A stretch of 64,000 nucleotides of DNA, taken from an uncultured Dehalococcoidia bacterium (GTDB lineage: Bacteria; Chloroflexota; Dehalococcoidia; Lucifugimonadales; UBA3495). The position numbers were made by a program, and so were the translations under genes. This document shows positions 1 through 64,000 of the stretch, one piece after another (position 1 is the first letter of the stretch; every line of letters starts with the position of its first letter). The notes beneath the pieces were generated by a model. That model was not told the DNA's origin, ran no database searches, and saw nothing but the letters and a program-made list of their open reading frames with translations. The DNA lies in contig OY282494.1 of assembly GCA_958296385.1 (NCBI GenBank), positions 415,416 through 479,415 on the forward strand. The letters are read 5' to 3'.

Positions 1-1
1 G

Positions 2-772
2 GAGGCCCTGGACATCGCCCTGCTGTCCTGGCGCGTGGCCGAAGACCCCCGGGTTTTCCTGCCCATGGCCATATCCTGCGACGGCTCATTCCTCACCCAC
101 TCCCAGGCCATCGTGAACGTGCCCACGCAGGAGCAGGTTGACCGTTTCCTGCCGCAGTACGACCGGGGCCGCCTGCTGCTGCACCCCGACAACCCCATCA
201 CCGTCGCCCCTCAGGTCAATGAGGACTGGCTGATGGAGATTCGCCGCCAGACCGACGACGCCATGCGCCGCACGTCCGACGTGATTCGCGAAGCCTACGA
301 CGAGTTCAAGCAGCTCTTTGGCCGGGGCGACGACAGCCCGTTCATTGAGGAATACATGACCGACGATGCCGACATCGTGCTGGTCGGTATGGGGACGCTG
401 GCCATGCCGGTGCGCGTTGCCGTCCGCCGGATGCGCGAGCAGGGCCGGAAAGTCGGCTTTGTCCGCGTCAAGTTTTTCCGCCCCTTTGCCACCGACGAAG
501 TGCGCGAGGCGCTCAGCCACTGCAAGGCCGTCGGCGTCATCGACCGCGATTACTCATACGGCTCGCCCTCTTACGGCGGCGTGCTGTTCAACGAAATCCG
601 CTCCGCTCTGTACACGCTGGACAACCGCCCGCTGGTGCAGAGTTTCATCGCCGGCCTCGGCGGTCGCGAGGTTCTGGTGCGCGACGTCGAGGAAATGACG
701 GCGATGGTTCAAGATTCCATCAATTCCGGCAAAGTTGCCGCAGAGAACACCTGGATTGGCGTCCGGGAGTAG
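2..772 (+). CDS. 2-oxoacid(pyruvate):ferredoxin oxidoreductase alpha subunit, C-terminal portion (gene begins upstream of window)
   Basis: The frame is open from nt 2 (EALDIALLSWRVAEDPRVFLPMAISCDGSFLTHS...). It has a PFOR/KOR alpha-type C-terminal domain (VLVGMGTLAMPVRVAVRRMREQGRKVGFVRVKFFRPF). The TPP-binding beta subunit follows 14 nt later. Confidence 0.8.
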   Translation, partial: EALDIALLSWRVAEDPRVFLPMAISCDGSFLTHSQAIVNVPTQEQVDRFLPQYDRGRLLLHPDNPITVAPQVNEDWLMEIRRQTDDAMRRTSDVIREAYDEFKQLFGRGDDSPFIEEYMTDDADIVLVGMGTLAMPVRVAVRRMREQGRKVGFVRVKFFRPFATDEVREALSHCKAVGVIDRDYSYGSPSYGGVLFNEIRSALYTLDNRPLVQSFIAGLGGREVLVRDVEEMTAMVQDSINSGKVAAENTWIGVRE

Positions 773-785
773 GAGGGCTGCACTA

Positions 786-1784
786 ATGACAACCATGACG
801 CAAGACCTCCCGCAGGTGCGGGGAGTAAAACAAATTCCGGTGTACGAGGGGTTCACCTCCGGACACCGCACTTGCCAGGGCTGCGAATCCGCCCTGGTCA
901 TGCGCCTGATGATTAAGGCCGCCGGCCCGCGCACCATCGTCGTGGGCAGCACCGGCTGTATGTACGTGGCCAACACCACCTACTACAGCACCCCCTGGGT
1001 CGTGCCGTGGATGCACACCCAGCTCGGCTCCAGCGGCTCCGCCGCCACCGGCACCGCCGCCGGCCTCGCCTCCCTCATGCGCAAGGGCAAGATGCAGGAG
1101 GAACCCATCAACGTCATCGCTTTCTGCGGCGACGGCGGCGGCGTGGACATGGGCCTGTCCGCTATCTCGGCGGCCCTCCAGCACGACGAGTACAACCTGC
1201 TCATCCTCTGCTACGACAACGAGTCCTACGCCAACACCGACATCCAGGTGTCCGGTTCCAGCCCCTGGGGGGCCAACTCCACCTTCTCCCCGCCGGGCAA
1301 AGTGCATCGCATCATGAATCGGCGCTGGAAGAAGAACACCGTCCCCATGCTGGCCGCCGGCCACCCCGACGTGCGCTACGTAGCCACCGCCTGCGGTTCC
1401 TACGGCCCCGATTTCACCAACAAAATCCGCCGCGCGCTCACCATCGGCGGCCCCACTTTCATCCACAGCATCGACCCCTGCCCCAAAGGATGGGACTACG
1501 ACCCCAAGTATTCCCACGAGCTGGGAATGTTGGCCGTGGAAACCGGCATCTGGGTGCAGTACGAAATCGTGGACGGCGAGCTTATCCTCAACGGCCCGTC
1601 CCGGGCCATCGCCCGCGGCATCCGCAAGCGCAAGCCCGTAACCGACTACCTGCAACGCCAGGGCCGTTTCGCGCACCTGACCGAGGAAGACCTGAACTTT
1701 TTCCAGGAACGCATCGACGAAACCTGGGACAAGTGGTGGATACCCGGCGTCGTGCCCTTTGGCCCCCAGGAAGAAGGCGGCTAG
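786..1784 (+). CDS. 2-oxoacid:ferredoxin oxidoreductase beta subunit (TPP-binding)
   Basis: Motifs CQGCESALVMRL, GSTGCMYV, CGDGGGVDMGLSAISAA and YDNESYANT are present. ATG 786 lies 9 nt after AGGAGG (771-776). The track ORF start at 735 overlaps the alpha subunit and was trimmed. Confidence 0.85.
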   Translation: MTTMTQDLPQVRGVKQIPVYEGFTSGHRTCQGCESALVMRLMIKAAGPRTIVVGSTGCMYVANTTYYSTPWVVPWMHTQLGSSGSAATGTAAGLASLMRKGKMQEEPINVIAFCGDGGGVDMGLSAISAALQHDEYNLLILCYDNESYANTDIQVSGSSPWGANSTFSPPGKVHRIMNRRWKKNTVPMLAAGHPDVRYVATACGSYGPDFTNKIRRALTIGGPTFIHSIDPCPKGWDYDPKYSHELGMLAVETGIWVQYEIVDGELILNGPSRAIARGIRKRKPVTDYLQRQGRFAHLTEEDLNFFQERIDETWDKWWIPGVVPFGPQEEGG

Positions 1785-2003
1785 GCTTTCCGGGGTTCCA
1801 TCCCGACTTTGGCAATCCGTCTCGCCCGGAACTCATTAGCCCGGAACCCCTTAGCGCAGGACTCCGCGATGCCCCGGCATCCGGTATCCTGCGCTAAATG
1901 TTGTCCGGCGCTGGGATAGACTTTCGCATCATTACAACTTGCATTACAATCGGGGCATTGTGTGTTACACTTGTCCGGCAATTTAGACACACCGAGGGAG
2001 ATA

Positions 2004-2507
2004 ATGGTTAGAGTTACTTTCACAGTTGACGGGGACGCTGAAGAAGTGATTGACGCCATCCGCCGTTTGGCCGGCGGCAGTGGCAGCAGTCTGCCCGCCC
2101 TGGCCGCCAGCGACAGCGTCGTTGACGAGGCGCCGGCCCCGGCGCCGGCCGAAGCAGAACCGGCCCCGCCGCCGCCGCCGGTTGAGGAACCCGAAGTTCC
2201 GGAGGGCACCTGGACCATCGACCACGTGCGCACCCTGTGGGGAATGTTGGCCCCGGCGGCCCGCGACATCTACCGCCAGGTCGCCCAAAGCAGCGGCTAC
2301 ATCATGTCCCGCGAATCCCTGCTGGACGCCATGGGCCTTACGTCCCGGGAACTGTCCGGCCGCCTCTCATCCCAGGGACACGCCATCCGCCGCCTGCGCC
2401 GCCATCACAACGTGTCGCTGCCCCACCCCCTGTCCTTCGACGCCCAAACGGAAGAGTACCGGATGCGGCCCGACGTCGCCGGCCCAATCATTCAATTGAA
2501 TCTGTAG
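2004..2507 (+). CDS. hypothetical protein (small N-domain, Pro/Ala-rich linker, C-terminal possible winged-helix-like domain)
   Basis: ORF with ATG 2004 preceded by GAGGGAG. It has a low-complexity linker (APAPAPAEAEPAPPPPPVEEPE). No family was recognised. Confidence 0.5.
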   Translation: MVRVTFTVDGDAEEVIDAIRRLAGGSGSSLPALAASDSVVDEAPAPAPAEAEPAPPPPPVEEPEVPEGTWTIDHVRTLWGMLAPAARDIYRQVAQSSGYIMSRESLLDAMGLTSRELSGRLSSQGHAIRRLRRHHNVSLPHPLSFDAQTEEYRMRPDVAGPIIQLNL

Positions 2508-2589
2508 CCGCCGGTGAACCTGTAACCCCCGGCCGGCGCACTTGGCCGGATACGACAGCGGGCGACGACACTGCCGCAAGGAGGCAGCA

Positions 2590-3711
2590 ATGCGACTTGA
2601 CCCCATCAATCTGTACGACTACGAGGCCAGAGCCCGGCAGGTGCTCCCCCACAACAACTGGGAGTTCATCGAGGCCGGCTCAATGGACGAGATTACCACC
2701 GCGCGCAACCGCTCCGCCTTTGAGGCCCTCACCCTGCGCCCCCGGTTTATGCGCGACACCACCGAGCGCAAAATCTCCACCACCGTGCTGGGCCAGGACA
2801 TCAGCTTTCCCGTGATGATTGCGCCCACCGGCGGCCACGGCAACGCCCACCCGGACGCCGAGTGCGCCACCGCCCGCGGCGCCGGTATGTCCAACACCCT
2901 GATGATGTGCAGCACGTCATCCAATTGCAGCATGGAGGAAATCGCCGCCGCCGGCTCCGGCCCCCTCTGGTTCCAGCTCTACCACCGGGGCTATGACCTT
3001 ACCGAGAATCTGGTCAAGCGCGCCGAAGCCGCCGGTTTCCGGGCCATCGTCCTCACCGTCGATACCCCCGTTCCCAGCCCCAAAGAGCGCGACGTCCGCA
3101 ACCGCTACGAGCGCCCCGGCGAGTTGGGCAACTTCCGGGAGCAGCAAGACCGCCTTGACGCCGTAAGCGGCACCGACGAATCCCCCCGCTGGGATATGCC
3201 CCAATCCCCCTCGCTAACCTGGCAAGAACTGGACTGGCTGCGCGGCCTCACCAACCTCCCCCTGGTGCTGAAAGGCGTCCGCGTCGCCGAGGATGCCCGC
3301 GTTGCCGTTGACCACGGCGTAGATGGCATACTCGTTTCCACCCACGGCGGCCGCCAGCTCGACAGCACCATGTCCAGCATCGAGATGGTGCCGGAGATTG
3401 TCGCAGCCTGCGGCGGCAAGGCCGAAGTGTACGTTGACTCCGGCGTGCGCCGGGGCAGCGACGTGCTCAAGGCCCTGGCCTTGGGCGCCACCGCCGTAGC
3501 CGTCGGCCGCCCCCTTTACTGGGGCCTGGCCGTCAACGGCGCCGAGGGCGTCCACCATATGCTGGAACTGCTCCGCGAGGAGTTCAACCGCGCCATGGCC
3601 TACTGCGGCCAGAACAGCGTTGACGAACTCGAGGAACGCCTCATCAACGTCCCCCGCGAGTGGGGCCCCTTCCGCACCGAGAACGACATCGCCGAACATC
3701 TGCCGTTCTAG
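2590..3711 (+). CDS. FMN-dependent alpha-hydroxy acid dehydrogenase (L-lactate dehydrogenase/glycolate oxidase family)
   Basis: The N-terminus (INLYDYEARARQVLP...WEFIEAGSMDEITTARNRSAFEALTLRPRFMRD) and the motifs VDGILVSTHGGRQLD and DSGVRRGSDVLKALALGA fit the family. ATG 2590 follows AGGAGG. Confidence 0.85.
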   Translation: MRLDPINLYDYEARARQVLPHNNWEFIEAGSMDEITTARNRSAFEALTLRPRFMRDTTERKISTTVLGQDISFPVMIAPTGGHGNAHPDAECATARGAGMSNTLMMCSTSSNCSMEEIAAAGSGPLWFQLYHRGYDLTENLVKRAEAAGFRAIVLTVDTPVPSPKERDVRNRYERPGELGNFREQQDRLDAVSGTDESPRWDMPQSPSLTWQELDWLRGLTNLPLVLKGVRVAEDARVAVDHGVDGILVSTHGGRQLDSTMSSIEMVPEIVAACGGKAEVYVDSGVRRGSDVLKALALGATAVAVGRPLYWGLAVNGAEGVHHMLELLREEFNRAMAYCGQNSVDELEERLINVPREWGPFRTENDIAEHLPF

Positions 3712-3735
3712 CGTCCGGCCCCATTCGGCAACGCC

Positions 3736-3768
3736 AAAGGCCGTCGGGAAACCCCGGCGGCCTTTTTA
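3736..3768 (+). terminator. rho-independent terminator after the hydroxyacid dehydrogenase gene
   Basis: GGCCGTCGGG (3739-3748) pairs with CCC(C)GGCGGCC (3752-3762), giving 10 bp with one bulge and an AAA loop. The stem is followed by TTTTT (3763-3767). It lies between convergent genes. Confidence 0.7.
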
Positions 3769-3801
3769 TCTTGTCATTCGCAGCCTTTGTGACTAACGGA
3801 T

Positions 3802-4623
3802 TTAGTCGTCGGCCGCCATTCCCGATTTCAGACTTATCCGGGCTATGAACCCGCTGAGCAAGTCGTTAAACACGGCGGCCTGCTCAAAGTGCGTAGAATG
3901 TGCCGCCCCCGGCACCACCTCAAACTGGCTGCCCGGTATCAGCCGGTGCACCGCCTCAATCACGTTGACGGGAAAGATTTTGTCCTCCTCGCCCACCACC
4001 AGCAGCAGGGGCGCCGCCAACCGCGCCAAAGCATCCCCCTGCGGCCCGTCCTCATTCCGAAACAGCCCGGATACCACGTCAACCGGCATAACCGGGTTCA
4101 GCCGCCCAATTGAGCCAAACAGAAACGTCAGCTCCGGCTGGCCGGCGATAAACCCGTCGCTCAGCGCCCGCCGCAAGGGATCATCCGGCGGGCTAACGTC
4201 GTGCAGCAAATGCACCACCGACGCATCGCCGATGCCGCCCGTAGTATCGGCCAGCGCCAATCCCCGCGCCAGCCCCGGCCGGTCCAGCGCCGCCCCCAGG
4301 CAGGTAACGCCCCCCATCGACTGCCCCACCAGCGTTGCCGACTCAACCCCCAGATAATCCAGCAGCGCCAGCAAATCCGCCACAAAAACCGCCGGTTCCG
4401 GCGCCCCGCCCGCCCCGGCCGTCAGCCCCCAACCCCGGTGGTCAAAGGTAATGCAGCGGTAATCGTGCCGAAAGACGGCAACCTGCTGCCACCAGCTCAG
4501 ATGGTTGCCCCCCCGCCCGTGGGCAAACACCATCGCCGGCCCCTCCCCATGGCTTTCGTAGAACATTTCCGTACCGTTGATTGGAGCGTAAGGCATTTTT
4601 GGCATCTCCGGCCGATTTGACAT
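3802..4623 (-). CDS. alpha/beta-fold hydrolase
   Basis: It has an HGRGGNH oxyanion region and a GQSMGG nucleophile elbow. An alternative start at MPYAPING (nt 4596) has a better-placed GGAG. Confidence 0.75.
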   Translation of the reverse strand: MSNRPEMPKMPYAPINGTEMFYESHGEGPAMVFAHGRGGNHLSWWQQVAVFRHDYRCITFDHRGWGLTAGAGGAPEPAVFVADLLALLDYLGVESATLVGQSMGGVTCLGAALDRPGLARGLALADTTGGIGDASVVHLLHDVSPPDDPLRRALSDGFIAGQPELTFLFGSIGRLNPVMPVDVVSGLFRNEDGPQGDALARLAAPLLLVVGEEDKIFPVNVIEAVHRLIPGSQFEVVPGAAHSTHFEQAAVFNDLLSGFIARISLKSGMAADD

Positions 4624-4668
4624 AACTGATTGTTTCAGGTTTCTTGACGTTCTCTATCGGATTGCCGC

Positions 4669-5322
4669 CTAAACCGGCCATTGTTCCCGCCGGTAAGCCG
4701 CATCCCAAAACATATACTCGTACCGGCTGCTGATGACGAAAGCCTGCCGCATCGCCTCCCGTTCCTGCTCCCCCACCCGTTCCGCCATCTCGTCCACAAA
4801 CCCCCGCCACGCGTCCACGCTGGATTGCAGAAACCCCTCCACGTAAAACCGCGTCCACTGCCCGTAAAGCGGGTGTTCCGACTGCCCCACTTCATCCTTC
4901 AGCAGATGATACGTCCACGGACAGGGCAGCAGCGCCGCCGCCGTCGGCCCCAGCCCGTGCATTGACGCCGTCACCAGCATATGGTTGACATAAGCCGTGT
5001 TAGTCGGCGAGCGCGGCGTACTCTCCACGTCCGCCATGCTCAGCCCGGCCGCCTCAATCAACTGCTGATGCAATGGCCGCTCCACCGGCGTCATCACCCG
5101 GTGTGCCAGTTCCTGCAACAACGCCCCGTCCGGCGACTTGGCCAGTGCGATGGCAACCGTCCGCCCAAACCCCTCCAGGTAATGGTAATCCTGCCCCAGG
5201 TAGTATTGAAACGTCTCCGGCGGCAGCGTCCCGTCCTTGATGGCGGCCAGAAAAGGATGCGCGAATATCGCCGCCCAGATTGGCTGCGTTTCATCTCGAA
5301 GCTGCTGGCTGAAGCTCGCCAT
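4669..5322 (-). CDS. tenA: TenA-family aminopyrimidine aminohydrolase (thiaminase II)
   Basis: The sequence WAAIFAHPFLAAIKDGTLPPETFQYYLGQDYHYLEGF is typical of TenA/PqqC-like proteins. GGAGAGG lies upstream of the ATG. Confidence 0.8.
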   Translation of the reverse strand: MASFSQQLRDETQPIWAAIFAHPFLAAIKDGTLPPETFQYYLGQDYHYLEGFGRTVAIALAKSPDGALLQELAHRVMTPVERPLHQQLIEAAGLSMADVESTPRSPTNTAYVNHMLVTASMHGLGPTAAALLPCPWTYHLLKDEVGQSEHPLYGQWTRFYVEGFLQSSVDAWRGFVDEMAERVGEQEREAMRQAFVISSRYEYMFWDAAYRREQWPV

Positions 5323-5365
5323 TTTGTCCTCTCCAACTATCCGGTAACGTCGTCAGACAACATTA

Positions 5366-6115
5366 TTAAGGAACGTCGTTGATGTACACCAGCGCCGCTT
5401 GCGATGCGTACTCACATCCAAACGCCTGCCCTACGGTACGCGCGTGCATCGTCAAAAACTCAAACGGCCCCTCCCCAACGTCCCCCAGGTTGGCCAGATA
5501 AGCCTTGTGCTCCCGCAGCGACGCCATCCCGATTTCCCAATACTCCGATACATCGACGGCGTGCGTAGGATTGGTGGCCCCGAACACCGATACAAACCGA
5601 ACGTCGTTCCAGGGTTCCAGCCCCTCGTCCAGCAGCTCCGGAAAAATCCAGCGATTGCCGGCGTCCCGGGCCGCGTCGCAAACCGCCAGGCCCACCCACC
5701 GATGGTCGGCCATGTTCAGATGCCCGGTGGCGAATTGCAGCTCGTGGTTAATCGTAATCAGCACCTCCGGACGGTAGCGCCGGATGACCCGGCTCAAGTC
5801 CCGGCGCAGCGGCAAGCCGTACTCCACCACGCCGTCCACGTGCTCCAGAAACTCCACCGTTTCCACGCCAACCACCCGCGCGCTGTTGATTTCCTCCTGC
5901 GCCCGCAGCGGCCCAACCTCGGCCGGCGCCATACTGTCAATGCCCGCCTCGCCTTTGGTAACCATCACGTACACCACCCGCTTGCCCTGCGCCGTCCACC
6001 TGGCCACCGCGCTGGCCGCGCCGTACTCCATATCGTCCGGGTGCGCGACAATAGCAAGGGCGGTTTGCCAGTCTTCCGGCACCGTAGCCAAACGGGGCGG
6101 CGTAGGTCTCAGCAT
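5366..6115 (-). CDS. PIG-L/LmbE-family deacetylase
   Basis: It carries AIVAHPDDMEYGAASAV...VTKGEAG, the signature of PIG-L N-acetylglucosaminyl deacetylases. Confidence 0.8.
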   Translation of the reverse strand: MLRPTPPRLATVPEDWQTALAIVAHPDDMEYGAASAVARWTAQGKRVVYVMVTKGEAGIDSMAPAEVGPLRAQEEINSARVVGVETVEFLEHVDGVVEYGLPLRRDLSRVIRRYRPEVLITINHELQFATGHLNMADHRWVGLAVCDAARDAGNRWIFPELLDEGLEPWNDVRFVSVFGATNPTHAVDVSEYWEIGMASLREHKAYLANLGDVGEGPFEFLTMHARTVGQAFGCEYASQAALVYINDVP

Positions 6116-6178
6116 AGTGCGGTTCCTCCGGCATCAAGTCAAAGCCGGCTGGCATCGCCGCCCGGCCCGTCCATATTA

Positions 6179-7009
6179 TCAGAGTGTGCGCGGGCTGGGC
6201 ACTTTGACGACGGCATAAGCATCGGCGGCCAATTTACCCCGCGCGTCCAGTATTGGAGCGGTAATCTGATACGTCGCAACCCCCCGCGCGTCCGCATCGT
6301 GCCCGATAACCACCCCCTCGCCGGTCAACACGTCACCGGCCCGTACTGATCGCCGAAACCCAACGGCCAACCGCCCGCCCCACCGGAAATCGTCGCCAAA
6401 CCAGCGCCCCAAAGCACCCTCCAGCCACCCCGACACCAGCGCCGGCATCATCCCATCGCCGCCCACCACGCCCGACATTGCGCCGCCCAGCCTTTCCAGA
6501 TTCAACAACCCCTCGCCGCCCGGCAGCGCAAACGTCCCCAACGGCACCCGGTCACCCGCAACCGCCCCCGCAGCGTCCCCGACACCCTCGCAAGACGTCG
6601 CCGGTTCCGGCCCCCCTTGACCATCAGCCGCCGCATCAACCGTTCCAACGACAAAAACCGCCTCCGAACGCAGTATCTCGGTGCCGATTTCGTCCACCGC
6701 AAACGCCGCCACCCGCAGCCGGATTCCATCGTCTCGTTCCCCCAATTCCCGCAGCCACCCGCCAACCTGTATGCGCCGCCCCAGAACCGGCGGACGCAAA
6801 AACTCGTGCCGCTGCCAGATAGTAACCAGCGGCAAAGCCCCGCACCGTCCCAACACCAGCGCGCGGCAATCATCCGCAACCAGATTCGGATAGACGGCAT
6901 CCGCCCCCGCCAGCCGCCGGTAGTCATCCAAGACCCGCCCGTCAACCGGATACTCCAGATTGCCCAGCTGCTCACCGGCCCGCAGCCCCAGCCGCGTTGT
7001 ATTCGCCAT
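6179..7009 (-). CDS. putative double hotdog-fold (MaoC-dehydratase-like) protein
   Basis: Two hotdog-like halves are apparent (..GGWLRELGERDDGIRLRVAAFAVDE.. and ..GDVLTGEGVVIGHDADARGVATYQITAPILD..). The assignment is by resemblance only. Confidence 0.45.
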   Translation of the reverse strand: MANTTRLGLRAGEQLGNLEYPVDGRVLDDYRRLAGADAVYPNLVADDCRALVLGRCGALPLVTIWQRHEFLRPPVLGRRIQVGGWLRELGERDDGIRLRVAAFAVDEIGTEILRSEAVFVVGTVDAAADGQGGPEPATSCEGVGDAAGAVAGDRVPLGTFALPGGEGLLNLERLGGAMSGVVGGDGMMPALVSGWLEGALGRWFGDDFRWGGRLAVGFRRSVRAGDVLTGEGVVIGHDADARGVATYQITAPILDARGKLAADAYAVVKVPSPRTL

Positions 7010-7014
7010 CCCGT

Positions 7015-8061
7015 TTATTCCGCCCCGCCGGTGCGCCGGGCGTACTCGTCCAAGTCTGCGCTGGCGGCCGTTTCGTCCCCCGCCCCCCGGTTCGCCAGCC
7101 CCCGCCCCCGGTAGGCGTCGTCAAGTCCGGGGTTCAACTCAATTGCGGTACTGAACGCAGTCACCGCATCCCCATACTGCCCCAGCGCCGCCCGCGCGTT
7201 GCCCAGTGCAAGCCACGCCCCGGCCAGCCCGCCATCCCGCTCAATCGCAACGCCATACTGGACGATGGCCTCGGCGTGCCGCCCCAGGTCCGCCAGCGCC
7301 ACGCCCCAATTGTGATACAGCGCAGCCGTGTCCATCCCGCCGGATTGCGCCGCCTCAAAATCACCGATTGCCCCGGCCGGATCGCCGTCGTTGCGCCGCG
7401 CAATCCCCCGGTTATACCACGCGTTGGCAAAGCCCGGCGCCAGCGTAATCGCAACGTCGTAATCGTCGATCGCCGCCGCGTAATCCCGCAAGTCGCTGTG
7501 CAGATTGCCCCGCGCGTAGCGATAATCCGCATCGCCCGGACGCAGCTCGATTGCCCGGTCGTAGTAGCTAAGCGCCGCCTCTCTGTCCCCGGTATCCCGG
7601 TGAGCGATGCCCAGATTATAATTGGCGTTGGAGTGTTCCGGGTTGATGCGGACGCAGGCCAGAAAATCGCCGATTGCCGCCTCGTAGCGCCCCAGCGATA
7701 TGCGCGCCACCCCCCGCGCGTAGTAATAATCGGCGTCGTCCGGTTCCAGCTCAATAGCGGCGGTGTAGTCGCTGATGGCGTCCTCGTAGTAGCCCAGATG
7801 CCGTCGCACCACGCCTCGCGCGTAGTACGGCACCGGATACTGCGGGTCGGCCAGTATCGCCCGCGTGTAGTCGGCAACCGCCCGCGTCAGATCGCCGCCG
7901 TTGCGATACGCCAGCCCCCGGTAGTAATACGCCGGCGCAAAATCATCGTTCAGCGCCAGCGCCCGGTCAAAATCCTGCACCGCCGCCGCCAGCTGCCCCG
8001 CCTGCAACGCCAGCTGCCCCCGCGCCGTGTAGTGAAACTCCGTTGGCAATTCGCTCTGCAT
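7015..8061 (-). CDS. tetratricopeptide-repeat protein
   Basis: About 9 consecutive 34-aa repeats of the form A..Y.RG.A....G....AI.D...AI.L.P. The stop lies 5 nt from the start of the hotdog gene, so the two are probably co-transcribed. Confidence 0.85.
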   Translation of the reverse strand: MQSELPTEFHYTARGQLALQAGQLAAAVQDFDRALALNDDFAPAYYYRGLAYRNGGDLTRAVADYTRAILADPQYPVPYYARGVVRRHLGYYEDAISDYTAAIELEPDDADYYYARGVARISLGRYEAAIGDFLACVRINPEHSNANYNLGIAHRDTGDREAALSYYDRAIELRPGDADYRYARGNLHSDLRDYAAAIDDYDVAITLAPGFANAWYNRGIARRNDGDPAGAIGDFEAAQSGGMDTAALYHNWGVALADLGRHAEAIVQYGVAIERDGGLAGAWLALGNARAALGQYGDAVTAFSTAIELNPGLDDAYRGRGLANRGAGDETAASADLDEYARRTGGAE

Positions 8062-8100
8062 TTCTTTTTCGGTTTCCCGCCGCCGCCCGCCCCGGCCGCG

Positions 8101-8559
8101 CTAAAGGTTAGCCTGGTATAGGTCGTATTCCGATTGCGCCATCCCCAGCGATTCGTAGGTCTGCTTGGCCACCGTGTTGTTGCCCATCACGTGCAGGCGC
8201 ATATACCGGACGTTGCCCTGCTGCGCCGCCATCTCCTGCAAGCGGCCGTACAGCCGCCGGTAGATCCCCCGCCGCCGGTAGCCCGCCTTGACGTACACCG
8301 ACTGTACCCACCAGATCCACCCGTCCCGCCAGTCCAGCCATTCGCAAGTAACCGTCAGATGGCCCACGGGCGCCCCGTCCGCCTCGGCAATCAGGTAAAA
8401 CGCCAGCGACGCATCGGCCAATGCCGCCCGCACCCCGGCTTTAACTACGGCCTCATCCAGCCTGACGTTCTCCGATTCCAGCGTCAGCGCCACGTTGAAC
8501 CCGGCGATGGCATCAGCGTCAGCGGCGTTGGCCGGCCGAATCGTTATTGCACTGCTCAT
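8101..8559 (-). CDS. GNAT-family N-acetyltransferase (paralog 1)
   Basis: It has the acetyl-CoA-binding core VYVKAGYRRRGIYRRLYGRLQEMAAQQG. The start was trimmed to ATG 8559 (MSSAITIRPANAADAD). Confidence 0.8.
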   Translation of the reverse strand: MSSAITIRPANAADADAIAGFNVALTLESENVRLDEAVVKAGVRAALADASLAFYLIAEADGAPVGHLTVTCEWLDWRDGWIWWVQSVYVKAGYRRRGIYRRLYGRLQEMAAQQGNVRYMRLHVMGNNTVAKQTYESLGMAQSEYDLYQANL

Positions 8560-8578
8560 ATCCGCTCTCAGACCGGCG

Positions 8579-9040
8579 CTAAAAATCCGTCTGGTAAAGG
8601 TCGTATTCCGAGTGCGCCATCCCCAGCGATTCGTAGGTTCGCTTGGCAACGGCGTTGTCCCGCATCACGTACAGCCGCATCCCCCGCACGTTCCCCTGCT
8701 GCGCCGCCATTTCCTGCAAGTGGCCGTACAGCCGCCGGTAAATCCCCCGCCGCCGGTAGCCCGCCTTGACGTACACCGACTGCACCCACCAGATCCACCC
8801 GTCCCGCCAGTCGCTCCACTCAAACGTAACCATCAGCTGCCCCACCGGCGCCCCGTCCGCCTCCGCAATCAGGTAAAACGCCAGCGACGCGTCCGCCAGC
8901 GCCGCCCGCACCCCGGCTTTCAGTACGTCCTGGTCCAGCGTAACGTCCTCCGATTCCAGCGCCATCACCGAGTTAAACTCAGCGATAGTATCAACGTCGG
9001 CGGCGTTAGCCGGGCGAATAGTTAGCGGGCTGTCGTTCAT
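8579..9040 (-). CDS. GNAT-family N-acetyltransferase (paralog 2)
   Basis: It is near-identical to paralog 1 across the central and C-terminal blocks. ATG 9040 (MNDSPLTIRPANAADVD) is preceded by a GAGGGGA-like RBS. Confidence 0.8.
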   Translation of the reverse strand: MNDSPLTIRPANAADVDTIAEFNSVMALESEDVTLDQDVLKAGVRAALADASLAFYLIAEADGAPVGQLMVTFEWSDWRDGWIWWVQSVYVKAGYRRRGIYRRLYGHLQEMAAQQGNVRGMRLYVMRDNAVAKRTYESLGMAHSEYDLYQTDF

Positions 9041-9169
9041 ATCCCCTCTGGCGCCGTTGGCGTTGCGCGTTGCGCGTTTGCGGATTGACACCGGATTTTA
9101 GGCGCCTGCGCTATAATAGGCAATCTTACCACCCAACTACCCGCTGCGCCTTTTTACAGGAGATGTCTC

Positions 9170-10255
9170 ATGCCCAATCAGGAACGACTGGTTAACGATT
9201 TCTGCGACCTGGTGCGAATTGACAGCCCGTCCGGTGAGGAATGGGATGTTGCGACGCACGTTTCCGACCGCCTGGCCAACCTCGGATTCCAGGTAGCCCG
9301 CGACGACCACGGCAACGTCATCGCCAGCGAGGACGGCACCCAACGCCCCCTGGTGCTGTCGGCCCACATGGACACCGTGGACCCGGGCCGCAGCATCCGC
9401 CCCCAAATGGTCGGCGACCGCATCACCTCCGACGGCAACACCATCCTCGGCGGCGACTGCAAAGCCGGCGTTGCCGCCATCCTCGAAGCATTGGAATCCG
9501 TGCGCGATGACCGCCGCCCCCGCCGTCCGGTGCAGGTCGTGTTCACTCGCGGCGAGGAAATCGGTCTGGTCGGCGCCTCCAACCTGGATTTCTCCATGAT
9601 TGCCGGCACCGAAGCCGTCGTCTTTGACGGCAACGGCCCCGTCAACACCATCACCGGCGCCAGCCCCACCTACATGGCCTTTGACATCAACGTGCGCGGC
9701 CGGGGCGCCCACGCCGGCGTTGAGCCGGAGAAGGGCCTGTCCGCCATCAAAATCGCCAGCGACATCATCGCCGAACTACCCCAGGGCCGCATTGACCACG
9801 AAACTACTTTCAACATAGCAACCGTAACCGGCGGCACCGTCCGCAACGCCGTCCCCTCCGAGGCGTCGCTGACCGGCGAGTTTCGCAGCATGAACATGGA
9901 ATCCCTGGAACTGCTGCGGATGCAATTGCTGGCCGCCGTCAGCAGCGTCCGGGGCCGCTATCAGGAAGCCGAAATCACCGAAACCCTGGAAATGATGTTC
10001 CAGATGTACCGCCTCGACCCCAACGAAGCCACCGCCCAGCTGGTGATGCGGGTGATGCGCGACATGAACCTCCAGCCCAACATCCAGCCCTCCGGCGGCG
10101 GCACCGACGGCAACGTGTTCCGCCTCAACGGCATCGAGAGCGTCGTCGTCGGTATGTCCACCAACCTGATGCACACCATCGACGAGTACGTAGTCGTTCC
10201 CGACCTGATGAACACCGCCCGTTTCTGCGAGCAGCTGATGACTTTCGGCGCGTAA
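9170..10255 (+). CDS. M20-family metallopeptidase (peptidase T-like)
   Basis: Motifs VRIDSPSGEE, LSAHMDTVDPG and GGDCKAGVAAILEAL are present. GGAG lies upstream of the ATG. Confidence 0.75.
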   Translation: MPNQERLVNDFCDLVRIDSPSGEEWDVATHVSDRLANLGFQVARDDHGNVIASEDGTQRPLVLSAHMDTVDPGRSIRPQMVGDRITSDGNTILGGDCKAGVAAILEALESVRDDRRPRRPVQVVFTRGEEIGLVGASNLDFSMIAGTEAVVFDGNGPVNTITGASPTYMAFDINVRGRGAHAGVEPEKGLSAIKIASDIIAELPQGRIDHETTFNIATVTGGTVRNAVPSEASLTGEFRSMNMESLELLRMQLLAAVSSVRGRYQEAEITETLEMMFQMYRLDPNEATAQLVMRVMRDMNLQPNIQPSGGGTDGNVFRLNGIESVVVGMSTNLMHTIDEYVVVPDLMNTARFCEQLMTFGA

Positions 10256-10286
10256 AACCCGCAGGTTTATCTGCCCGCAGTTCCGG

Positions 10287-11447
10287 CTACCAGCCGTTAT
10301 CCCGCGCCAGCTCCGCCAGACTGTCGCCAAACTCCGCCAGCTGCCACCGCCGCACTTCCCCCTGCCCGCCGGCCAGCTCTCCGGACAGGCAGGGCGGATG
10401 CAGTGCGATGCGCTCCATGCTGGCGGTCGGCCAAACGTGGTTGACCGCCAGCCCCAGCCCATGCCCGTAGTCGCTGCGCCACGACTTCAGCCGGCTCAGC
10501 CGCCCCCTCCGCTCCGGCGTCCAGTCGGCGATGTTGTCGGGCCGCGCCGGCCGGGGCACTTCCGGGTTCTGCAAGCCCCGGTCGATGGCCTCCACCAGTT
10601 CCCCGTAGCAGCGGTTGGCCAGCAGCCCGCCGATGCCCCGCGGCGCCGCCCCGTCCCCTTGGGCTATCCGCAGCAGGTCGTCGTTGCTCGCCGCAATCGT
10701 CGGCGGCAAGTCCCACACGCAGGCTTTACCGTCCCGAAACGCGTACAGTTCCTGCAACACCGCCGCCTGCCGGGGGTTCAGCGACTCCCAACCCCGGATG
10801 CGCCGGAACGCCGTATCCAGCGGCTCCTGCGGCGGATGCCGCAGCTGCTCCAGGCGTTGGCATTCCTCCTCAACCCACCCCAGCCGGTTTGCCTTGTCCA
10901 GCCGGTACATCAGCTCATCCGCCAGCGGCAGCAGATAAAGCACGTCGCTGGCCGCGTAATCCAGCGCCGGCCCCGGCAGCGGCCGCAGCCCCCAGTGCGA
11001 GGTTTGCAGCCGCTTGTCTTTCGGAATGACAACCCCGGCAAACTCCTCCAGCACCGCCCCCAGGTTAGGCCGGGCCACCCCCAGAAACCGCGCCGCCAGC
11101 CCGGTGTCAAACAGATTGGACACCGCAAACCCGAAGTCGCTGTCAAAAAACCGTATATCCTCGTCGCTGCCGTGAATCACCTTAACGATTGACTCATCGG
11201 CCAGCAGTTCGCCAAACGCCGACAGGTCGTCAATCGCCAGCGGGTCAATCAGAAAAGTCTGCACCCCGTCCGACAGCTGTATCAGGCAGATGCGCTCCCG
11301 GTACGCAAACCGCCCGTTGCGCTCCGTATCCAGCGCCAGCTCCCCAACCTCCCGCAGCCCGGCGGCAACGTCGTCCCATCCGCTTTGCGTGTCTATGTAA
11401 CGATACTTATTCGGCAATGGCAAATCCGGGCGCGGCCCATTCTGCAT
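10287..11447 (-). CDS. rnd: ribonuclease D (3'-5' exonuclease plus HRDC domain)
   Basis: DEDD exonuclease motifs are present (LALDTE, VIHGSDEDIRF, LFDTGLAARFLG), followed by an HRDC-like region. Confidence 0.8.
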   Translation of the reverse strand: MQNGPRPDLPLPNKYRYIDTQSGWDDVAAGLREVGELALDTERNGRFAYRERICLIQLSDGVQTFLIDPLAIDDLSAFGELLADESIVKVIHGSDEDIRFFDSDFGFAVSNLFDTGLAARFLGVARPNLGAVLEEFAGVVIPKDKRLQTSHWGLRPLPGPALDYAASDVLYLLPLADELMYRLDKANRLGWVEEECQRLEQLRHPPQEPLDTAFRRIRGWESLNPRQAAVLQELYAFRDGKACVWDLPPTIAASNDDLLRIAQGDGAAPRGIGGLLANRCYGELVEAIDRGLQNPEVPRPARPDNIADWTPERRGRLSRLKSWRSDYGHGLGLAVNHVWPTASMERIALHPPCLSGELAGGQGEVRRWQLAEFGDSLAELARDNGW

Positions 11448-11541
11448 CAGTTTAGTTCGCCACCCCGCCCGGTTCAGCAGTGTAGCACATCAGGACACGA
11501 TGGCACGGCTAATCCGGCCCACCGGCCCCAAAATCCCACCG

Positions 11542-11550
11542 TGCTATAAT
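11542..11550 (+). promoter_or_regulatory. extended -10 promoter element (TGcTATAAT) for the aldolase gene
   Basis: The sequence is gTGcTATAATc, with TATAAT at 11545-11550. It lies about 35 nt upstream of ATG 11585, and a GGAG RBS sits in between. Confidence 0.45.
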
Positions 11551-11584
11551 CACCCCAATTTCCCGTACAGGAGCAGATGACGAC

Positions 11585-12367
11585 ATGAGCGGCGCAGACC
11601 TCAAGGCCATTTTGAATCAGGGCGGCCGGATTTTCGGCACCATGATTAGCGTGAACCGCAACCCCCGCTGGATACCCATTATGGACGGCGTGGGCCTTGA
11701 TTACGTCATTATTGACACCGAGCACAACCCCCGCAGCCGGGGCGAACTCGGCGACTACCTCGCCATGTTTGCCACCACCGGCGTAGTGCCCATCGTCCGC
11801 ATCCCCATCCCCGACGCCCACTACGTCACCATGACCATTGACGCCGGCGCGCAAGGCATCTTGGCCCCTTACTGCGAAACCGTTGACCAGGTGCGCGAAG
11901 TCGTCAAGGCCGCCAAGTTCCGCCCCCTCAAAGGCGCCGCCGCCGAAACCGCCCTGCAAACCGGCGCATTCCCCAGCGACGCCAGCCGCGATTACCTGGA
12001 AGCCCGCAACAAAGACAACATCTGCATCATCGGCATCGAAAGCCAGGCCGCCGTTGACAACCTCGACGCCATCCTGGATGTCCCCGGCATTGACGCCATT
12101 TTCGTCGGCCCCAACGACATGAGCATCTCCCTGGGCGTTCCCGACGCCTACGGCACGGAGATTTACCAGAGCACCGTCAAAGGCATCATTGATAAGTGCG
12201 AAGCCCGCAGCATCCCCACCCTGGTGCATCACCAGACGCCGGAGCTGTCCGAGTACTGGATTGAGCAGGGCGCCCGTTTCGTGCTGCACGGCACCGACCG
12301 CCGCGCCATGGCCGAGGGCTTTCGCACCGAGTTCACCCGCTTGCGCGATAAGGCCGGCAGCCTGTAA
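11585..12367 (+). CDS. HpcH/HpaI-family aldolase
   Basis: The segment DYVIIDTEHNPRSRGE...PIVRIPIPDAHYVTMTIDAGAQGILAPYCETVDQ matches the layout of 2,4-dihydroxyhept-2-enedioate aldolase-like enzymes. Confidence 0.75.
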   Translation: MSGADLKAILNQGGRIFGTMISVNRNPRWIPIMDGVGLDYVIIDTEHNPRSRGELGDYLAMFATTGVVPIVRIPIPDAHYVTMTIDAGAQGILAPYCETVDQVREVVKAAKFRPLKGAAAETALQTGAFPSDASRDYLEARNKDNICIIGIESQAAVDNLDAILDVPGIDAIFVGPNDMSISLGVPDAYGTEIYQSTVKGIIDKCEARSIPTLVHHQTPELSEYWIEQGARFVLHGTDRRAMAEGFRTEFTRLRDKAGSL

Positions 12368-12395
12368 CCCGCCGGCGCTTGCGCCAAATCATCGT

Positions 12396-12680
12396 TCAGT
12401 TGCGCGAACCGCCTTCCCAGCGTTCGCGCAGCGACGCGATGTACACCCGCTCGTAATCGCCATGATGGGCGTTGGCCGGGTCGTCCGCCAGCCGCTCCGC
12501 CCACATATACTCCACGTCCCCCCAGACGATGGGAAACTTGGGGCGGTCAAAAAATGCCGCCACTGCGTCAAACGGCGTTGCCTCCTCAACGTAGCCCAGC
12601 ATCTGAAAGTTGTCGTACAGGTTCCCCTGCTCCGACACAAAGCGCCCTTTCATCGCCGCCATCACCAGAAAGTTGGGCAT
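12396..12680 (-). CDS. hypothetical protein (94 aa)
   Basis: ORF only. No motif was recognised. The composition is consistent with neighbouring genes. Confidence 0.4.
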   Translation of the reverse strand: MPNFLVMAAMKGRFVSEQGNLYDNFQMLGYVEEATPFDAVAAFFDRPKFPIVWGDVEYMWAERLADDPANAHHGDYERVYIASLRERWEGGSRN

Positions 12681-12710
12681 GATGCTGAACTCGCCCCGCC
12701 GGAACGCCCG

Positions 12711-13865
12711 CTACTTCGTCAAAATATGCACGGTAGTAACGTCCCCGGCGCCGGAGCATTGCGCCACGCCCACCCGGGGATTGTCCACCTGTCGCGCGCC
12801 GGCCTCGCCCCGCAGCTGCGTAACCGTTTCGTGCACCATCCGGATGCCGCTGGCCCCAAAAGGATGCCCCATCGCCAGCAGCCCCCCGTCGGTGTTCACC
12901 GGAATATCCCCCGTAAGCGACGTGCGCCCCTCCATCGTAGCCTGCCACGCCTCCCCATACGGCAGCAGATGCAACGCCTCCACCTGCTGCAACTCGCCAA
13001 TCGTCGCCGCATCGTGCACTTGCACGATGTCCACGTCCTCCGGCCCGATGCCCGCCATCTCGTAAGCTTGCAACCCCGCCGGTTCGGTGCGGTACGGGCT
13101 GAACGCCGAATGGTCGCTCCCCCGCCCGTTGTAGGAACCCGACGTTAGCGACGCCGCCGCAATCCGTATCGCCCGGCTGCGGTCAACGCCAAAGCTGTCC
13201 AGCGCGTCAGCGGCGCACAGCACGGCGGCGGCGGCCCCTTCGCTGGTCGGGCAGCACTGGTAAAGCGTCAGCGGGTCGGCAATCAGCCGCGAGTTCAGCA
13301 CGTCCTCCACCGAGTAGGTTTCCTTGCGATGCGCGTAGGGATTGAGCGCCGCGTTCTGCCGGGCCTTTACCGTCACTTGCGCCAGCGCCGACGCCGGCGC
13401 CCCGGTTTCCGACATATACCGCGTCATCCGCAAGGCGTACCCCGCCATCATATGGTCGCCGCCGATGTACCGGGCCGGGCTGTTCTCCGCCGTAACGGTA
13501 ACCGGCCCGCCGGGCACTTTCTCGGCCCCAAAAGCCAGCGCCGCGTCAAACACCCCGGACGTTATCCCCCAATACGCTTGCCAGAACGCCGTCGAACCAC
13601 TGGAGCAGGCATTCTCCACGTTGATAATTGGCACCCCGGTCAGCCCCAGCTGCGCCAGCGTAGTCTCCCCCACCGACATACCGTGATAGTACACGTGCCC
13701 GAAATAGGCGATGGGTATCGCGCTCCACGGTATCCCCGAATCCCGCAAAGCCTCCACCACGGCGTCACGGGCCAAATCCGACAGGCTTTGCTCCGGAAAC
13801 CGCCCAAAAGGATGCAGCCCCACGCCCACTACCATCACCTCCCGCCCCGCACGGAATTGCGTCAT
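12711..13865 (-). CDS. thiolase-family protein (SCP-x/lipid-transfer type acetyl-CoA acetyltransferase)
   Basis: It has NVENACSSGSTAF with the active-site Cys and C-terminal GHPFGASG and CSGAG motifs. It is paired with a DUF35 gene upstream. Confidence 0.8.
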   Translation of the reverse strand: MTQFRAGREVMVVGVGLHPFGRFPEQSLSDLARDAVVEALRDSGIPWSAIPIAYFGHVYYHGMSVGETTLAQLGLTGVPIINVENACSSGSTAFWQAYWGITSGVFDAALAFGAEKVPGGPVTVTAENSPARYIGGDHMMAGYALRMTRYMSETGAPASALAQVTVKARQNAALNPYAHRKETYSVEDVLNSRLIADPLTLYQCCPTSEGAAAAVLCAADALDSFGVDRSRAIRIAAASLTSGSYNGRGSDHSAFSPYRTEPAGLQAYEMAGIGPEDVDIVQVHDAATIGELQQVEALHLLPYGEAWQATMEGRTSLTGDIPVNTDGGLLAMGHPFGASGIRMVHETVTQLRGEAGARQVDNPRVGVAQCSGAGDVTTVHILTK

Positions 13866-13928
13866 CAGATTTCCTCCTGCATCCCTCTTACGCTCTTACG
13901 CTTGCGCGCGCCCCGGCGCCAACCAATA

Positions 13929-14336
13929 TCACGCCGGCCGCCACTTATAGACGACCCGTTCCGTTTCCGCGCCGCCGTCCATCGCTACGGCCTGGAGCGC
14001 CAGCGACACCGGCATACCAATCGTCAAATCCCCGTGCTCGCAGTCAATAACCTCGGCCAGCACGTGCGGCCCCTCCGGCAATTCCACTTCGCCCAGCACG
14101 TAAGGCACCGCCCCCGGCCAGCCCGCCGGCGGCACCCGCACGATGGTATAGCTGTACAAAACGCCCGCCGCCCCCAGCTCAACCTCCGCCAAATCCGGCG
14201 CAGTGCAAGACTGGCAAAAAGTAGCCGGCCCAAACACCACCACCCCGCATCCGGAGCAGCGCATCCCCAGCAAAACCCCGGCATCCCCACCCTCGCCGGT
14301 CAAACGGAGGCAGCGATCATCAACGGAAACAGGCAT
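13929..14336 (-). CDS. Zn-ribbon/OB-fold protein (DUF35 family, thiolase partner)
   Basis: A CSGCG...CQSC zinc ribbon is followed by an OB-like region (YSYTIVRV...VLGEVELPEGPHVLAEV). The start was trimmed to ATG 14336. Confidence 0.7.
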   Translation of the reverse strand: MPVSVDDRCLRLTGEGGDAGVLLGMRCSGCGVVVFGPATFCQSCTAPDLAEVELGAAGVLYSYTIVRVPPAGWPGAVPYVLGEVELPEGPHVLAEVIDCEHGDLTIGMPVSLALQAVAMDGGAETERVVYKWRPA

Positions 14337-14430
14337 AAACGACTCACCGGCGCAAAATTTGAAGGCCAGCCGGCACAACTGCCAAAAGTGTAAATCCCCG
14401 CCTTTGGGGTGTCAATTGACGCCCGCACCC

Positions 14431-14560
14431 CTAATGTCATCCGCACTCCCCCCAATGTCATTCTGAGCGTAGCGAAGAATCTCGATGGCGTAGCAGCGGC
14501 GTTGCCCCCAAAGTGTGCGCTGCCTCATCGAGATTCTTCGCTGCGCTCAGAATGACAGTA
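14431..14560. repeat. palindromic intergenic repeat, copy A
   Basis: AATGTCATTCTGAGCGTAGCGAAGAATCTCGA (from 14454) pairs with TCGAGATTCTTCGCTGCGCTCAGAATGACA (to 14557). It is preceded by the half-site CTAATGTCATCCGC. The same unit occurs at 19051 and 20650. Confidence 0.9.
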
Positions 14561-14695
14561 GGGCGGCCCCAAATAGACCGGGCCCAAAATAGCAGCTCTC
14601 TCTTGACCGTTCTCCGAATTGCGTGTTAGCGTGAGCGTACCGTCACGCCTCAAACCCCCGCCTCAACCCCCGTTGCATCGAATAGAGTTGTTGGT

Positions 14696-16333
14696 ATGGT
14701 CAATGTTCTCGGTTTAGACGCCCAACCCGGCCGCCGGTCGTGGGAGAAGTCCCTTGGCGAGTTCCTGCAAATCGTCACCGCCGCCAACCCGGATCGGGTA
14801 TTCGTAGAGATTGCCGGCCAGCAGGTCACTTACGGCCAGTTCATGTCCCGCTGTCGTGCGGCGGCAACGCTGTTCCAACGGTTAGGCATTGGCCACGGCG
14901 ACCGGGTCTGCATCTTTCTGCCCAACGTGCCCGAAGTCCTCTACACCTGGTTTGGCTTGTCGCTGATTGGCGCCATCACCGTCACCATCAACACCGCCTA
15001 CCGCCGCGACGAGATGGCGTTCATCCTGAACAACGCTGATGCCACGGCCCTGGTCGCCCACGAAACCCTGCTCGACGTAGCCACCCCCGCCGCCGACGTC
15101 GCCCCCTGCGTCCAGCACCGCCTCATCGTCGGCGATAGCTCCACTGCCGATGCCGCCGGCTGGCAATCCTACGCCGCCCTCCTCGCCGACGCACCCCCCC
15201 TTGCCGAGCTGCCCCCGGTGTCCCCCACCGACGTCGCCATGCTGCAATACACTTCCGGCACCACCGGCAACCCCAAGGGCGTAATGGTCACCCATCAGAT
15301 GTACGTTTCGGCCGGCCAGGGTTTCGCCCGCTGGACTGAGGCCACTGCCGACGACCGTTTCTTTACCTGCCTCCCCTACTTTCACGCCAACGCCCAGTAT
15401 TACAGCACCATGGGCACCCTGGCGGCCGGCGCAACGCTGGTGGTTCAAGACCGTTTCAGCGCCTCCCGTTTCTGGCAGCAGGTGCGGGACGCCCGCGCTA
15501 CCGTAGTCAATTTCATCGGCATGATGATGCCCGTCCTCGCCAAGAACGATCCGTCCCCCGACGACGCCGCTAACCCGGTGCGCCTGTTCTACGGTTCCCC
15601 GGCCTTTGCGCCGGAGTTCCTGGCCGACTTTGAGCAGCGGTTCGGCACCGATATTATCGTCGGCTTTGGCATGACCGAAACCTGCTACGGCACCATTGAG
15701 GACATCAAGGGCGAGCGCCGCCCCAACTCGTCGGGCCGCCCCCGCCAGCATCCCGACCCGGCCTTTGCCAACACCGTCCGCATCGTTGACGACGCCGGAC
15801 AGCCCGTCCCAAACGGCCAGCCCGGCGAAATCACCATCCTTAACCCCGCTACCATGCCCGGCTACTGGCGCAACCCGGAGCAGACCGCATTGTCCCTCCG
15901 CGACGGCTGGCTTTTCACCGGCGATTTGGGCTGGCTTGACGACGACGATTACCTCTATTTCGTCGACCGCAAAAAGGACGTCATCCGGCGCCGGGGCGAG
16001 AACATCTCATCCCAGGAAGTCGAGGACGTCATCAAGCGTCACCCGCGCGTTCTCGACTGCGCCATCATCGCCGTCCCCTCCGAGCTTGGCGAGGATGAGA
16101 TGAAAGCCTACGTCACCCCCCGCCCCGGCGAATCGGTGCAGCCCGCGGAAGTAGTGCATTGGTGCGCCGACCACCTGGCCTATTTCAAGGTTCCCCGCTA
16201 CATTGAGGTGCGGGATGAGCTGCCCCGCACCCCCAGCCTGCGCGTCCGCAAAGACGTGCTGCGCCAGGAACGCGCTGACCTCATTGCCGGCTGCTTTGAC
16301 CGGGAGGCCGCCGGCATCCCAATCCGCCGCTAA
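14696..16333 (+). CDS. AMP-dependent acyl-CoA synthetase/ligase
   Basis: It has the YTSGTTGNPKG AMP-binding motif, GFGMTE, and a C-terminal domain with YFVDRKKDVIRRRGENISSQEVE. Confidence 0.85.
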   Translation: MVNVLGLDAQPGRRSWEKSLGEFLQIVTAANPDRVFVEIAGQQVTYGQFMSRCRAAATLFQRLGIGHGDRVCIFLPNVPEVLYTWFGLSLIGAITVTINTAYRRDEMAFILNNADATALVAHETLLDVATPAADVAPCVQHRLIVGDSSTADAAGWQSYAALLADAPPLAELPPVSPTDVAMLQYTSGTTGNPKGVMVTHQMYVSAGQGFARWTEATADDRFFTCLPYFHANAQYYSTMGTLAAGATLVVQDRFSASRFWQQVRDARATVVNFIGMMMPVLAKNDPSPDDAANPVRLFYGSPAFAPEFLADFEQRFGTDIIVGFGMTETCYGTIEDIKGERRPNSSGRPRQHPDPAFANTVRIVDDAGQPVPNGQPGEITILNPATMPGYWRNPEQTALSLRDGWLFTGDLGWLDDDDYLYFVDRKKDVIRRRGENISSQEVEDVIKRHPRVLDCAIIAVPSELGEDEMKAYVTPRPGESVQPAEVVHWCADHLAYFKVPRYIEVRDELPRTPSLRVRKDVLRQERADLIAGCFDREAAGIPIRR

Positions 16334-16363
16334 CACCGCGCCGCCGCTCTGAGGAACACTGCC

Positions 16364-17266
16364 ATGAATAAGATTGAAGCCATATTCCGCCGGGAGCGTT
16401 TGGACAGCGTTAAAGACGGCCTGAGCGCCGCCGGCATTATGGGCCTGACCGTAACCCCGGTCAGCGGGCGCGGCGCCCAGGGCGGCGTCCAGGTAACCAC
16501 CGCCCGCGGCCTCAGCACCCACCACATCGATATGCTGCCCCGAACCAAGCTGGAAGTCGTCGTTGACGACGCCGATACCGACCGCACCATCGACGTCATC
16601 CGCGCCAACGCCATCACCGACCATCCCGGCGACGGCAAGATTTTCATTTACCCGGTAAGCGACGCCATCCGCATCAGCACCGGCGAACGCGGCCCCGGCG
16701 TCCTCGGCGCCCGCACCAGCCCGGAACCCGAATCCCCGCAGCCCGAATCCCCGCAGCCCGAATCCGGCCCGGCAGACGGAGCAGTAATATCCGAACCCTG
16801 CTACTGGCTTTTCAAGTCCGAGCCGTCGTCCTACTCTTACGACGACCTGCTATCCGAGGAAGCCCGCACCGCCGAATGGGATGGCGTGCGCAACTACCAG
16901 GCCCGCAACTTTATGCGCGACGATATGCGCGTTGGCGATTACGTGCTGTTCTACCACAGCAACGCCAAACCCCCCGGCGTAGTTGGCACCGCCCGCATCG
17001 TCCGCACCGCCTACCCCGACGATTCCGCCTGGAACCCCGACTCCCGCTACTACGACGCCAAATCCGACTCCGCCAACCCCACCTGGATGATGGTTGACAT
17101 CCAGGCCGAACGCCGCCTCCCCCGCTACGTCAGCCTCAACGAACTCAAAGCCAACCCCGCCCTGGCCGATATGCTGGTAACCAAACGCGGCCAGCGCCTC
17201 TCCATCCAGCCCGTAACCCCCGCCGAATGGGCCGAAGTGCTGGCCATGGCCGAGCGCAGCGCCTGA
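16364..17266 (+). CDS. fusion protein: PII (GlnB-like) signal-transduction domain plus EVE (PUA-like) domain
   Basis: Residues 1-113 align colinearly with GlnB/GlnK (MNKIEAIFRRERLDSVKDGL...GDGKIFIYPVSDAIRISTGERG). A PEPESPQPESPQPE linker follows. The C-terminus has the EVE hallmarks YWLFKSEP and WDGVRNYQARNFMRDDMRVGDYVLFYHS. Confidence 0.75.
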   Translation: MNKIEAIFRRERLDSVKDGLSAAGIMGLTVTPVSGRGAQGGVQVTTARGLSTHHIDMLPRTKLEVVVDDADTDRTIDVIRANAITDHPGDGKIFIYPVSDAIRISTGERGPGVLGARTSPEPESPQPESPQPESGPADGAVISEPCYWLFKSEPSSYSYDDLLSEEARTAEWDGVRNYQARNFMRDDMRVGDYVLFYHSNAKPPGVVGTARIVRTAYPDDSAWNPDSRYYDAKSDSANPTWMMVDIQAERRLPRYVSLNELKANPALADMLVTKRGQRLSIQPVTPAEWAEVLAMAERSA

Positions 17267-17299
17267 CGGCCGGCCAATCCCGCCGGCCGCCAGCGCCCC

Positions 17300-18973
17300 T
17301 TACAGCGACCCGCTAATCGTTATATCCAGCAGCGCCGGTTTCCCGCTGGCAAACGCCCTTTGGATGGCCGGCCCGATTTCCGCGGGGTCGTCAACCCTTT
17401 CGCCGTGCACCCCCATCGCCTGCGCCATCAGCGACAGCTCCAGCCGGTTGGCAAAGTCCATCCCCACGTACTCCGAATCCCGCTCCCGGTCGTCCAGCAT
17501 ATCCCGCAGGTACACCTCCATGTTCACCTTCAGGATGCGGTACGCCTGGTTGTTGCAGATGGCATATACCACCGGAATGTTGTACCGGCTGGCCGTCCAC
17601 AGCGCCTGCACCGTGTACATTGACGCCCCATCCCCCACCACCGCCAGCACCGGCCGCTCCGGATGCGCCAGCTTGACCCCCAGCGCCCCCGGCATCGCCC
17701 ACCCCAGCGCACCGCCCCGTATGCCGTAGATGTCCCCCGCGTTCTTGAACTCAAAGGCCCGGTTCAGCGCCGGCCGCGAGGTAATCGACTCGTCTGCCAC
17801 GATAGTATCCGGCGGCACGGCGGCCGCCAGCTCGTGCATCATCCGCTCCACCGGCATCGGCTGATTGTCCCAGGTCGCCTTGATGCGTTCCTCATAGCGC
17901 GCGTCATCCCGCTGCCGGGCCGCGCCCAGCGTAGCGGCCCGCGTCGCGGCGGCCTCCCGCTGACTGCCGCTCAGCTCGGCGTCCAGCGCCTCGGCCAGGT
18001 CGGTCAGCCCCGCCGCCGGGTCTGCCAGGATGCCCACCTCGGTCGGGTACGTCTTTTCAATCTCCCAATAGTTGCTGTCCATATGAATCAGCCGCGCGTC
18101 CGGCTTGAGAAACGGCGTGTCCACGTACAGGAACGACGCAAACACGTCGGTGCCCACCGCCAGCACCACGTCGGCGTTCTCAAACTGGCGCGCCGTCGCC
18201 GGGCTGTTCAGGTTCAGCATCCCGCCCCACTGCGGATGCCCGGTTGGAAAGTTCACTTCCGAATAAGCCGTTGCCACCACCCGCGCCCCCGTCTGCTCCG
18301 CAACCCGCACCAGCGCGTCCACCGCCCCCGATTGCGCTATCCGGTCGCCCACCACGATTACCGGATGCTGCGCCGACGCCAGCAGCTCGGTAGCCGCCGC
18401 AATCGCCGCCGTGTCGGGCCGGATGCGGAAATACCCGGGCGACGACGCCGCAGCGTCAAACTCAATCTCCTCGTCCAGCGTATTCCACGGAAACGACACG
18501 AACACCGGCCCGGTTGGCGGCGTCTTGGCCTCTTTGAACGCCCGCCGGATTGCCACCGGAATATCCGACGCGTGCCGGATTTCAACACTCCACTTGGTGT
18601 ACTGCGCCGTCATCTCCACCAAGTCCCCCGACAGCACCGGCTCGCTAATCAGCATCCGCGTGTCCGAGTTGCCGGCCGTAAGCACCAGCGGCGTGCCGCC
18701 CCGGAAAGCGTTGTACAGCCCGCTGATGCCATTCGCCAGCCCGCCCGCAATATGAATGTTGGCAAAGGCCGGCTTGCCCGTAGCCCGCGCGTACCCGTCC
18801 GCCATCCCCACCGCCGTACCCTCCTGCAACGCCTGCACGTACCGCAGCTGCGGAAAATCCTGCAAACCGTCCAAAAACGGCGTCTCGCTGGTGCCAGGGT
18901 TCCCAAATATGTACTCAACCCCCTCCGCAACCAGCATCCGGGCCAAAGCGTGTTTCCCAAGCATCCTCGGCAT
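17300..18973 (-). CDS. thiamine-pyrophosphate-dependent enzyme (acetolactate synthase large subunit/benzoylformate decarboxylase-like)
   Basis: It has an N-terminal TPP-Pyr domain (GVEYIFGNPGTSETPFLD) and a C-terminal GDGASMYTVQALWTASRYNIPVVYAICNN TPP motif. ATG 18973 follows GGAGG; the TTG at 18985 in the track is less likely. Confidence 0.8.
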   Translation of the reverse strand: MPRMLGKHALARMLVAEGVEYIFGNPGTSETPFLDGLQDFPQLRYVQALQEGTAVGMADGYARATGKPAFANIHIAGGLANGISGLYNAFRGGTPLVLTAGNSDTRMLISEPVLSGDLVEMTAQYTKWSVEIRHASDIPVAIRRAFKEAKTPPTGPVFVSFPWNTLDEEIEFDAAASSPGYFRIRPDTAAIAAATELLASAQHPVIVVGDRIAQSGAVDALVRVAEQTGARVVATAYSEVNFPTGHPQWGGMLNLNSPATARQFENADVVLAVGTDVFASFLYVDTPFLKPDARLIHMDSNYWEIEKTYPTEVGILADPAAGLTDLAEALDAELSGSQREAAATRAATLGAARQRDDARYEERIKATWDNQPMPVERMMHELAAAVPPDTIVADESITSRPALNRAFEFKNAGDIYGIRGGALGWAMPGALGVKLAHPERPVLAVVGDGASMYTVQALWTASRYNIPVVYAICNNQAYRILKVNMEVYLRDMLDDRERDSEYVGMDFANRLELSLMAQAMGVHGERVDDPAEIGPAIQRAFASGKPALLDITISGSL

Positions 18974-19028
18974 TTTTACCTCCAAGAGTGAATCCGTAAG
19001 TTAAGCGGTTGCGATTTTGAGCGCCCCC

Positions 19029-19156
19029 GTTGTCATTCTACCCCCCCCCCAATGTCATTCTGAGCGCAGCGAAGAATCTCGATGGCGTAGCAGCGGCCTT
19101 GCCCCCAAAGTCTCCGCTGCCTCGTCGAGATTCTTCACTGCGCTCAGAATGACAAC
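19029..19156. repeat. palindromic intergenic repeat, copy B
   Basis: The left arm starts at 19051 (AATGTCATTCTGAGCGCAGCGAAGAATCTCGA) and the right arm ends at 19154. The apical segment is GCAGCGGCCTTGCCCCCAAAGTCTCCGCTGC. Confidence 0.9.
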
Positions 19157-19188
19157 AAGGGACGTTCAGACAGGCCGGAAACATGGCC

Positions 19189-19596
19189 CTACTGATACAC
19201 CATCCATTCCAGCAAGTTGTTGTCCGGGTCCCGCGCGTACAGGCTGACGGCCGGCAGCAGGCCCCGTTGCCGGGCCCCCTTGCGCGGCCCCGGCCCCCGC
19301 ACAATCTCCACCCCGGCATCGGCCAGCATCTGCTGGCAGTCCTCCACCGACCCGTCCCACACAAAGCAAATGTCCGTGCACCCCGGCACCGCCGTAGGCC
19401 CCCGGTAGTCGGCCATATACCCCTCCGGGTGCACGTTGATTTTGGAATCGCCCACCTGGATTGAGAATATGTTGGCCGTGCCGGCCCGCCATTCCGCCTC
19501 GTCGTTGATGGCAAACCCCAGCTTTTTGTAAAAGGCGATAATCCGCTCCGCATCAGCGGTCGGCATCGCGATATGGTCAATTCCTACGGTGGACAT
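19189..19596 (-). CDS. VOC-family (glyoxalase/bleomycin-resistance/dioxygenase) protein
   Basis: GIDHIAMPTADAERIIAFYKKLGF is a typical VOC beta-alpha-beta-beta-beta module. ATG 19596 follows GGAGAG. Confidence 0.7.
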   Translation of the reverse strand: MSTVGIDHIAMPTADAERIIAFYKKLGFAINDEAEWRAGTANIFSIQVGDSKINVHPEGYMADYRGPTAVPGCTDICFVWDGSVEDCQQMLADAGVEIVRGPGPRKGARQRGLLPAVSLYARDPDNNLLEWMVYQ

Positions 19597-19645
19597 AACA
19601 TTCTCTCCGTCGTTCAAGCTTTCGGTCGTTCAGATTATCTGATGT

Positions 19646-20515
19646 TCAGATTCGGGCCGCCGCCGTGTTGCTGCCGGCGCCGGCGCCGGCCGCCGCCGTG
19701 CTGCGCAAAAAGTCCAGGATGATGCGCTGCGTTTCGCCGGCGGCAGCATTAGTCATGAGCCCATGCTCGGCCCCCGCAATAATCCGCAGCTCCGATTGCG
19801 GTATCCCCTCCGACAGGCTGATGCCGCACTCCACCGGGATGCGGCTGTCCGCGTCCCCGTGCACCACCAGCGCCGGCATTTTCAGCTCCCCCAGCCGTTC
19901 CTCCAAAGAATCCCCGATGTCCACGTAGGCTTGCTGCGTAGCCGCAATTCCGTCAATGCGATGCAGATTCTCCCGTGCAATCCGCGCAAACCGTTCCGGC
20001 TCGTCGGCTTGCATATCAGGAAACCGTTCCGCAATCGCCCGCTCCGCCGCCGCCTCGCGCCCCTCCCCGGAGATTCGTTCCTTGAGCCGGCGCAATTCGG
20101 CTTGACGAATTTCCCGTTGCGCCGCCTGCGAGTACGTCATCGTATTAATCAGCAGCAGGCTGTCGGTCATATTGGGATACCGCAGCCCAAACTGCAAAGC
20201 GATTGGCCCCCCGGCCGACGACCCCAGCACGTGGGCCCGGCTGATGCCAACATAGTCCAGCAGCCCCTTAAGGTCCCGCGCGCAGTTCGGCATATCGTAC
20301 CCCACGTTAGGCGCGTCCGACTGCCCGCAGGCCCGCCGGTCGTAAAACACGCACCGATACTCCGCCGACAGCGCGTCAGCCTGCCGGTTAACCGTATCCC
20401 GGCAGCCATCGCCGCCCCCCAACCCCCCGTGAATCAAAACCAGCGCCGGCGCATCATCCGCCCCCAGCGCCTGATAGTGCATCCGAAACCCATTAATCTC
20501 AGCAAAAGCCATCAT
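19646..20515 (-). CDS. alpha/beta-fold hydrolase
   Basis: It has LIHGGLGG, a GSSAGG nucleophile elbow, and a C-terminal HGDADSRIP...GAEHG. Confidence 0.75.
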   Translation of the reverse strand: MMAFAEINGFRMHYQALGADDAPALVLIHGGLGGGDGCRDTVNRQADALSAEYRCVFYDRRACGQSDAPNVGYDMPNCARDLKGLLDYVGISRAHVLGSSAGGPIALQFGLRYPNMTDSLLLINTMTYSQAAQREIRQAELRRLKERISGEGREAAAERAIAERFPDMQADEPERFARIARENLHRIDGIAATQQAYVDIGDSLEERLGELKMPALVVHGDADSRIPVECGISLSEGIPQSELRIIAGAEHGLMTNAAAGETQRIILDFLRSTAAAGAGAGSNTAAARI

Positions 20516-20590
20516 CCAACCTCAACAGCGGCAACATCCCGCCCCAATATAGCCCCAACCCGCAGGGGTGGCAACCCAAACGCCGGAGCA

Positions 20591-20805
20591 GGCAGCGTTC
20601 CGTTTTAGGCGGTTTAGTTTCCCTAATGTCATTCCGCCCCTCTCCCCCCAATGTCATTCTGAGCGCAGCGAAGAATCTCGAAAGCGTAGCAACGGCGTTA
20701 CCCTCAAAGTGTGCCCTACGTCATCGAGATTCTTCGCTGCGCTCAGAACGACATTCGGAATGGCCGGCGGTGGGCTGATTAAACCACCTAAAACGCAACG
20801 CTGCC
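20591..20805. repeat. palindromic intergenic repeat, copy C, nested inside a second outer inverted repeat
   Basis: The inner hairpin spans 20650-20753. The outer arms are GGCAGCGTTCCGTTTTAGGCGGTTTAG (20591-20617) and TTAAACCACCTAAAACGCAACGCTGCC (20779-20805), complementary at 24 of 27 positions. Confidence 0.85.
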
Positions 20806-20877
20806 GCCGGCGTAACGGGCCTACCCCCAAACGCCGGTATGCTAAAATACCCATCCAATACCGGACTGACTGCCGCC

Positions 20878-22074
20878 ATGACCACCCAGGGCCACATATA
20901 CTTTGACCACGCCGGCACCACCCCCATGGAGCCCCGCGTCCTGGAGGCCATGCTCCCCTACTTTACCCGGCTCTACGGCAACGCCTCCAGCGTGCACACC
21001 GTAGGCCAGGAAGCCCGCTACGCTCTTGACGGCGCGCGGGAGCGGGTGGCCCAAGTGCTCAACTGCCGCAACCGCGAAATTGTGTTCACCAGCGGCGGCA
21101 CCGAGTCCGACAACGCCGCCATCCAGGGCGCCGCCATCGCCCTGGAGGAAACCGGACGCCACGTCGTCACCGCCAGCACCGAGCATCACGCCGTACTCCA
21201 CACCTGCCAGGTCTTGGAGAATCGCGGCTGGGAGGTAACCTACCTGCCCGTTGACGACTACGGCATGGTCACCCCCCAGGCCGTTCACAACGCCATCACC
21301 GCCGAAACCGCCCTGGTGTCGATAATGTACGCCAACAACGAAATCGGCACCATCAACCCCATCGCCGACATCGCCGCCGCCGTCCAGGCCCGCCGCCAGG
21401 AACTGAACCGCACCATCGTAATGCACACCGACGCGGTACAGGCCGCCGGCTTTCTCGACCTTGACGTGCGCCGCCTCGGGGTCGATATGATGAGCCTCTC
21501 CGGCCACAAGTTCTACGGCCCCAAGGGCGTTGGCGTGCTGTTCCTGCGGCGCGGCGTCCCCTACCTCCCCCTGATTACCGGCGGCGGCCAGGAGCGCGAG
21601 CGCCGCTCCGGTACGGAGAACGTCGCCGGCATCGTCGGCCTCTCCGTCGCCCTGCAAATCGCCGACGACAACCGCCAGTCGGTCAGCGCCCACTGCCGCG
21701 CTTTACGAGATTACATAATTGACGAAATCACCCGCCGCGTACCCGATTGCGTCCTGAACGGACACCCCACGGAGCGCCTGCCCAACAACGTCAACATCTC
21801 CATCGCCGGCGTTGACGGCGAACCCATCCTGCTCGGCCTGGACTTGCAGGGCATCGCCGCCAGCAGCGGCAGCGCGTGCAGCAGCGGTTCCCTGGAACCG
21901 TCCCACGTCCTGCTCGCCCTGGGCCAAACCGCCGAAACCGCCCGCGGCTCCCTCCGCATCACCCTCGGCAAAGACAACACCCAAGCCGAAGTTGACCGGA
22001 TGCTGCCCGCCCTGATCGGCATCATCAGCGACTTGCGCGCTCTCCCATCCCTAACCGGAACCGCCCATGACTAA
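20878..22074 (+). CDS. cysteine desulfurase (NifS/IscS class V aminotransferase)
   Basis: It has [10 protein letters not shown], the PLP-lysine motif [12 protein letters not shown], and the active-site loop SSGSACSSG. Confidence 0.85.
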
Positions 22075-22723
22075 CCCCATCCTCTCCCCCGCCGGCTGGC
22101 GAACCATACTGCTGGCCCTGGCGATAATCGCCATCGCCGTCGGCCCGGCCTGTTCGTCCCAATCCCCCAACATCGGCAAATACTACAAGGGCCGCATCCT
22201 CCACGTCAGCATCGCCGCCATGGAACGCGCCGACGAGCTGCGCTGGACCACCGGCCTCCGCCGCGCCGGCGCCGACCCCGCCGCCGAACAGTTCTACCGC
22301 CTCACCCCCGCCGACCCGGAGCACGAGCTAGTCCTGCTGCGCGTCAAAGTAGAGAACCACACCGCGACCCAAGCCGTCGTCAACCTGGATGGGCAGTCGG
22401 CCCAGCTGCGCGACTTCCTGCAAGGCCGCTACTTCCCCATTGACGTCGGCGAACGCGCCGCGGAGATCGGCGTCCCCGAAAGACCCGCCGACCGTTGCAG
22501 CTTCCCCGTCAACCCCGATCTGCCCGCAGTCTGCGTCCAGTTCCTCTGGAACGCCACTTACGAGGAAATGCAGCCCGACGGCCAGATTGCCCTGGTCCAG
22601 CGCGCCCAGCAGCTCCCCAGAGGCACCGGCCTGGACGGTTGGATGGTTTTTGAGGCCCCCCGCAATACCCAATTCCGCTCTTTCCGCTGGGGCTCCGGCG
22701 ACACCATCACGATTGATTTCTGA
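22067..22723 (+). CDS. putative lipoprotein, function unknown
   Basis: It has a signal peptide with a lipobox-like AVGPAC. The start overlaps the stop of the desulfurase gene by 8 nt. Confidence 0.55.
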
Positions 22724-22791
22724 TTCGCCGGCCCGCCGGCATCCCATCCGGCCCCGGTCGCTGACGATGCGATAGCTCGCCGCCCCCGGCC

Positions 22792-23400
22792 ATGAACCGC
22801 CGCCCCGCATCCCCCCCGCCGTCCGCCTGGCGCCGCCTCTTTCACCTGATTGCCGCCAGCATCGTTGCCCTGCTGGGCCTGGCCATCCCCGAACCGCAAT
22901 ACCTGGCCATCGTCGGCGCCCTCGCCCTGCTGTCGCTGGCCATCGACACCGCCCGCCTACGCATGGCCGCCTTCAACCAACTGCTCCTCCGCACTTTCGC
23001 CCCCCTGCTGAAAACCACCGAATCCGCCCAACTCACCGGCGCCACCTACGTCCTGATTGCCGCCTTTTTCGCCTTCTACTTCTACGGCGGCGCCGTCGCC
23101 GTGCCCGCCCTGCTCTTTCTGGCCGTCGGCGACCCCATATCCGCGTTGGCCGGAACGCGCGCCCCCGGCCCCCGCGTCTGGGGCAAATCCCCCGTCGGCT
23201 CAGCCGCATTCATCGCCGCATCCCTGACTGCCTGGGCCATAGTTGCCGCCCTGGGCTACGGCGCATGGTCCTGGGCGGTACTAATCGCCGCCGTCATCGC
23301 CGCCATCGTCGAGCTAATGCCGCTCCCCATTGACGACAACCTCACCATCCCCCTGCTGTCCGGCGCATCCCTGCTGCTGCTGACCAACGCCGGCCTCTAG
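22792..23400 (+). CDS. polytopic membrane protein (possibly CTP-dependent polyprenol/diacylglycerol kinase-like family)
   Basis: There are 5-6 hydrophobic segments. The family assignment is by weak resemblance only. Confidence 0.45.
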   Translation: MNRRPASPPPSAWRRLFHLIAASIVALLGLAIPEPQYLAIVGALALLSLAIDTARLRMAAFNQLLLRTFAPLLKTTESAQLTGATYVLIAAFFAFYFYGGAVAVPALLFLAVGDPISALAGTRAPGPRVWGKSPVGSAAFIAASLTAWAIVAALGYGAWSWAVLIAAVIAAIVELMPLPIDDNLTIPLLSGASLLLLTNAGL

Positions 23401-23437
23401 CCCCGGCCCCTACCCGGATCGTTCACCCCATGGCCAG

Positions 23438-24787
23438 TCACCCGGCCCCCCCGTCGTACTCCCGCACCGCCGCCTGCTGCCGCTGAAAGTTCAGATACGC
23501 CCCACGCGTCATCGCCGGACGGAATGACGACACCACTTGCCGCCCTTTCGCCCCCCCGTCGGCCAACAGGTCAATAACCGACATCGCCATTATTTTCGCC
23601 GGATTCACCACCGCCTGCTGGTAGTCGGTAATCAGATACTCGTTGCTGTGCCCCGCCCCCTGCGCCCCGCCGGTGTAAGGATGCACCGACGGCAGAATAT
23701 GGCTCAAATCCCCCATATCCGTTGACCCGCCCCGATTACGCGCTGGCGGCATCACCAGCACCCGGTTCTCGTTCAGCAGGTTCACCGAGTTTTGCCGGAA
23801 CAGATCCAGCAAGTGCTGGTCGTGGCGCATCGGCAAATAGCCGGGTATGTTAGTAATTGACACCGACGCCCCCACCGCCAGCGCCCCGGCCCGGAAGCAC
23901 CGATCCACAATCTCCGAGTTCCGCACCACCGCCTCCGGCGTCCCCGAGCGCACCCGCCATTCCAGCTTCACGTCCGACGGCACCGAGTTCACCGACTGCC
24001 CGCCCGCCGTCATTATCCCGTGTATCCGCACGGTATCCTGCTCCCGGTACAGCTCCCGGTTCGAGTTGATGGCCTGCAACGCAAAAGTCGCCGCGTTCAG
24101 CGCGTTAACCCCCAGATGCGGCGCGCTGCCGGCGTGCGCCGCCCGCCCGGTAAAGCGAACGTACTTCACGATATGCCCGTTGCTCGTGCCGCCCAGCGCA
24201 AAAGTGTGCGCCCCCATGTCGCTGGCGGTGTGGCACATCATCGCAATGTCCACGTCGTCAAACTCCCCCAGCCGAATCAGCTCCTGCTTCCCCCCCATAA
24301 ACTCAATCTGCCCGCTTTCCCGCAGCCCCAGCCGCCGCTCCACTTCAATAAACTCCTCGGCCGGCACCGCAAACGGCACAATCTCCCCGCTCAATTCCGC
24401 CAGCACCCGGGGCTGCGTCAGCCCCACCAGCGCCCCCAGCATCATCCCAATCTGGCAATGATGCCCGCAGGCGTGGGCCGCGTTGGTATCCGCCGCCGCG
24501 CTGGGATGCCCGTCCACAATCAGGCTGTCCAGCTCCCCGATGATTGCCACGCTCGGCCCCTTGCCCCCGCCCCCTTGCACCGCCCCTTTCACCCCGGTCA
24601 GCGCCAGCCCGGAGCGGTACTTGATGCCCAGCCTGGCCAGCTGCTCACCCACCACCCGCGCCGTCCGGTATTCGCTGTATCCCGGCTCCGGATGCTCCAG
24701 TATGTCCCGGGAAACCGCAATCAGTTCCTTGGCCCGGCGGTCAATTGCCTTGCAAGCGGCGGCTTTCAGTTCTGCTCGTGTTGCCAT
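23438..24787 (-). CDS. M20D-type amidohydrolase (paralog 1)
   Basis: Motifs HPEPGYSEYRTA, AHACGHHCQIGMMLGA and GRAAHAGSAPHLGVNALNA are present. The start was trimmed to ATG 24787 (MATRAELKAAACKAID). Confidence 0.8.
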   Translation of the reverse strand: MATRAELKAAACKAIDRRAKELIAVSRDILEHPEPGYSEYRTARVVGEQLARLGIKYRSGLALTGVKGAVQGGGGKGPSVAIIGELDSLIVDGHPSAAADTNAAHACGHHCQIGMMLGALVGLTQPRVLAELSGEIVPFAVPAEEFIEVERRLGLRESGQIEFMGGKQELIRLGEFDDVDIAMMCHTASDMGAHTFALGGTSNGHIVKYVRFTGRAAHAGSAPHLGVNALNAATFALQAINSNRELYREQDTVRIHGIMTAGGQSVNSVPSDVKLEWRVRSGTPEAVVRNSEIVDRCFRAGALAVGASVSITNIPGYLPMRHDQHLLDLFRQNSVNLLNENRVLVMPPARNRGGSTDMGDLSHILPSVHPYTGGAQGAGHSNEYLITDYQQAVVNPAKIMAMSVIDLLADGGAKGRQVVSSFRPAMTRGAYLNFQRQQAAVREYDGGAG

Positions 24788-24854
24788 CAGCGTAACCTCA
24801 GGGCATGGCCCCAGCGTAACCCCGGTAGTGACGTAACCCCGGTGCGATAATAAC

Positions 24855-26186
24855 TTAAACGTCGGCGTAGGTAATTTCGCTGGCCAGCCCGCGCATAAAC
24901 TCAATGTACTCGCGCGCGGTCATTTCCGCCCGGTGATTGGCAATCACCCGTCGCCCCTCGGCGGCGCCGTCCGCCAGCAGGTCAATCACCGTCGCCGCCA
25001 TCGACTTGGCGGCGGTAATCACCGCCAGCTGATAATCCTGCACCACGTAATCCGCGCCGTGTCCAATGCCCGTTGCGCCCCCCACGTAAGGATGGATAAC
25101 CGGCATCAGATAGCTAACGTCGCCCATGTCCGTGCTGCCCGTCCGGTGCTGGATGCGCGCCACGTTCTCCGGCCCCACCAGCGTATTGGCGTTGGCCTCA
25201 AAGATTTCCGCCATCCGCCCGTTCTGCATCAGCGGCAGGTAGCCGGGTATGGTCTGGATGTTCACCGTCGCCCCCATCGCCATCGCACCCGCCCGCAGCG
25301 CCCGGTCCACCTTGTGATTGGCGTCCATAATCGCGTCCAGCGTGCGCCCCCGCACAAACGTCTCCATCCGCACGTCCGCCGGCACCGCGCTAACCGCCTC
25401 GCCGCCTTTCGTGATGATGGGATGCACCCGCACCGTGTCGTTGTCCAGAAACGTCTCCCGGTTGAAGTGAATCGCCGACAGCGCCAGCGTTGCCGCGTTC
25501 AGCGCGTTGATTCCCAGATGCGGCGACCCCCCGGCGTGAGCGCCCCGCCCCACAAACTGGATTTTCTTGGCCAGCGTCCCGTTGCTGGTCCCGCTGACGC
25601 ACAGCTGCCGTTCCCCCGGCGTGCTGGTCGTATGCACCATCATTGACAGATGCACGTCGTCAAACTCGCCCAGCCGGATGAACTCCGGCTTGCCCCCCAG
25701 AAACTCAATCTTGCCCGCCCGTCGCAGCCCGTCCCGGTACTCAATCTCGATATATTCCTCCGCCGGCATCCCCATCGGCACAATCCGCCCGCTCAGGTTA
25801 GGCAGCACGTCCTTGTGCATCAGCCCCATCGTCGCCCCCAGCATCATCCCAATCTGGCAATGATGCCCGCAAGCGTGGGCCGCCCCCGTCTCCCCGTTGG
25901 CGTGCGGATGCTCGTTGACAATCAGGCTGTCCAGCTCCCCGATAATCGCCATCGTCGGCCCTTCGCTGCCCCCCAGAATCTCCCCCCGCAGCCCGGTCAT
26001 CCCGAGGCCGCTGCGAAACGGCACCCCCATCTCCGCAAACTTCTCCCCCACCAGCGCCGCCGTCTTAAACTCCCGGAACCCCGGTTCCGGATTGGCCAGA
26101 ATCTGCTTTGACAGATTAATCAGTTCGTCGGCCCGCTGGTCAATCTCCGCAAAAGCCTTGTCTTTCAATTCAACGGCAGTAGGCAT
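24855..26186 (-). CDS. M20D-type amidohydrolase (paralog 2)
   Basis: It is colinear with paralog 1 (NPEPGFREFKTA, AHACGHHCQIGMMLGA, GRGAHAGGSPHLGINALNA). Confidence 0.8.
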   Translation of the reverse strand: MPTAVELKDKAFAEIDQRADELINLSKQILANPEPGFREFKTAALVGEKFAEMGVPFRSGLGMTGLRGEILGGSEGPTMAIIGELDSLIVNEHPHANGETGAAHACGHHCQIGMMLGATMGLMHKDVLPNLSGRIVPMGMPAEEYIEIEYRDGLRRAGKIEFLGGKPEFIRLGEFDDVHLSMMVHTTSTPGERQLCVSGTSNGTLAKKIQFVGRGAHAGGSPHLGINALNAATLALSAIHFNRETFLDNDTVRVHPIITKGGEAVSAVPADVRMETFVRGRTLDAIMDANHKVDRALRAGAMAMGATVNIQTIPGYLPLMQNGRMAEIFEANANTLVGPENVARIQHRTGSTDMGDVSYLMPVIHPYVGGATGIGHGADYVVQDYQLAVITAAKSMAATVIDLLADGAAEGRRVIANHRAEMTAREYIEFMRGLASEITYADV

Positions 26187-26343
26187 CCCAAATCTCCGGC
26201 TGGACTATCGTCTGATTGATGGATCGTCTGATTGACGGCTCGTTATTTGACGGCTTGCCATCGGCTGGTTGTCAACATAACACCCCACCCAACGCCCCCC
26301 CGATGGTAGCACACCCCACCCCCCTTGCCTACCAAACCCACCC

Positions 26344-26460
26344 AATGCCATTCTGATCACCGCGCAGAACCCCAACGCCGCCGCAGCCCCCTTGCCCCCA
26401 AAGACACACCGAGGGGGTCTGGGGGAAATCATTTCCCCCAGCGTCCCCCCCTTACTCCCC
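26344..26460. repeat. variant intergenic repeat, copy D (diverged left arm plus GGGGGAAATCATTTCCCCC hairpin module)
   Basis: AATGCCATTCTGATCAC...GCAGCCCCCTTGCCCCCAAAG is followed by ACACACCGAGGGGGTCTGGGGGAAATCATTTCCCCCAGCGTC (hairpin at 26419-26441). This module is nearly identical to 38361-38405. Confidence 0.8.
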
Positions 26461-26522
26461 AAGCGCACGCCCCCCCGTCAAAATCCCCCGCCAAATCCAA
26501 AAAATCAATGACACCCCCCTAC

Positions 26523-26552
26523 TTGCCAAAACGCACATCCGTTCCCCATAAT
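26523..26552 (+). promoter_or_regulatory. candidate sigma-70-type promoter upstream of the structured element
   Basis: TTGCCA (26523-26528) is followed by an 18-nt spacer and CATAAT (26547-26552). This is a pattern match only. Confidence 0.3.
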
Positions 26553-26648
26553 AACCACATCGGGCATCTCAACAACCAATCCCCCCTCAGCCGTCCTCGC
26601 TCGAGAACATCCCTGAGGAACCGGGGCCATCACACCGCTAGCACAACC

Positions 26649-26865
26649 GCCGGAGATTCAAGTCAAAAACGGCCAGTCAGCAAAAAATCGCAATCGGCAA
26701 GGGTAGTCCCGACCCCGCTTTCACGGCGCGGGCTGCCTCCGCAGGGTATCGAGCTTCAGCCCGCGTGCTGTCCTCCCATTAGGGACAGGCCACGTAAAAT
26801 GAAGGTACAAAATAGTTGCGTACCAACCTCCGGCCGTAGGGCTGACAACGACTTGAATCTCCGGC
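26649..26865 (+). ncRNA. candidate structured RNA (or MITE-like element) closed by a 16-bp terminal helix
   Basis: GCCGGAGATTCAAGTC (26649-26664) is perfectly complementary to GACTTGAATCTCCGGC (26850-26865). A second closing helix pairs GTCAGC (26676-81) with GCTGAC (26841-46). Internal hairpins lie at about 26727-26765 (8-10 bp), 26768-26788 (CTGTCC/GGACAG) and 26804-26824 (GGTAC/GTACC). Strand is tentative: two G-T wobbles work only as + strand RNA. Confidence 0.4.
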
Positions 26866-27032
26866 AACAACACCAATCAAACCAACCGAACCCACCGCCC
26901 GATAAACGCCCGATACCAGCAGGATACCAGATGAAACCACTGCCCAACACCATCGCGCTGCGGCAATCCCGCGCGCCCCCCAACCCGCCAAACCACAACC
27001 GCGCCATCCCCGACCAACCCGGAGACGCTGCC

Positions 27033-27650
27033 ATGACTACCACCTCTCTATGCGCCAAATGCGCCCACGCCGCACACGCCCGCCGGCACTGCACGACGTG
27101 CCATCTGGCCGTCGACGCCGATGCCTACGCCGCCCTGGACGGCCTGTTTGCCGCCCTCTACGCCCTGAACCGCCCCCCGGTCAACGCCGCTATGGACAAA
27201 GCCGCCGCCGCACTGCAAAGCGCGCCCCCGCTCACCGGAGCTGCCGTTGCCGCGCTGCACGCCGCCCGTATTGACGCCAACACCATCCCCCTGGACTACC
27301 ACACTGCCCCCACTGGCGCCTGCCCGCCGCTGGAGGATGCCGGCAAGCACGTCGCCGCCGCCATGGTAGCCGCCGACTTCACCTGGCACGACTTCGAACA
27401 GGGCCCCGCCCTGATCGCCGCCGCCCGGATGCTGCTATTGGCAACGGCAGCTACCGAGCCCCTGGTATCCGCCCTGCGGGATGAGTTCTCCCGCCTGGAG
27501 TTGCTCGATCATCCCGGAGACGGCGGCTTTCCCCTGGAGGATTGTCTGGAAACGCACACTTGGGATGTTGAATTGGACGAGACCATGTTCGGCGATGGCG
27601 TCCGGTACGAAAGAGACTGCGTCGCCAATATGTACACCTGGATTTTGTAA
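27033..27650 (+). CDS. hypothetical protein with N-terminal CxxC...CxxC zinc-ribbon-like motif
   Basis: ATG 27033 follows GGAGA. The N-terminus reads MTTTSLCAKCAHAAHARRHCTTCH. The 236 codons upstream in the track ORF (26325-) run through repeats and the structured element and were rejected. Confidence 0.55.
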   Translation: MTTTSLCAKCAHAAHARRHCTTCHLAVDADAYAALDGLFAALYALNRPPVNAAMDKAAAALQSAPPLTGAAVAALHAARIDANTIPLDYHTAPTGACPPLEDAGKHVAAAMVAADFTWHDFEQGPALIAAARMLLLATAATEPLVSALRDEFSRLELLDHPGDGGFPLEDCLETHTWDVELDETMFGDGVRYERDCVANMYTWIL

Positions 27651-27729
27651 GCCCGGCCGGGCGGCCCGGTCCATGCCAGCAGGCCGCCCGCCGGGCCTCG
27701 CCTAACGCCCCCCCCCCCCGCGTCTAGGG

Positions 27730-27735
27730 TATAAT
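27730..27735 (+). promoter_or_regulatory. -10 hexamer TATAAT positioned for a leaderless glycerate kinase mRNA
   Basis: A perfect TATAAT ends 6 nt before ATG 27742, so the predicted +1 coincides with the A of the start codon. No Shine-Dalgarno sequence lies in between. Confidence 0.4.
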
Positions 27736-27741
27736 GCCGCC

Positions 27742-28914
27742 ATGCCACTACGCATCGTCATCGCTCCCCAGGCTTTCAAGCAGAGCATTGGCGCGCGGGA
27801 TGCCGCCGTTGCCATCCAGCGCGGTGTCCTCGCCGCCTTGCCCGACGCCCAAACCGTCCTCGTCCCCGTAGCCGACGGCGGCGATGGCACCCTGGCCGCC
27901 CTCATCGCAACCACCGGCGGCCAACTCTTTGACGCCCCCGTAACCGGCCCCCTGGGCGAACCCCGCACCGCGCAATGGGGCGTTATGGGCGATGCCCGCA
28001 CCGCCGTAATTGAAATGGCCCTCCCCTCCGGCCTGGCCCTCGTCCCCCACGACCGCCGCAACCCCCGCATCGCTACCACCTACGGCACCGGACAGCTAAT
28101 CGCCGCCGCCCTGAACGCCGGCTACCGGCGCATCATCATCGGTCTTGGCGGCAGCGCCACCAACGACGGCGGCACCGGCATGGCCTCCGCGTTAGGCGTC
28201 CGTTTCCTCGACCGCACCGGCGCCGACCTCCCCCCCGGCGGCGCCGCCCTGGCCCGCCTCGCCCGCATTGACGCCACCGGCCGCCACCCCGGTTTGTCCG
28301 CAGCCACCATCATTGGCGCCACCGACGTCACCAACCCCCTCTGCGGCGACACCGGAGCCTCGGCCATTTTCGGCCCGCAGAAAGGCGCCACCCCGGAGAT
28401 TGTCACTGAACTTGACCAGTGCCTCGCCAACCTGGCCGCAGTAATCCAAACCGATTTAGGTCTTGACGTCCTTGACACCCCGGGCTCCGGCGCCGCCGGC
28501 GGCCTCGGCGCCGGCCTGATTGCCTTTGCCCACGCCGAACTCCGCTCCGGCATCGACATGGTTTGCGACGCGCTGGACTTTGACGCCCACGCCGCAGCCG
28601 CCGACCTCATCATCACCGGCGAGGGCCGCGCCGACCGTTCCACCGCCTTTGACAAAGCCCCCGTCGGCATCGCCCGTCGCAGCAAGCCCTTCGGCGTCCC
28701 CACTCTGCTGCTGGCCGGCAGCCTCGGCCCCGGCTACGAAACCCTCTACGACCACAACATCAACGCCATCGCCCCCATCGCCGAGGAACCCATTGACCTT
28801 GCCGACAGCCTCACCCGCGGCGCCGAACTGCTGGAACGCGCCGCCGAACGCACGATGCGCCTTTACCTGCTAGGCCGCCATTCGCCGTTTGCCCCGCCCG
28901 CCGCTGCTGGCTAA
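27742..28914 (+). CDS. glxK: glycerate kinase
   Basis: The sequence IVIAPQAFKQSIGARDAAVAIQRG...VPVADGGDGTL and C-terminal ITGEGRADRSTAFDKAPVGIA are typical of the GlxK/GarK family. Confidence 0.85.
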   Translation: MPLRIVIAPQAFKQSIGARDAAVAIQRGVLAALPDAQTVLVPVADGGDGTLAALIATTGGQLFDAPVTGPLGEPRTAQWGVMGDARTAVIEMALPSGLALVPHDRRNPRIATTYGTGQLIAAALNAGYRRIIIGLGGSATNDGGTGMASALGVRFLDRTGADLPPGGAALARLARIDATGRHPGLSAATIIGATDVTNPLCGDTGASAIFGPQKGATPEIVTELDQCLANLAAVIQTDLGLDVLDTPGSGAAGGLGAGLIAFAHAELRSGIDMVCDALDFDAHAAAADLIITGEGRADRSTAFDKAPVGIARRSKPFGVPTLLLAGSLGPGYETLYDHNINAIAPIAEEPIDLADSLTRGAELLERAAERTMRLYLLGRHSPFAPPAAAG

Positions 28915-28926
28915 CGCCTTTGTGCC

Positions 28927-29403
28927 ATGTCCTTATTCACCTTGCAAAGCGCCCAATGGCTCCCCCGCCGGCCGGACGAGATTTTCGACTACTACGCCGA
29001 TGCGTTCAACCTGGAGTTGCTCACCCCGCCCTGGCTGCAATTCCGCGTCATCACGCCGCCCCCCATCCACATCCGGCAAGGCACTGAGATTGAATACCGC
29101 CTCCGGCTGCACGGCATCCCCCTCGGCTGGCGCAGCCGCATCACCGCCTGGCAGCCGCCCCACAGCTTTACCGATGAGCAGATTAAGGGCCCCTACCGCC
29201 GCTGGACGCACCGGCACACTTTCACCCCCCAGGACGGCGGCACCCTGATTACCGATTTCGTAGAGTACGATATGCTCGGCGGCCGGCTAATTGACCGCCT
29301 GCTGGTACGCCGCGACTTGCGCCGCATCTTTGCCTACCGGCAAGACCAACTAGCCGCCCGGTTCGGCAAGGATGCGTCCGCCGCCGCCGTTGACATCGGC
29401 TGA
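28927..29403 (+). CDS. SRPBCC-superfamily protein (cyclase/dehydrase-like ligand-binding fold)
   Basis: The pattern FTDEQIKGPYRRWTHRHTF..DGGTLITDFVEY matches this family's layout. Confidence 0.65.
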   Translation: MSLFTLQSAQWLPRRPDEIFDYYADAFNLELLTPPWLQFRVITPPPIHIRQGTEIEYRLRLHGIPLGWRSRITAWQPPHSFTDEQIKGPYRRWTHRHTFTPQDGGTLITDFVEYDMLGGRLIDRLLVRRDLRRIFAYRQDQLAARFGKDASAAAVDIG

Positions 29404-29410
29404 TGCAGCG

Positions 29411-29812
29411 TCAGTAGATGCGTTCCCCAACGAACCGCACCACGATTCCGGCCAGTTCCATCGCTCGCTCCGCGTCCACGTCGTCAAACGCCTCTGCCGG
29501 TATGCCCCCCGGCAGAAACGTCGGGTAGCGGGTGATGTCGTAATACTTGTCCAGCTGCCGCGCCTCGGCCTTGATGGTGTCAAAAAACATCTCAAAAATC
29601 TTGGCGTCCTCGCACAGGTCAATCAGCGAGCTGCCCCACACGTCCTCCGCGCCCCGCTTGTACAGGTACGCTTTCACCGCTTTCTCGGCGGCCTGCTGGC
29701 ACAAAAAGCAGGCCAAATTGTAGCGTTCTCCCTGCCGGTTGAACCCGGCGTCCTCCAGGTCCCGCTCCGCCTGGCGAAACCAGCGCAGCCCCTCCGCGGC
29801 AAAATCAGGCAT
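29411..29812 (-). CDS. HEPN-domain protein (toxin of a HEPN/MNT pair)
   Basis: It has [25 protein letters not shown] and [10 protein letters not shown]. It overlaps the upstream MNT gene by 8 nt. Confidence 0.8.
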
Positions 29813-30146
29813 CGTAAATCACCCTTCCCTGCTTGCAGGCTTGATACAGCGCCGGCAGCGTCTCGTGCAGCCGCTCAAACTCCTCCGGAGTATAAACCTG
29901 AGCGGTCATCCCAATCTGTGAACCAATGTGATACGAGAAAAAATCCGCCCGCCGCCCGAACTGGTACTCCGTGTCGTGCACAAACACAAAATCCAGGCTG
30001 CTGTCCGGCGCATAATCCCCGCTCACCGCATCGCCGATGAGTATGGCCTTCGCGATGCCCAGCGTAGGCAGCACGTCCATCACCTCCGACAACTGCTGTT
30101 CCAGCATCTGCCGCCGGAACTGAATAAACCCCACTCGCATCGGCAT
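29805..30146 (-). CDS. minimal nucleotidyltransferase (MNT, antitoxin of a HEPN/MNT pair)
   Basis: [23 protein letters not shown] matches the hG[GS]x9-13Dh[DE]h nucleotidyltransferase signature. Confidence 0.75.
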
Positions 30147-30151
30147 CGTTC

Positions 30152-30895
30152 CTACTCCTTGTCCAGCAGCACCAGATGAACTTCTCGCGGCCCGTGCACG
30201 CCCACCACGATTGTCTGCTCGATGTCCGCCGTCCGGCTTGGCCCGGATATGAAATTCAGATAGCTCCCCATATCCCCCCCGTCGCTATGATATTCCAGCC
30301 GCCGCAGCACAAACAGGTCGTCCAGCGTATCGATGACGTCCTGCGCCCTGACGATGGCCACGTGCACCGGCGGCAGCAGCGACACCAAACGGCTCAACCC
30401 CCGCCGGGGCAGCACGATAACCGACCCGGTTTCAGCGATGGCGTAATCCGCCCCGGTAATCCCCAGCCCCGACTCCGCCAGCCGCCGCCGCACCGCGTCC
30501 CGCTCCCGGTCAGCATCATAAACCGCCGGCCAGCAAACGACGCCGGCCCCGGCCAGCGCCGCGTCAACCGGCACCGCGCTAAACACCGCCGACTCCGCCC
30601 GCGCCGCCGATTCCACCCCCAGCCGCCGCGCCAGCGACACGACATAATCCAGCGCATCCTCCCCCCCGCCGGCACGCTGCACGTTCCACCCCCGCAGCGC
30701 CGCCGTGCCGGCCATCTTGTCCAGCAAAAGCGGCAAATCGCCAGCATTGCGCCGGCGGATTTCAGCAGCCTGCAATTCCAGCTCCCCAGCGCTTTCCAGC
30801 AGATGCTGATACGCCGCCGCCGGCGGCCCAGCCTCCCGCCCCAGCGCATCGCGCACCGACGCCAGAAAATCTGCGGATGGGATACCTAATGACAT
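30152..30895 (-). CDS. lutC: lactate utilization protein C (LUD domain)
   Basis: It is a LutC/YkgG-like protein and the third gene of a lutA-lutB-lutC arrangement. Confidence 0.75.
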   Translation of the reverse strand: MSLGIPSADFLASVRDALGREAGPPAAAYQHLLESAGELELQAAEIRRRNAGDLPLLLDKMAGTAALRGWNVQRAGGGEDALDYVVSLARRLGVESAARAESAVFSAVPVDAALAGAGVVCWPAVYDADRERDAVRRRLAESGLGITGADYAIAETGSVIVLPRRGLSRLVSLLPPVHVAIVRAQDVIDTLDDLFVLRRLEYHSDGGDMGSYLNFISGPSRTADIEQTIVVGVHGPREVHLVLLDKE

Positions 30896-30949
30896 ATCAA
30901 GTCACAACATTCAGTTTGATGGGATACCCTAGATTACCCATCCGGCCGC

Positions 30950-32395
30950 CTAACGGTCGCCCCGCGACAGCTCATCCCGCCAGATGTCCGAGAACGAACG
31001 TGCCGGCGGCGCCGGTAAATCTCGGGCCGCCGTCCAGCGCGACAAAAACGGCAGCCGGCTGCGCCCGATTTTGCCGTCACGCGTCACCGACTTAACCGCC
31101 AGCCGCCCCAGCCGGCGGGCCACCTTCAGCAGCAGCGGCTTTGACATAACGGCGGCAAACCCCCGCGCCAGCAGCGCATCCGTATCCGACGCCGTGCGCC
31201 GCTGCGAATCGGGGCTCTCCGCCAGTTCGTGCCGCAAGTGCAGCAGCATCCGGGGTATGTTGATTTGCACCGGGCAAGCCTCCCGGCACGCCCCGCACAG
31301 CGTGGACGCGTTGGGCAAGTCTTTCGCCTGCGCCACCCCCACCAGCTCCGGCGTAACGATGGAACCGATTGGCCCCGGATAAACCCACCCGTAAGCATGG
31401 CCGCCCACCCGCTGATACACCGGGCAGATGTTCAGACAAGCCCCGCAGCGGATACAGTAAAGCGACTCCCGCAGCGCCGGGTCCCGCAGCAAACGGCTGC
31501 GCCCGTTGTCCACAATTACCAGGTGAAACTCCTCCGGCCCATCCTCGTCAGCCGCCCGTTTCGGCCCGGTAACCATACTCACGTAAGACGTTATCCGCTG
31601 GCCCGTTGCCGAGCGGGGCAGCAGCCGCAGAAACACCGCCAAATCCTGCATTGACGGTATCACTTTCTCCATCCCGGTAATGCCCACGTGAATCCGGGGC
31701 GCCGAGGTGCACAACCGCCCGTTGCCCTCGTTGGTAACGATTACCAGTGTGCCGGTTTCCGCGACCAGAAAGTTTGCCCCGCTGATACCCATGTCGGCGT
31801 CCAAAAATTTCTGCCGCAGCGCTACCCGGGCCACCCTGGCCATCTCCTCTATATCATCCGAATACGGCACCCCCAGCTTGTCGGCAAACAGCCGCGCCAC
31901 CTCCCCCCGCGTCTTGTGCAGCGCCGGCGCCACCAGATGCGACGGCGTTTCCTCGGCCAGCTGAATGATGTATTCCCCCAGGTCAGTCTCAAACACCGCC
32001 ACGCCCTGGCCCTCCAGAACGTGGTTCAGCCCCAGCTCCTCCGACACCATTGACTTGCTCTTGGTAGCCACCTTCACGCCCCGCGTGCGGACAATCTCCG
32101 ATACGATGGCGTTGGCCTGATTAGCGTCCGCGGCGAAGTGCACCTGCCCGCCGGCGGCGGCAACGTTCCGCTCCAGCAGCTCCAGATAGTAGTCCAGATT
32201 GCCGACGGCGTGTTCCTTGATGCTGCGGGCCTGCTGGCGCCACTGCTCCCAGACTTCCGGCGTCACTTCGTCAATCGCATCCCGGCGCGCTCCGTCAAAG
32301 CCGGCGCCGGCGCTGCCAAAAGCCCGCCGCAGCTGCGGGTCCTGCACGGCGGCCCGCGAGGCGGCGGCAAAGTCGCGTGTCGTCACTTCCGCCAT
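30950..32395 (-). CDS. lutB: lactate utilization protein B (4Fe-4S iron-sulfur protein)
   Basis: It has the ferredoxin-type cluster motifs CIRCGACLNICPVY and CGACREACPV plus an N-terminal LUD-like domain. Confidence 0.85.
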   Translation of the reverse strand: MAEVTTRDFAAASRAAVQDPQLRRAFGSAGAGFDGARRDAIDEVTPEVWEQWRQQARSIKEHAVGNLDYYLELLERNVAAAGGQVHFAADANQANAIVSEIVRTRGVKVATKSKSMVSEELGLNHVLEGQGVAVFETDLGEYIIQLAEETPSHLVAPALHKTRGEVARLFADKLGVPYSDDIEEMARVARVALRQKFLDADMGISGANFLVAETGTLVIVTNEGNGRLCTSAPRIHVGITGMEKVIPSMQDLAVFLRLLPRSATGQRITSYVSMVTGPKRAADEDGPEEFHLVIVDNGRSRLLRDPALRESLYCIRCGACLNICPVYQRVGGHAYGWVYPGPIGSIVTPELVGVAQAKDLPNASTLCGACREACPVQINIPRMLLHLRHELAESPDSQRRTASDTDALLARGFAAVMSKPLLLKVARRLGRLAVKSVTRDGKIGRSRLPFLSRWTAARDLPAPPARSFSDIWRDELSRGDR

Positions 32396-32398
32396 CGT

Positions 32399-33175
32399 CT
32401 AGCCCGCCGGGTCGTCCAGCACTTGCGCAATGTGCCTGGCCCGCACCGGCAGCCCCCGCCGGCTGATTGCCCCGCCAATGTGCATCAGGCACCCCATGTC
32501 GCAAGCCGTAACCGTAGCGGCGCCGCTCTGCAAAATAGCCTCCACCTTGTCCGCCAGCATCTGCTCCGATATATGCGGATACTTGACCGCAAAAGCCCCG
32601 CCAAACCCGCAGCACTGCTCAGCATCAGGCAAGTCAACCACCGACACCCCGGACGCCGCCTCCAGCAAATCAAGCGGCCCCCGCCTTACCCCCATCTCCC
32701 GCAGCAAATGGCACGACGGATGATACGCAACCGCCGCAACATCCGCGCCGGCATCCGATTGCGCCGCATCATCCGACGGCGCAGCAGCATCAGCAGCGCC
32801 ATCCACTTCGGTAAGCAGCTCGGTGAACTCGTACACCCGCTCCGACAACGCCGCCGCCCGCCGCAGTAGCTCCGGCTCATCGGCAAACAAATCCTGATAA
32901 AACACCCGTATCATCGCCCCGCACGACCCTGACGGCACCACCATCCGCTCGCAATCGTCAAACGCATCCAGCACCCGCACCGCCAGCCGTTTCGCCTCCG
33001 CCGTGAAACCGGCGTTGTACAGCGGCTGCCCGCAGCAAGTCTGCCCGGCCGGAAAATCCACCATCACACCACGCCGCCGCAGCGCCCGCACCACGCTAAC
33101 CCCCACGTCCGGGTAGAGCTGGTCGATAATGCAGGTGATGAACAGTGAAGCCCGCCGGGGCGCCGGTTCGGTCAA
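32399..33175 (-). CDS. lutA: lactate utilization protein A ((Fe-S)-binding, CCG-domain oxidoreductase)
   Basis: Two CCG motifs are present (QTCCGQP and EQCCGFGG). There is a 3-nt gap to lutB. Confidence 0.85.
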   Translation of the reverse strand: MTEPAPRRASLFITCIIDQLYPDVGVSVVRALRRRGVMVDFPAGQTCCGQPLYNAGFTAEAKRLAVRVLDAFDDCERMVVPSGSCGAMIRVFYQDLFADEPELLRRAAALSERVYEFTELLTEVDGAADAAAPSDDAAQSDAGADVAAVAYHPSCHLLREMGVRRGPLDLLEAASGVSVVDLPDAEQCCGFGGAFAVKYPHISEQMLADKVEAILQSGAATVTACDMGCLMHIGGAISRRGLPVRARHIAQVLDDPAG

Positions 33176-33325
33176 GAGATGCCCCCGATAAAGAGATGCT
33201 CCCGATAAAATCGTTGCGCAAGGTTAGCAGAGGCCCAACCTTTCGGCAAGGCGCATCCCCCTTGGGCCGCAGTGCCGGCGCAAGTTATCATACTATCGCT
33301 AAATCTCCGGAGGATAATTGCGAAT

Positions 33326-34024
33326 ATGGCAGAGGAGCTAGGTAGAATCACGCGTCCGTCATCCGCCAGCTACCAGGGCAAGCGCAAGCTGCTGCTGGTA
33401 CCTTTGGTGCAGTTCCCCGCTCCGGCGGAACACCTGCCGGCCGACGGCGCCGCCGTTATTGACCGCTACTGGCAGCAGGTGGACGTGCAAGTCCGCGCCG
33501 TGCAAAACGCCCTGGGCAGCATCAGCCACGTTTATCACGAGAATATGCCCGAAGGCGGCGCTGCCGGGCTGAGCTATCTGGCAGCAACCGGCCAGAGCAG
33601 CCACCCCGTCGTGCAAAGCCTGGCCGACGCCGGCGCCCAACTGGAAACCACCGAATCAATCGAGACGCTGGCCGAAACCCTCGACTTGCAACACTGCCTG
33701 ATGGGCCCGCTAATCAGCCAAACCGTAGCCCAACGCTTGCAGGAATGGTTCACCGAGGCCAGCCGCCGCCGCTACGAGTTCATCGCCGGCGCCATTGACG
33801 CCACGCTTGGCGATGACGAAACCGGCCTGCTCCTAATCAACGAGCGGCACCAGGTACAGTTCCCATCCGACGTAGAAGTAATCTACGTCGCGCCCCCGGC
33901 TTTGGACGAATACCGCCGCTGGCTGCAAAACTGGGCCCGGCAAGCCCAGGCCGGCATAGACCCCGACACCGGCGAATTTGCCGATGACGACGGCAGACCC
34001 GATGACGACGCCGGCAGCCCATAG
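33326..34024 (+). CDS. hypothetical protein with acidic C-terminus
   Basis: ATG 33326 follows GGAGGA (33309-33314). No family was recognised. Confidence 0.5.
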   Translation: MAEELGRITRPSSASYQGKRKLLLVPLVQFPAPAEHLPADGAAVIDRYWQQVDVQVRAVQNALGSISHVYHENMPEGGAAGLSYLAATGQSSHPVVQSLADAGAQLETTESIETLAETLDLQHCLMGPLISQTVAQRLQEWFTEASRRRYEFIAGAIDATLGDDETGLLLINERHQVQFPSDVEVIYVAPPALDEYRRWLQNWARQAQAGIDPDTGEFADDDGRPDDDAGSP

Positions 34025-34036
34025 ACGTACCGGCCC

Positions 34037-34076
34037 GAAAAATACTCCGGCCCCGATAGGCTATCCGGGCCGGAGT
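34037..34076 (-). terminator. rho-independent terminator downstream of trxA-selC
   Basis: A 10-bp stem pairs ACTCCGGCCC (34044-53) with GGGCCGGAGT (34067-76). On the minus strand it is followed by ATTTTTC (complement of 34037-34043). Confidence 0.7.
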
Positions 34077-34114
34077 CACTGTTCACGATTGAACGGCAGG
34101 TTCACAGGCGACGC

Positions 34115-34211
34115 TGGCGGGAGTGCGAGGGAGTCGAACCCACCTACCCCGCTCGTCACGAGGCATAACGGATTTGAAGTCCGCAAGAGCCACCGGGCCC
34201 CATCCACTCCC
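34115..34211 (-). tRNA. selC: tRNA-Sec (anticodon UCA), CCA encoded
   Basis: The minus-strand sequence is GGGAGTGG-AT-GGGGCC-CGGT-GGCTCT-T-GCGGA-CTTCAAA-TCCGT-(long variable arm)-GTGGG-TTCGACT-CCCTC-GCACTCCC-G-CCA. It has an 8/5 acceptor/T architecture and a 6-bp D stem with a 4-nt loop. The anticodon loop, T loop and D loop are identical to E. coli selC as I recall it. One G-G and one T-T mismatch are noted. Confidence 0.85.
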
Positions 34212-34225
34212 GCGTTGCGCCGGAG

Positions 34226-34555
34226 CTAACTCTCCAGCACCGCCTCAATCTTGCGCTTCAGCGCCGGCTTGGGCTGCGCCCCGATAATCTGGTCCACCGG
34301 CTGGCCGTTCTTAAAGAATATCAGCGCCGGGATGCTGCGGATGCCGTAGCGCGCCGCAATGTCCGGGTCGCTGTCCACGTCCAGCTTGGCCACGTTCAGC
34401 TTGCCCTCGTACTCCAGGGCCAAATCGTGAACGGACGGCGCAATCATCTTGCACGGGCCGCACCACTCCGCCCAGAAATCTACCAAAACCGGCAGCTCCG
34501 AATCCATCACGCTCGCTTGCCAGCTCTCGCCGTTCACATCCATAGGTTCAGGCAT
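34226..34555 (-). CDS. trxA: thioredoxin
   Basis: It has the WCGPC active site (VLVDFWAEWCGPCKMIAP) and the typical 109-aa length. Confidence 0.9.
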   Translation of the reverse strand: MPEPMDVNGESWQASVMDSELPVLVDFWAEWCGPCKMIAPSVHDLALEYEGKLNVAKLDVDSDPDIAARYGIRSIPALIFFKNGQPVDQIIGAQPKPALKRKIEAVLES

Positions 34556-34751
34556 TATCCACTCCTAGCAGGGGTCACTCTGCGCTGCGGCACGCTACGG
34601 GATACCGGCAAAGCCCGGCTCCGGCCGCTTGATGCCGCCATATTATACCCGGCCATTCCCCCGGTCAACCGAACCGCGTCACTTTTTGCCCCCGGCCCCC
34701 GGCTCCGCCCGCCCGGAACGCCGGTGCGCCGCGCCGTCCCCGGTCAGATAA

Positions 34752-36710
<1,959 letters not shown>

Positions 36711-36718
36711 GGCCACCG

Positions 36719-37078
36719 ATGAACCCGTTAGGCATTGGCCCCCTGGAGCTGGTCGTCGTATTGCTGGTGGCGTTTATCGCCCTTGGGCCGGGCAAGACTA
36801 TGGAAGTAGCCCGCACCATCGGCCGCGTCGTGCGCGAAGCCCGGCGCACTTTTACCGACGTTATGGACGCCGCATCCATTACTAGCGATGACGTCAACCG
36901 TCGCCCCCCCGGCCCAACTCCGGGCCCAACTGCGCCCCCGGATGACGACCCGCCCCCCGCCCCGGTTCGCCCGCCGGACGACCCCATCACGTCGCCGCCG
37001 CACCTCCGCGCGCAAAACCCACCGCCGGACGACGCCGACTCCGACGCCGGCCCCGATGCCGACCGCCGCCAGTCTTGA
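36719..37078 (+). CDS. TatA/TatB-family twin-arginine translocase component (TatB-like, Pro-rich tail)
   Basis: It has an N-terminal TM plus hinge (GIGPLELVVVLLVAFIALGPGK) and an amphipathic helix. It lies directly upstream of tatC. Confidence 0.7.
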   Translation: MNPLGIGPLELVVVLLVAFIALGPGKTMEVARTIGRVVREARRTFTDVMDAASITSDDVNRRPPGPTPGPTAPPDDDPPPAPVRPPDDPITSPPHLRAQNPPPDDADSDAGPDADRRQS

Positions 37079-37080
37079 CC

Positions 37081-37956
37081 ATGGTTAGCGAGCTGCTGCC
37101 GCTGATAGCCCGATTCGGAGACCCGCGCATCCTTTTGCCGCTCGGCGTCATCGTACTGCTTGCCGTCGCCGTCGCCGCCGTCTATCTGTACTACCGCATC
37201 CGGCGCCCGCCCCGCCCCCCGGCCAGCGATGCCATCCCATTGCGGGAGCATTTCGTAGAGCTGCGGAGCCGTCTGCTCGTTTGCCTGGTGGCCCTGCTAA
37301 TCGGCACGGCGGTAGCGTTCTACTTCTACGAGGAGATATTCCGGCTGCTGCTGCGGCCCGCCCAGCAAGTCGTCGCATCCGGCGATTTCAAGCCCATCTA
37401 CACCGACGTCACCGAGTTCCTCGGCACCACCGTGCGAATGTCCCTGCTGGGCGGGTTCGTGCTGGCGCTGCCGGTAATCCTCTACAACGCCATCCGCTTC
37501 GCCGCCCCCGGCCTGACGCCTCGCGAACGCAAAATCCTGTTCTCATTCCTGCCCGTCGCTTTGCTGGCCTTCGTCGGCGGAATGGCTTTCGGCTACTTCG
37601 TGATGATTCCGCCGGCCCTGCGTTTCCTGCTGACTTTCGGCGGCGACATCGCCGACCCGCTCATCCGCATCAGCAACCTGGTGAACATAATGGTGCGGCT
37701 GCTATTCTGGCTGGGCCTGTCCTTTGAGACGCCGCTGGTCATGTACATCCTGGCGGTGTTGGGCGTGGTGCGGGCCAGTGGATTCGCCCGCTTTCGCCGG
37801 TTCTGGCTGGTAGCGGCCTTCCTAATCGCCGCCGCCATCACCCCCACCATCGACCCCGTCAACCAGGCAATAGTAGCCGTGCCGCTGATTGTGCTGTACG
37901 AAGTAGGCATCCTGCTGGCCAAATTCGCCGGCCGCCGCCGGCCCACCACCGACTAG
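37081..37956 (+). CDS. tatC: twin-arginine translocase subunit TatC
   Basis: It has LREHFVELRSRLL and six hydrophobic segments. ATG 37081 was chosen; the track lists TTG 37075. Confidence 0.85.
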   Translation: MVSELLPLIARFGDPRILLPLGVIVLLAVAVAAVYLYYRIRRPPRPPASDAIPLREHFVELRSRLLVCLVALLIGTAVAFYFYEEIFRLLLRPAQQVVASGDFKPIYTDVTEFLGTTVRMSLLGGFVLALPVILYNAIRFAAPGLTPRERKILFSFLPVALLAFVGGMAFGYFVMIPPALRFLLTFGGDIADPLIRISNLVNIMVRLLFWLGLSFETPLVMYILAVLGVVRASGFARFRRFWLVAAFLIAAAITPTIDPVNQAIVAVPLIVLYEVGILLAKFAGRRRPTTD

Positions 37957-37969
37957 CCCGGCAAACCAA

Positions 37970-37993
37970 AGGGCGCAGCCCGCGCCGCGCCCT
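37970..37993. terminator. GC-rich hairpin between convergent tatC and tatA (possible bidirectional terminator)
   Basis: GGGCGC (37971-76) pairs with GCGCCC (37987-92) around a 10-nt loop. There is no clear U-tract. Confidence 0.35.
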
Positions 37994-38019
37994 CATTAGA
38001 TACCCGGTTCTGCGCCTTT

Positions 38020-38223
38020 TCAGGTGTTGCGCTCGTTTGAGCCGGCCTCAGTTCCGGTGCCGGTGCCGGCCTTTTCATCCTCGCCGGTTACCGACGTCTT
38101 GAACGACCGGATACCCTTGCCCAGCGCGGAACCCACTCCGGGCAGCCGGGACGCCCCAAAGATGAGCAGCACCACCACCAGAATTAACAGCAGTTCGGGC
38201 AACCCTAAACCTGCGATTCGCAT
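38020..38223 (-). CDS. tatA: twin-arginine translocase subunit TatA/E
   Basis: The sequence MRIAGLGLPELLLILVVVLLIFGASRLPGVGSALGKGIRSFK is canonical TatA. Confidence 0.85.
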   Translation of the reverse strand: MRIAGLGLPELLLILVVVLLIFGASRLPGVGSALGKGIRSFKTSVTGEDEKAGTGTGTEAGSNERNT

Positions 38224-38300
38224 TGCAGTTCCTACTCCAGTTCGGATGCCACCATTCTATCAGATGCCGTCCGCCAGGGCTATCGCCAGCAAATACAAGA

Positions 38301-38434
38301 TGGCGTTCCGTTTCGGGTGATTTAATTTCCCTAATGTCATCTGAGCGCCCTTGCCCCCAAAGACACAACGAGGGGGTCTGGGGGAAATCATTTCCCCCAG
38401 CGTCACCCCCCTTGCCTCAAAAATACGCCGCCCC
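38301..38434. repeat. variant intergenic repeat, copy E (outer-arm fragment, truncated left arm, hairpin module)
   Basis: GCGTTCCGTTTCGGGTGATTTAATTTCCCTAATGTCAT matches the outer and left part of copy C. CCTTGCCCCCAAAGACACAACGAGGGGGTCTGGGGGAAATCATTTCCCCCAGCGTC matches copy D (hairpin at 38378-38400). Confidence 0.8.
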
Positions 38435-38448
38435 GTCACCTCCCCAAC

Positions 38449-38477
38449 TTGCCGCTCCCGCCGGCTAACGCTATAAT
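38449..38477 (+). promoter_or_regulatory. candidate promoter of the lpdA-pdhABC operon
   Basis: TTGCCG (38449-54) is followed by a 17-nt spacer and a perfect TATAAT (38472-77). It lies about 120 nt upstream of ATG 38596. Confidence 0.45.
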
Positions 38478-38595
38478 GCGCCCGTCTAGCGCGCTGCCCA
38501 ACCGCCCGCCCGGTTCGCACCCCTATCCTCATCCCACCCTGCGGTTGCCGGTTTTGTGCCGCTCACGACGACTATACGGATGGTTGGATAGTTCA

Positions 38596-39996
38596 ATGGC
38601 GACTGACTCGGATTATGACGTAGCGGTAATTGGCGGTGGGCCGGGGGGTTACGTTGCGGCCATCCGCGCCGGCCAGCTTGGACTCAAAGCCTGTGTCATC
38701 GAGCGGGACGCCCTCGGCGGCGTTTGCCTCAATTGGGGCTGCATCCCCTCCAAGGCCCTGCTCAAAAACGCCGAAATCCTGTCCTACATCCACCGCGCCG
38801 ACCAGTTCGGCCTCCGCTTTGACAACTTCCACGCCGATTACAGCGTAGCCGTCGGACGCAGCCGCCAGGTCGTCAACCGCATGACCCGCGGCATCGGCTT
38901 TCTGCTCCGCAAGAACAACGTGGAGCACATCCCCGGCACGGCCCGCATCGTATCCCCCAACAGCATTGACGTAACCGGCCCCGCCGGCGCTGCCACCCCG
39001 GTACGGGCGCGCAACATAATCGTTGCCACCGGCGCCCGCCCCCGCAGCATCCCCCCCCTGCCCGTTGACGGCGCACGCATCATCACCAGCCGCGAAGCCA
39101 TCGTCGCCGAGGACATCCCAGAATCCATCGCCATCGTCGGCGGCGGCGCCATCGGCGTTGAGTTTGCCTACATCTACCGGATGTACGGCGCCAGCGTCAC
39201 CATCATTGAGCTGCTGCCCCGCCTGGTTCCCAACGAGGATGAGGAAATCAGCCAGCAGCTGGAGCGGGCTTTCAACCGGGAGGGCATCGCCATCCGCACC
39301 GGCGCCGGCGTCACCGGCGCGCAAACCGACGCTACCGGCGTAACCCTCTCCATCGACCAGGCCGGCGCCGCCGCAACCGCCCGCTTTGACAAAGTTCTGG
39401 TAGCCATCGGCGTCCAGCCCAACACCGAGTCCCTGGGGCTGGAATCCGTCGGCGTAGCCACGGAACGGGGCTACGTCAGCATTGACGACAAGATGGCCAC
39501 CAACGTCCCCGGCATCTACGCCGTCGGCGACGTAACCGGCAAACTGGCCCTGGCCCACGTAGCCTCCGCGCAAGGCGTAACTGCCGTCGAAGCCATCGCC
39601 GGCGCGGAAACCCAGCCCCTCGACTACACCCTGATGCCCCGTGCCACCTACTGCCATCCGCAGGTCGCGTCAATGGGCCTAACCGAAGCCCAGGCCCGCG
39701 AGCAGGGCTACGATGTCAAAGTAGGCCGTTTCAACGTCCCGGCCAGCGGCAAGGCCGTCGCCATGGGCGAAACCGATGGCATGGTCAAGCTGGTAATTGA
39801 TGCTCAATACGGCGAAATCCTCGGCGGCCATATGTGCGGCCCGGAGGTAACCGAACTCCTCGGCGAATTATCCATGACCAAACTGCTGGAAGGCACCACC
39901 CTGGAATTGGGCTGGGCCGTCCACGCCCACCCCACCATCGCCGAAATGCTGCACGAAGCCGCCCTTGACGCCGAAGGCCGCGTCATCCATATGTAA
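38596..39996 (+). CDS. lpdA: dihydrolipoyl dehydrogenase (E3)
   Basis: It has the FAD motif VIGGGPGGY and the redox disulfide CLNWGCIPSK. The start was trimmed to ATG 38596. Confidence 0.9.
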   Translation: MATDSDYDVAVIGGGPGGYVAAIRAGQLGLKACVIERDALGGVCLNWGCIPSKALLKNAEILSYIHRADQFGLRFDNFHADYSVAVGRSRQVVNRMTRGIGFLLRKNNVEHIPGTARIVSPNSIDVTGPAGAATPVRARNIIVATGARPRSIPPLPVDGARIITSREAIVAEDIPESIAIVGGGAIGVEFAYIYRMYGASVTIIELLPRLVPNEDEEISQQLERAFNREGIAIRTGAGVTGAQTDATGVTLSIDQAGAAATARFDKVLVAIGVQPNTESLGLESVGVATERGYVSIDDKMATNVPGIYAVGDVTGKLALAHVASAQGVTAVEAIAGAETQPLDYTLMPRATYCHPQVASMGLTEAQAREQGYDVKVGRFNVPASGKAVAMGETDGMVKLVIDAQYGEILGGHMCGPEVTELLGELSMTKLLEGTTLELGWAVHAHPTIAEMLHEAALDAEGRVIHM

Positions 39997-40069
39997 CCCG
40001 CCGCCGCCGGCCGTCAAACACCGCCCACCCGAGCCACTGACCACCGAGCCACTGACCGGAGAAAGGGAT

Positions 40070-41080
40070 ATGCTCAAATCAGGGGACGTTCCCGAACTTA
40101 ACAAAACCGACTTGCTGGACTTTTACCGGCAGATGAAGCTCATCCGCGAGTTTGAGCGCGAGTCGGAACGGCAGTACACCCGCGGCAACATCAAGGGTTT
40201 CCTCCACGTCTATAACGGCGAGGAGGCCATCGCCGTCGGATCCATCAACACCCTGCGCCCCGATGACTACGTGGTAACCCACTACCGCGACCACGGGCAG
40301 GCCCTGGCCCGGGGCATCACCAGCAGCGAAGTGATGGCCGAGCTGATGGGCAAGGCCACCGGATGCAGCCAGGGCAAGGGCGGCTCCATGCACCTGTTCA
40401 GCTCCGAACTGAACTTTATGGGCGGCTACGCCATCGTCGGCGGCCAGCTCACCATCGCCGCCGGCATCGGCATGGCCATCCAGTATCGCGGCGCTGACCA
40501 GGTGGTGCTGTGCTTTTTTGGCGATGGCGCCGTCAACGAGGGCGAGTTTCACGAAGCCATGAATCTGGCCGCCATCTGGAAACTGCCCGTCATATTTTTC
40601 TGCGAACACAACCTTTACGGCATGGGCGCATCCTCCAAAGAAACCCTGGTGATGTGGGATTCCCTGCACAAAATGGCCGACGCCTACGGCATGGCCAACT
40701 ACGAAGTGGACGGCAACGACGTGCTGGCCGTCCGGGGCCTGATGCGCAAGGTGAACGCCGAAGTTCGTTCCGGCAAGGGCCCCGCTTTCATCGTCGCCCG
40801 CACCTACCGCCTCCGGGGCCACTCCGTCGCCGACCCCGCCAACTATCGCCCCGAAACCGAAGTAGAGTACTGGACGACCCAAGACCCCATCCCCCGCTTT
40901 CAGGACTGGCTCACCGACGAAGGCATTGCCACCGTTGAGGACTTTGAGGAAATCGACGCCGCCGTGAACGACGAAGTTGTCCTCGCCGCCGAGTTCGCCG
41001 AGTCGTCGCCGTGGCCCGAACCCGCCGCGCTGTACCACGGCGTCTATGCCGACCGACCGGCTGAAGGTATTCCCACTTGA
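40070..41080 (+). CDS. pdhA: pyruvate (2-oxoacid) dehydrogenase E1 alpha subunit
   Basis: It has GFLHVYNGEEAIAVG and the TPP motif GDGAVNEGEFHEAMNLAA. ATG 40070 follows GGAGAAAGGGA. Confidence 0.85.
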   Translation: MLKSGDVPELNKTDLLDFYRQMKLIREFERESERQYTRGNIKGFLHVYNGEEAIAVGSINTLRPDDYVVTHYRDHGQALARGITSSEVMAELMGKATGCSQGKGGSMHLFSSELNFMGGYAIVGGQLTIAAGIGMAIQYRGADQVVLCFFGDGAVNEGEFHEAMNLAAIWKLPVIFFCEHNLYGMGASSKETLVMWDSLHKMADAYGMANYEVDGNDVLAVRGLMRKVNAEVRSGKGPAFIVARTYRLRGHSVADPANYRPETEVEYWTTQDPIPRFQDWLTDEGIATVEDFEEIDAAVNDEVVLAAEFAESSPWPEPAALYHGVYADRPAEGIPT

Positions 41081-41111
41081 AACGGATTGCCCAGCAGCCA
41101 GAGGAATCACC

Positions 41112-42098
41112 ATGCCGGTTATAACCTATCGCGACGCCGTATCTACTGCATTGCGGGAAGCTTTGGACGAGGACGAGCGCATCTTTCTGATGGGCGAGGA
41201 CATCGGCCCCTACGGCGGCGCTTTCGCCGTCACCAAAGGCTTCTGGGAGCAGTACGGTTCCCGTCGCATCAAGGACTCGCCCCTGGCCGAGTCGGTAATC
41301 GTCGGCGCCGGCGTTGGCGCCGCCATGGCCGGCCTGCGCCCGGTAGTCGAGCTGATGACCATCAATTTCAGCCTGCTGGCCATGGACCAGATTGTCAACC
41401 ACGCCGCCAAAATACGCTATATGTCCGGCGGCCAGTTCACCATCCCCCTGATTATCCGCACCGTAACCGGCGCCGGCGCATCCGTTGGCGCCACCCACTC
41501 GCAGTCCTTTGAGGGCTGGTACGCCTCCGTGCCGGGCCTCACCGTCGTAACCCCGTCCACCCCCAAAGACGTCCTCGGCCTGTTCCGCACCTGCCGCGAC
41601 CTGAACGACCCGGTGCTTTTCGTAGAGCACATCCTGCTGTACAGCACCCGCGGCGAAACGCCGGCGCCGGCCAATTTCCGCATCCCCATCGGCCAGGCCG
41701 AAGTACGGCGCACCGGCAAAGACATCACCCTGTGCGGCTACTCCCGCATGGCCCTGGTGGCCGAACAAGCCGCCGCAATCCTGGCCGACGAAGGCATCGC
41801 AGCCGACGTCATTGACTTGCGTTGCCTCCGCCCTCTGGATATGGAAACCGTAGTCAATTCGGTCAAAAAAACCCACCGCGCCGTAATGGTAGAGGAAACC
41901 ACCCGCCTCGGCGGTTTCGCCGGCGAGCTGGTCTCCCAGATACAGGAAGCGGCCTTTGACTACCTGGACGCCCCCATCGCACGCGTTGCCGGCGAGGAAG
42001 TGCCCATCCCCTACTCGTTCCCCCTGGAACAGCTGGCCATCCCGGACGCCCGGCGCGTTGCCGCCGCCGCCCGCAAAATCCTGAACCGCCCGGCCTGA
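41112..42098 (+). CDS. pdhB: pyruvate (2-oxoacid) dehydrogenase E1 beta subunit
   Basis: The sequence ITYRDAVSTALREALDEDERIFLMGEDIG is a typical E1 beta N-terminus. ATG 41112 follows GAGGAA. Confidence 0.85.
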   Translation: MPVITYRDAVSTALREALDEDERIFLMGEDIGPYGGAFAVTKGFWEQYGSRRIKDSPLAESVIVGAGVGAAMAGLRPVVELMTINFSLLAMDQIVNHAAKIRYMSGGQFTIPLIIRTVTGAGASVGATHSQSFEGWYASVPGLTVVTPSTPKDVLGLFRTCRDLNDPVLFVEHILLYSTRGETPAPANFRIPIGQAEVRRTGKDITLCGYSRMALVAEQAAAILADEGIAADVIDLRCLRPLDMETVVNSVKKTHRAVMVEETTRLGGFAGELVSQIQEAAFDYLDAPIARVAGEEVPIPYSFPLEQLAIPDARRVAAAARKILNRPA

Positions 42099-42170
42099 TT
42101 GTTTCCGACGCTCTACCCTGCCGAACCTGGTTTCGGTCTAAATCGGTCTTGATTTGATAAGGAGGACTCC

Positions 42171-43421
42171 GTGGCAACCAACGTCGTGATGCCGCAGATG
42201 GGCTACGATATGAGGGAAGGCACCGTCGTGCGCTGGTACAAGCAGGAAGGCGAAACGGTGAACCGGGGCGAAGTAATCGCCGACATTGAAACCGACAAAG
42301 CCACCGTTGAGTTTGAGGCTTACACCGACGGCGTGCTGGGCCGGATCGTCGCCTCCGAAGGCATCGCCGTGCCGGTAGGCAACCTCATCGCCATCATCAC
42401 CGAACCCGGCGAAGCAGTGCCGGATGCGCCGGCCCCGCCGGAGCCGGCCGCCGCCGCCGCTGCGCCGGCAGCCGCTCCCAGCCCGGCCCCCGTTCCCGCC
42501 GCCGCCGTCCCGCCGCCGGCCGCCCCTGCTGCGCCCGCCGACGGCCCGGTGCGCGCATCCCCCATCGCCCGCCGTCTGGCCCGCGAACGCGGCATCGACC
42601 TGGCCGCCCTCACCGGCACCGGCCCCAACGGCCGCATCGTCGAGCAGGACGTTTTGAACTACGAACCGCCGGCCGAGACCCCGGCCGCCGCCCCGGAGGC
42701 CCCGGCCGCCGCTCCGGCCCCGGCGCCGGCTGCCCCCGCCGATTCGCGCATTGAATTGACCCGTATGCGCCAGACCATCGCCCGCGTTACGTCCGACAGC
42801 AAAAGTGCCGCGCCGCATTTCTACGTTACCGCCGAGATTGACATGGGCAAAGCCATGGCCCTGCGCCGCGATGTGAACGCCGCCGCCGGCCCGGACAACC
42901 GGGTATCGGTCAACGACCTGATGGTCAAGGCGTGCGCCCTGGCCCTGGTCAAGCACCCCAAGTTCAACTCGTTCTACCGGGGCGATTACCTGGAAGTGCA
43001 CGGCGCAATGAACATCGGCATCGCCATCGCGCTGGACACCGGCCTCATTCTGCCCGGCGTAAGCAACTGCGAAAGCAAAACCCTGCTGCAAATCGCCGCC
43101 GCCACCAAAGACCTCATCGCCCGTGCCAACAGCGGCACCCTGCGCAACGACGAGTACAGCGGCACCACGTTCAGCATCAGCAACATGGGAATGTTTGACG
43201 TCGAAAGTTTCACCGCCATAATCTACCCGCCCCACGCCGCAATCCTGGCCGTAGGCAGCGTCAAACAGCAACCCGTAGTCCGCGACGGCGAACTCGCCAT
43301 CGCCCAAACAATGAAAGCCACCCTCTCCACCGACCACCGCGTCGCCGACGGCGCCGAAGCCGCCGTATTCCTGATGGAAATCAAACGCGTACTGGAGAAG
43401 CCGGTCAGCCTGCTGCTGTGA
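42171..43421 (+). CDS. pdhC: dihydrolipoamide acyltransferase (E2) with lipoyl, subunit-binding and catalytic domains
   Basis: It has the lipoyl-lysine motif DIETDKATVEFEA, Ala/Pro linkers, a PSBD (ASPIARRLARERGIDL) and the catalytic DHRVADGA. The GTG start follows AAGGAGG. Confidence 0.85.
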   Translation: MATNVVMPQMGYDMREGTVVRWYKQEGETVNRGEVIADIETDKATVEFEAYTDGVLGRIVASEGIAVPVGNLIAIITEPGEAVPDAPAPPEPAAAAAAPAAAPSPAPVPAAAVPPPAAPAAPADGPVRASPIARRLARERGIDLAALTGTGPNGRIVEQDVLNYEPPAETPAAAPEAPAAAPAPAPAAPADSRIELTRMRQTIARVTSDSKSAAPHFYVTAEIDMGKAMALRRDVNAAAGPDNRVSVNDLMVKACALALVKHPKFNSFYRGDYLEVHGAMNIGIAIALDTGLILPGVSNCESKTLLQIAAATKDLIARANSGTLRNDEYSGTTFSISNMGMFDVESFTAIIYPPHAAILAVGSVKQQPVVRDGELAIAQTMKATLSTDHRVADGAEAAVFLMEIKRVLEKPVSLLL

Positions 43422-43431
43422 GGGGATCTAA

Positions 43432-44151
43432 ATGACGGCTTCAATCAAAACCCTACCCGCCTCCGACGTGCTCGATACCCTCGCTAACGCGCCGGACGAC
43501 GTGACTACGACCATCCTGGACCCCTGGTACAACAAAGGCGTTGGCGGTTACCGGGAGGATTACAATGATTGGCTGGGCGATATTGTCGCTGCTGCCGCTC
43601 GCATCTCGCAGCACGTTTTCGTGTGGGGATTCCCGGAAATCGTCGCCCATCAGGTAACCAGAATCCCGGCCGGCTTTAAGCTGTCGGCATGGCTAACCTG
43701 GTACTACAAGAACTGCCCTTCCGTCATCCGGGGCTGGCGTTCCGCTCAAAACGCCTGCCTGCACCTTTCGGCTGACGGCGCAAAAATCTACCCGGAACAT
43801 TTCCTTAATCCGAGCCAATTAGAGCGTTGGGAATCGGGCAAGATGCGTTTTGTTCCGGGGCCGCCCACCGTGCTTGAAGTCCCTCTAAACGTCGGTTTCG
43901 TAGGCAAAGACGAGCAAACCGGACATCCCGCCCAAAAGCCTTTGTCGGTTATCAAACCCCTGATTTTGATGACAACCAAAGAGAACGATTTGGTGATGGA
44001 CCCGATGTGCGGTTCCGGAACTACCGGCGCGGCTTGCTTGCAGCTGAACCGTCGGGCTATGCTTTGCGACTCAGCAGAGCAATGGATTGACGTAACCCAA
44101 CAGCGTATCCGCCGTTGTTATCTGGGCATTGACCGCGCTATGACGGCCTGA
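43432..44151 (+). CDS. DNA methyltransferase, N4-cytosine/N6-adenine beta class
   Basis: Motif IV-like DPWY lies near the N-terminus, HPAQKP in the middle, and the SAM motif DPMCGSGTTG near the C-terminus. This order is typical of the N6_N4 MTase family. Confidence 0.8.
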   Translation: MTASIKTLPASDVLDTLANAPDDVTTTILDPWYNKGVGGYREDYNDWLGDIVAAAARISQHVFVWGFPEIVAHQVTRIPAGFKLSAWLTWYYKNCPSVIRGWRSAQNACLHLSADGAKIYPEHFLNPSQLERWESGKMRFVPGPPTVLEVPLNVGFVGKDEQTGHPAQKPLSVIKPLILMTTKENDLVMDPMCGSGTTGAACLQLNRRAMLCDSAEQWIDVTQQRIRRCYLGIDRAMTA

Positions 44152-44159
44152 GGCTTGGA

Positions 44160-44804
44160 ATGGCGGAACGGGATGCGGTCATCAAAGGCCCCTACAACCA
44201 AAAATCGGTGCGGGCGCGAATTGAGGCATTCTTTCTCGACAATCTCGGCAAAGTTGCCACCAGGGAGCAGATTATTGAAGTGGCTACCGACCCGGTTACC
44301 GGGAGACAGCCGGAGAATTGGCATCAAAGGCTGTCGGAACTGCGCACGGATAGCGGATATACTATCTTTTCCTGGCGCAACCGGGGTGACCTCAAGGTTA
44401 GCGAATATCTTATGCCCACTGCTGAGCGACGCAGTACGGCGGCGGGCCGGATCAGACCGACAGCTTACGTATGGGAGACGGTTCTCAGAGATGCGAATTA
44501 CAGATGCGCATGGGATGAAGGCGGAATGATTTGCGCTCTGCGGCAAGGCGACATTGACCCGGTAGGCGGCGGAACAGTACGCTTAACGCCAGACCACAAA
44601 CTACCCCACTCCCTTGACGCCAGCGCCGACCCTCAGGATATTTCAAGATGGCAGCCACTATGCGGCCGGCACCAAGTGATGAAACGGAATTATTGGGATG
44701 ACGATACGGGTTGGCTCAATGTAATAGCCATCGTGCAGTCCGCCTCTGAGGAACAAAAACGCCAGGTGCTGGATTTTCTAACTGATTACTTCCTTTCCAA
44801 CTAG
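44160..44804 (+). CDS. putative restriction endonuclease with C-terminal HNH (beta-beta-alpha-Me) motif
   Basis: The HNH-like segment is YRCAW...C...LTPDHKLPHS...WQPLCGRHQVMKRNYW. The gene starts 8 nt after the MTase. The N-terminus has a wHTH-like segment. Confidence 0.6.
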   Translation: MAERDAVIKGPYNQKSVRARIEAFFLDNLGKVATREQIIEVATDPVTGRQPENWHQRLSELRTDSGYTIFSWRNRGDLKVSEYLMPTAERRSTAAGRIRPTAYVWETVLRDANYRCAWDEGGMICALRQGDIDPVGGGTVRLTPDHKLPHSLDASADPQDISRWQPLCGRHQVMKRNYWDDDTGWLNVIAIVQSASEEQKRQVLDFLTDYFLSN

Positions 44805-44817
44805 CCGGAGTTTTACC

Positions 44818-46458
44818 ATGCCCCAAATGACCGGCGGCCAGGCTGTGGTCGCATCCCTCCACGCCCAGGGTGTTGACACCGTTTTCGGCATCATATCGGT
44901 GCATACCCTTGACTTGTTTGACGCCCTGTTTGACCGGCAGGATGACGTGCGTTTTATCGGCGGCCGGCTGGAGCTGGGCTGCGGGTACATGGCTGACGGG
45001 TATTCCCGGGCCACCGGCAAGCCCGGCGTCATCCTCACCAGCACCGGCCCCGGCGCCGCCGACTCGGTGGGCGCAATGGGCGAGGCTTACTTCTCGGCCT
45101 CATCCATCTTGCAGGTAACCACCAACGTGGAAGCCGAGTTCGTCGGCAGCGGTCGCATGGCTACTCACGAAACCAAAGACCAGCTCGGTATGTTCGCCGC
45201 CGTAACCGACTGGAACGCCCGCATCGACCAGATTGAATCCATCCCCGACCATTTCGTCGAGGCTTTCGTCCGTTTCGGAGAGCGACGCCCCCGGCCCATC
45301 GAGCTGGAAGTTCCCACCGACTTGCTCGGCCAAGCCGCCGACGTAGAGGTGTTGCAGCCCCGCGAACCTAACGTCCCGCAAGGCGACCCGGCGCAGGTCG
45401 AGCGGGCGTGGAGCATCCTGCGCAACGCCAAACGCCCGGTCATTTTTCTCGGCGAGGAGATTCACACCACCGGCGGCGCCGATGACGTAATCGCCCTAGC
45501 CGAACGCCTCGGCGCCCCCGTCGTCACCGGCGACGGCGCCAAAGGAACCTTCCCGGAGAATCACCCCCTGTCCCTGGGCATGGCCTTGGGCAACCGCATC
45601 TGGGGTCAAAATCCGGTGCTGGACTGGATGGGAGACTGCGATGTCGCTCTGGTGCTGGGCAGCAACCTGCCCTATCGCTCCACCTCCGGCGTCGGCGTCA
45701 AACTGCCCAAAACCGTCATCCACGTCCTGCTGGACGGCGATTACATCGGCAAAAACTACGCTACCGAGGTAGGCATTGCCGCCAACAGCGGCGCGGTAGT
45801 CCGCCAGTTCCTCAGCGCCGCCGGCAATGCCGACGTCGGCGCTGGCGCTGCTTACCGGCAGGAAGTGGCCGCCCTCAAGCAGTCTATTTATACCGGCTTG
45901 CAAGAGCAATGGGGGCCGGAACTGCGGGCCTGGGAGGCCATCCGTTCCGTAATCCCCGATGAAACCATTTTCTCGCTGGATGCTACCGTGCCGGCCAACC
46001 GCGCCGTGCGCTGCCTGCCCATGAACCGCCCCCGCAGCTATATGTACCCCCACGGCTGGGCTGGTCTGGGGTTCGGCTTTCCGGCGGCCATGGGCGCCAA
46101 AGTGGGCCGCCCCGGCTGCCCGGTGATTTGCGTTACCGGCGATGGCGGCTTCCAGTACAACGCCCAGGAACTTGGCACCGCCGTGCAGTACGGCATCAAC
46201 CCCATCGTTATGGTGTTCAACGACAGCGCCTGGGGCGTGCTGAAAGGCTACCAAAGCGACCGCGGCGGCCGGCAGATGGCCACCGATTTGGTCAACCCCG
46301 ATTTCGTAAAGCTCTTTGACTCCTACGGCATCGGCGGCACGCGGGTGCATAACGTTGCCGAGATGACCCGCGCCGTCCAGGACGCCGTAGCCGCCGACCG
46401 TATTCACTTGATTGAAGTCGTAATGCCCGACGGCTTCCCCGCCTTTTGCCGAGGCTAG
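44818..46458 (+). CDS. thiamine-pyrophosphate-dependent enzyme (acetolactate synthase large subunit-like)
   Basis: It has GVDTVFGIISVHTLDLFDAL, GPGAADSVGAMGEAY and the TPP motif GDGGFQYNAQELGTAVQYGINPIVMVFND. Confidence 0.8.
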   Translation: MPQMTGGQAVVASLHAQGVDTVFGIISVHTLDLFDALFDRQDDVRFIGGRLELGCGYMADGYSRATGKPGVILTSTGPGAADSVGAMGEAYFSASSILQVTTNVEAEFVGSGRMATHETKDQLGMFAAVTDWNARIDQIESIPDHFVEAFVRFGERRPRPIELEVPTDLLGQAADVEVLQPREPNVPQGDPAQVERAWSILRNAKRPVIFLGEEIHTTGGADDVIALAERLGAPVVTGDGAKGTFPENHPLSLGMALGNRIWGQNPVLDWMGDCDVALVLGSNLPYRSTSGVGVKLPKTVIHVLLDGDYIGKNYATEVGIAANSGAVVRQFLSAAGNADVGAGAAYRQEVAALKQSIYTGLQEQWGPELRAWEAIRSVIPDETIFSLDATVPANRAVRCLPMNRPRSYMYPHGWAGLGFGFPAAMGAKVGRPGCPVICVTGDGGFQYNAQELGTAVQYGINPIVMVFNDSAWGVLKGYQSDRGGRQMATDLVNPDFVKLFDSYGIGGTRVHNVAEMTRAVQDAVAADRIHLIEVVMPDGFPAFCRG

Positions 46459-46461
46459 ACC

Positions 46462-47262
46462 ATGACCGCCCAATCCGGTGACCACACCCGGACCGTCCGC
46501 GAGCAGTTCCGCATCCAGTCTGCTCAGTTTGAGCAGCAGGTCGGCGGCATCGGCAACCGCGCCATCGGCCCCTGGATTCTGGAAAACCTCCCCCTGTCCG
46601 GCGCAGAGTCCGTCCTTGACGTCGCTACCGGCACCGGATTGATGGCCCGCGATTTAGCCCCTCACGTCCGGCACGTCACCGGCATTGACGTCACCCCGGA
46701 GATGCTCCAACAGGCCCGCGACCAATCCGCTGCGGCCGGCCTGTCCAACGTCACTTTTGACGACGGCAACGCGGCGGCCCTCCCTTACGCCGACGACTAT
46801 TTTGACCTGGTAATCAGCCGCATCGCGGTGCATCACTTCGCCGACCCGGTGGTAGAGCTGTCCGAAATGCGCCGGGTCTGCAAGCCCGGCGGCAAAGTCG
46901 TAATTGTTGACATAACCGCCTCCGACGACCCCACCCAAGCCGACGCCCACAACCAACTGGAACGCCTGCGCGACCCATCCCATACCACCGCTCTCCCCCT
47001 GTCCGGCCTGACCGCCCTGGCCCAACGCTCCAATCTGGCCGTAGTCCACACCAGCGAAGCCGACGCCATCCGCGATTTGGACGAGTGGATGGACTTGACC
47101 GCCACGCCGCAGGATGTCCGGGAATACATTACCACGGCATTTGAGACGGATGCGGCCGGCGGCGCCTCCACGGGTATGCGGGCGCACCGCGTTGATGGCC
47201 GGTTCAAGTTCGTCCACCATTGGGCCGTGCTGGTCTGCGATACGGGCAAATCCGGCGGCTGA
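46462..47262 (+). CDS. class I SAM-dependent methyltransferase
   Basis: It has motif I VLDVATGTGLMARDLA, and FDLVISRIAVHHF. There is a 3-nt gap after the TPP enzyme gene. Confidence 0.75.
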   Translation: MTAQSGDHTRTVREQFRIQSAQFEQQVGGIGNRAIGPWILENLPLSGAESVLDVATGTGLMARDLAPHVRHVTGIDVTPEMLQQARDQSAAAGLSNVTFDDGNAAALPYADDYFDLVISRIAVHHFADPVVELSEMRRVCKPGGKVVIVDITASDDPTQADAHNQLERLRDPSHTTALPLSGLTALAQRSNLAVVHTSEADAIRDLDEWMDLTATPQDVREYITTAFETDAAGGASTGMRAHRVDGRFKFVHHWAVLVCDTGKSGG

Positions 47263-47302
47263 TTCCGCTGGCCCCGGCAATTCCTTGATAGCTCAATCAT
47301 CT

Positions 47303-48757
47303 ATGGCGCAATCATCCGATGCAGCCCCGGCCAACCGCCGCCGCATCTACCCTCTGAACCCCGCAGAGCTGACGGCAGAGCAGATAGCCGTAACCTTTGC
47401 GCTGACTTCCCGGCGCGCTGAGCCCTTCGACGAAATCGCCCGGGAAGTCAGCGCCGAGCGGGCCGCTGATTTCAACGAGCGGTGGGTCGTCGGCTACGGC
47501 CACGCCTCCGTTGCCGAACACGCCGCCCTGCATCTGGCCGTGGAGAACATCTCCCGCCTCGCCGGCGATGCTCTGGAGGACAACCGGCTGGCCTCTTATA
47601 CCGAGAAATCCTCCCGCTACCAGGTAATTGACCCCGAAAGTTTCTGGGTTCCCGATGAGCTGTCCCCGCATCCCGCCTTGCGCCGGGAATACGTAACCGC
47701 TTGCCGGGGCTTATTCCTCTGCTACGCCGCGTTGCTTGACGGCGTAACCGACCATCTGCAAACGCACCTGCCCCAAAGACCCGGCGAACCGGACGGAACC
47801 TACTCCCTGCGCCGGCGCCGTCTGGCTACCGACGCTTGCCGCGCCATCCTGCCGGCGGCAACCCTCACCAACGTCGGCCTCACCGCCAACGCCCGCACGC
47901 TGGAACACATCATCACCAAGCTGATGTCGTCCCCGCTGGCCGAGGAGCGCGATATTGGCCTGGAACTGCGCAATCAGGGCCGGGAAATCGCCCCCACGCT
48001 GGTCAAGTACGCCGATTACAACCCCTTTCTGGCCCAACGCCGCAGCCCGCAGCCGCCCCCACCAACCGATGCGCCCGCCGCAGCGCCGGCCGGTGTGCGT
48101 CTGCTGGATTACGACCGTGATGCCCCGCGCCGGCTGGCGGCGGCCCTGCTGTTCCGCAGCGGCGGCGATTACGCCCAGGCCCTGGCCACCGCCGACGCCA
48201 TGTCCGACGACCAGCGTTTGGGCGTCATCCACGCCGCCGTCAGCAGCATCGGCCCCCACGATGCGGCCCCCCGGGAGTTTGAGCTGGCCGCCTACACCTT
48301 TGAGTTCACCTTTGACTACGGCGCCCTCCGCGAGTTCCGCCGCCATCGGATGCAAACCTACTTGTCCCAACCCCTGACCGTCGCCCACGGCTATACCATC
48401 CCCCCGCTGGTGCGGCAGGCCGGAATGAGCGACGCGTTCGATGCCGCCGTGCGGATGTCCGAGCAGGTCTTTCGCCGGGTGTCGGACTTTGCCCCCGCCG
48501 CCGCGCAGTACCTGGTAACCCACGCCCACCATCAGCGCATCCTGTCGCGCCTGAGCCTGCGGGAGTGCTGCCACTTATTCAACCTGCGTTCCGCCCGCCA
48601 GGCCCACGAGTCCATCCGGCAGCCGGTACTGGAGGCGATGCGGCAGGCCGTTGCCGTGCAGCCCGAATTGTTCCGCTACCTGCGCCTGCGGGATGTTCCG
48701 GCCTGGTGGCCTTTCGTCCCTGGCGGCCTTTCGTCCGGTGAGCCCTTTGCCGGCTAA
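47303..48757 (+). CDS. tandem-duplicated ThyX-like (flavin-dependent thymidylate synthase family) protein
   Basis: Half 1 has GHASVAEHAALHLAVENISRLAGDALEDNRLASYTEKSSRY and ARTLEHII. Half 2 has REFELAAYTFEFTFDYGALREFRRHRMQTY and FNLRSARQAHESIRQ. The start was trimmed to ATG 47303. Confidence 0.65.
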   Translation: MAQSSDAAPANRRRIYPLNPAELTAEQIAVTFALTSRRAEPFDEIAREVSAERAADFNERWVVGYGHASVAEHAALHLAVENISRLAGDALEDNRLASYTEKSSRYQVIDPESFWVPDELSPHPALRREYVTACRGLFLCYAALLDGVTDHLQTHLPQRPGEPDGTYSLRRRRLATDACRAILPAATLTNVGLTANARTLEHIITKLMSSPLAEERDIGLELRNQGREIAPTLVKYADYNPFLAQRRSPQPPPPTDAPAAAPAGVRLLDYDRDAPRRLAAALLFRSGGDYAQALATADAMSDDQRLGVIHAAVSSIGPHDAAPREFELAAYTFEFTFDYGALREFRRHRMQTYLSQPLTVAHGYTIPPLVRQAGMSDAFDAAVRMSEQVFRRVSDFAPAAAQYLVTHAHHQRILSRLSLRECCHLFNLRSARQAHESIRQPVLEAMRQAVAVQPELFRYLRLRDVPAWWPFVPGGLSSGEPFAG

Positions 48758-48949
48758 CCCGCCCCTGAAACTATGGGTCAGAGCAATCCCGCGTATAGCC
48801 GCAGTTGCGGCAGATAATTTTGCAGCTGCGCTCATGCATCCGCGCACCGCAAATTTCGCAGTCCAGCCCATCATCCCGCCGCACCACTGGCGGTCGTCGC
48901 GTTTCCGCAGCATTGGAGGACATAACCGTCACCTCCATTCCTTTAACCT

Positions 48950-50098
48950 TTAGCGCACTGGGTCCGGCGGCAGCGGCGGCCCGGCGATGATGCGCGCCGT
49001 CAGAAATTTTTTGCCGCTTGGCACTGTTGGCCCGTTCCGCTCGTCGGGAATTAGCGCCACTTCCCGGTAGTCAAAGACCGATTTGTTGGTTTCCAACGAC
49101 TGCACGCTGTTGCCGTCGTCCTCGTTCACCACTATCCGGCCCACCAGCGTTCCCTCCCCGCCGATTCCAAAGAGCATCACCCGGTAGGTATCGGTGGGCA
49201 TCCCCGACACCATCAGCACGGCGTGCTGCCCGCTGGGGTCAACCATCAGCACGCCCCTGGCCTCCGGTTCGGTGCCCATTGGCGACGTCATCGGCAGTTT
49301 CTCCGTTTCCGGCTGCGCGGCAAATATCGTAGCCTCCACCACGTCGGCCATTTCCTGCTTAACCAGCTCAACCGGCTCGGTTTCAAAGGAAACTCCGCCC
49401 GCGCTGGCGCTGGCAGTAGCGGCAAAATCGGCGCTGCCGTCCCGCCCGCCGCCAGCCCTCGCCCCAATAGACCGCACGGAAACCGCCGGCGCGGTGGCAG
49501 ATTGCGAACCGCCGGCCGTAGCCGCGCTGCCTCTGTCATCAACCGTCCCCGCTGTGCCGGCGGCGATGACGGCGTTGCGGGTGGCCATCCCTTCACTCTG
49601 AAACGCCTCCACCAGCGTTTCGGTAGTAGCCGCCGTGGACGCCGCAATCACCTGCTCGGTAGTAATCTGATTGGCGGTGGTTATCTGCTCAATCTCCCGC
49701 TGCTGCTGCGCGATGACGCCGACGGCGGCGGCCAGCAGCAGGCTCAGCGTTCCTATTGCAACCGGCGCTATCCAGCGGCGCAGTCGTCGCAGCGACCAGC
49801 GGGCGTCCGGCGGCGGCAGAGCGGCGCGTTGGGGAACAGCGCCGCCGGGGTTGGTGGCAGCCGACATTGCCCGCGCCTTCAGGCCGGGCGGCAGCAGCGT
49901 TTCGGGCGCGCCGCCAACCAGCCGGGCCGCCGTTTCCTGAAACCCCACCAGCACTTCCTGGCAGTGAAAGCACTGCAACACGTGCCGGGCAACATCCTGA
50001 TACTCCGGCCCGTCCAGCGCGTTCAGCGCAAAGGCGGCCAGCTCCTCCTCCGGATGTTCTGGCCGGTCGTTGCGGCTGCCGTAATTCTCAGGCCACAT
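48950..50098 (-). CDS. anti-sigma factor (zf-HC2 N-terminus, single TM, extracytoplasmic domain)
   Basis: It has HVLQCFHCQEVL and the TM segment WIAPVAIGTLSLLLAAAVGVIA. It overlaps the sigma gene by 11 nt. Confidence 0.75.
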   Translation of the reverse strand: MWPENYGSRNDRPEHPEEELAAFALNALDGPEYQDVARHVLQCFHCQEVLVGFQETAARLVGGAPETLLPPGLKARAMSAATNPGGAVPQRAALPPPDARWSLRRLRRWIAPVAIGTLSLLLAAAVGVIAQQQREIEQITTANQITTEQVIAASTAATTETLVEAFQSEGMATRNAVIAAGTAGTVDDRGSAATAGGSQSATAPAVSVRSIGARAGGGRDGSADFAATASASAGGVSFETEPVELVKQEMADVVEATIFAAQPETEKLPMTSPMGTEPEARGVLMVDPSGQHAVLMVSGMPTDTYRVMLFGIGGEGTLVGRIVVNEDDGNSVQSLETNKSVFDYREVALIPDERNGPTVPSGKKFLTARIIAGPPLPPDPVR

Positions 50099-50660
50099 AC
50101 TCTTCCAGCGCCGCCTTTAATTTTTGCATCCCCAGCCGCATCCGGGTTTTGACCGTGCCCAGCGGCTGATTGAGCATCGTTGCGATTTCCGATTGGCTGT
50201 ATCCGTGCCACGCCGACAGGTACAGCGGGCGGCTCTGCTCCGGCGGCAGTTCCGCCAGCGCCGCCCGCACCAGCTGCGCGTTGTAGCTCTGCTCGACTTG
50301 CTGCTCCACGCTGAGCGTAGCGTCAGGGATGCGATGCAGCACCTCCGCTTCGGCGGGTATGGTTTTGTCCGAGATGCGCCGGCGGGAGCGGTAGATGTCC
50401 ACAATCTTATGATGCGCTACCGACATCACCCACGTCCCCGGCGCCGCCATCTCCGGGCGGTAGCTCGCCGCCTTTTGCCAGATGTTGGCGAAAACATCCT
50501 GCACGGCATCCTCGGCCAGCGACGCGTCGCCCAGTATTGAAACCGCTAACGAGTAGATGCGCTGGGCGAACTTGTCATAAACGGTTTCCAACGCCGCCTC
50601 GTCGCCGCTGGCCACGTCAAATATCAGCTGGACATCCTCACCGCTGCGGTGGTCGTTCAC
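50088..50660 (-). CDS. ECF-type RNA polymerase sigma-70 factor
   Basis: It has region 2 (DAVQDVFANIWQKA) and the region 4 HTH (YSQSEIATMLNQPLGTVKTRMRLG). Confidence 0.85.
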   Translation of the reverse strand: MNDHRSGEDVQLIFDVASGDEAALETVYDKFAQRIYSLAVSILGDASLAEDAVQDVFANIWQKAASYRPEMAAPGTWVMSVAHHKIVDIYRSRRRISDKTIPAEAEVLHRIPDATLSVEQQVEQSYNAQLVRAALAELPPEQSRPLYLSAWHGYSQSEIATMLNQPLGTVKTRMRLGMQKLKAALEEYVA

Positions 50661-50743
50661 GGCCCCTCTCCAAAGTCGCGGACTCGTACAGTCTCCCGGT
50701 CTTGGTTAATTGTACGCCGCCGTTGTCCCGTCGGATTTACCAA

Positions 50744-52096
50744 TCAGACCACCAGACTGTCGAAAATGCCTTCCAGATTGGGCAGGTTCTCCAACGACCA
50801 GATCAGCTCCAGAGCCTGCTCGCACTGCTGCCCGGTAATCGTTGGGCAGGCCAGACGGCGGAACTTGGCGTCCACGTCGGCGTCGCTCAGCGGATTTTTG
50901 CCATGCCCCTTTGGGAAACTGGTAGCGGCAACTTCCGTCTGGCTGTTCCGCTTGATTACCTCAATCCGGCAGTTGTACTCGGACGGGTAGCGCGCCGTGA
51001 ACTCCGCGTTCTCCTCAATCTGCATCTTGTTGATAATCGTGCGCAGCCCCGGTTCGGCGATGCGCTCCGGGCTGAACGTCGCCGGTGTAACCGCCCCGTC
51101 GCGCAGGCCCACCGCCGTCAGAAAGGGGATGCTGTGGTCGGCCGTTTCACGGGTCTGCGGGTCCCATTTCTCCGGCTCCGTGGACGCGCTGCTCACGGCC
51201 GACTTGTACGACTGAATCTTGATTGCCGCAATATCCTCCACCCGAACCCGCTCGTTGAGCTGAATCGCCAGGTCAATTGGCGCCTGCGTGTGAATTTGCG
51301 ACGGGTAGAACTTAAAGATTGTGTCCACGATGCGGAACGGTTCCCCATCGCCGCCCATTGCGTCAATCTCCACCGGATAGCCGATGGCCTGTTCCTCCAG
51401 CCCGCTGCGGCCCCGGAACGGCTCAAACGGCCCCGTCATCCCCTCGGCGGCCAGCTGTGCGGCAAAGATGCCGGCCCGCGTCGCGGCGGCGGCGGCGCAG
51501 CCTTTCCACATTGACAACTCGCCCATCCGCGTTACCCGCAGCGGCACGTTGGGCACCGCCGCCAGCGAGATGGCGTGCCCCATCTGTTCCTCGTCCAGCC
51601 CCATCAGCTTGCCGGCGGCGCACGCCGCCCCGATTACGCTGAATATGCCCTGATCCCACTGGTTCTCCGGCACCCGGTCCGCGATGCGGCAAAACACTTC
51701 GTAGGCCAGCACGATTGACGTTATTAGCGACCGCCCGTCCGCGCCCACGCTGTCCGCCACCGCCAGCGCCGCCGGTATCATGTCGCTGGGATGCCCGCCC
51801 CCCGGCGAGAAGTACGAGTCGTTGCAGTCCAGATACCGCACCATCACGCCGTTGGCGAACCCCGCCATATCCAGCGACGACGATTCGCCGGCGCCCAGAA
51901 TCCTCGCCGGTGTATCGCTGCTAACCCCCCCGGCCAGCCGCCGGGCGATTTTGGCCGGTTCGCTGAGATAGCCGCCAATAGCGCAGCCCAGCGTATCGGC
52001 CACCGTGCGTTTGACCTGATGCACCACCCCCGGCGGCAGGTCGTCGTAATTCAGATTGCAGGCGTAAGAACTGAGCAGCTCGGTTGTGCGGTCCAT
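50744..52096 (-). CDS. MmgE/PrpD-family protein (2-methylcitrate dehydratase-like)
   Basis: The N-terminus (LSSYACNLNYDDLPPGVVHQVKRTVADTLGCAIGG) and overall length fit the family. The start was trimmed to ATG 52096 after GGGAG. Confidence 0.75.
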   Translation of the reverse strand: MDRTTELLSSYACNLNYDDLPPGVVHQVKRTVADTLGCAIGGYLSEPAKIARRLAGGVSSDTPARILGAGESSSLDMAGFANGVMVRYLDCNDSYFSPGGGHPSDMIPAALAVADSVGADGRSLITSIVLAYEVFCRIADRVPENQWDQGIFSVIGAACAAGKLMGLDEEQMGHAISLAAVPNVPLRVTRMGELSMWKGCAAAAATRAGIFAAQLAAEGMTGPFEPFRGRSGLEEQAIGYPVEIDAMGGDGEPFRIVDTIFKFYPSQIHTQAPIDLAIQLNERVRVEDIAAIKIQSYKSAVSSASTEPEKWDPQTRETADHSIPFLTAVGLRDGAVTPATFSPERIAEPGLRTIINKMQIEENAEFTARYPSEYNCRIEVIKRNSQTEVAATSFPKGHGKNPLSDADVDAKFRRLACPTITGQQCEQALELIWSLENLPNLEGIFDSLVV

Positions 52097-52208
52097 AAAC
52101 TCCCTTTCACCCTCTGGCGATTTCGTTTGCTGATTCGGCGGATGCGGACTGGCGGCCCGATTCCGGTCAGGCCCGGTTCCGGTTGGGCCGGATTCCGGTT
52201 GGTTCAGA

Positions 52209-53051
52209 TTAACGCAGCACGGCCTCCGCCATACGCTCCAGCTGCGCTGCCATTTCCTCCTCGGTGTCGCAATGCTCTGGACGCACCACAACCCGGTCAG
52301 CGCCGGCATTGAGAAAGTCCTGCACCAGTTGCCCGTCCGGGTCCTGTTGGAACGCGGTAATGGTCAGCGACTTCGGATCGCGGCCCCGTGCGGCGGCCAG
52401 TTCGTCCAGCCTTTTACGGCTGTCCTCAACCTCGGCGGGGGTGATGCGGTCGGGCAGCCAGCCATCGCCCCAGGCGGCCACCCGCTGCAACACCCGGGGC
52501 GCCATACTGCCCAGCATTACCGGCGGCCCCGGCTGCTGTACCGGCTTGGGGTTCGACTTCACCGGCGGAAAGTCGTAATAAGCGCCGTGATACTCCGCTT
52601 CATCTTTCGTCCACAGCTCCTGCATCACCGCTACCGCCTCCCGCGTTTGCGTCCAGCGATGGGCGAAATCGCCGCCGAATACCTCCAGTTCCTCCCGGTT
52701 CCAGCCGGCGCCGATGCCAAACAGGAACCGGCCCCCGCTGACGCGGTCCAGCGTGGCGATTTCCTTGGCCAGCAGCAGCGGGTTCCGCTCCGGCACCAGC
52801 GTTACCCCCGTGCCCAGCTTGATGCGGCTGGTCGCCCCGGACGCGCGGGCCAGCGCCATGTACGGGTCGGCAAAGTGGGCGTAAGTCAACGGTACTTCCC
52901 CGCCGGACGGGTACGGGCTGTCGCTGTGCACCGGCAGCACGGGATGCTCGGCGTACCAGATTGACTCAAACCCCAGCGATTCAGCAGTGCGCGCCAAGAA
53001 CGCTGCGTCCAGCGTGTAGGTCGGCGGCGGTACGGAAGTGCCAACGGACAT
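52209..53051 (-). CDS. luciferase-like monooxygenase (LLM-class, possibly F420-dependent) oxidoreductase
   Basis: It has GFESIWYAEHP, LGTGVTLVPERNPLLLAKEIATLD and SGGRFLFGIGAGW. ATG 53051 follows AAGGAGAA. Confidence 0.75.
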   Translation of the reverse strand: MSVGTSVPPPTYTLDAAFLARTAESLGFESIWYAEHPVLPVHSDSPYPSGGEVPLTYAHFADPYMALARASGATSRIKLGTGVTLVPERNPLLLAKEIATLDRVSGGRFLFGIGAGWNREELEVFGGDFAHRWTQTREAVAVMQELWTKDEAEYHGAYYDFPPVKSNPKPVQQPGPPVMLGSMAPRVLQRVAAWGDGWLPDRITPAEVEDSRKRLDELAAARGRDPKSLTITAFQQDPDGQLVQDFLNAGADRVVVRPEHCDTEEEMAAQLERMAEAVLR

Positions 53052-53115
53052 GATTGTTTTTTCTCCTTGCGCCGGGAGCGCGGGCGTATATGACAAGCGC
53101 GGTTTGCCGGGGCCG

Positions 53116-55107
53116 TCAGTCGTCGGCGGCAGCAGCGGCGGCAACCCCGGCGATGGCATCGTACTGCGCCCCGCCGTGGCCAACTACCGTCGCCACGTCC
53201 TCCGCCAGCAGATACCCCTCGGCAGCCAGAGCCTCGGCCGCTGCTTTGACGCGGGCCAGATATTCGCCCCGCGAGGCGTAGCGTTCCTCAATTGACGGCC
53301 TCGGGTCGTTAGCCGCCATACGCTCTGCCCTGGTGCCGGCAAAGGGTATGGCGCACCCCACCACCGTGCCGCCCGGAGCCAGCACCTGCCCCGCCCCGCC
53401 GATGTCGGCATGACGCACGTTCCAGCCGGCGTAGGTAGCCAGCGGCACCGACACGGCCGGCAGCCTGATGCCCCCCATCTCGTTGCCGTCCGCGTCCACC
53501 GCCGATACCAGCGACGGGTAGGCAGCGCCCACCAGCGGCGGTATTTTTGATGGCACGGCCCGGTCCGGCCCGAAGTTGAGCCGCCGGATTGCCTTAAGAT
53601 GCTCCGGGAACTCAACGCCCGGCAGGGCCCGGAATTGCCCGGCGAGGCTTTCCGCCGTAACGATGGTATGTTCGGCGTGGTTCGGATACCGATTCCCCGC
53701 CGGCGCCTGCCCATGGGTAACCCAATTGTCCAGATTCACCAGCGCGGCCCGCATCAACGGCCGATAATCTACGAAGTTCAGCGGCTGCGTACCCCGCGCC
53801 CCGGTGTCCGGGTTGGTATCCGAGATTGGCAGACTCGCCGGTGCGTGCTGCGTGCCGCAGAACAGCCAGGAGCGCACGTTGTCCGGCGGTTCCACGTCCG
53901 CCATACCGTCCCCGCTCAGATGCGCCAGCGCGCCGTGCCCGCCCCAATACTCGGACGACGTGTTGGTGTAGATTATTTTGGGCGCCAGCCCCCGCGCCGC
54001 CAGCCGGGTCAAGATGCCCTCGTCCCCCTCCGGGTCTAAGTCCAGGAACGGCGGCAGGTTGTTCACGCTGCGGTTAGACAGACTTGACGGCTGCCCGAAC
54101 CGCACGTTGAACTCCCCCATTTTGCCGCCGGCCACGTTGGGCAGCATCCCATCAAACACCACCCGCCCCGATTCGTCGGCGTTCAGCCCCAGGTGCAGCA
54201 TCTGCCGCAGGAACCGCCCGCTTTGACTGCGCCCGTAGGCATAGGCCCGTCCCACGGCCCCGGCCAGGGGATTGGCGCTGCCGTCGCTATCGGCCTTTGC
54301 GTACCGCAGCCAAGCCACCAGGTCGCGGGTTGCTAGCAATCCCAGCCCCACCACCGGAGCGTGGGATGTTTCGTACAGCACCCGGTACACCTTGCCCGCC
54401 TCAAACCCGCCGTCCATTATGATATGCGAATTGTCGGGAACCCGCCGCCCGTCAACCAGGCGCGCAAACGCCCACCGTTCCCGCGGAATCACCGTCTCCG
54501 GCCCATCCTCGTAATCCTGCACCGTCAACACGGAATCCCAGCTCTCCGGATGGTTGGTTGGATATGGCTGATGCTCCCGGTCCGATAGAAACTGCGTGTC
54601 GGTGTGTGCTATCGGCTGGAACGACACCACAATCCGGCCCGATACCGGCGAGCCGTCGCTGTTGCTGGCGTTGGGCGCGTTGCAGCGCAGCAGCCCCGGC
54701 GTGTTGGGCACGTCGTGCTGCCACCCGCACCATACCAGGCTGTACCCCTGCCGCATCAGAAAGCCGTTGCCCGGATGCGGTGCCGCGTCCGGCGGCCCGT
54801 CCGGCGCATCGTTGATATTCTTCAGCGCCAGTTCCTTGCCCCGGTTCACGACGTCAAGCAGCAGCCGCCCGTTGCCGTGGTCGTTGTCCACCGGCTTGAT
54901 GATGCGAATATCGGCGGAGAACTCCACTTTGCCCGCCCCGTTGCGCGGCGCCAGCCCAACGTCGGCCACGGCGATGTTCTCCGGATGCGACGGGTCAACC
55001 GCAAAGTAAGCCACCCCATCCAGCTGCTCGTACCCGCCCACGCTGCCGAAAGTCTGACCGCCGGCGAACGGGCGCCGCGCGGCGATGTCAAGTCGTGCCA
55101 GTCCCAT
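53116..55107 (-). CDS. large conserved hypothetical protein (663 aa; possibly an alpha/beta-hydrolase-like family)
   Basis: The ORF has ATG 55107 after GAGAGGTGGGA. No catalytic motif was confidently recognised. It lies 71 nt downstream of the CHAT-NTPase-TPR gene on the same strand. Confidence 0.5.
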   Translation of the reverse strand: MGLARLDIAARRPFAGGQTFGSVGGYEQLDGVAYFAVDPSHPENIAVADVGLAPRNGAGKVEFSADIRIIKPVDNDHGNGRLLLDVVNRGKELALKNINDAPDGPPDAAPHPGNGFLMRQGYSLVWCGWQHDVPNTPGLLRCNAPNASNSDGSPVSGRIVVSFQPIAHTDTQFLSDREHQPYPTNHPESWDSVLTVQDYEDGPETVIPRERWAFARLVDGRRVPDNSHIIMDGGFEAGKVYRVLYETSHAPVVGLGLLATRDLVAWLRYAKADSDGSANPLAGAVGRAYAYGRSQSGRFLRQMLHLGLNADESGRVVFDGMLPNVAGGKMGEFNVRFGQPSSLSNRSVNNLPPFLDLDPEGDEGILTRLAARGLAPKIIYTNTSSEYWGGHGALAHLSGDGMADVEPPDNVRSWLFCGTQHAPASLPISDTNPDTGARGTQPLNFVDYRPLMRAALVNLDNWVTHGQAPAGNRYPNHAEHTIVTAESLAGQFRALPGVEFPEHLKAIRRLNFGPDRAVPSKIPPLVGAAYPSLVSAVDADGNEMGGIRLPAVSVPLATYAGWNVRHADIGGAGQVLAPGGTVVGCAIPFAGTRAERMAANDPRPSIEERYASRGEYLARVKAAAEALAAEGYLLAEDVATVVGHGGAQYDAIAGVAAAAAADD

Positions 55108-55150
55108 TGCGTCCCACCTCTCGTTTGCGGGGTAGCTGCTTGCGGTTCCA

Positions 55151-55182
55151 ATGCGATTAGTTTCAGATGCGATTAGTTTCAG
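55151..55182. repeat. perfect 16-bp tandem duplication spanning the stop codon of the CHAT-NTPase-TPR gene
   Basis: ATGCGATTAGTTTCAG occurs at 55151-55166 and again at 55167-55182. Confidence 0.9.
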
Positions 55183-58100
55183 AGGATTTGACTGGTATCA
55201 ACGTCCAGGTCGGTCGGCGGTTCCGTGCCGATGTTGTCGTGCCACCACTGGCGAAACTCGTCGGCCCCCAGCTTTTCCTGCAACCGCCCCAGATGCGCCT
55301 TTACCTGCGTCATAATCGGCAGCTGATGGTCGGCGGCCAGCTGATACGTCCGTGCCACCCATTCCAGCGCGTCGGCCAGGTTGCCCCGTTCCTCTTCTAC
55401 CACCCCCAGCTGCCCGTAGGTGCGCGCCGACCGGATGACGTCCCGCGTGGCCTCAAAGGCTTGCCGGGCCTGGTCGTACCACTCTTGCGCCTTGTCCAGG
55501 TCGCCCTGCTCGTGATGCAAAACGCCCAGCTGACGGGCTTCGTCGCCCACCCCCCGCCGGTCGCCCAGCTGCTCCCGGTACTCCATCGCAATCGTCAGCC
55601 ATTCCTCCGCTTCCTCCGCTATCCCCCGCGCCTGCGCCAGCGTGCCCAGATGATGAAACTCCACCGCCATCTGCTCGGTCATTCCCATCCGGTCGCACAG
55701 CCCCAACGCCTGCTGATACCAGGATTGCGCCTCTTCAAACAGGTATTCCGAATGGTCAACCGTTCCCAGCGCGTGAAAGATATAAACCGCCGTTTCCTCA
55801 TCCCGGTTCTCCTCCACAATCTCCCGCGCCCGGTGATACCAGCTGCGCGCCTCGTCGTACTCAAACCGGAAATGACACGCCGAACCCAACGCCCGGAAAT
55901 CATTAACCATCTCTTCGTAATCCGGCAGCCGCTGGTGAATGTCCAGCGCCCGCGAGTACCATTCCTTTGCCGAACCGTACTGCCGCTGGTGATGCCGCAC
56001 TTGCCCGATTGCAAAGCAGGCGTCCGCAATAGATTCCTGGTCCTCCCCCCCATCGATGATTTCCAACCCTTTCTCCAGCCACTCCGAGGCCGTCTGATAC
56101 TGCCCCCGCCGGGTGGCAATCAATCCATTCTGATGATACACGGCGGCCGTGCGCGCGTCCGTCTCCCCGTCCGGCTGTTCCAGCAGGTAATCCAGCAGCT
56201 GCTGATTGAACCCGGCGGCCCGCTCCAGTTCCAGCAGTTCCACCGACTCCATAGCGTCGGTGCCCAGCAAATACTGCCAGAACTCGATGGCCCCGTTAGC
56301 CTCCGCCTCCGCCGCCGTATGCCCGATGACGTCCAGCAGTTGACCCCGCAGGCGGCGCAGTTCGGGAAAGCGCTTTTGCATCCGGTACACCTGCGCCAGC
56401 GGCTGAATCAGCAGTTGGGCGTTGTCCCACTGCCGGTTCTCCAGCGCCAGCCCCAGCGCCTGCGTCAGGTTGCCCTCCTCCGCCAGCACCGCCGTAACGC
56501 CCGTGTCCTGATTCTCGTACAGGCTTTCCATAAAGTAGTCGGCGGTATCCGCATAGACCCGCACGAACTCCAGCTCCAGCCGCCCGATGGCCTCCCGCGA
56601 CAGCTGCCGCCCCAGCTTGCGCCCCAGGAACCAGGGCACCGCCGGGTTAATCTGATACACGCTTGGCGAGATTGGCTCCACGAACCCGTCGGCCATCGCG
56701 TTGCGCAGCAGCGTGCGGCAGGCGCCCCAGCCCAAGTCCTCCCCGGTTGCCACGCTGTACACCCGTTCCTGCGTGATGTGGTTCAGCACGTCCAGCATAA
56801 CCCGCCGCTGGAACATTGACAGGAACGGCAGATGCGTGCGGCTGCGGTGCGACATCCGCGTGAAAGCGTACTCCATCGCCGCCGTCAATACCGGACTGCG
56901 CCCCGGTTCCGAGTCGGCGGTATCGTCGTTCAGCAGCCGCGTTATCTCGCTGACCGCCGCCGCCGCCGGCACGTCTTTCACCGGCGGAATCGCAACCTGC
57001 ATCGCCAGCGGGTGGCCGTCCAGCAGGTCAAGCAGGCCGGCAAAGTCGCCGTCGGCCCGCGACGCCGGCACCGCCCCTTTGTCCATCACCCGGCCCGCCA
57101 GCGCCGCGCGGTCGGCGGTAGCCAGCGGGTTCAGCGTCAGGGCCGCATGGGGCATGGTCAGCCAGCTTTCGTCGGCCCGGCGGCTCAGCAGCAGCGCCGC
57201 GCTGCCCGCTGGCCCAACGGTAACCTCATCCAGAAACGTCGCCAAGTCCGACAGTTCCCCATCGGCCAGCAGCCCCGGCGCGCCGTCCGGAAACCCGGCC
57301 ACGTTCTCGGCGTTGTCCCACACCAGCAGCGCGGCGTTCTCTTGCAGATATTGCGTCACCCACTGCCGCTGCTGCCCCGCCGGCAAGTCAGCAAAATCCA
57401 GCCCTGCCACCGCCGTGCCAATCTCGTGCACCACCCGCTCGATTCCCGCCGGATGCGACGCCTCAAACGCCGTGTAAAAAACGCCGCCCGGATAAGCGAT
57501 GCGCGCCGGCTTGAGAAACCAGCGGCACACCCCCAGCGCCAGCTCCGTCTTGCCGATTCCGGCATCCCCGGACAGCAGCGCAACGTTGTTCGCCGCCAGC
57601 GCTTTTTCCAGCTGGCGCAGTTCACCCTCCCGGCCCACCAGACCGAACTGGCCGGCCGCCGGTATCTGCAAGTCGTCGGTTGGCGCCTCCTCCGGATGTA
57701 TGACCGGCGGCGCCAGCGGGTCCGGTTCGTGTTCGGCGATGACAGCCGGCATAAACCCCCGCGATTGATACACCGCCGGCCCGTGCCAGTCCCAGCCTAC
57801 CCGCTTGCCGTTGACCGTCACCCGTTCCGGCGATTCCATCAGCGACCGCCGCAGCGCCGCCACCGCCGCCGCCACGGTATTGCCCCTGGCCAGGCCGGTG
57901 TAAAACGCGCGCACCGCCCCGCTCGCCGCATCCGGATGCAGCGGATACGGTATCAAAGCCACCTGCGCCACGCCGGCATCGCACAGACTTTGCGCCGCCG
58001 CCGCCCAGCTCCGCGAGTCGTTGCCCGCTGCGGCCCCCGCCGACAGCAGCGCAACGCTGACCCCGGCCCCGGCCAAGCTTTTGCCCACCTGCTCCGGCGC

Positions 58101-58952
58101 AACCGGCTCCACGCCGCCCCCGGCCGACTCCGCAAGAATGTCCCCGCTGGCGTCCAGCGTCACGCCGTCCAGGTGTGCGATGTGGTAGTGATTAGGCTTT
58201 CGCCGCAGCAGTTCGTCAAAGGCCGCCCAGGTAGCCGGCCGGGGATTGTCCAGCGACGCCTCGGAGTTCAGCCCCTCCAGCGCGGCAACCACGGCGTCCG
58301 CCAAACTGCCCCCGGCCACAACCCCGGCATCCAGCAGCGCCCCCGCTGACGGCGCCTCCCCGTCCAGAGGAGCCGGCGACAGCATCAGCACGTTCAGCGC
58401 GCTATCGGTGCGCTGCTCGCCGGCCGCATCCGCAACATCCTCGGATGACTGCCGTACCACGCCGCCAAAGGCCGCCGCGATATAGCCCAGGTTCGGCTCG
58501 TTCAGCAGTTCCCACGGCAGGGACAGAAACCCGGCATCCCCGCTGGCGATTGCCAGATTCCTTGGCCCGTCCTGCGCCAGCACCGCGTCCAGCTGTCCCC
58601 GTCCCTCCGAACCCGCCGCAAACACCGACTCAAAAAGCAGCCGCCCCAAATTGCGCAGCGCCGATTCAATCCCCTCCGCCCGCTCCAACTGTCCCAGCGG
58701 CGCCCGCGCGTATCCGTTGTGATACCAGTCCAGCGCCGCCCGTTCCTCCGGCCCCAAATTGACCCGGAACGCCGTCGGCGCCGCCAGCGTGCTGCCACCC
58801 ACTGCATCCGTAACCCGTAGTTGGACTTGACCCGAACCGGCCTTATCGAGAATAGTTAGCGTAGGAACGATGGACACTGTTGCACCTGCCGGCGTTGGGG
58901 TTGGGTTGGCGAATCCGGAAAGCCGTAAGCCCGCTACTGCGGCGATTGCCAA
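55179..58952 (-). CDS. CHAT domain / P-loop (STAND-like) NTPase / TPR-repeat protein
   Basis: CHAT landmarks are present (LSLPWELL, HYHIAHLDG, VALLSAG, SLCDAGVAQVALIPYPL, AFYTGLARG). The Walker A motif GDAGIGKT maps to nt 57546-57569, and LLVWDNAENV is Walker-B-like. The C-terminus carries degenerate TPRs. There is no ATG start; the candidates are TTG 58952 or GTG 58877. Confidence 0.75.
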   Translation of the reverse strand: MAIAAVAGLRLSGFANPTPTPAGATVSIVPTLTILDKAGSGQVQLRVTDAVGGSTLAAPTAFRVNLGPEERAALDWYHNGYARAPLGQLERAEGIESALRNLGRLLFESVFAAGSEGRGQLDAVLAQDGPRNLAIASGDAGFLSLPWELLNEPNLGYIAAAFGGVVRQSSEDVADAAGEQRTDSALNVLMLSPAPLDGEAPSAGALLDAGVVAGGSLADAVVAALEGLNSEASLDNPRPATWAAFDELLRRKPNHYHIAHLDGVTLDASGDILAESAGGGVEPVAPEQVGKSLAGAGVSVALLSAGAAAGNDSRSWAAAAQSLCDAGVAQVALIPYPLHPDAASGAVRAFYTGLARGNTVAAAVAALRRSLMESPERVTVNGKRVGWDWHGPAVYQSRGFMPAVIAEHEPDPLAPPVIHPEEAPTDDLQIPAAGQFGLVGREGELRQLEKALAANNVALLSGDAGIGKTELALGVCRWFLKPARIAYPGGVFYTAFEASHPAGIERVVHEIGTAVAGLDFADLPAGQQRQWVTQYLQENAALLVWDNAENVAGFPDGAPGLLADGELSDLATFLDEVTVGPAGSAALLLSRRADESWLTMPHAALTLNPLATADRAALAGRVMDKGAVPASRADGDFAGLLDLLDGHPLAMQVAIPPVKDVPAAAAVSEITRLLNDDTADSEPGRSPVLTAAMEYAFTRMSHRSRTHLPFLSMFQRRVMLDVLNHITQERVYSVATGEDLGWGACRTLLRNAMADGFVEPISPSVYQINPAVPWFLGRKLGRQLSREAIGRLELEFVRVYADTADYFMESLYENQDTGVTAVLAEEGNLTQALGLALENRQWDNAQLLIQPLAQVYRMQKRFPELRRLRGQLLDVIGHTAAEAEANGAIEFWQYLLGTDAMESVELLELERAAGFNQQLLDYLLEQPDGETDARTAAVYHQNGLIATRRGQYQTASEWLEKGLEIIDGGEDQESIADACFAIGQVRHHQRQYGSAKEWYSRALDIHQRLPDYEEMVNDFRALGSACHFRFEYDEARSWYHRAREIVEENRDEETAVYIFHALGTVDHSEYLFEEAQSWYQQALGLCDRMGMTEQMAVEFHHLGTLAQARGIAEEAEEWLTIAMEYREQLGDRRGVGDEARQLGVLHHEQGDLDKAQEWYDQARQAFEATRDVIRSARTYGQLGVVEEERGNLADALEWVARTYQLAADHQLPIMTQVKAHLGRLQEKLGADEFRQWWHDNIGTEPPTDLDVDTSQIL

Positions 58953-59095
58953 CGGGGTCGTCTTGCTACATTAATCAGCGTGCTTTACAATCACGGAGGT
59001 TCAATACGAACCGCCCAAATCCCGGTTATCAATCTGCGCCGCATTATACATCAATGCGCCGCCGGTGGCGTAACCCCGCTGTGATTCACCTAACT

Positions 59096-60037
59096 ATGCC
59101 TGCTGCCAACCAAATCCGCCGCTCCTGGCTCCTCGTACCCGCCTCCGCTGCCCCGCGCATCGCCAGCGCCCCAGCCTCCGGCGCCGACGTCATCATCCTT
59201 GACCTCGCCGAATTCGTCGCCGAGCCCAACAAGCCGGACGCCCGGGACGCCGTCCCCGCCGCTTTGGATTCCGTCAAAGCCGGCGGCGCCGAAGTGTTCG
59301 TCCGGATTGACCCCCAGCTGATGCTCGCCGACTTAAACGCCGCCATCCGGCCCGGCGTTGCCGGCGTAGTAGTCAGCCGGCTGGAAAGCGCCGCGCAGAT
59401 TGCCGAAGCCGCCGCCCTCATCGACCGGCTGGAAAGCCAGCGGGGGTTGCTGCCCAATTCCGTAGAAGTCGTCGCCTCATTGGAAACCGCCGCCGGCAAC
59501 CACAACGGCTTTGAGATTGCCACCGCCAGCCCCCGCGTAACCGCCCTGACCCTCGGCCGCGCCGACTTGGCAATGGACTTGCGCCCCGAACCCTCCGGCG
59601 AAATCCACCTGATGCAGTACCTGATGCAGCGGCTGATTACGCTGGCCGCCGCCACCGGCAAGCTCCCGCTCGGCGCCTGGTGGCGCGCCCCCGACCGGGG
59701 CTTGCTGGCCACCCCGGAGAACACCCTGGCCGCCGCCCAACGGGGCCGCGCCATCGGTTTCCGCGGCTCAATGTGCGTGCTGGACAATCAGGTTGCCCCC
59801 CTCAACGACGGCTTTACGCCCACCGCAGCCGAAGTAGCCGAGGCCGACGCCATCCAAAGCGCCTACGCCGCCGCCGTCCAATCCGGCGCCGCATCCGTAG
59901 TCCACGCCGGCGGCCGCGCGCTAACGCCCAACCTGGTCCGGCAGTACGCGCAGGTCTCGGCCCTGGCCGCCGCCTGCGCCATCCGCGAGGAGTTCAAGTC
60001 CGCCGCCTTGTCCGGCCGGCCCATTCCTCTGCCCTAG
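59096..60037 (+). CDS. CitE-like (HpcH/HpaI aldolase/citrate lyase beta family) protein, paralog 1
   Basis: It has IRRSWLLVPAS, DVIILDLAEFV, VVSRLESAAQI and VASLETAAG. The start was trimmed to ATG 59096. Confidence 0.7.
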   Translation: MPAANQIRRSWLLVPASAAPRIASAPASGADVIILDLAEFVAEPNKPDARDAVPAALDSVKAGGAEVFVRIDPQLMLADLNAAIRPGVAGVVVSRLESAAQIAEAAALIDRLESQRGLLPNSVEVVASLETAAGNHNGFEIATASPRVTALTLGRADLAMDLRPEPSGEIHLMQYLMQRLITLAAATGKLPLGAWWRAPDRGLLATPENTLAAAQRGRAIGFRGSMCVLDNQVAPLNDGFTPTAAEVAEADAIQSAYAAAVQSGAASVVHAGGRALTPNLVRQYAQVSALAAACAIREEFKSAALSGRPIPLP

Positions 60038-60103
60038 CCCGCTGGCCGGCCGTCCCATCCCCGCCCGCGTTTCCGTACCATCGTTTTTCAGGAGCTTTGC
60101 CCG

Positions 60104-61126
60104 ATGCCGCACCCGCACCGCCGCCTCAAGCGTTCCGGCCTCACCATGCCCATCGTCACTGACCGTTTCATCAGCAACGCGTGGCATCGCGGCTGCGACT
60201 TTATCAATATGGACTTGGAGGATTCGGTGCCGCCGGCACTCAAAGGCTACGCCCGCAGCCTGGTGCGCCGCAGCATCCCGGTGGTCAACAAAGGCGGCGC
60301 CGACGCCGTTTGCCGCATCAACCACGACTTGATGGAGGCCGACCTGGACGCCGTCATCTGGCCGGGAATGGTTCACGTCAACTACCCCAAAGCGGAGTAC
60401 GGCCACGAAATCCGGCGCATGGATGAAATCATCACCCGTCTGGAGCGTGAGCGGGGCATCCGTCCGGGCACCATCGCCATCGGCGCCAACATTGAAACCG
60501 CAGTAGGCGTTGCCAACGCTTACGAGATTGCCTCCGCCAGCCCCCGCGTCCGCGATTTCGGCGGCGCCTCCGGCTACGATATGTCCCGCGATTTGGGCGT
60601 TGAGATGTTCGTCGGCTTTGACCAGTTCGTCTATGGCAAGGGCGAAGTGGAACTCGCCGCCCGCGCCCTCAACCTGGAACCCCGCGCCGCCCCGTTCACC
60701 CCCAACATCACCGGCAGCGTCAGCGACCCCGACCGCGCCTTTGCCGAGGCCGACGCCGCCCGCCAGTGCGGTTTCCGCATCGGCGGCGGCCTCCATCCTT
60801 TCGTAGTAGAACCCCAAAATCGCGGCTTTACCCCCAACGACGCTGAGATTTCCGACGCCCATTGGGTGCTGGACGAATACCGCAAGCTGGCCGTATCCAA
60901 CGAAACCTGGGTGCAAATTGACACGCAAAGCCTGACGCCCGGCGACGGCCCCGGCCCGCTTGATTCCTCCGACAACCCCAACTTGCGCCACCGCGTCATT
61001 GACCGCTATGAAGCCGCCCGCGCCGCCGAACTGCTGGAGTGGGCCCGCCTGTGCGCCGACCGCGACCGCGAGAAAGACGAAGCCATCGCCCGCGTGCGCG
61101 CCGCCGCCGACGCCGACGCAACATAA
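60104..61126 (+). CDS. CitE-like (acyl-CoA lyase family) protein, paralog 2, with canonical DLED motif
   Basis: It has DFINMDLEDSVP, HVNYPKAEYGHEI and GANIETAVG. GGAG lies 9 nt upstream of the ATG. Confidence 0.7.
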   Translation: MPHPHRRLKRSGLTMPIVTDRFISNAWHRGCDFINMDLEDSVPPALKGYARSLVRRSIPVVNKGGADAVCRINHDLMEADLDAVIWPGMVHVNYPKAEYGHEIRRMDEIITRLERERGIRPGTIAIGANIETAVGVANAYEIASASPRVRDFGGASGYDMSRDLGVEMFVGFDQFVYGKGEVELAARALNLEPRAAPFTPNITGSVSDPDRAFAEADAARQCGFRIGGGLHPFVVEPQNRGFTPNDAEISDAHWVLDEYRKLAVSNETWVQIDTQSLTPGDGPGPLDSSDNPNLRHRVIDRYEAARAAELLEWARLCADRDREKDEAIARVRAAADADAT

Positions 61127-61156
61127 CGCTAACCTACCCCCTTGCGGTGCAATCCT

Positions 61157-62086
61157 ATGCTGATACGACGTTCCTTACTGATTATCCCCGCTAGCAACGC
61201 CGACGCTTTGGCAACGGCTTGGTCTCACGACGCCGACGCCGTTATCCTGGACATCCAGGCCGGCGTTCCGCCCTCCCAACTCGCCGCCGCCCGCGCGTCA
61301 CTCCCGGATTCCATCGCTGCCGCCGGCCAAGGCGGCGCCGACGTCCTGGTACGGGTCAACGCCCCCTACTGGCACGCCGACAGCAACGCGGCGGTTTGCC
61401 CCGCACTAACCGGCATCGTCCTCCCCGGCGCCGAATCCCCCCAGCAGGTAGCCGATGCGGATGCTCACCTCGGCAATCTGGAGCTGCAACGTGGCATCCC
61501 GGCCGGCCGTCTGGAGCTGGCCTTGTCCCTGGAAACGGCCGCCGGCGTCTGGCACATCCGCGAGCTAATGGCCGCCAGCTCCCGCATCAAGCAAGTCGCC
61601 ATTGACGAGGCCGCCCTCGCCGCCGCGCTTGGCATCGTCCAGAACCCCTCCCTTGACCCCTTCGTCTATGCCCGTGGCCGCTTGTGCATTGAAGCCACCG
61701 CTATCGGAGTACAGCCCGTCGCCGTTCTCGACCCGACGCGCCTGGGCGGGGACGAACTGTCCTACGACGATAAACTCCGGCTGGCCACCGACGCCCGCAA
61801 TCTCGGTTTCAAGGGCCTGGTCTGCGTTCACCCCCATTGGATTAGCGCGGTCAACGCCGCCTTCACGCCCACCGAGTCGCTGGTAGATTACTACGTGCAG
61901 GTTCGGGAAGTTTTCGCCCAGGCCCTGGCCGCCGGCACCGCCGCCGCCCCCTTCGCCGGCCGCATGATTGACGTCCCCGTTGACGAACGCGCCAAAGACG
62001 TACTGGCCCTGAGCGCCGCCTGCGCCGCCCGCGACGCCGCCAAGCAGGCCGCCCTGGCCAGCGCCGGCCGGCAAACCGGCCCGTAA
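61157..62086 (+). CDS. CitE-like protein, paralog 3
   Basis: It has IRRSLLIIPAS, DAVILDIQAGVP, VLPGAESPQQV and LSLETAAG. ATG 61157 was preferred over the track's TTG 61142. Confidence 0.7.
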   Translation: MLIRRSLLIIPASNADALATAWSHDADAVILDIQAGVPPSQLAAARASLPDSIAAAGQGGADVLVRVNAPYWHADSNAAVCPALTGIVLPGAESPQQVADADAHLGNLELQRGIPAGRLELALSLETAAGVWHIRELMAASSRIKQVAIDEAALAAALGIVQNPSLDPFVYARGRLCIEATAIGVQPVAVLDPTRLGGDELSYDDKLRLATDARNLGFKGLVCVHPHWISAVNAAFTPTESLVDYYVQVREVFAQALAAGTAAAPFAGRMIDVPVDERAKDVLALSAACAARDAAKQAALASAGRQTGP

Positions 62087-62150
62087 TCCTGCGCCATTGC
62101 CTCTAAGTACCGCATTTACCGGGAGACTGCCGTGATTTACGGAGAGTGCC

Positions 62151-62567
62151 ATGATTTACATCAATGACGAACTGCGGCGGCGCATTGACAACGCCCTTGA
62201 CGACCGCTGCCCCATGTTCATCGCAACCGTATCCCCGGATGGCGAGCCGCAAATCAGCATGAGGGGCAGCGTCCTCGTTTTCGACCGGGAAACGCTGGCC
62301 TACTGGGAACGCGGCTGGCGCGCCTCCGCCGCCAACGTGCAGGCCGATTCCAAAGTAGTGCTGTTCTACCGGCACCCGACGGAACGAGTCAACCTGCGTT
62401 TCTACGGCACTGCCACCATGTACCGGCAAGGCGCCATCCGCGACAACGTAATGTCCCGCACCGTACCAGGCGAACTTGACCGCGACCCGGAACGCACCGG
62501 CGCCGCCGTCCTGGTACGCCTCTACCGCATCAACCAGCTATCCGGCGAGATACTGCAAGAGCGCTAA
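62151..62567 (+). CDS. pyridoxamine 5'-phosphate oxidase-family (FMN-binding split-barrel) protein
   Basis: The sequence MFIATVSPDGEPQISMRGSVLVFD...VVLFYRHP...LRFYGTA is typical of the small PNPOx-like fold. Confidence 0.65.
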   Translation: MIYINDELRRRIDNALDDRCPMFIATVSPDGEPQISMRGSVLVFDRETLAYWERGWRASAANVQADSKVVLFYRHPTERVNLRFYGTATMYRQGAIRDNVMSRTVPGELDRDPERTGAAVLVRLYRINQLSGEILQER

Positions 62568-62597
62568 CCCCTTTCCCAAAAAGAACGCCATCCAACG

Positions 62598-62625
62598 GGG
62601 GGATACCTTTGTAAGAGTATCCCCC
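62598..62625. terminator. 9-bp hairpin between convergent genes (possible terminator)
   Basis: GGGGGATAC (62598-62606) pairs with GTATCCCCC (62617-62625) around a 10-nt loop. There is no strong U-tract. Confidence 0.4.
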
Positions 62626-62630
62626 GCAGT

Positions 62631-64000
62631 TTAACCCCCAGCCACCGCCAGCGCGTCCACCGCTATCACCCCTTGTCCGGCCGGCCGCGCGATTAGCGGG
62701 TTGATGTCCAGCTCGGCCAGCCGGCCCTCCAGGTTCACCGCCATTTGGGACACGGCAACCAGCACGTCGGCCAGCGCGTCCCCGTCGGCTTTTGGCGCCC
62801 CCCGGAACCCGCTCAGCAGCTGCGCCGCCCGCACTTCGCCAATCATATCCAGCGTATCCTCCCGCGTCACCGGGCACAGCCGCAGCGCAACGTCGTTGTA
62901 CACCTCCACCATCACCCCCCCGATACCAAACAGCAGTATTGGCCCCAACTGGCTGTCATACGACACGCCAACGATGGTTTCCACCCCGCCCGATACCATT
63001 TCCTGCACCACTGCGCCGCCGATGCCGGCGTTGGCGTCATACGCCCGCGCGTTGGCCGTAACTTCGGCAAAGGCCCGCCGCACGTCATCGGGCGTCTGCA
63101 AACCCAGCCGGATCGCCCCGGCCTCCGTTTTGTGCAGTATATCCGCAGAATCCACTTTTACTACCACCGGGTAGCCAATCCTCTCGGCGGCAGCGACGGC
63201 GGCATCGGCATCCGACGCCAGTTCCTCCCGTGTCGTCGGCACGCCAAACGCCCCAATCAGCCGCTTGCTGTCGTACTCCGATAACGCCTTGCCCCCGCCC
63301 AATCCGGCGGCGGCGGCCTGCTGCTGTGCCGTCAAATCCGGCGCCGTGCCAAACCCCCGGCCCAGCCGGCGTTCCCGCCATTCGTGATAGTCGTTCAGAT
63401 AGCGGACGCCCGCCGCCAGCTTGTCCGGCACGTAGAACACCGGAATCCCCGCCCGTCGCAGCATCGGCAGGCCCGACTCCGCCGCCCTCGTCCCCGTCCA
63501 CAGAAACGCCACCGGCTTGTCTCTGCTGTCCCGCTGCTGGATAACCTGCTCGGCCTGAGCGTCCGCGCCCGCCGATGCCACCACCAGCGCGCCCACGTTC
63601 TCGTCGTCGGCCATGTACGACATTATGGCCGGAAAGTCGGCGCTGTTGGCGAACCCGGTAACGTCCGACGGGTTGGCCGCCCACCCAAAGCCTTTCAGAA
63701 TCCCGTTGATGCCGTCCCGGGCCCGTTCCGACAGCGGCGGCAGGTCCAGCCCGGCCTGCCCGAACATATCGGCGGTCAGGCTGCTGATGCCGCCGGAGTG
63801 CGACACTACGGCCACCCCACGCTGCGGCGGGCGCGGGCTGCGCGCCAGCAGGTTGGACACTTGCAGCAGGTCGTCGTAATCCTGCACCCGTATCACCCCG
63901 TACTGCGCAAACGCCGCCTCGTAGCACACGTCAACGCCCGTCAAAGCGGCCGTGTGCGAACCGGCCGCCTGCGCCCCCAGCTCCGAGCGCCCAATCTTGA
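62631..64000 (-). CDS. ADP-forming acyl-CoA synthetase (acetate--CoA ligase family: CoA-binding plus ATP-grasp domains), N-terminus outside window
   Basis: The frame stays open to nt 63998 (KIGRSELGAQAAGSHTAALTG...). It has an ATP-grasp part (YPVVVKVDSADILHKTEAGAIRLGL). Confidence 0.8.
   Translation of the reverse strand, partial: KIGRSELGAQAAGSHTAALTGVDVCYEAAFAQYGVIRVQDYDDLLQVSNLLARSPRPPQRGVAVVSHSGGISSLTADMFGQAGLDLPPLSERARDGINGILKGFGWAANPSDVTGFANSADFPAIMSYMADDENVGALVVASAGADAQAEQVIQQRDSRDKPVAFLWTGTRAAESGLPMLRRAGIPVFYVPDKLAAGVRYLNDYHEWRERRLGRGFGTAPDLTAQQQAAAAGLGGGKALSEYDSKRLIGAFGVPTTREELASDADAAVAAAERIGYPVVVKVDSADILHKTEAGAIRLGLQTPDDVRRAFAEVTANARAYDANAGIGGAVVQEMVSGGVETIVGVSYDSQLGPILLFGIGGVMVEVYNDVALRLCPVTREDTLDMIGEVRAAQLLSGFRGAPKADGDALADVLVAVSQMAVNLEGRLAELDINPLIARPAGQGVIAVDALAVAGG

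What the first reader, a model, noticed from the sequence alone, without database searches (positions are those of the whole stretch)
14454..14557. Family of about 105-nt near-perfect palindromic intergenic elements (three canonical copies)
Canonical copies lie at 14454-14557, 19051-19154 and 20650-20753. Each has a 29-nt arm, AATGTCATTCTGAGCGCAGCGAAGAATCTCGA, pairing with TCGAGATTCTTCGCTGCGCTCAGAATGACA. The arms surround an inner helix (GCAGCGG/CCGCTGC in copy B) and an apical CCTTGCCCCCAAAG loop. All three are preceded by a half-site (CTAATGTCAT(T)CCGC or TTGTCATTCTA) and a C-run. Counting the two variant copies (26344, 38301), 4 of 5 elements sit in divergent promoter regions between back-to-back genes, and none is inside a gene. 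They generate spurious ORFs in the track (peptides such as QCHSERSEESR). I recall arms of this kind being widespread in metagenomic bacteria, but I cannot name a characterised function. REP/MITE-like behaviour, transcription attenuation, or protein binding are all possible.
Basis: partly seen in the sequence, partly recalled or inferred. Interest (0 to 1): 0.6.

Follow-up and report, generated by a model that had tools for sequence, protein, structure and literature searches.

The report
Ssn-type hairpin DNA repeat pairs
The three palindromes belong to about 100 copies of a selfish-looking DNA repeat: two inverted copies of a tagged hairpin that is found across bacterial phyla and is the known target of small Ssn single-strand DNA nucleases. 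This genome has a recent burst of an unusual variant and no Ssn gene, which makes it a new variant of a known kind.

Summary
The three copies are real, and the 3.3-Mb genome (a SAR202-type Dehalococcoidia) holds about 100 full copies plus about 50 half or decayed ones. 99 of 100 lie between genes.

Each arm is a TGTC-headed hairpin, TGTC-ATTCT-GA-GCGNAGC-GA-AGAAT-CTCGA, whose tip is the very stable GCGNAGC DNA mini-hairpin. Across phyla the arm keeps its own stem through paired changes, so the arm is the selected unit, not the long palindrome.

In relatives, hairpins of this build flank small GIY-YIG (Ssn-type) nuclease genes with heads outward. One Gracilibacteria locus uses the identical arm. 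The family is therefore a variant of the Ssn-related motifs (SRM), also described as CGTC/TGTC-tagged REPs. It is not a RAYT REP, and no RNA family matched.

Unusual points:
- The arm fails the published SRM search pattern.
- It is absent or nearly so from 24 sister species, which mostly carry the canonical type.
- This genome has no single-domain Ssn gene.
- Arms are 10-20 times better conserved than the spacer.
- 29 of the 87 oriented copies, including copy C, lie beside the ends of an IS256-like miniature transposon with 9-bp target duplications.

There is no preference for divergent promoters and no orientation relative to genes. How the copies spread is inferred, not shown.

The parts
14450..14563 (+). 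Copy A: full head-outward hairpin dimer. It lies between a ChsH2-like OB-fold gene (13929-14378, -) and an acyl-CoA ligase gene (14696-16333, +).
   Evidence: (I4: 45-nt arms, 87% complementary). The orthologous gap in two close relatives holds a TTGC-variant dimer, and a third relative has no dimer there.
14457..14483 (+). Copy A, left arm core (TGTC-headed hairpin with GCGTAGC tip)
   Evidence: 1 mismatch to the consensus
14530..14556 (-). Copy A, right arm core
   Evidence: 0 mismatches
14430..14449 (+). Partial unit 5' of copy A: head plus truncated stem plus C-run (CCTAATGTCATCCGCACTCC)
19048..19154 (+). Copy B: full dimer between the TPP-enzyme gene (17300-18937, -) and the glyoxalase gene (19189-19617, -). 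This is a tandem context.
   Evidence: (I2). This gap is about 100-190 nt shorter and lacks the element in 9 aligned congeners.
19054..19080 (+). Copy B, left arm core
   Evidence: 0 mismatches
19127..19153 (-). Copy B, right arm core
   Evidence: 1 mismatch
19030..19047 (+). Partial unit 5' of copy B (TTGTCATTCTA plus C-run)
20646..20758 (+). Copy C: full dimer nested inside a miniature transposon, between a hydrolase gene (19646-20515, -) and an aminotransferase gene (20839-22074, +)
   Evidence: (I6)
20653..20679 (+). Copy C, left arm core
   Evidence: 0 mismatches
20726..20752 (-). Copy C, right arm core
   Evidence: 1 mismatch
20622..20645 (+). Partial unit 5' of copy C (CCTAATGTCATTCCGCCCCTCTCC)
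20591..20805 (.). 215-bp IS256/MULE-like miniature transposon (ends GGCAGCGTTCCGTTTTAGGCGG...) that carries copy C
   Evidence: 27 such end pairs under 1.2 kb apart, 18 of them carrying a dimer, 9 with exact 9-bp target duplications. This copy has a degenerate 6/9 duplication. A 1075-bp copy holds a transposase remnant with sub-threshold MULE and Transposase_mut matches.
26341..26403 (+).
   Evidence: D14
26411..26443 (+). Unit of a different 75-copy repeat family, GAGGGGGTCTGGGGGAAATCATTTCCCCCAGCG, fused to the half element
38329..38369 (+).
   Evidence: D14
38370..38402 (+). Second copy in the window of the 75-copy repeat family

Best explanation
**What it is.** Each element is a head-outward inverted pair of one tagged hairpin, joined by a conserved 46-nt spacer that has its own small hairpin. 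The arm reads 5'-TGTC / ATTCT GA GC-GNA-GC GA AGAAT / CTCGA. As single-stranded DNA it should form a 9-step stem: five Watson-Crick pairs, two tandem G.A pairs and two G-C pairs, capped by a GNA triloop. That tip is the GCGNAGC 'mini-hairpin DNA' motif.

**What family.** It is a sequence variant of the Ssn-related motifs (SRM; the NTS of Neisseria), also described as CGTC/TGTC-tagged REPs. Small GIY-YIG Ssn nucleases bind these hairpins only as ssDNA and cut a few bases 5' of the head.

**What is shown here.**
- The anatomy of the element.
- About 100 copies limited to this species.
- Strict avoidance of genes.
- No polarity relative to transcription.
- Arms far better conserved than the spacer.
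- Paired (compensatory) changes inside the arm across phyla.
- Hairpins of the same build flanking ssn genes in relatives.
- A subset of copies carried inside an IS256-like miniature transposon that makes 9-bp target duplications.

**What is inferred.**
- The family multiplied as DNA through a single-stranded stage, using an Ssn-type or other hairpin-specific enzyme acting in trans. That enzyme has since been lost, or is not recognisable in this genome.
- The repeats are mainly selfish or neutral passengers.
- The short head-only units 5' of the arms are by-products of cutting, copying or slippage at the stable hairpin.
For: **Copy number and limits.**
- 122 + 117 arms in the genome and 100 full elements of 99-101 nt.
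- The arm is absent at up to 2 mismatches from 23 of 24 congeners.
- The site of copy B lacks the element in 9 congeners.

**The arm is the constrained unit.**
- Mismatch to the consensus is 0.7-1.5% in the arms against 6-14% in the spacer.
- Across 120 loci from many phyla, the arm's own stem changes in pairs: ATTCT/AGAAT, ATCCT/AGGAT, ACCCT/AGGGT, ATTCC/GGAAT, and inner GC/GC to AC/GT. 39 of 45 non-ATTCT stems are fully paired.
- GCGNAGC is an exceptionally stable DNA hairpin, with Tm 70-76 C (PMC13037366).

**Link to Ssn.**
- Most of 12 small (87-117 aa) GIY-YIG genes fetched from relatives are flanked, heads outward, by GTCAT-headed hairpins.
- Among them are TGTCATTGCGAGCGAAGCGCGGCAATCTCGA in congener G002 and TGTCATTCTGAG...GAAGAATC in G029.
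- A Gracilibacteria ssn gene has the identical arm 113 nt upstream and a variant arm downstream.
- Published properties of NTS/SRM and Ssn are in PMC11893778. CGTC/TGTC REPs and their dimers with conserved spacers are in PMC3733652.

**DNA-level behaviour.**
- 99 of 100 copies are intergenic, with context classes as expected from intergenic length (p = 0.76) and orientation 20 same to 28 opposite relative to genes.
- There is no Rfam match.

**Hitch-hiking.** Outer ends with exact 9-bp target duplications occur in 9 composite copies. Composite copies are more alike, 89.6% against 83.6%.
Against: - This genome has no single-domain Ssn gene. The only GIY-YIG genes are UvrC, a 293-aa zinc-ribbon-HRDC-GIY-YIG protein, a 179-aa zinc-ribbon-GIY-YIG-membrane protein and a weak 105-aa frame. 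None is flanked by arms.
- The arm does not match the published degenerate SRM search pattern. The genome gives 19 pattern hits against about 26 expected by chance.
- No insertion or excision event was seen at base resolution, because the closest available relatives are too diverged in intergenic DNA.
- No enzyme activity was tested.
- The strong conservation of the arms without a cognate Ssn is unexplained. It could mean a different partner or a host function.
- Copies were picked by arm similarity, which biases arm conservation upward. Even so, most arms have 0-1 mismatches where 4 were allowed.
Confidence: 0.75

Rival explanations
1. All copies are ordinary miniature inverted-repeat transposons (MITEs) moved by a DDE transposase that recognises the long terminal inverted repeats as double-stranded DNA.
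For: The element has long, near-perfect inverted ends and high copy number. 29 of the 87 oriented copies lie next to ends of an IS256/MULE-like transposon that makes 9-bp target duplications.
Against: Copies outside the outer transposon show no target duplication (inspection of 87 junctions). The conserved unit across phyla is the short hairpin inside each arm, which changes by paired substitutions. In other genomes the two arms often differ from each other. The duplications belong to the outer ends, not to the palindrome.
Confidence: 0.07
2. The elements act mainly as RNA: terminators, mRNA-stabilising 3' hairpins, or processing sites, as proposed for some REPs.
For: The predicted RNA hairpin is very stable (-92 kcal/mol for the 116-nt consensus). 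Many copies lie about 60-70 nt from gene ends. Di Nocera et al. argue that many REPs are transcribed.
Against: There is no orientation relative to flanking genes (20 to 28), and a quarter of copies sit between divergent genes. There is no T-tail and no Rfam hit. The tip motif GCGNAGC is described as a DNA mini-hairpin. Ssn does not bind RNA. The family is missing from 23 of 24 sister species, which have the same neighbouring genes at site B.
Confidence: 0.08
3. They are classical REP/REPIN elements mobilised by a RAYT (Y1 HUH) transposase.
For: The architecture resembles REPINs: inverted pairs of tagged hairpins about 100 nt long, intergenic, without target duplications.
Against: The genome has no Y1_Tnp (PF01797) match, while the control genomes did match. 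The tag is TGTC, not GTAG. No gene between closely spaced elements is a nuclease or transposase.
Confidence: 0.02
4. They are host-used single-strand or cruciform DNA signals, for example priming or SSB-free sites on the lagging strand, or binding sites for a nucleoid or repair protein. In that case they are kept by selection rather than by selfish spread.
For: Arms are 10-20 times better conserved than the spacer although there is no Ssn gene. GCGNAGC mini-hairpins mark primase sites at phage G4-type origins. A post hoc split of the chromosome gives a bipolar orientation pattern, 35:8 against 16:28.
Against: Sister species lack this arm entirely, so no conserved host function depends on it. 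The orientation bias is not significant when the origin is placed independently, at dnaA (p = 0.66) or by gene-strand skew (p = 0.08).
Confidence: 0.08

Closest known systems
Ssn-related motifs (SRM), including the Neisseria NTS (CGTCATTCCCGCGMAVGCGGGAATCYRG), with SsnA GIY-YIG ssDNA nucleases (Chenal et al. 2025, PMC11893778)
   Same: - Same head (Y)GTCATT and foot (G)AATC around a short hairpin with a GNA- or GNNA-type tip.
- Tens to hundreds of copies per genome, almost never inside genes.
- Hairpins of this build, including the identical arm in a Gracilibacteria genome, flank ssn genes with heads outward.
   Different: - The stem is ATTCT-GA-GC with tandem G.A pairs, and the arm fails the published degenerate SRM pattern.
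- The genome has no single-domain ssn gene.
- Copies are homodimers with one conserved, structured 46-nt spacer.
- Cutting by an Ssn was not tested.
CGTC/TGTC-tagged REP superfamily (Di Nocera, De Gregorio and Rocco 2013, PMC3733652)
   Same: - Terminal TGTC tag.
- Stem of about 9 steps that starts with A-T and T-A.
- Mostly arranged as inverted dimers with a conserved spacer able to fold into a large hairpin.
- No dedicated transposase.
   Different: - The loop is 3 nt (GNA) rather than 4-5 nt.
- The tail is CTC(GA), not CCA.
- The host is a Dehalococcoidia (Chloroflexota), a group the sections I read do not name as a CGTC host; they say only that most CGTC repeats are in alpha-Proteobacteria.
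REPIN-RAYT systems of Pseudomonas and enterobacteria
   Same: Inverted doublets of tagged hairpins about 100 nt long, intergenic, with no target duplication. They are thought to move as ssDNA with an enzyme supplied in trans.
   Different: The tag is GTAG and the enzyme is a Y1 HUH transposase. Neither is present here.
Mini-hairpin DNA GCGNAGC / GCGNNAGC (Hirao and colleagues; review PMC13037366)
   Same: The tip of every arm is GCG(C/T)AGC. The canonical SRMs of sister species carry GCGAAAGC.
   Different: The motif was described as a biophysical feature at phage origins and promoters, not as part of genomic repeat families. A search of that review for 'Ssn' found nothing.

Membership tests
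Ssn-related motif (SRM/NTS) | Short imperfect-palindrome hairpin with a conserved non-palindromic 5' head (C/T)GTCAT that gives it a direction | tested here: met
   TGTCATTC head, hairpin and AATCTCGA foot are conserved in about 250 arms.
Ssn-related motif (SRM/NTS) | Matches the published degenerate search sequence HGTCWYN(0-2)YYVSBRHN(0-5)WNVSBRGN(0-2)RNCYNB | tested here: not met
   the arm does not match. The genome has 19 pattern hits against about 26 expected. The arm type that flanks ssn in congener G002 also fails the pattern.
Ssn-related motif (SRM/NTS) | Flanks an ssn (single-domain GIY-YIG, about 95 aa) gene on both sides, and a genome rich in the motif usually has ssn | tested here: not met
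   Own genome: no such gene. The feature is met for the same build of arm in relatives (L140, L131) and for the identical arm in L021. Motif-rich genomes without ssn are common in this genus: 10 of 24, including G006 with 713 canonical motifs.
Ssn-related motif (SRM/NTS) | Many copies, nearly all outside genes | tested here: met
   100 full copies, 99 of them intergenic.
Ssn-related motif (SRM/NTS) | Bound and cut as ssDNA, on one strand only, a few bases 5' of the head by its Ssn | not testable with these tools
   Needs purified protein and oligonucleotides.
CGTC/TGTC-tagged REP | Terminal CGTC or TGTC tag, with a stem of 8-9 pairs beginning with A-T and T-A | tested here: met
   TGTC followed by ATTCTGAGC/GCGAAGAAT, 9 steps counting two G.A pairs.
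CGTC/TGTC-tagged REP | Loop of 4-5 nt and a 3-nt CCA-type tail | tested here: not met
   The loop is GNA (3 nt) and the tail is CTC (definition).
CGTC/TGTC-tagged REP | Mostly inverted dimers with conserved spacers | tested here: met
   100 dimers against about 54 solo arms, most of which are decayed dimers.
REP/REPIN-RAYT | GTAG tag and a RAYT (Y1_Tnp) gene in the genome | tested here: not met
   no PF01797 match in the genome. The tag is TGTC.
DDE-transposon MITE | Terminal inverted repeats bounded by a fixed-length target-site duplication | tested here: not met
   Not met for the palindrome itself: no duplication at 87 junction pairs. Met only for the outer IS256-like element that carries some copies.
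Known structured RNA (Rfam) | Match to a curated covariance model | tested here: not met
   only chance-level miRNA hits (E 0.4-0.8).

The most novel reading that the evidence does not exclude
The arms are kept almost invariant (about 1% divergence against 6-14% in the spacer) in a genome that has no Ssn gene. Ssn-less genomes with hundreds of such hairpins are also common in this genus. The repeats may therefore be recognised, and perhaps copied, by a different ssDNA-hairpin enzyme. Candidates in this genome are the zinc-ribbon-HRDC-GIY-YIG protein and the zinc-ribbon-GIY-YIG-membrane protein. The head-only units stacked in register 5' of the arms are seen here, in congeners and in a CPR genome. 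They would then be footprints of a copy-and-insert step at the cut site just 5' of an existing head. That would be the first direct clue to how this pan-bacterial repeat class multiplies.
Probability: 0.15. Interest if true: 0.7.

Novelty: new variant of a known kind. Interest (0 to 1): 0.4.

Why it matters
The Ssn/SRM pairing was described only in 2025, and how the hairpins multiply is still open. This genome offers a clean natural case with several useful features:
- A species-specific burst of about 100 near-identical dimers of an arm type that the published search pattern misses.
- No cognate nuclease gene.
- Sister species that carry 0-713 copies of the canonical type, with or without ssn.
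- Capture of the dimer by a conventional miniature transposon.
- Arrays of head-only units that may record the copying step.

It also ties the repeat class to the GCGNAGC mini-hairpin, which gives a physical reason for the extreme cross-phylum conservation of the loop.

Practically, these repeats create spurious ORFs (peptides such as ...CHSERSEES... and ...LRCAQND...). They can also be mistaken for candidate regulatory RNAs in metagenome annotation.

Tried and rejected
**Families tested and not found.**
- RAYT/Y1 transposase: none in the genome.
- 23S rRNA intervening-sequence (four-helix-bundle) protein, which I recalled as a possible partner: none.
- Rfam at gathering and at E-value thresholds: nothing.

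**Searches for a linked gene.**
- A recurrent neighbour gene across 120 foreign loci holding the arm: none. The largest cluster was response regulators, in 5 loci.
- A gene framed by two solo arms at gene-scale distance: none.
- Genes between closely spaced elements: all ordinary metabolic genes by their sequence; I did not scan them against Pfam.
- Arms next to the multi-domain GIY-YIG genes of this genome: none.

**Tests of bias.**
- Replication-strand bias of the spacer orientation: not significant with the origin at dnaA (p = 0.66) or by gene-strand skew (p = 0.08). Only a post hoc split is significant.
- GC skew is too noisy to place the origin.

**Limits met.**
- Base-level empty-site comparison: the relatives are too diverged in intergenic DNA to define ends.
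- Literature searches for the arm or its peptide read-outs found nothing relevant.
- The supplementary tables of the Ssn paper are not held.

Full report
**Observation.**
- The 27-nt arm core GTCATTCTGAGCGCAGCGAAGAATCTC occurs six times in the window at up to 3 mismatches and never in 100 shuffles.
- The palindromes extend outward to CCCCAAT...ATTGGGG.
- The two 'variant copies' near 26344 and 38301 are degenerate left halves fused to a different repeat, GAGGGGGTCTGGGGGAAATCATTTCCCCCAGCG, which has 75 copies of its own in the genome.

**Genome-wide picture.** The window lies in a complete 3.30-Mb, 63.5% G+C genome. Titles of the closest loci place it among SAR202-type Dehalococcoidia.
- It holds 127 forward and 122 reverse arms at up to 4 mismatches. 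There are 100 full elements with an arm-to-arm length of 99-101 nt and about 54 solo arms, most of which are visibly decayed or truncated dimers.
- The spacer, CGTAGCAACGGCGTTGCCCCCAAAGTGTGCGCTACG, is asymmetric and gives each copy an orientation: 51 plus, 36 minus, 13 undecided.
- With a home-made gene caller (2818 calls, 84% coding; window calls checked against Pfam), 99 of 100 elements are intergenic.
- The split is 59 tandem, 25 divergent and 15 convergent. That equals the share of intergenic base pairs in each class (chi-square p = 0.76). Orientation relative to flanking co-directional genes is 20 same to 28 opposite.
- So the divergent-promoter impression from the window does not generalise, and nothing ties the element to the direction of transcription.
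- In the window itself, A and C are in divergent gaps and B is in a tandem gap.

**Anatomy.**
- The arm contains its own hairpin, ATTCT-GA-GC-GNA-GC-GA-AGAAT, behind a TGTC head and before a CTCGA foot.
- Its tip, GCG(C/T)AGC, is the GCGNAGC 'mini-hairpin DNA' motif: two G-C pairs and a sheared G.A pair, with Tm 70-76 C (PMC13037366).
- The exact 25-mer GTCATTCTGAGCGNAGCGAAGAATC is present in genomes of at least a dozen phyla.
- In those genomes the partner arm is often not the reverse complement of the first. It is a variant that keeps its own internal pairing.
- Counting all hairpins of this build in the 120 foreign loci gives outer stems ATTCT/AGAAT (156), ATCCT/AGGAT (21), ACCCT/AGGGT (7), ATTCC/GGAAT (3), ATTTC/GAAAT (2) and ACTCT/AGAGT (2). 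Inner pairs are GC/GC (176), AC/GT (17) and GT/AC (4). 39 of 45 non-ATTCT stems are fully paired.
- The selected structure is therefore the short hairpin of each arm. The long palindrome follows from pairing two arms.

**What family.**
- No RAYT/Y1 transposase is encoded and no Rfam family matches.
- Chenal et al. (PMC11893778) showed three things. NTS/SRM hairpins (CGTCATTCCCGCGMAVGCGGGAATCYRG and relatives) flank ssnA genes. SsnA is a 94-aa single-domain GIY-YIG enzyme. It binds the hairpin only as ssDNA, on one strand, and cuts upstream of the head.
- Di Nocera et al. (PMC3733652) had described the same repeats as CGTC/TGTC-tagged REPs, mostly arranged as inverted dimers with conserved spacers and without a dedicated transposase.
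- A six-frame GIY-YIG search of 40 relatives found many small genes of this kind.
- I fetched twelve of them. Most are flanked by GTCAT-headed hairpins with heads outward.
- Most of those hairpins are the canonical CGTCATTCCGGCGAAAGCCGGAATCCAG type. Congener G002 has TGTCATTGCGAGCGAAGCGCGGCAATCTCGA, and G029 (same order) has TGTCATTCTGAG...GAAGAATC.
- Among the 120 cross-phylum loci, one (Gracilibacteria) encodes an Ssn homologue (HMM E = 3e-35). The identical arm sits 113 nt upstream and a variant arm sits downstream.
- This places the element in the SRM / tagged-REP superfamily by architecture and by association in relatives.

**Where it departs from the family.**
- The arm fails the published degenerate SRM pattern. 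The whole genome gives 19 pattern hits against about 26 expected.
- The loop is 3 nt and the tail is CTC, not the 4-5 nt loop and CCA tail of the CGTC REP definition.
- This genome has no single-domain Ssn. It has only UvrC, a 293-aa zinc-ribbon-HRDC-GIY-YIG protein, a 179-aa zinc-ribbon-GIY-YIG-membrane protein and a weak 105-aa frame. None has arms nearby.
- The arm is absent at up to 2 mismatches from 23 of 24 congeners.
- 22 of those 24 congeners carry 8-713 copies of the canonical SRM, of which this genome has none.
- Ssn-less but SRM-rich genomes are frequent in the genus: 10 of 24 by my reading, including the richest, G006. Orphan status is therefore not exceptional. It suggests that ssn genes come and go while the hairpins persist.

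**History at individual sites.**
- The gap holding copy B lacks this element in nine aligned congeners and is about 100-190 nt shorter. Those gaps hold a plain terminator-like hairpin or a canonical SRM instead.
- The gap holding copy A carries a TTGC-variant dimer with a recognisably related spacer in the two closest relatives, and no dimer in a third.
- The same gaps are thus colonised repeatedly by different flavours. Intergenic divergence prevents base-level definition of the ends.

**Two ways of spreading.**
- 29 of the 87 oriented copies lie next to ends of another element, GGTAGCGTTCCGTTTTAGGTGGTTTA..., and 18 short (under 1.2 kb) end pairs enclose a full dimer.
- That element has exact 9-bp target duplications in nine cases. 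A 1075-bp member encodes a transposase remnant with sub-threshold MULE and Transposase_mut matches.
- Copy C sits in such a 215-bp unit (20591-20805).
- Composite copies are more alike than the rest, 89.6% against 83.6%. This fits a recent transposase-driven burst.
- The other copies have no duplications.

**Constraint.** Divergence from the consensus is 0.7-1.5% in the arms and 6-14% in the spacer. Selecting copies by arm similarity biases this figure, but most arms have 0-1 mismatches where 4 were allowed. Something recognises the arms, or did so very recently.

**Head-only units.**
- The genome has 140 extra TGTCATTC heads, against about 43 TGTCATTC sites of any kind expected from base composition.
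- 46 of them lie within 150 nt 5' of a full arm on the same strand, most often 26-30 nt away.
- Similar arrays sit next to SRMs in congeners (seven 27-nt units in L130, 25-nt units in L140, 37-nt units in L146) and in the Gracilibacteria locus.
- I infer slippage, or aborted copying, at the stable hairpin or at the Ssn cut site. This is not shown.

**Rivals.** A pure DDE-MITE origin, an RNA function, RAYT mobilisation and a host ssDNA-signal role are each addressed in the Rival explanations section. None fits as well. A bipolar orientation pattern along the chromosome appears only with a post hoc split.

**Limits.** No enzyme was tested.

**Verdict.** This is a real repeat family of a known kind (Ssn-type tagged hairpins) in a new sequence variant, with an orphan, species-specific expansion. 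Interest is moderate.

Noticed in passing
window 34119-34211 (-): A selenocysteine tRNA gene (Rfam tRNA-Sec, 66.4 bits, E 2e-11).
   Followed up: no
window 26411-26443 and 38370-38402; 75 copies in the genome: A separate repeat family, GAGGGGGTCTGGGGGAAATCATTTCCCCCAGCG (its own hairpin GGGGGAAAT/ATTTCCCCC). It is often followed by CCGTCAAAATCCCCCGCCAAATCCAAAAATCA (28 copies) and is sometimes fused to the left half of the Ssn-type element.
   Followed up: partly
window 20591-20805; genome C1:3178197-3179271: An IS256/MULE-like transposon family with ends GGTAGCGTTCCGTTTTAGGTGGTTTA (102 ends in the genome) and 9-bp target duplications. Most members are 180-230-bp miniature forms. One 1075-bp copy keeps a 223-aa transposase remnant.
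   Followed up: yes
genome C1:3231176-3232057: A 293-aa protein that combines an N-terminal zinc ribbon, an HRDC domain (E 5e-20) and a C-terminal GIY-YIG domain closer to Ssn-type than to UvrC (34.7 against 8.9 bits on my Ssn profile). Frames of similar size occur in about 8 of 41 relatives.
   Followed up: partly
relatives G001-G024: Canonical SRM hairpins (GTCATTCCGGCGAAAGCCGGAATC, up to 3 mismatches) range from 0 to 713 copies among species of one genus. The richest genome, G006, shows no small GIY-YIG gene, so hairpin load and ssn presence are only loosely coupled.
   Followed up: partly
L130 (G019), L140 (G002), L146, L021: Tandem arrays of head-only half-hairpin units (periods of 25, 27 and 37 nt, up to 7 units) sit directly 5' of complete Ssn-type hairpins, in Chloroflexota and in a Gracilibacteria genome alike.
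   Followed up: partly
window 8098-8397 and 8576-8875: A 300-nt direct repeat at 87% identity, spaced 478 nt apart (D1).
   Followed up: no
window 23438-24787 and 24855-26186: Two adjacent minus-strand genes are paralogues: repeat families D4, D13 and D15, register 1402 nt, 73-81% identity.
   Followed up: no
genome-wide: The spacer orientation of the elements looks bipolar along the chromosome (35:8 against 16:28 for a split at about 0.75 and 2.4 Mb). This is a post hoc split. With independently placed origins the bias is not significant.
   Followed up: yes

What the first reader, a model, noticed from the sequence alone, without database searches (positions are those of the whole stretch)
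16364..17266. PII signal-transduction domain fused to an EVE (PUA-like) domain
A single uninterrupted 300-aa ORF joins two domains through a PEPESPQPESPQPE linker. The first is a complete GlnB/GlnK-like PII domain that retains the ATP-site motif GDGKIF but has a T-loop (GRGAQGGVQVTTARGLSTHH) without the Tyr used for uridylylation in enterobacterial PII. The second is a complete EVE domain (YWLFKSEP, WDGVRNYQARNF, GDYVLFYHS). The linker is encoded by a 15-nt tandem repeat at about 16719-16767. PII proteins sense ATP/ADP/2-oxoglutarate and act through their T-loops. EVE domains belong to the PUA-like superfamily and are proposed readers of modified bases in nucleic acids. I am not aware of this combination being described. 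It would couple metabolic status to recognition of modified DNA or RNA, or the reverse.
Basis: partly seen in the sequence, partly recalled or inferred. Interest (0 to 1): 0.65.

Follow-up and report, generated by a model that had tools for sequence, protein, structure and literature searches.

The report
Lineage-specific PII–EVE gene fusion
In one uncultured sponge-associated Dehalococcoidia species, two neighbouring genes (a PII-type metabolic sensor and an EVE-type reader of modified bases) have merged into one protein; they remain separate genes in all 33 related loci examined, and the sensor half of the merged protein is evolving unusually fast, so the fusion is real but hints at a possible PII–EVE partnership rather than marking a widespread new signalling protein.

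Summary
Window 16364-17266 (+) is one 300-aa ORF with a P-II domain (residues 1-108, E 7e-25), a ~40-residue Pro/Glu/Ser linker containing a perfect 15-nt tandem repeat, and an EVE domain (147-295, E 2e-53).

It is not an assembly error. The identical protein lies on 9 contigs from two assemblies, one of them a distinct haplotype.

The architecture is a one-off. In 33 related loci from sponge-associated Dehalococcoidia, a 114-aa PII gene with its own stop and an EVE gene with its own ATG are separate neighbours downstream of an acyl-CoA ligase gene. In the window the stop has become GGC and the EVE start ATG has become ATA. Searches of 5.8 billion and 1.84 billion proteins found no other genuine PII–EVE fusion.

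The EVE half is conserved: 2 changes at 96 clade-invariant positions. The PII half is 4-5 times accelerated (15 of 73), with substitutions at near-universal effector-site residues (E. coli numbering P10R, K58R, G84D, R103S).

The most likely reading is a recent stop-loss fusion in which EVE function is kept and PII sensing is relaxed or altered. The conserved pairing of a non-amtB PII with EVE is undescribed and is the more interesting lead. Interest is moderate.

The parts
14696..16333 (+). Acyl-CoA ligase gene (AMP-binding, 545 aa). It is the conserved upstream neighbour and probably the first gene of the same operon, ending 30 nt before the fusion's start codon.
   Evidence: NCBIfam ATP-dependent acyl-CoA ligase, E 1e-132, below the equivalog cut-off. 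Present directly upstream of PII or EVE in all 52 Dehalococcoidia loci examined.
16351..16356 (+). Shine-Dalgarno-like GAGGAA, 7 nt upstream of the ATG at 16364.
   Evidence: Read directly from the sequence.
16364..16705 (+). PII (GlnB/GlnK-family) domain, residues 1-114, corresponding to the whole 114-aa stand-alone PII gene of relatives.
   Evidence: Pfam PF00543, E 7e-25. Closest solved structure is GlnK1 of Methanothermococcus thermolithotrophicus, E 2e-29. AlphaFold core pLDDT is about 90, and Foldseek TM-score normalised to target is about 0.7 to PII structures. Shows accelerated substitution.
16706..16708 (+). GGC codon (Gly115) at the position where all relatives have the PII stop codon.
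   Evidence: DNA alignments A1 and A5. PII ORF ends in relatives are listed.
16706..16801 (+). Linker, residues 115-146 (GARTSPEPESPQPESPQPESGPADGAVISEPC). This is the former intergenic spacer plus the first codons of the old EVE gene.
   Evidence: GC at codon position 3 is 0.69 here against 0.82-0.84 in both domains. AlphaFold pLDDT is below 50 for residues 100-143. No homologous coding sequence exists in relatives.
16727..16765 (+). In-frame 15-nt tandem repeat (2.6 copies, 100% identical) encoding PESPQ units.
   Evidence: Tandem Repeats Finder score 78.
16778..16789 (+). Relic of the EVE gene's own translation start. GGAG is retained at 16778-16781, followed by ATA (Ile142, 16787-16789) where relatives have ATG.
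   Evidence: Alignments. Relatives' EVE genes start MPEPRYWLFKSEP. There is no in-frame ATG, GTG or TTG in the linker.
16802..17266 (+). EVE (PUA-like, THYN1-type) domain, residues 147-300, plus the stop codon.
   Evidence: Pfam PF01878, E 2e-53. PDB hits 2G2X (E 3e-41) and human THYN1 (E 3e-34). Foldseek TM-score normalised to target is 0.79-0.89, including THYN1 bound to 5mC DNA (5J3E). Only 2 of 96 clade-invariant positions are changed.

Best explanation
This is a genuine, evolutionarily young fusion of two neighbouring genes, found so far in one species-level lineage of sponge-associated Dehalococcoidia. The ancestral state, kept in all sampled relatives, is an operon-like row: acyl-CoA ligase, then a 114-aa 'orphan' PII paralogue not linked to amtB, then a stand-alone housekeeping-type (THYN1-like) EVE protein. 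In the window's lineage three things happened. The PII stop codon was lost. The spacer stayed open and in frame and was lengthened by a 15-nt in-frame duplication. The EVE start ATG mutated to ATA. The EVE domain can therefore now be made efficiently only as the C-terminal part of the PII ORF (inferred). The product is a PII-fold domain, presumably still trimerising (inferred), joined by a disordered linker of about 40 residues to an intact EVE domain. The EVE half remains under purifying selection and presumably still binds a modified base in RNA or DNA (inferred from family membership). The PII half is under relaxed or changed constraint. It keeps the fold and the B-loop ATP motif but has lost K58 and R103 and altered G84 and P10, so canonical Mg-ATP/2-oxoglutarate sensing is probably weakened or altered (inferred). 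The protein most likely works mainly as an EVE reader carried on a PII scaffold and start codon, not as a fully competent metabolic switch.
For: The genes are separate in 31 related loci, each with a PII stop and an EVE ATG, usually in different frames, and in two closer relatives, L095 and L096. Stop to GGC and ATG to ATA are seen in the alignments. The exact fusion lies on 9 contigs from 2 assemblies, one a distinct haplotype. The linker lacks the coding GC3 signature and is predicted disordered; pTM of 0.52 gives no confident inter-domain packing. PII has 15 of 73 clade-invariant columns changed, against 0-2 in each relative; EVE has 2 of 96 (Fisher p = 1e-4). The relative-rate test gives 19-23 window-specific versus 3-7 sister-specific changes in all 9 triplets (p 9e-5 to 0.03), while ligase, TPP enzyme and thiolase are mostly symmetric. 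The changed residues include positions conserved in 88-98% of 111 wider PII homologues. Four of 18 changes fall on columns that are at least 95% conserved, against 6.3 expected for random placement. K58 binds 2-oxoglutarate or Q39 (PMC3198391). PII is dispensable at this locus: 21 further species have ligase followed by EVE with no PII.
Against: There are no expression or protein data. PII pairwise dN/dS of window versus relatives is 0.20, against 0.08 among relatives, and 0.33 against the nearest relative. It is still below 1, so the PII half is not evolving freely and may have a modified function. A crude parsimony split of synonymous and non-synonymous changes by branch could not separate PII from EVE. 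K to R is conservative and might still bind a carboxylate. The order of the three mutational events is unknown. Trimerisation with a C-terminal extension was not tested.
Confidence: 0.6

Rival explanations
1. Fully functional sensor-reader. The PII trimer senses ATP/ADP/2-oxoglutarate and, through its T-loops, controls the nucleic-acid binding of the three tethered EVE domains. The substitutions in PII would be adaptive retuning after the tether replaced regulated binding.
For: PII and EVE are same-strand neighbours in 33 related loci, including lineages with only about 55% PII identity (L022, L040, L044). This PII is a distinct 114-aa paralogue with a T-loop 1-2 residues longer than in other PII proteins and is never next to amtB. 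By Rosetta-stone logic, fused proteins often mark interacting partners. The B-loop motif, Q39 and R101 are kept. dN/dS is below 1. PII is known to sequester a small beta-barrel adaptor, PipX (PMC6243067).
Against: Only one lineage has the fusion. K58R, R103S, G84D and P10R hit near-universal effector-site or fold positions. The changes fall on conserved columns about as often as chance predicts. AlphaFold gives no confident domain-domain packing, but it was run as a monomer with an unpaired alignment, so this is weak evidence.
Confidence: 0.22
2. Accidental fusion without a PII–EVE relationship. The PII paralogue serves another target, for example the upstream acyl-CoA ligase or acetyl-CoA metabolism, and merely sits next to EVE. 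A stop-loss that happened to be in frame joined two unrelated neighbours and was tolerated.
For: The more widespread adjacency is ligase followed by EVE, seen in all 52 loci. PII lies between them in only some branches. Several relatives have 100-250 nt spacers with a REP-like hairpin between PII and EVE. An in-frame, stop-free read-through of about 90 nt of GC-rich spacer is not improbable (own estimate of roughly 0.2). PII proteins are known to regulate acetyl-CoA carboxylase via BCCP (PMC5080355).
Against: The adjacency persists across deep branches of the group. Loss of the EVE ATG makes EVE expression depend on the fusion, yet EVE stays conserved, so the fused product is at least compatible with EVE function.
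Confidence: 0.15
3. Sequencing or assembly artefact: a false indel merging two genes.
For: The architecture is unique to this organism.
Against: The same ORF lies on 9 contigs from 2 assemblies, including a haplotype with 11 SNPs nearby. Three independent differences from relatives are involved (stop to GGC, ATG to ATA, 15-nt duplication), and no single-base change restores the two-gene state.
Confidence: 0.02

Closest known systems
Canonical PII proteins GlnB/GlnK (closest solved: GlnK1 of Methanothermococcus thermolithotrophicus 7P4V and M. jannaschii MJ0059 2J9C/7P52)
   Same: Same fold and length. Contains a T-loop, Q39, the B-loop motif T-x3-G-D-G-K-I-F and R101. About 50% identity.
   Different: Fused at its C-terminus to another domain. 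K58R, R103S, G84D and P10R. T-loop is two residues longer than in the archaeal GlnK1 proteins. Not linked to amtB, whereas the next-closest Dehalococcoidia PIIs (113 aa, at most 61% identity) are. Scores far below the NCBIfam GlnB/GlnK equivalog cut-offs.
Stand-alone THYN1-like EVE proteins (P. putida PP5205 2G2X, P. syringae PSPTO5229 2EVE, human THYN1 5J3E)
   Same: Full-length EVE domain with 42-47% identity and TM-score normalised to target of 0.79-0.89. High cross-phylum conservation, as in the 'slow-evolving' class of Bell et al. 2020.
   Different: Has lost its own start codon and is expressed as the C-terminal domain of a PII ORF. Its genomic context (acyl-CoA ligase, PII) is not among those catalogued for EVE.
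PII–PipX complex of cyanobacteria
   Same: A PII trimer holds three copies of a small beta-barrel (Tudor-like) adaptor between its T-loops in an effector-dependent way (PMC6243067). This is the best mechanistic analogy for a PII–EVE partnership.
   Different: PipX is unrelated to EVE, is a separate protein, and acts on a transcription factor. No PII–EVE interaction has been shown.
PII proteins with C-terminal extensions (plant PII Q-loop)
   Same: Shows that the PII C-terminus tolerates added segments that modify sensing (PMC6243067).
   Different: Those extensions are short regulatory segments, not a linker plus an independent 150-residue domain.
Known EVE fusion proteins (EVE-HNH such as VcaM4I, GNAT-EVE, MmcQ/YjbR-EVE, PLD-EVE)
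   Same: An EVE domain joined to a second functional module.
   Different: Those partners are nucleases, acetyltransferases or DNA mimics in defence or toxin-antitoxin contexts, with fast-evolving EVE domains. Here the partner is a signal-transduction domain and the EVE is of the conserved type.

Membership tests
PII signal-transduction family (Pfam PF00543) | Profile match above the curated threshold over the full domain | tested here: met
   87.8 bits against a cut-off of 25, profile positions 1-102 of 102.
PII signal-transduction family (Pfam PF00543) | Double beta-alpha-beta ferredoxin-like fold with a protruding T-loop | tested here: met
   The AlphaFold model has the secondary-structure order E2-9, H10-22, E28-33, T-loop, E60-67, H69-83, E92-97. 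Foldseek probability is 1.0 and TM-score normalised to target about 0.7 to PII structures.
PII signal-transduction family (Pfam PF00543) | B-loop signature [ST]-x3-G-[DY]-G-[KR]-[IV]-[FW]-[LIVM] (PROSITE PS00638, recalled from memory) | tested here: met
   T-DHP-G-D-G-K-I-F-I read from the translation. However, the residue after T (E. coli G84) is D, against G in 109 of 111 homologues.
PII signal-transduction family (Pfam PF00543) | Effector-site residues Q39, K58, R101 and R103 (E. coli numbering) | tested here: not met
   Q39 and R101 are present. K58 is R (K in 98 of 111 homologues, R in 1). R103 is S (R in 108 of 111). The role of K58 is described in PMC3198391.
PII signal-transduction family (Pfam PF00543) | Homotrimer | not testable with these tools
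   Only a monomer could be modelled.
GlnB/GlnK equivalogs (NCBIfam NF008111, NF007946) | Score above the equivalog cut-off | tested here: not met
   75 bits against 202, and 66 bits against 181.
GlnK subfamily | Genetic linkage to the ammonium transporter gene amtB | tested here: not met
   No Amt homologue in the 64-kb window or within about 8 kb of any PII–EVE locus. The nearest other PIIs are amtB-linked.
GlnD-modified PII | Tyr51 in the T-loop | tested here: not met
   His at the aligned position. Relatives have Y, F or V. GlnD is restricted mainly to Proteobacteria and Actinobacteria.
EVE domain (Pfam PF01878, PUA-like) | Profile match above the threshold over the full domain | tested here: met
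   181 bits against a cut-off of 23, profile positions 2-145 of 145.
EVE domain (Pfam PF01878, PUA-like) | PUA-like beta-barrel fold as in 2EVE and THYN1 | tested here: met
   Foldseek E 2e-18, TM-score normalised to target 0.79-0.89, rmsd 2.1-2.6 Å.
EVE domain (Pfam PF01878, PUA-like) | Binding of a modified base in DNA or RNA | not testable with these tools
   Inferred only from homology to THYN1 bound to 5mC DNA (5J3E).
Slow-evolving (housekeeping) EVE class of Bell et al. 2020 | High sequence conservation across phyla and a non-defence context | tested here: inconclusive
   51-64% identity to EVE proteins of Planctomycetota, Acidobacteriota and Thermoplasmatota. No placement in their clusters was made. 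Defence-like cargo lies downstream of EVE in some relatives.
Rosetta-stone gene fusion | The two parts exist as separate genes in other genomes | tested here: met
   Separate in 33 related loci.

The most novel reading that the evidence does not exclude
The orphan 114-aa PII paralogue and the housekeeping-type EVE protein form a previously unrecognised PII output module in sponge-associated Dehalococcoidia. PII would bind EVE in an ATP/ADP/2-oxoglutarate-dependent way and so couple carbon, nitrogen and energy status to recognition of a modified base in RNA or DNA. The window's fusion would be the Rosetta stone that reveals this partnership.
Probability: 0.2. Interest if true: 0.7.

Novelty: new variant of a known kind. 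Interest (0 to 1): 0.4.

Why it matters
PII proteins act only by binding partner proteins, and new partners widen the known reach of carbon, nitrogen and energy signalling. The cellular role of conserved stand-alone EVE/THYN1 proteins is still unknown. A PII paralogue kept next to EVE in more than 30 species, and fused to it in one, gives a concrete hypothesis that can be tested cheaply: does PII bind EVE, and is the binding effector-dependent? The case also carries a caution. A striking two-domain ORF can be a young, single-lineage stop-loss event in which one half is losing constraint, so the architecture alone should not be read as a functional design.

Tried and rejected
1. Assembly artefact: rejected.

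2. A second fusion in the Geodia barretti record (P0001, annotated with both Pfam domains): rejected. It is a eukaryote-style spliced gene model laid over a bacterial contig. In the DNA (L001) the PII gene has its own stop, and the EVE reading frame is broken.

3. Other PII–EVE fusions:
- The full-length search of 5.8 billion proteins returned only EVE-only proteins plus P0001.
- The exhaustive HMMER search of 1.84 billion representatives gave a best hit of 190 bits, EVE only.
- Pfam scans of 20 long or two-stretch hits showed EVE alone, or EVE with DUF5655 or a PLD domain.
- A PII-only search returned only 112-116-aa stand-alone proteins.

4. An exact-match scan of JGI metagenome contigs with the linker sequence gave 0 hits.

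5. amtB linkage: none found.

6. An orthology link between the window's ligase and the ligase upstream of amtB-glnK in L090: rejected, only 31% identity.

7. Assigning synonymous and non-synonymous changes to branches by parsimony was uninformative. Pairwise dN/dS shows only a moderate rise.

8. The PII tree was too poorly resolved to say whether the L022/L040/L044 PIIs share the EVE-adjacent origin with the main clade.

9. MAFFT repeatedly misaligned the single-domain homologues on the two-domain query (A2, A3). Tiling fragments of the window gave a usable but imperfect alignment (A4), so low pLDDT at residues 100-112 and 147-170 may be partly technical.

10. Rfam found no RNA element near the locus. 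The promoter and terminator scan showed nothing informative.

Full report
**1. Observation**

Window 16364-17266 (+) is a single ATG-initiated ORF of 300 codons.
- Pfam places a complete P-II domain at residues 1-108 (E 7e-25) and a complete EVE domain at 147-295 (E 2e-53).
- NCBIfam sees the N-terminal part only as a distant relative of the GlnB/GlnK equivalogs, far below their cut-offs.
- A perfect 15-nt tandem repeat (2.6 copies, 16727-16765) encodes the PESPQ units of the linker.
- An AlphaFold2 model shows two well-folded domains. The PII core has pLDDT around 90, most of EVE is at 87-96, residues 100-143 are below 50, and pTM is 0.52, so the two domains are not confidently packed against each other.
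- Foldseek matches the EVE part to 2G2X, 2EVE and human THYN1 bound to 5mC DNA (TM-score normalised to target 0.79-0.89). It matches the PII part to GlnK and PII structures (about 0.7). No PDB chain covers both domains (sequence-level hits).

**2. Is the fusion real?**

The exact 300-aa protein is encoded on 9 contigs in the public collection. These come from two ENA assemblies, one of which has hifiasm-style 'ptg' contig names. Four of the five loci fetched are identical to the window. The fifth (L083) differs at 11 positions, all in the thiolase gene, so it is a separate haplotype that carries the same fusion. A sequencing artefact is very unlikely.

**3. What relatives show**

A scan of one genome per GTDB species found the homologous locus in many Dehalococcoidia MAGs. 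Several come from sponge metagenomes, and the Geodia barretti holobiont assembly also has it.

In all 31 loci that contain both parts, they are two genes:
- a 114-aa (115 aa in L040) PII ending in a stop codon (...RIRTGEHGxDAV* in the main clade);
- an EVE gene starting at its own ATG (MPEPRYWLFKSEP in the main clade; MAERKYWLFKSEP or similar in L022/L040/L044).

The two genes are separated by about 10-250 nt and are usually in different frames. Two closer relatives found through the PII search (L095, L096) have the same two-gene layout. The only database protein annotated with both domains, P0001, is a spliced eukaryote-type gene model over two bacterial genes.

At the DNA level the window differs in three ways:
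- GGC stands where relatives have the stop codon.
- ATA stands where they have the EVE ATG, with the GGAG in front retained.
- There is no in-frame ATG, GTG or TTG in the linker.

The linker lacks the third-position GC excess of the flanking coding sequence (0.69 against 0.82-0.84), as expected for recently recruited spacer. The 100% identity of the repeat copies indicates a very recent duplication.

**4. How widespread is the fusion?**

- A search of 5.8 billion proteins with the full protein returned EVE-only proteins apart from P0001.
- An exhaustive HMMER search of 1.84 billion cluster representatives gave a best score of 190 bits, from an EVE-only protein. A true fusion would score higher.
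- Twenty longer or two-stretch hits carried EVE alone or with other domains.
- A search with the PII part returned only stand-alone PII proteins of 112-116 aa.

The architecture is therefore known from one species-level lineage only.

**5. Context**

The conserved order is acyl-CoA ligase, then PII, then EVE, on one strand. The ligase stop lies about 30 nt before the PII start. Twenty-one further Dehalococcoidia/SAR202 species have the ligase followed directly by EVE with no PII. The PII-bearing loci form one large clade plus L040 and the L022/L044 pair.

The PII next to EVE in the main clade is a distinct group:
- It shares 73-78% identity with the window's PII. The next-best PII proteins drop to 61% or less.
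- Three of those next-best proteins were checked and all sit beside amtB.
- No Amt gene lies near any PII–EVE locus.

This is therefore an 'orphan' PII paralogue. Whether the PIIs of L022, L040 and L044 share its origin could not be resolved.

**6. Unequal evolution of the two halves**

| Measure | PII half | EVE half |
|---|---|---|
| Window changes at columns invariant in 27 close relatives | 15 of 73 | 2 of 96 |
| Same count for any single relative (leave-one-out) | 0-2 | 0-3 |
| Pairwise dN/dS, window versus relatives | 0.20 | 0.12 |
| Pairwise dN/dS among relatives | 0.08 | 0.07 |

- The difference between the halves at invariant columns gives Fisher p = 1e-4.
- Tajima-type relative-rate tests give 19-23 window-specific against 3-7 sister-specific changes for PII in all nine triplets (p 9e-5 to 0.03). 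The ligase, TPP enzyme and thiolase, and most EVE triplets, are symmetric; most glyoxalase triplets are too, the exceptions running toward the sister lineage L011.
- Measured against 111 more distant PII proteins, the window's changes include P10R (P in 108), G84D (G in 109), R103S (R in 108) and K58R (K in 98, R in 1), in E. coli numbering.
- Four of 18 lineage-specific changes fall on columns that are at least 95% conserved, against 6.3 expected if changes fell at random.
- PII dN/dS against the nearest relative, L011, is 0.33. It remains below 1.

K58 hydrogen-bonds 2-oxoglutarate, or Q39 in the ADP state (PMC3198391). From general knowledge of PII structures, R103 contacts the ATP phosphates.

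The PII half is thus under strongly relaxed or altered constraint, while the EVE half is conserved. Because EVE has lost its own start codon, selection for EVE expression alone would keep the PII reading frame open. The intact frame therefore does not prove that PII still functions.

**7. Mechanism**

Shown here:
- a stop-loss fusion of adjacent genes;
- a disordered linker derived from the spacer;
- a conserved EVE half;
- a fast-evolving PII half with effector-site substitutions.

Inferred: the product is probably a PII-fold trimer displaying three EVE domains on flexible tethers. EVE would keep its presumed role of reading a modified base, by homology to THYN1. Canonical Mg-ATP/2-oxoglutarate sensing would be weakened or retuned.

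Three rivals remain:
- A fully functional sensor-reader. The conserved gene pair and the analogy with PII–PipX support it. The effector-site changes and the uniqueness of the fusion count against it.
- An accidental fusion of unrelated neighbours, in which PII serves another target such as the acyl-CoA ligase or acetyl-CoA metabolism (PII–BCCP precedent).
- An assembly artefact, which is effectively excluded.

**8. Comparison with known systems and novelty**

Both domains are ordinary members of well-known families. The fused PII fails the effector-residue, amtB-linkage and equivalog tests for a canonical GlnB/GlnK. The Bell-Wolf-Koonin census of EVE contexts does not mention PII, and no paper in the searched library contains both 'EVE domain' and 'PII'.

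I rate this a new variant of a known kind. The fusion is a single-lineage curiosity. The conserved orphan-PII/EVE gene pair is an undescribed association that is modestly interesting and testable. Interest 0.4. The most novel reading not excluded is a new PII output acting on a modified-base reader, with probability about 0.2.

Noticed in passing
window 14450-14563, 19047-19154, 20646-20758 (partial match at 26338-26403): Three copies (91-100% identical) of a palindromic element of about 110 nt. It folds into a near-perfect long hairpin (-70 to -78 kcal/mol) and sits in intergenic regions flanking this gene cluster. When translated it produces the spurious 'CHSERSEESR / FFAALRMT' ORFs. It looks MITE- or REP-like.
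   Followed up: partly
L006, L012, L016, L017, L019, L027, L095, L096, L009, L023, L008: the region between the EVE stop and the convergent TPP-enzyme gene: Directly downstream of EVE, many relatives carry variable inserted cargo with low GC3. Examples are a PD-T4-4-like AAA_15/AAA_21 ATPase with small partner ORFs, a type III-like methylase plus ResIII helicase (whose start overlaps the EVE stop in L009), a UvrD helicase, and formate-THF ligase. This may be a defence or integration hot spot, or a link between stand-alone EVE and restriction systems as noted by Bell et al. The window has no such insert.
   Followed up: partly
L030-L039, L041-L043, L045-L051, L057 (ligase end to EVE start, about 7830-8040): In 21 further Dehalococcoidia/SAR202 species the EVE gene directly follows the orthologous acyl-CoA ligase gene (65-70% identity) with no PII between them. 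The ligase-EVE adjacency is therefore more widely conserved than the PII–EVE one and is not among the published EVE contexts.
   Followed up: partly
PII–EVE spacers of L005, L006, L009, L012, L014, L016, L019, L020, L025, L026, L027, L096: A short REP-like hairpin, GTCATTCC(C/G/T)GCGAAAGC(G/C/A)GGAATCC (translating as 'VIPAKAGIQ' or 'SFPRKRES'), has inserted between PII and EVE in many relatives. It accounts for the long spacers.
   Followed up: no
L001 3968-4860 (Geodia barretti assembly GCA_030341885.1, contig CASHTH010003248.1): A bacterial symbiont contig is annotated as sponge DNA. A spliced gene model (P0001) joins the PII gene to the 3' half of EVE. The EVE reading frame is also broken near 4555-4570, from either a frameshift or an assembly error.
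   Followed up: partly
P0286, P0293, P0303, P0305, P0308, P0314 (loci L087-L089): A group of Dehalococcoidia PII proteins encoded divergently from amtB has NMLHQLK in place of DMLPKxK and (E/D)DGKIF in place of GDGKIF. They naturally lack K58 and the B-loop Gly87, so non-canonical PII effector sites occur repeatedly in this class.
   Followed up: no
window 34115-34211 (-): A tRNA-Sec gene (anticodon TCA; Rfam 66 bits) indicates that this organism uses selenocysteine.
   Followed up: no

What the first reader, a model, noticed from the sequence alone, without database searches (positions are those of the whole stretch)
26649..26865. 217-nt multi-hairpin element closed by a perfect 16-bp helix: candidate novel structured RNA or MITE
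GCCGGAGATTCAAGTC (26649-26664) and GACTTGAATCTCCGGC (26850-26865) are perfectly complementary. A second closing helix (GTCAGC 26676-81 with GCTGAC 26841-46) follows. The interior contains at least three further hairpins: GCGGGCTG/CAGCCCGC extended to about 10 bp at 26727-26765, CTGTCC/GGACAG at 26768-26788, and GGTAC/GTACC at 26804-26824. Two extension pairs are G-T, which are allowed only if the plus strand is the RNA. I could not match it to RNase P, tmRNA, SRP, 6S, or the TPP, cobalamin or c-di-AMP riboswitch signatures from memory. A candidate promoter (TTGCCA-18-CATAAT, 26523-26552) lies about 95 nt upstream. A zinc-ribbon hypothetical gene starts 168 nt downstream, so it could be a cis-regulatory leader. 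The alternative is a non-autonomous mobile element with 16-bp terminal inverted repeats, although I see no obvious target-site duplication.
Basis: partly seen in the sequence, partly recalled or inferred. Interest (0 to 1): 0.6.

Follow-up and report, generated by a model that had tools for sequence, protein, structure and literature searches.

The report
Multicopy structured RNA with HEPN partner
The 217-base hairpin element is one of 72 copies of a conserved folded RNA gene that, in related bacteria, sits directly in front of a small HEPN-fold (RNase-like) protein gene; in this genome it has multiplied without the protein by riding on a small transposable element, so it looks like an uncatalogued RNA-protein module of the toxin-antitoxin kind.

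Summary
The arms 26649-26664 and 26850-26865 are a perfect 16-bp inverted repeat, and GTCAGC/GCTGAC forms a second helix. No Rfam family matches.

- **Copy number.** The genome (3.3 Mb, uncultured Dehalococcoidia) holds 72 full-length copies, all intergenic.
- **Not a MITE bounded by the 16-bp helix.** Homology runs about 300 nt upstream and 55-130 nt downstream of the helix. The helix arm sequence occurs nowhere else in the genome.
- **Conserved RNA structure.** In 46 of 54 species of the genus, the helix changes sequence completely but stays paired: 14 of 14 pairs show double changes. Unpaired motifs are conserved, and a promoter lies upstream on the + strand.
- **Protein partner.** The RNA lies directly upstream of a 130-155-aa HEPN-fold protein gene that has no curated family. 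There are 20 same-strand pairs in 11 genomes. A further 9 of 11 protein genes checked also carry it. Only 2 of the 72 copies here keep the protein.
- **Mobility.** The repeat unit rides a different non-autonomous element. That element has about 30-bp outer inverted repeats, a 9-bp target duplication, and empty sites in at least 25 species.

Best reading: an orphan copy of an RNA partner of a HEPN protein, possibly an RNA antitoxin as in AbiF/RCd22. The function is inferred, and no RNA-seq data could be used.

The parts
26340..26408 (+). Left part of the repeat unit. CCATTCTGATCACCGCGCAGAACCCCAACGCCGCCGCAGCCCCCTTGCCCCC... is a degenerate copy of the sub-terminal block GTCATTCTGAGCGCAGCG.AGAATC.CGA found in the carrier element family. 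No left terminal inverted repeat is recognisable in this copy.
   Evidence: Copy coverage rises from 1 to 13-67 here. Upstream flanks of the other copies align here. The same block lies inside the 215-bp MITE at window 20591-20805.
26409..26451 (.). Palindromic G/C hairpin (arms CTGGGGGAAAT / ATTTCCCCCAG at 26419-26441) shared by most copies, upstream of the promoter. Possibly an insulating terminator-like hairpin (inferred).
   Evidence: the repeat finder pair I2. This is the highest coverage in the genome self-comparison, 94 hits, because it matches on both strands.
26523..26552 (+). Sigma-70-type promoter-like site TTGCCA-18-CATAAT. The transcript would start near 26560, about 90 nt before the closing helix.
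   Evidence: It is the only + strand promoter hit in 26150-27150 (10 of 12 matches). A site at the same place passes the same criteria in 24 of 72 copies. Stronger promoters (11 of 12, by eye) lie 20-30 nt before the helix in other species.
26649..26865 (+). Structured RNA core (the finding).
- P1: 26649-26664 with 26850-26865.
- P2: GUCAGC 26676-81 with GCUGAC 26841-46.
- Candidate pseudoknot: ACGGCC 26669-74 with GGCCGU 26832-37.
- Internal hairpins include the variable CUGUCC/GGACAG at 26768-88 and ACGUAA 26792-97 with UUGCGU 26816-21.
- Conserved unpaired blocks: AAUCGCAAUCGGC and CCGGCCGUAGGGCUGACAACGA.
   Evidence: sequence and fold. (72 copies). (full-length covariance-model hits in 46 of 54 genus genomes). 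(covariation counts).
26866..26920 (+). G-poor, ACC-rich linker ending in two CCCGATA repeats (26898-26904, 26909-26915). It is shared by nearly all copies and has no terminator hairpin on the + strand.
   Evidence: Alignment of the downstream tails of all 72 copies. Coverage of 49-71 copies extends to about 26918. The terminator scan finds none on +.
26921..26981 (+). Shine-Dalgarno AGGA (26921-24) plus a short ORF starting at ATG 26931: MKPLPNTIALRQSRAPP. The RAPP codons lie at 26970-81. Homology to the one sister copy ends right after RAPP. Here the frame stays open and runs in frame into the gene at 27033.
   Evidence: the sister copy c2597880 reads MKRLPNSAALRPPRAPP. Eleven other copies end in SD + MPPSxRAPP. 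RAPP is a published ribosome-arrest motif (PMC10951233, PMC12992588).
27033..27650 (+). Neighbouring single-copy gene: a 205-aa hypothetical protein with an N-terminal CxxC...CxxC. It is not part of the repeat and has its own SD (GGAG, 7 nt before the ATG).
   Evidence: Coverage is 1 in the genome self-comparison. Only sub-threshold Pfam hits were found.

Best explanation
**What it is.** The 217-nt element is a real, evolutionarily maintained structured RNA, read from the + strand from its own promoter. Its native context, seen across the genus, is a two-gene module: promoter, RNA, a 13-460-nt G-poor spacer, then a 130-155-aa all-helical HEPN-fold protein.

**Most likely role (inferred).** The RNA binds and restrains or regulates that protein, in the way an RNA antitoxin or regulator does in type III toxin-antitoxin systems. 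The AbiF (HEPN)/RCd22 pair is the closest precedent.

**What happened in this genome.** The RNA gene, with its promoter but without the protein gene, became part of a 0.5-0.7-kb non-autonomous mobile unit. The unit is built on a MITE family with outer inverted repeats GGYAGCGTTYCGTTT.AGGTGGTTT and 9-bp target duplications. It was amplified to 72 intergenic copies, 70 of them orphans.

**The window copy.** It is one such orphan. It has lost recognisable outer repeats. It ends in a Shine-Dalgarno site plus a short ORF ending in RAPP.

**Status of each step.**
- Shown: copy number, unit extent, structure conservation, RNA-protein linkage, HEPN-like fold, and one complete element with a target duplication and empty sites in relatives.
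- Inferred: transcription, RNA-protein binding, antitoxin-like role, and any role of the orphan copies.
For: **Real and multi-copy.**
- 72 full-length copies in two subfamilies: 49 at 90% identity or more and 23 at about 80-86%.
- All are intergenic by a crude gene call.

**Larger unit.** Homology spans about window 26340-26918.

**Structure under selection.**
- The model R1, built only from this genome's copies, finds full-length matches of 46-71 bits in 46 of 54 genus genomes, up to 41 or more per genome.
- P1: 14 of 14 pairs show changes on both sides, with 95.9% of cells paired.
- Whole structure: 92-93% paired, against 26-41% when partners are slid. 0 of 500 shuffles reach the observed value.
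- P2: 100% paired, with the outer pair GC 19 / AU 9 / GU 3 / UA 1.

**Strand.**
- Promoters lie upstream on + in four species.
- G.U pairs number 84 against 33 A.C pairs.
- All one-sided changes in P2 and the candidate pseudoknot are wobble-preserving on +.

**Protein partner.**
- 20 RNA-then-protein same-strand pairs (gap 13-458 nt) occur in 11 genomes, with no other arrangement within 1.5 kb.
- 9 of 11 further protein genes have the RNA directly upstream when speed filters are off.
- The protein is present in 54 of 54 genus genomes, at 3-23 copies each.
- Strong protein hits and the RNA are both absent outside the genus.

**Fold.**
- AlphaFold2 with an alignment gives pLDDT 91.4 and pTM 0.86.
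- The top PDB matches are HEPN proteins and HepT toxins, with TM up to 0.74/0.79.
- 8 of 43 family members weakly hit Pfam HEPN and 3 hit PaREP1.

**Precedent.** The AbiF HEPN toxin is neutralised by the upstream ncRNA RCd22 (PMC12373285).

**Mobility.**
- Copy c1056736 is a 665-bp element with about 30-bp inverted ends and the perfect 9-bp duplication GATGACATC.
- Its joined flanks are contiguous in at least 25 other species.
- 46 of 72 copies keep the right terminal repeat.
- The same repeats bound many 200-bp MITEs and 0.5-3.6-kb cargo elements with 9-bp duplications.
Against:
- **Weak promoters here.** The promoter passes the consensus scan in only 24 of 72 copies of this genome.
- **Weak HEPN assignment.** It rests on Foldseek E-values of 0.03-1 and Pfam E-values of 1e-3 or worse. 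The canonical C-terminal Rx4-6H motif is not conserved. The conserved pair is R41-x3-H45 in helix 2, so nuclease activity is doubtful.
- **No terminator between RNA and protein gene.** Classical type III systems and AbiF have one. The RNA may therefore be only a 5' UTR.
- **No defence-system link.** There is no match to PADLOC defence models or to viral structures.
- **Helix end.** Within this genome the second pair from the outer end of the helix is C.A in 32 of the 72 copies. That would be G.U on the other strand.
- **Incomplete elements.** Only 6 of 72 copies retain a left terminal repeat, and only 1-3 have a clean duplication. No transposase for the carrier element was found. The window copy itself shows neither repeats nor a duplication.
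- **Alignment bias.** Covariation was counted on a model-fitted alignment, which leans towards the structure.
Confidence: 0.6

Rival explanations
1. The RNA is only a cis-acting 5' leader of the HEPN-fold gene, for example an autoregulatory protein-binding site or a structure controlling translation. The 70 orphan copies are functionless debris, spread because a MITE happened to capture the leader.
For: - In paired modules the gap to the ORF is as short as 13-54 nt, with no terminator.
- There is no + strand terminator after the core in the window.
- The promoter is degraded below the scan threshold in 48 of 72 copies of this genome.
- The outer ends are decayed in most copies.
Against: - The 217-nt core is the best conserved part of the unit in all 72 copies. 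Several 10-nt blocks are identical in 72 of 72. Flanks and outer repeats decay, which argues for continuing selection on the orphan RNAs.
- Both subfamilies keep the fold.
Confidence: 0.2
2. The RNA is an active part of the mobility machinery: a guide-, bridge- or ribozyme-like RNA that directs insertion of its own unit. The HEPN-fold protein would be its co-factor.
For: - The copies are numerous and no transposase was found for the unit.
- The left ends are variable while the right end is fixed.
- One hairpin is hypervariable between copies.
Against: - The one complete copy has ordinary DNA-transposon hallmarks, inverted ends and a 9-bp duplication. It shares them with many elements that carry no RNA.
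- A 140-aa helical protein has no recombinase or nuclease fold suited to DNA.
- No match between the variable hairpin and the flanks was noticed, though none was systematically sought.
Confidence: 0.07
3. One reading: the 217-mer is itself a MITE whose terminal inverted repeats are the 16-bp helix arms.
For: There are 72 dispersed copies. In each species the arms are perfect or nearly perfect inverted repeats.
Against: - Homology among copies continues about 300 nt upstream and 55-130 nt downstream of the arms.
- There is no target duplication at the arms.
- No further copy of the arm sequence exists in the genome, so there is no autonomous partner.
- Across species the arms are the least conserved sequence, while the adjacent unpaired motifs are invariant.
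- The true element ends and the duplication lie elsewhere.
Confidence: 0.03
4. The fold matters at the DNA level, as single-stranded DNA hairpins recognised by an HUH-type or integron-like recombinase, and not as RNA.
For: Both strands fold about equally well. The C.A at the second pair from the outer end would pair on the other strand.
Against: - Promoters are conserved in position on one strand in four species.
- G.U pairs outnumber A.C pairs 84 to 33 on the + strand.
- The element has a fixed orientation relative to a downstream protein gene.
- The carrier element has classical double-strand transposon ends with a 9-bp duplication.
Confidence: 0.03
5. It is a cis-regulatory leader or riboswitch for the zinc-ribbon gene at 27033.
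For: It lies upstream on the same strand, 168 nt away. The unit's short ORF is in frame with that gene.
Against: The gene is single-copy and unrelated to the neighbours of the other 71 copies. In 34 of 72 copies the downstream gene is convergent.
Confidence: 0.02

Closest known systems
AbiF (Abi_2, HEPN) with its upstream ncRNA RCd22 / abiF RNA motif (Clostridioides difficile; PMC12373285)
   Same: A structured non-coding RNA with its own promoter lies directly upstream, on the same strand, of a HEPN-superfamily protein gene. In AbiF the RNA neutralises the toxic protein by direct binding, in cis and in trans.
   Different: - There is no sequence or model similarity. No Rfam hit was found, even at E up to 10, and no Pfam Abi_2 hit.
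- The protein here is far smaller (130-155 aa) and lacks a conserved Rx4-6H motif.
- The RNA here is one 220-nt multi-helix fold closed by a long helix, not two short abiF motifs.
- No terminator is seen between the RNA and the gene.
- Toxicity and binding are untested.
- Massive orphan amplification is not reported for AbiF.
Type III toxin-antitoxin systems (ToxIN, CptIN, TenpIN; e.g. PMC8860590)
   Same: The gene order is an RNA gene followed by the protein gene on one transcript. The logic of an RNA that holds a ribonuclease-type protein in check may also be shared.
   Different: Type III antitoxins are tandem repeats of about 36 nt, processed by a ToxN/AbiQ-fold toxin. Here the RNA is a single complex fold and the protein is HEPN-like.
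Small stand-alone HEPN proteins of MNT-HEPN (HepT/MntA) modules and PaREP1 (PDB 2hsb, 1o3u, 1wol, 6m6u, 7ae6)
   Same: The predicted fold is an up-down helical bundle of the same size. The best TM-score is 0.74/0.79, with rmsd 2.5 A over 123 columns. Weak Pfam HEPN and PaREP1 hits occur in 11 of 43 members.
   Different: - There is no MNT nucleotidyltransferase partner. The partner is an RNA.
- The catalytic Rx4-6H motif is not conserved.
- The family is confined to one genus, with 62 representative clusters among 1.8 billion proteins.
Structured multi-copy intergenic repeats of bacteria (Correia/NEMIS, ERIC, RUP, BOX) and orphan multi-copy RNA motifs such as Chloroflexi-1
   Same: Dozens of intergenic copies, strong predicted secondary structure, and possible co-transcription with neighbouring genes.
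   Different: - Those elements are bounded by their own inverted repeats or have no protein partner.
- Here the fold is internal to a larger unit and covaries across species.
- It has its own promoter and is ancestrally tied to one protein family.
- This comparison rests on my own knowledge of those families. Only the absence of an Rfam match was tested.

Membership tests
   Homology continues about 300 nt upstream and 55-130 nt downstream of the arms.
   The flanks directly outside the arms are conserved element sequence, not duplicated target. No further copy of the arm sequence exists in the genome at up to 2 mismatches other than chance-like hits.
Non-autonomous DNA transposon (the larger unit, carrier family with GGYAGCGTTYCGTTT... 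ends) | Terminal inverted repeats at both ends | tested here: inconclusive
   The feature is met in copy c1056736 (about 24 of 30 matching by eye). A right repeat is present in 46 of 72 copies, but a left repeat in only 6 of 72. The window copy has neither.
Non-autonomous DNA transposon (the larger unit, carrier family with GGYAGCGTTYCGTTT... ends) | Target-site duplication and an empty site in relatives | tested here: met
   - The 9-bp duplication GATGACATC flanks c1056736.
- Exact 9-mers also flank c41708 and c122198.
- 9-bp duplications occur at RNA-free members of the family.
- The joined flanks align end to end (777-842 bp) in at least 25 other species.
Non-autonomous DNA transposon (the larger unit, carrier family with GGYAGCGTTYCGTTT... 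ends) | A cognate transposase somewhere | tested here: not met
   The longer elements with these ends carry cargo genes, not transposases. The genome self-comparison shows no high-identity multi-copy IS. Other genomes were not searched.
Known RNA families (Rfam 15) | Match to a curated covariance model | tested here: not met
   The only gathering-score hit in the window is tRNA-Sec, elsewhere. No hit lies on 26480-26920 even at E up to 10. No tRNA or tmRNA was found.
Conserved structured RNA (generic criteria) | Base pairs kept through compensatory changes in diverged homologues | tested here: met
   38 of 51 pairs show changes on both sides. 93.5% of cells are paired, against 28-37% when partners are slid. 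0 of 500 shuffles reach the observed value. Caveat: the alignment was fitted to the model.
Conserved structured RNA (generic criteria) | A discrete transcript | not testable with these tools
Only promoter-like sites support transcription.
HEPN superfamily (partner protein) | Four-helix up-down bundle fold | tested here: met
   The model has pLDDT 91.4. The top PDB matches are HEPN proteins with TM 0.60-0.79, although E-values are only 0.03-1. Pfam HEPN and PaREP1 give sub-threshold hits in 11 of 43 members.
HEPN superfamily (partner protein) | Conserved Rx4-6H catalytic motif | tested here: not met
   The nearly invariant residues are H12, L39, R41, H45, R62 and L64. The R41/H45 spacing is Rx3H in helix 2. 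The histidine in the last helix of the query is not conserved.
Type III-like toxin-antitoxin (RNA antitoxin + protein toxin) | RNA gene immediately upstream of the protein gene on the same strand | tested here: met
   20 pairs in 11 genomes, plus 9 of 11 further genes, plus 2 pairs in the own genome.
Type III-like toxin-antitoxin (RNA antitoxin + protein toxin) | The protein is toxic and is neutralised by direct RNA binding; a terminator lies between the two genes | not testable with these tools
   This needs expression and binding assays. By eye no terminator is seen in the spacers that were read.
Cis-regulatory leader of the downstream gene at 27033 | The same element upstream of the same gene family | tested here: not met
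   The downstream genes differ at every copy. 34 of 72 are convergent.

The most novel reading that the evidence does not exclude
The RNA and the small HEPN-fold protein would form a previously unknown ribonucleoprotein module, a new RNA-antitoxin/HEPN class. Its RNA half escaped onto a MITE and was amplified to about 70 promoter-bearing copies. These orphans would be functional in either of two ways:
- As a genome-wide pool of antitoxin or decoy RNA that disarms HEPN toxins, including incoming ones.
- As mobile promoter-leader cassettes, whose 3' short ORFs ending in the ribosome-arrest motif RAPP couple translation to the expression of whatever gene lies downstream.
Probability: 0.15. Interest if true: 0.85.

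Novelty: new variant of a known kind. Interest (0 to 1): 0.7.

Why it matters
- **A new large RNA with a partner already in hand.** It is about 220 nt long, with a covarying closing helix, a second long-range helix, a possible pseudoknot and invariant unpaired motifs. Most orphan RNA motifs lack an identified protein partner. This makes the function directly testable: co-expression, toxicity rescue, binding and structure.
- **A wider RNA-plus-HEPN theme.** So far this theme is known from AbiF/RCd22 and, in elaborated form, Cas13. This module would extend it to a tiny HEPN-like protein in Dehalococcoidia (SAR202-type, apparently sponge- or marine-associated). Almost no RNA biology is known in that lineage.
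- **A structured RNA gene as transposon passenger.** A promoter-equipped RNA gene has been captured by a non-autonomous transposon and amplified 70-fold, about 1.2% of the genome. This is a prokaryotic parallel to SINE-like spread of RNA genes.
- **A practical caution.** Many scattered copies do not by themselves mean 'just a MITE'.

Tried and rejected
- **Rfam.** Searches at gathering and at E up to 10 gave nothing on the element. ARAGORN found nothing.
- **Helix arm as a transposon end.** A search for the arm sequence elsewhere in the genome found none.
- **Within-genome covariation.** It was too little to be useful: 1 compensated pair. I therefore moved to cross-species copies.
- **Partner protein families.**
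  - Pfam and NCBIfam on single proteins gave nothing.
  - The PDB search by sequence profile gave nothing significant.
  - The word-based homologue search found only 2 relatives.
  - PADLOC and the viral fold library gave nothing.
- **Exact-pattern scan of genome contigs.** It returned only 4 stretches because the pattern was too strict, but it gave record titles of relatives.
- **Short ORF MPPSxRAPP as a remnant of the HEPN gene's 5' end.** Local alignments stop before the ORF, so this is not supported.
- **Autonomous IS for the carrier element.** The longer elements with the same ends carry cargo genes, and no high-identity multi-copy IS exists in this genome.
- **First fuzzy-regex search for left terminal repeats.** It was unreliable and was replaced by blastn-short.
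- **Single-sequence AlphaFold model.** It was poor, with pLDDT 59, and was replaced by the alignment-based model.
Full report
**1. The observation**

- The sequence is as described. The repeat finder reports arms 26649-26664 and 26850-26865, 16 nt, 100% complementary, 185 nt apart.
- The + strand folds at -90.3 kcal/mol, against -67.1 +/- 4.5 for dinucleotide shuffles (z = -5.15). The reverse strand gives z = -4.83. The fold is far beyond chance, but energy does not choose the strand.
- TTGCCA-18-CATAAT at 26523-26552 is the only + strand promoter-like hit in 26150-27150.
- Rfam has no match on the element, at gathering score or at E up to 10. ARAGORN finds nothing.

**2. It is multi-copy, but the 16-bp helix is not the end of the repeat**

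- The window lies in a single-contig 3.30-Mb genome with 63.5% G+C. Earlier notes of this scan call it an uncultured marine Dehalococcoidia/SAR202-type bacterium. Records of relatives carry titles such as 'Chloroflexi bacterium SB0666_bin_1' and 'Dehalococcoidia bacterium'.
- blastn finds 72 full-length copies of the 217-mer: 49 at 90-100% identity and 23 at about 80-86%. By a crude GC3-based gene call all are intergenic. They lie in both orientations relative to their neighbours. The downstream gene is on the same strand in 38 copies and convergent in 34.
- Aligning the copies with their flanks shows that similarity does not stop at the helix arms. In window coordinates the shared unit runs from about 26340 to about 26918. 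Its ends are fuzzy and unit lengths range from 290 to 650 nt.
- The arm sequence occurs nowhere else in the genome.
Its premise, that the 16-bp arms are terminal repeats, is not.

**3. Anatomy of the unit**

From 5' to 3' the unit contains:
- A degenerate block GTCATTCTGAGCGCAGCG.AGAATC.CGA...
- A G/C palindrome GGGGGTCTGGGGGAAATCATTTCCCCCAG (window 26409-26451).
- The promoter-like site.
- A leader of about 90 nt.
- The 217-nt core.
- A G-poor, ACC-rich linker with CCCGATA repeats.
- One of several alternative 3' ends. In about 46 copies the end is ...ATGACTTGACCAAACCACCTGAAACGGAACGCTGCC. In 11 copies it is a Shine-Dalgarno site plus ATG CCA CCG TCC xxC CGC GCx CCC CC (MPPSxRAPP). In 2 copies, including the window, it is a Shine-Dalgarno site plus MK(P/R)LPN..ALR..RAPP.

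The core is the best conserved part, with several 10-nt blocks identical in all 72 copies. The promoter meets the scan's criteria in 24 of 72 copies. The majority form TTGCAA/TAAGAT misses by one match.

**4. The fold is conserved across species with full sequence turnover**

- A covariance model built only from 18 diverse copies of this genome (A1, R1) finds full-length matches of 46-71 bits in 46 of 54 genomes of the same genus.
- It finds none in 40 other genera of the order.
- In the other species the closing helix has entirely different sequences but stays paired. Examples are GACCAGGTTCCGAGCG/CGCTCGGAACCTGGTC, AGGCAGGATTTCAGATCG/CGATCTGAAATCCTGCCT and GCCAGAGGTCACCGGTCAT/ATGACCGGTGACCTCTGGC.
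- On the 32-sequence alignment all 14 P1 pairs show changes on both sides, with 95.9% of cells paired.
- The whole structure is 92-93% paired. This compares with 26-41% when the 3' partners are slid by 1-3 columns. 0 of 500 shuffles reach the observed values.
Its outer pair is GC 19, AU 9, GU 3, UA 1.
- Two invariant hexamers, ACGGCC (26669-74) and GGCCGU (26832-37), are complementary and would form a pseudoknot with that helix. Their only two changes are wobble-preserving, so this pairing is a candidate and is not shown.
- Between the helices lie invariant unpaired blocks.
- A terminal inverted repeat would be the most conserved sequence of a transposon. Here it is the least conserved, which is the signature of an RNA helix.
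- Caveat: the alignment was fitted to the model.

**5. Strand**

- Good sigma-70-type promoters lie 20-30 nt upstream of P1 on the + strand in three other species: TTGACA-17-TATACT, TTGCCA-17-TATAAT and TTGACA-17-TATTAT.
- G.U cells outnumber A.C cells 84 to 33.
- Against this, within this genome the second pair from the outer end of P1 is C.A in 32 of the 72 copies. The family helix is therefore 14 bp rather than 16 bp.

**6. A protein partner**

- In the one genome with a single RNA copy (L045), a 155-aa ORF starts 36 nt after the RNA.
- Relatives of this ORF follow 2 of the 72 copies in the own genome.
- The protein occurs in 54 of 54 genomes of the genus, at 3-23 copies each.
- Comparing the truncated hit lists gives 20 RNA-then-protein same-strand pairs (gap 13-458 nt) in 11 genomes. 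There is no other arrangement within 1.5 kb.
- Of 11 further usable protein genes without a listed RNA, 9 have a full-length model match directly upstream on the right strand once speed filters are switched off.
- The protein has no Pfam or NCBIfam family. It has only 62 representative clusters among 1.8 billion proteins.
- A profile search of 200 genomes of the class finds only weak N-terminal relatives outside the genus.
- With a 43-sequence alignment AlphaFold2 gives a confident helical bundle, with pLDDT 91.4 and pTM 0.86.
- The best PDB matches are HEPN-domain proteins (2hsb with TM 0.74/0.79, 1o3u, 1wol, 1ufb) and HepT toxins (6m6u, 7ae6). Their E-values are only 0.03-1.
- 8 of 43 members weakly hit Pfam HEPN and 3 hit PaREP1.
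- The canonical Rx4-6H motif is not conserved. The conserved residues are H12, R41, H45 and R62.
- I therefore call it HEPN-fold and leave catalysis open.

**7. How the unit moves**

- The common 3' end of the unit is one terminal repeat of a separate, abundant family of non-autonomous elements in this genome, with ends GGYAGCGTTYCGTTT.AGGTGGTTT.
- That family includes about 200-bp MITEs, one of them in the window at 20591-20805. It also includes 0.5-3.6-kb elements that carry cargo genes but no transposase. Several have 9-bp target duplications.
- Copy c1056736 is a complete 665-bp element (G000 1056419-1057083). Its layout is left repeat, sub-terminal block, promoter, RNA, linker, right repeat. 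It is flanked by the perfect 9-bp duplication GATGACATC.
- Its two flanks, joined, align end to end over 777-842 bp in at least 25 other species. The site is therefore empty there.
- Two more copies have exact 9-mers on both sides.
- Most copies are decayed. A right repeat survives in 46 of 72 and a left repeat in 6 of 72. The window copy has neither.
- In another species (L027) a small MITE of the same family sits inside the HEPN gene directly after the RNA. This suggests how RNA-only composite units arise.
- No cognate transposase was found in this genome.

**8. Interpretation**

- Shown: a conserved, promoter-preceded structured RNA that is the fixed upstream neighbour of one HEPN-fold protein family. 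In this genome it has been amplified as an orphan on a transposable carrier.
- Inferred: the RNA binds and restrains or regulates the protein. The experimentally studied AbiF (HEPN) toxin and its upstream ncRNA RCd22 behave this way, with the RNA acting in cis and in trans like a type III antitoxin (PMC12373285).
- I put about 0.35-0.4 on an antitoxin-like role and about 0.2 on a purely cis-acting leader.
- Loss of the protein gene with retention and spread of the RNA is what one would expect if the protein is costly and the RNA protective. It is also compatible with simple hitch-hiking.

**9. The short ORFs**

- Thirteen copies end in a well-spaced Shine-Dalgarno site and a short ORF whose last conserved codons spell RAPP. 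Similarity between copies stops right there.
- RAPP is a documented ribosome-arrest motif. It is under-represented in proteomes and typically sits at the C-terminal end of small regulatory peptides (PMC10951233, PMC12992588, PMC7897499).
- In this genome's crude proteome RAPP occurs 16 times against 31 expected.
- In the window the ORF (ATG 26931, RAPP 26970-81) runs in frame into the gene at 27033.
- These 13 copies descend from one or two events, and the strand is C-rich. The motif could therefore be incidental. It is recorded as a lead.

**10. Verdict**

- The feature is real and is not an ordinary MITE. It belongs to no catalogued RNA family.
- It is best filed as a new variant of the ncRNA-plus-HEPN theme, with an unusual secondary life as a transposon passenger.

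Noticed in passing
window 20591-20805: A 215-bp palindromic MITE has ends GGCAGCGTTCCGTTTTAGGCGGTTT... / ...AAACCACCTAAAACGCAACGCTGCC and the internal block GTCATTCTGAGCGCAGCGAAGAATCTCGA. It is flanked by GCCGGAGCA / GCCGGCGTA, which match at 7 of 9 positions. This is the carrier family whose ends bound complete copies of the RNA unit.
   Followed up: partly
G000 C1:358094-360853 (outside the window): A 2.76-kb element has the same terminal repeats and a perfect 9-bp duplication, GCGCCGGCC. It carries an HTH/HigA-like 342-aa gene, a RelE/HigB-like 111-aa gene and a DUF488-like 150-aa gene, and no transposase. The gene names are my reading of the sequences and were not searched. Other members carry oxidoreductase or DUF429-like cargo. 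The family therefore shuttles small gene cassettes.
   Followed up: partly
window 26921-26981 and 12 other copies of the unit: A Shine-Dalgarno site plus a short ORF ends in the ribosome-arrest motif RAPP exactly at the 3' edge of the repeat. The forms are MPPSxRAPP (11 copies) and MK.LPN..ALR..RAPP (2 copies). In the window the ORF is in frame with the gene at 27033.
   Followed up: partly
about 45 copies of the unit, e.g. G000 C1:1056419-1057083: In the common 3' end, AGGA is followed after 9 nt by ATG ACT TGA, a two-codon mini-ORF. It overlaps an alternative ORF MT(D/H/Y)(Y/H)DLTKPP.... All of this lies inside the right terminal repeat of the carrier element. Its meaning is unknown.
   Followed up: no
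L027 1260-1420 and 2044-2166 (another species of the genus): A degenerate second RNA copy lies in tandem upstream of the intact one. A 122-bp MITE of the same terminal-repeat family is inserted into the HEPN-fold gene at about codon 88. Many copies in that genome share a truncation near this point.
   Followed up: partly
L035 1842-2050 (another species of the genus): Here the RNA is followed, about 100 nt downstream, by a gene that looks to me like a HicB-type antitoxin (MVRQLTAIIEREDDMYVALCPELDIASQGYTVTEARDNLKEALELFFE...). It is not the HEPN-fold gene. The RNA unit therefore also lands next to other toxin-antitoxin genes.
   Followed up: no
G000 C1:1286852-1287540 and 1292450-1292653 (outside the window): Distant paralogues of the HEPN-fold protein (about 125-131 aa, two in tandem) have no RNA copy in front. 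They match only the N-terminal half of the family profile (E about 1e-6 to 1e-7).
   Followed up: partly
window 34119-34211 (- strand): A selenocysteine tRNA gene is present (Rfam RF01852, 66.4 bits).
   Followed up: no
window 23438-26186 (- strand): Two adjacent paralogous genes of about 440-490 aa lie directly upstream of the element. They look to me like M20-type amidohydrolase/peptidase genes. Parts of them match each other at the DNA level (coverage 2).
   Followed up: no
window 26191-26200: AATCTCCGGC is identical to the last 10 nt of the 3' helix arm. About 0.3 such 10-nt inverted matches are expected by chance in an 847-nt region, so it is probably chance.
   Followed up: no
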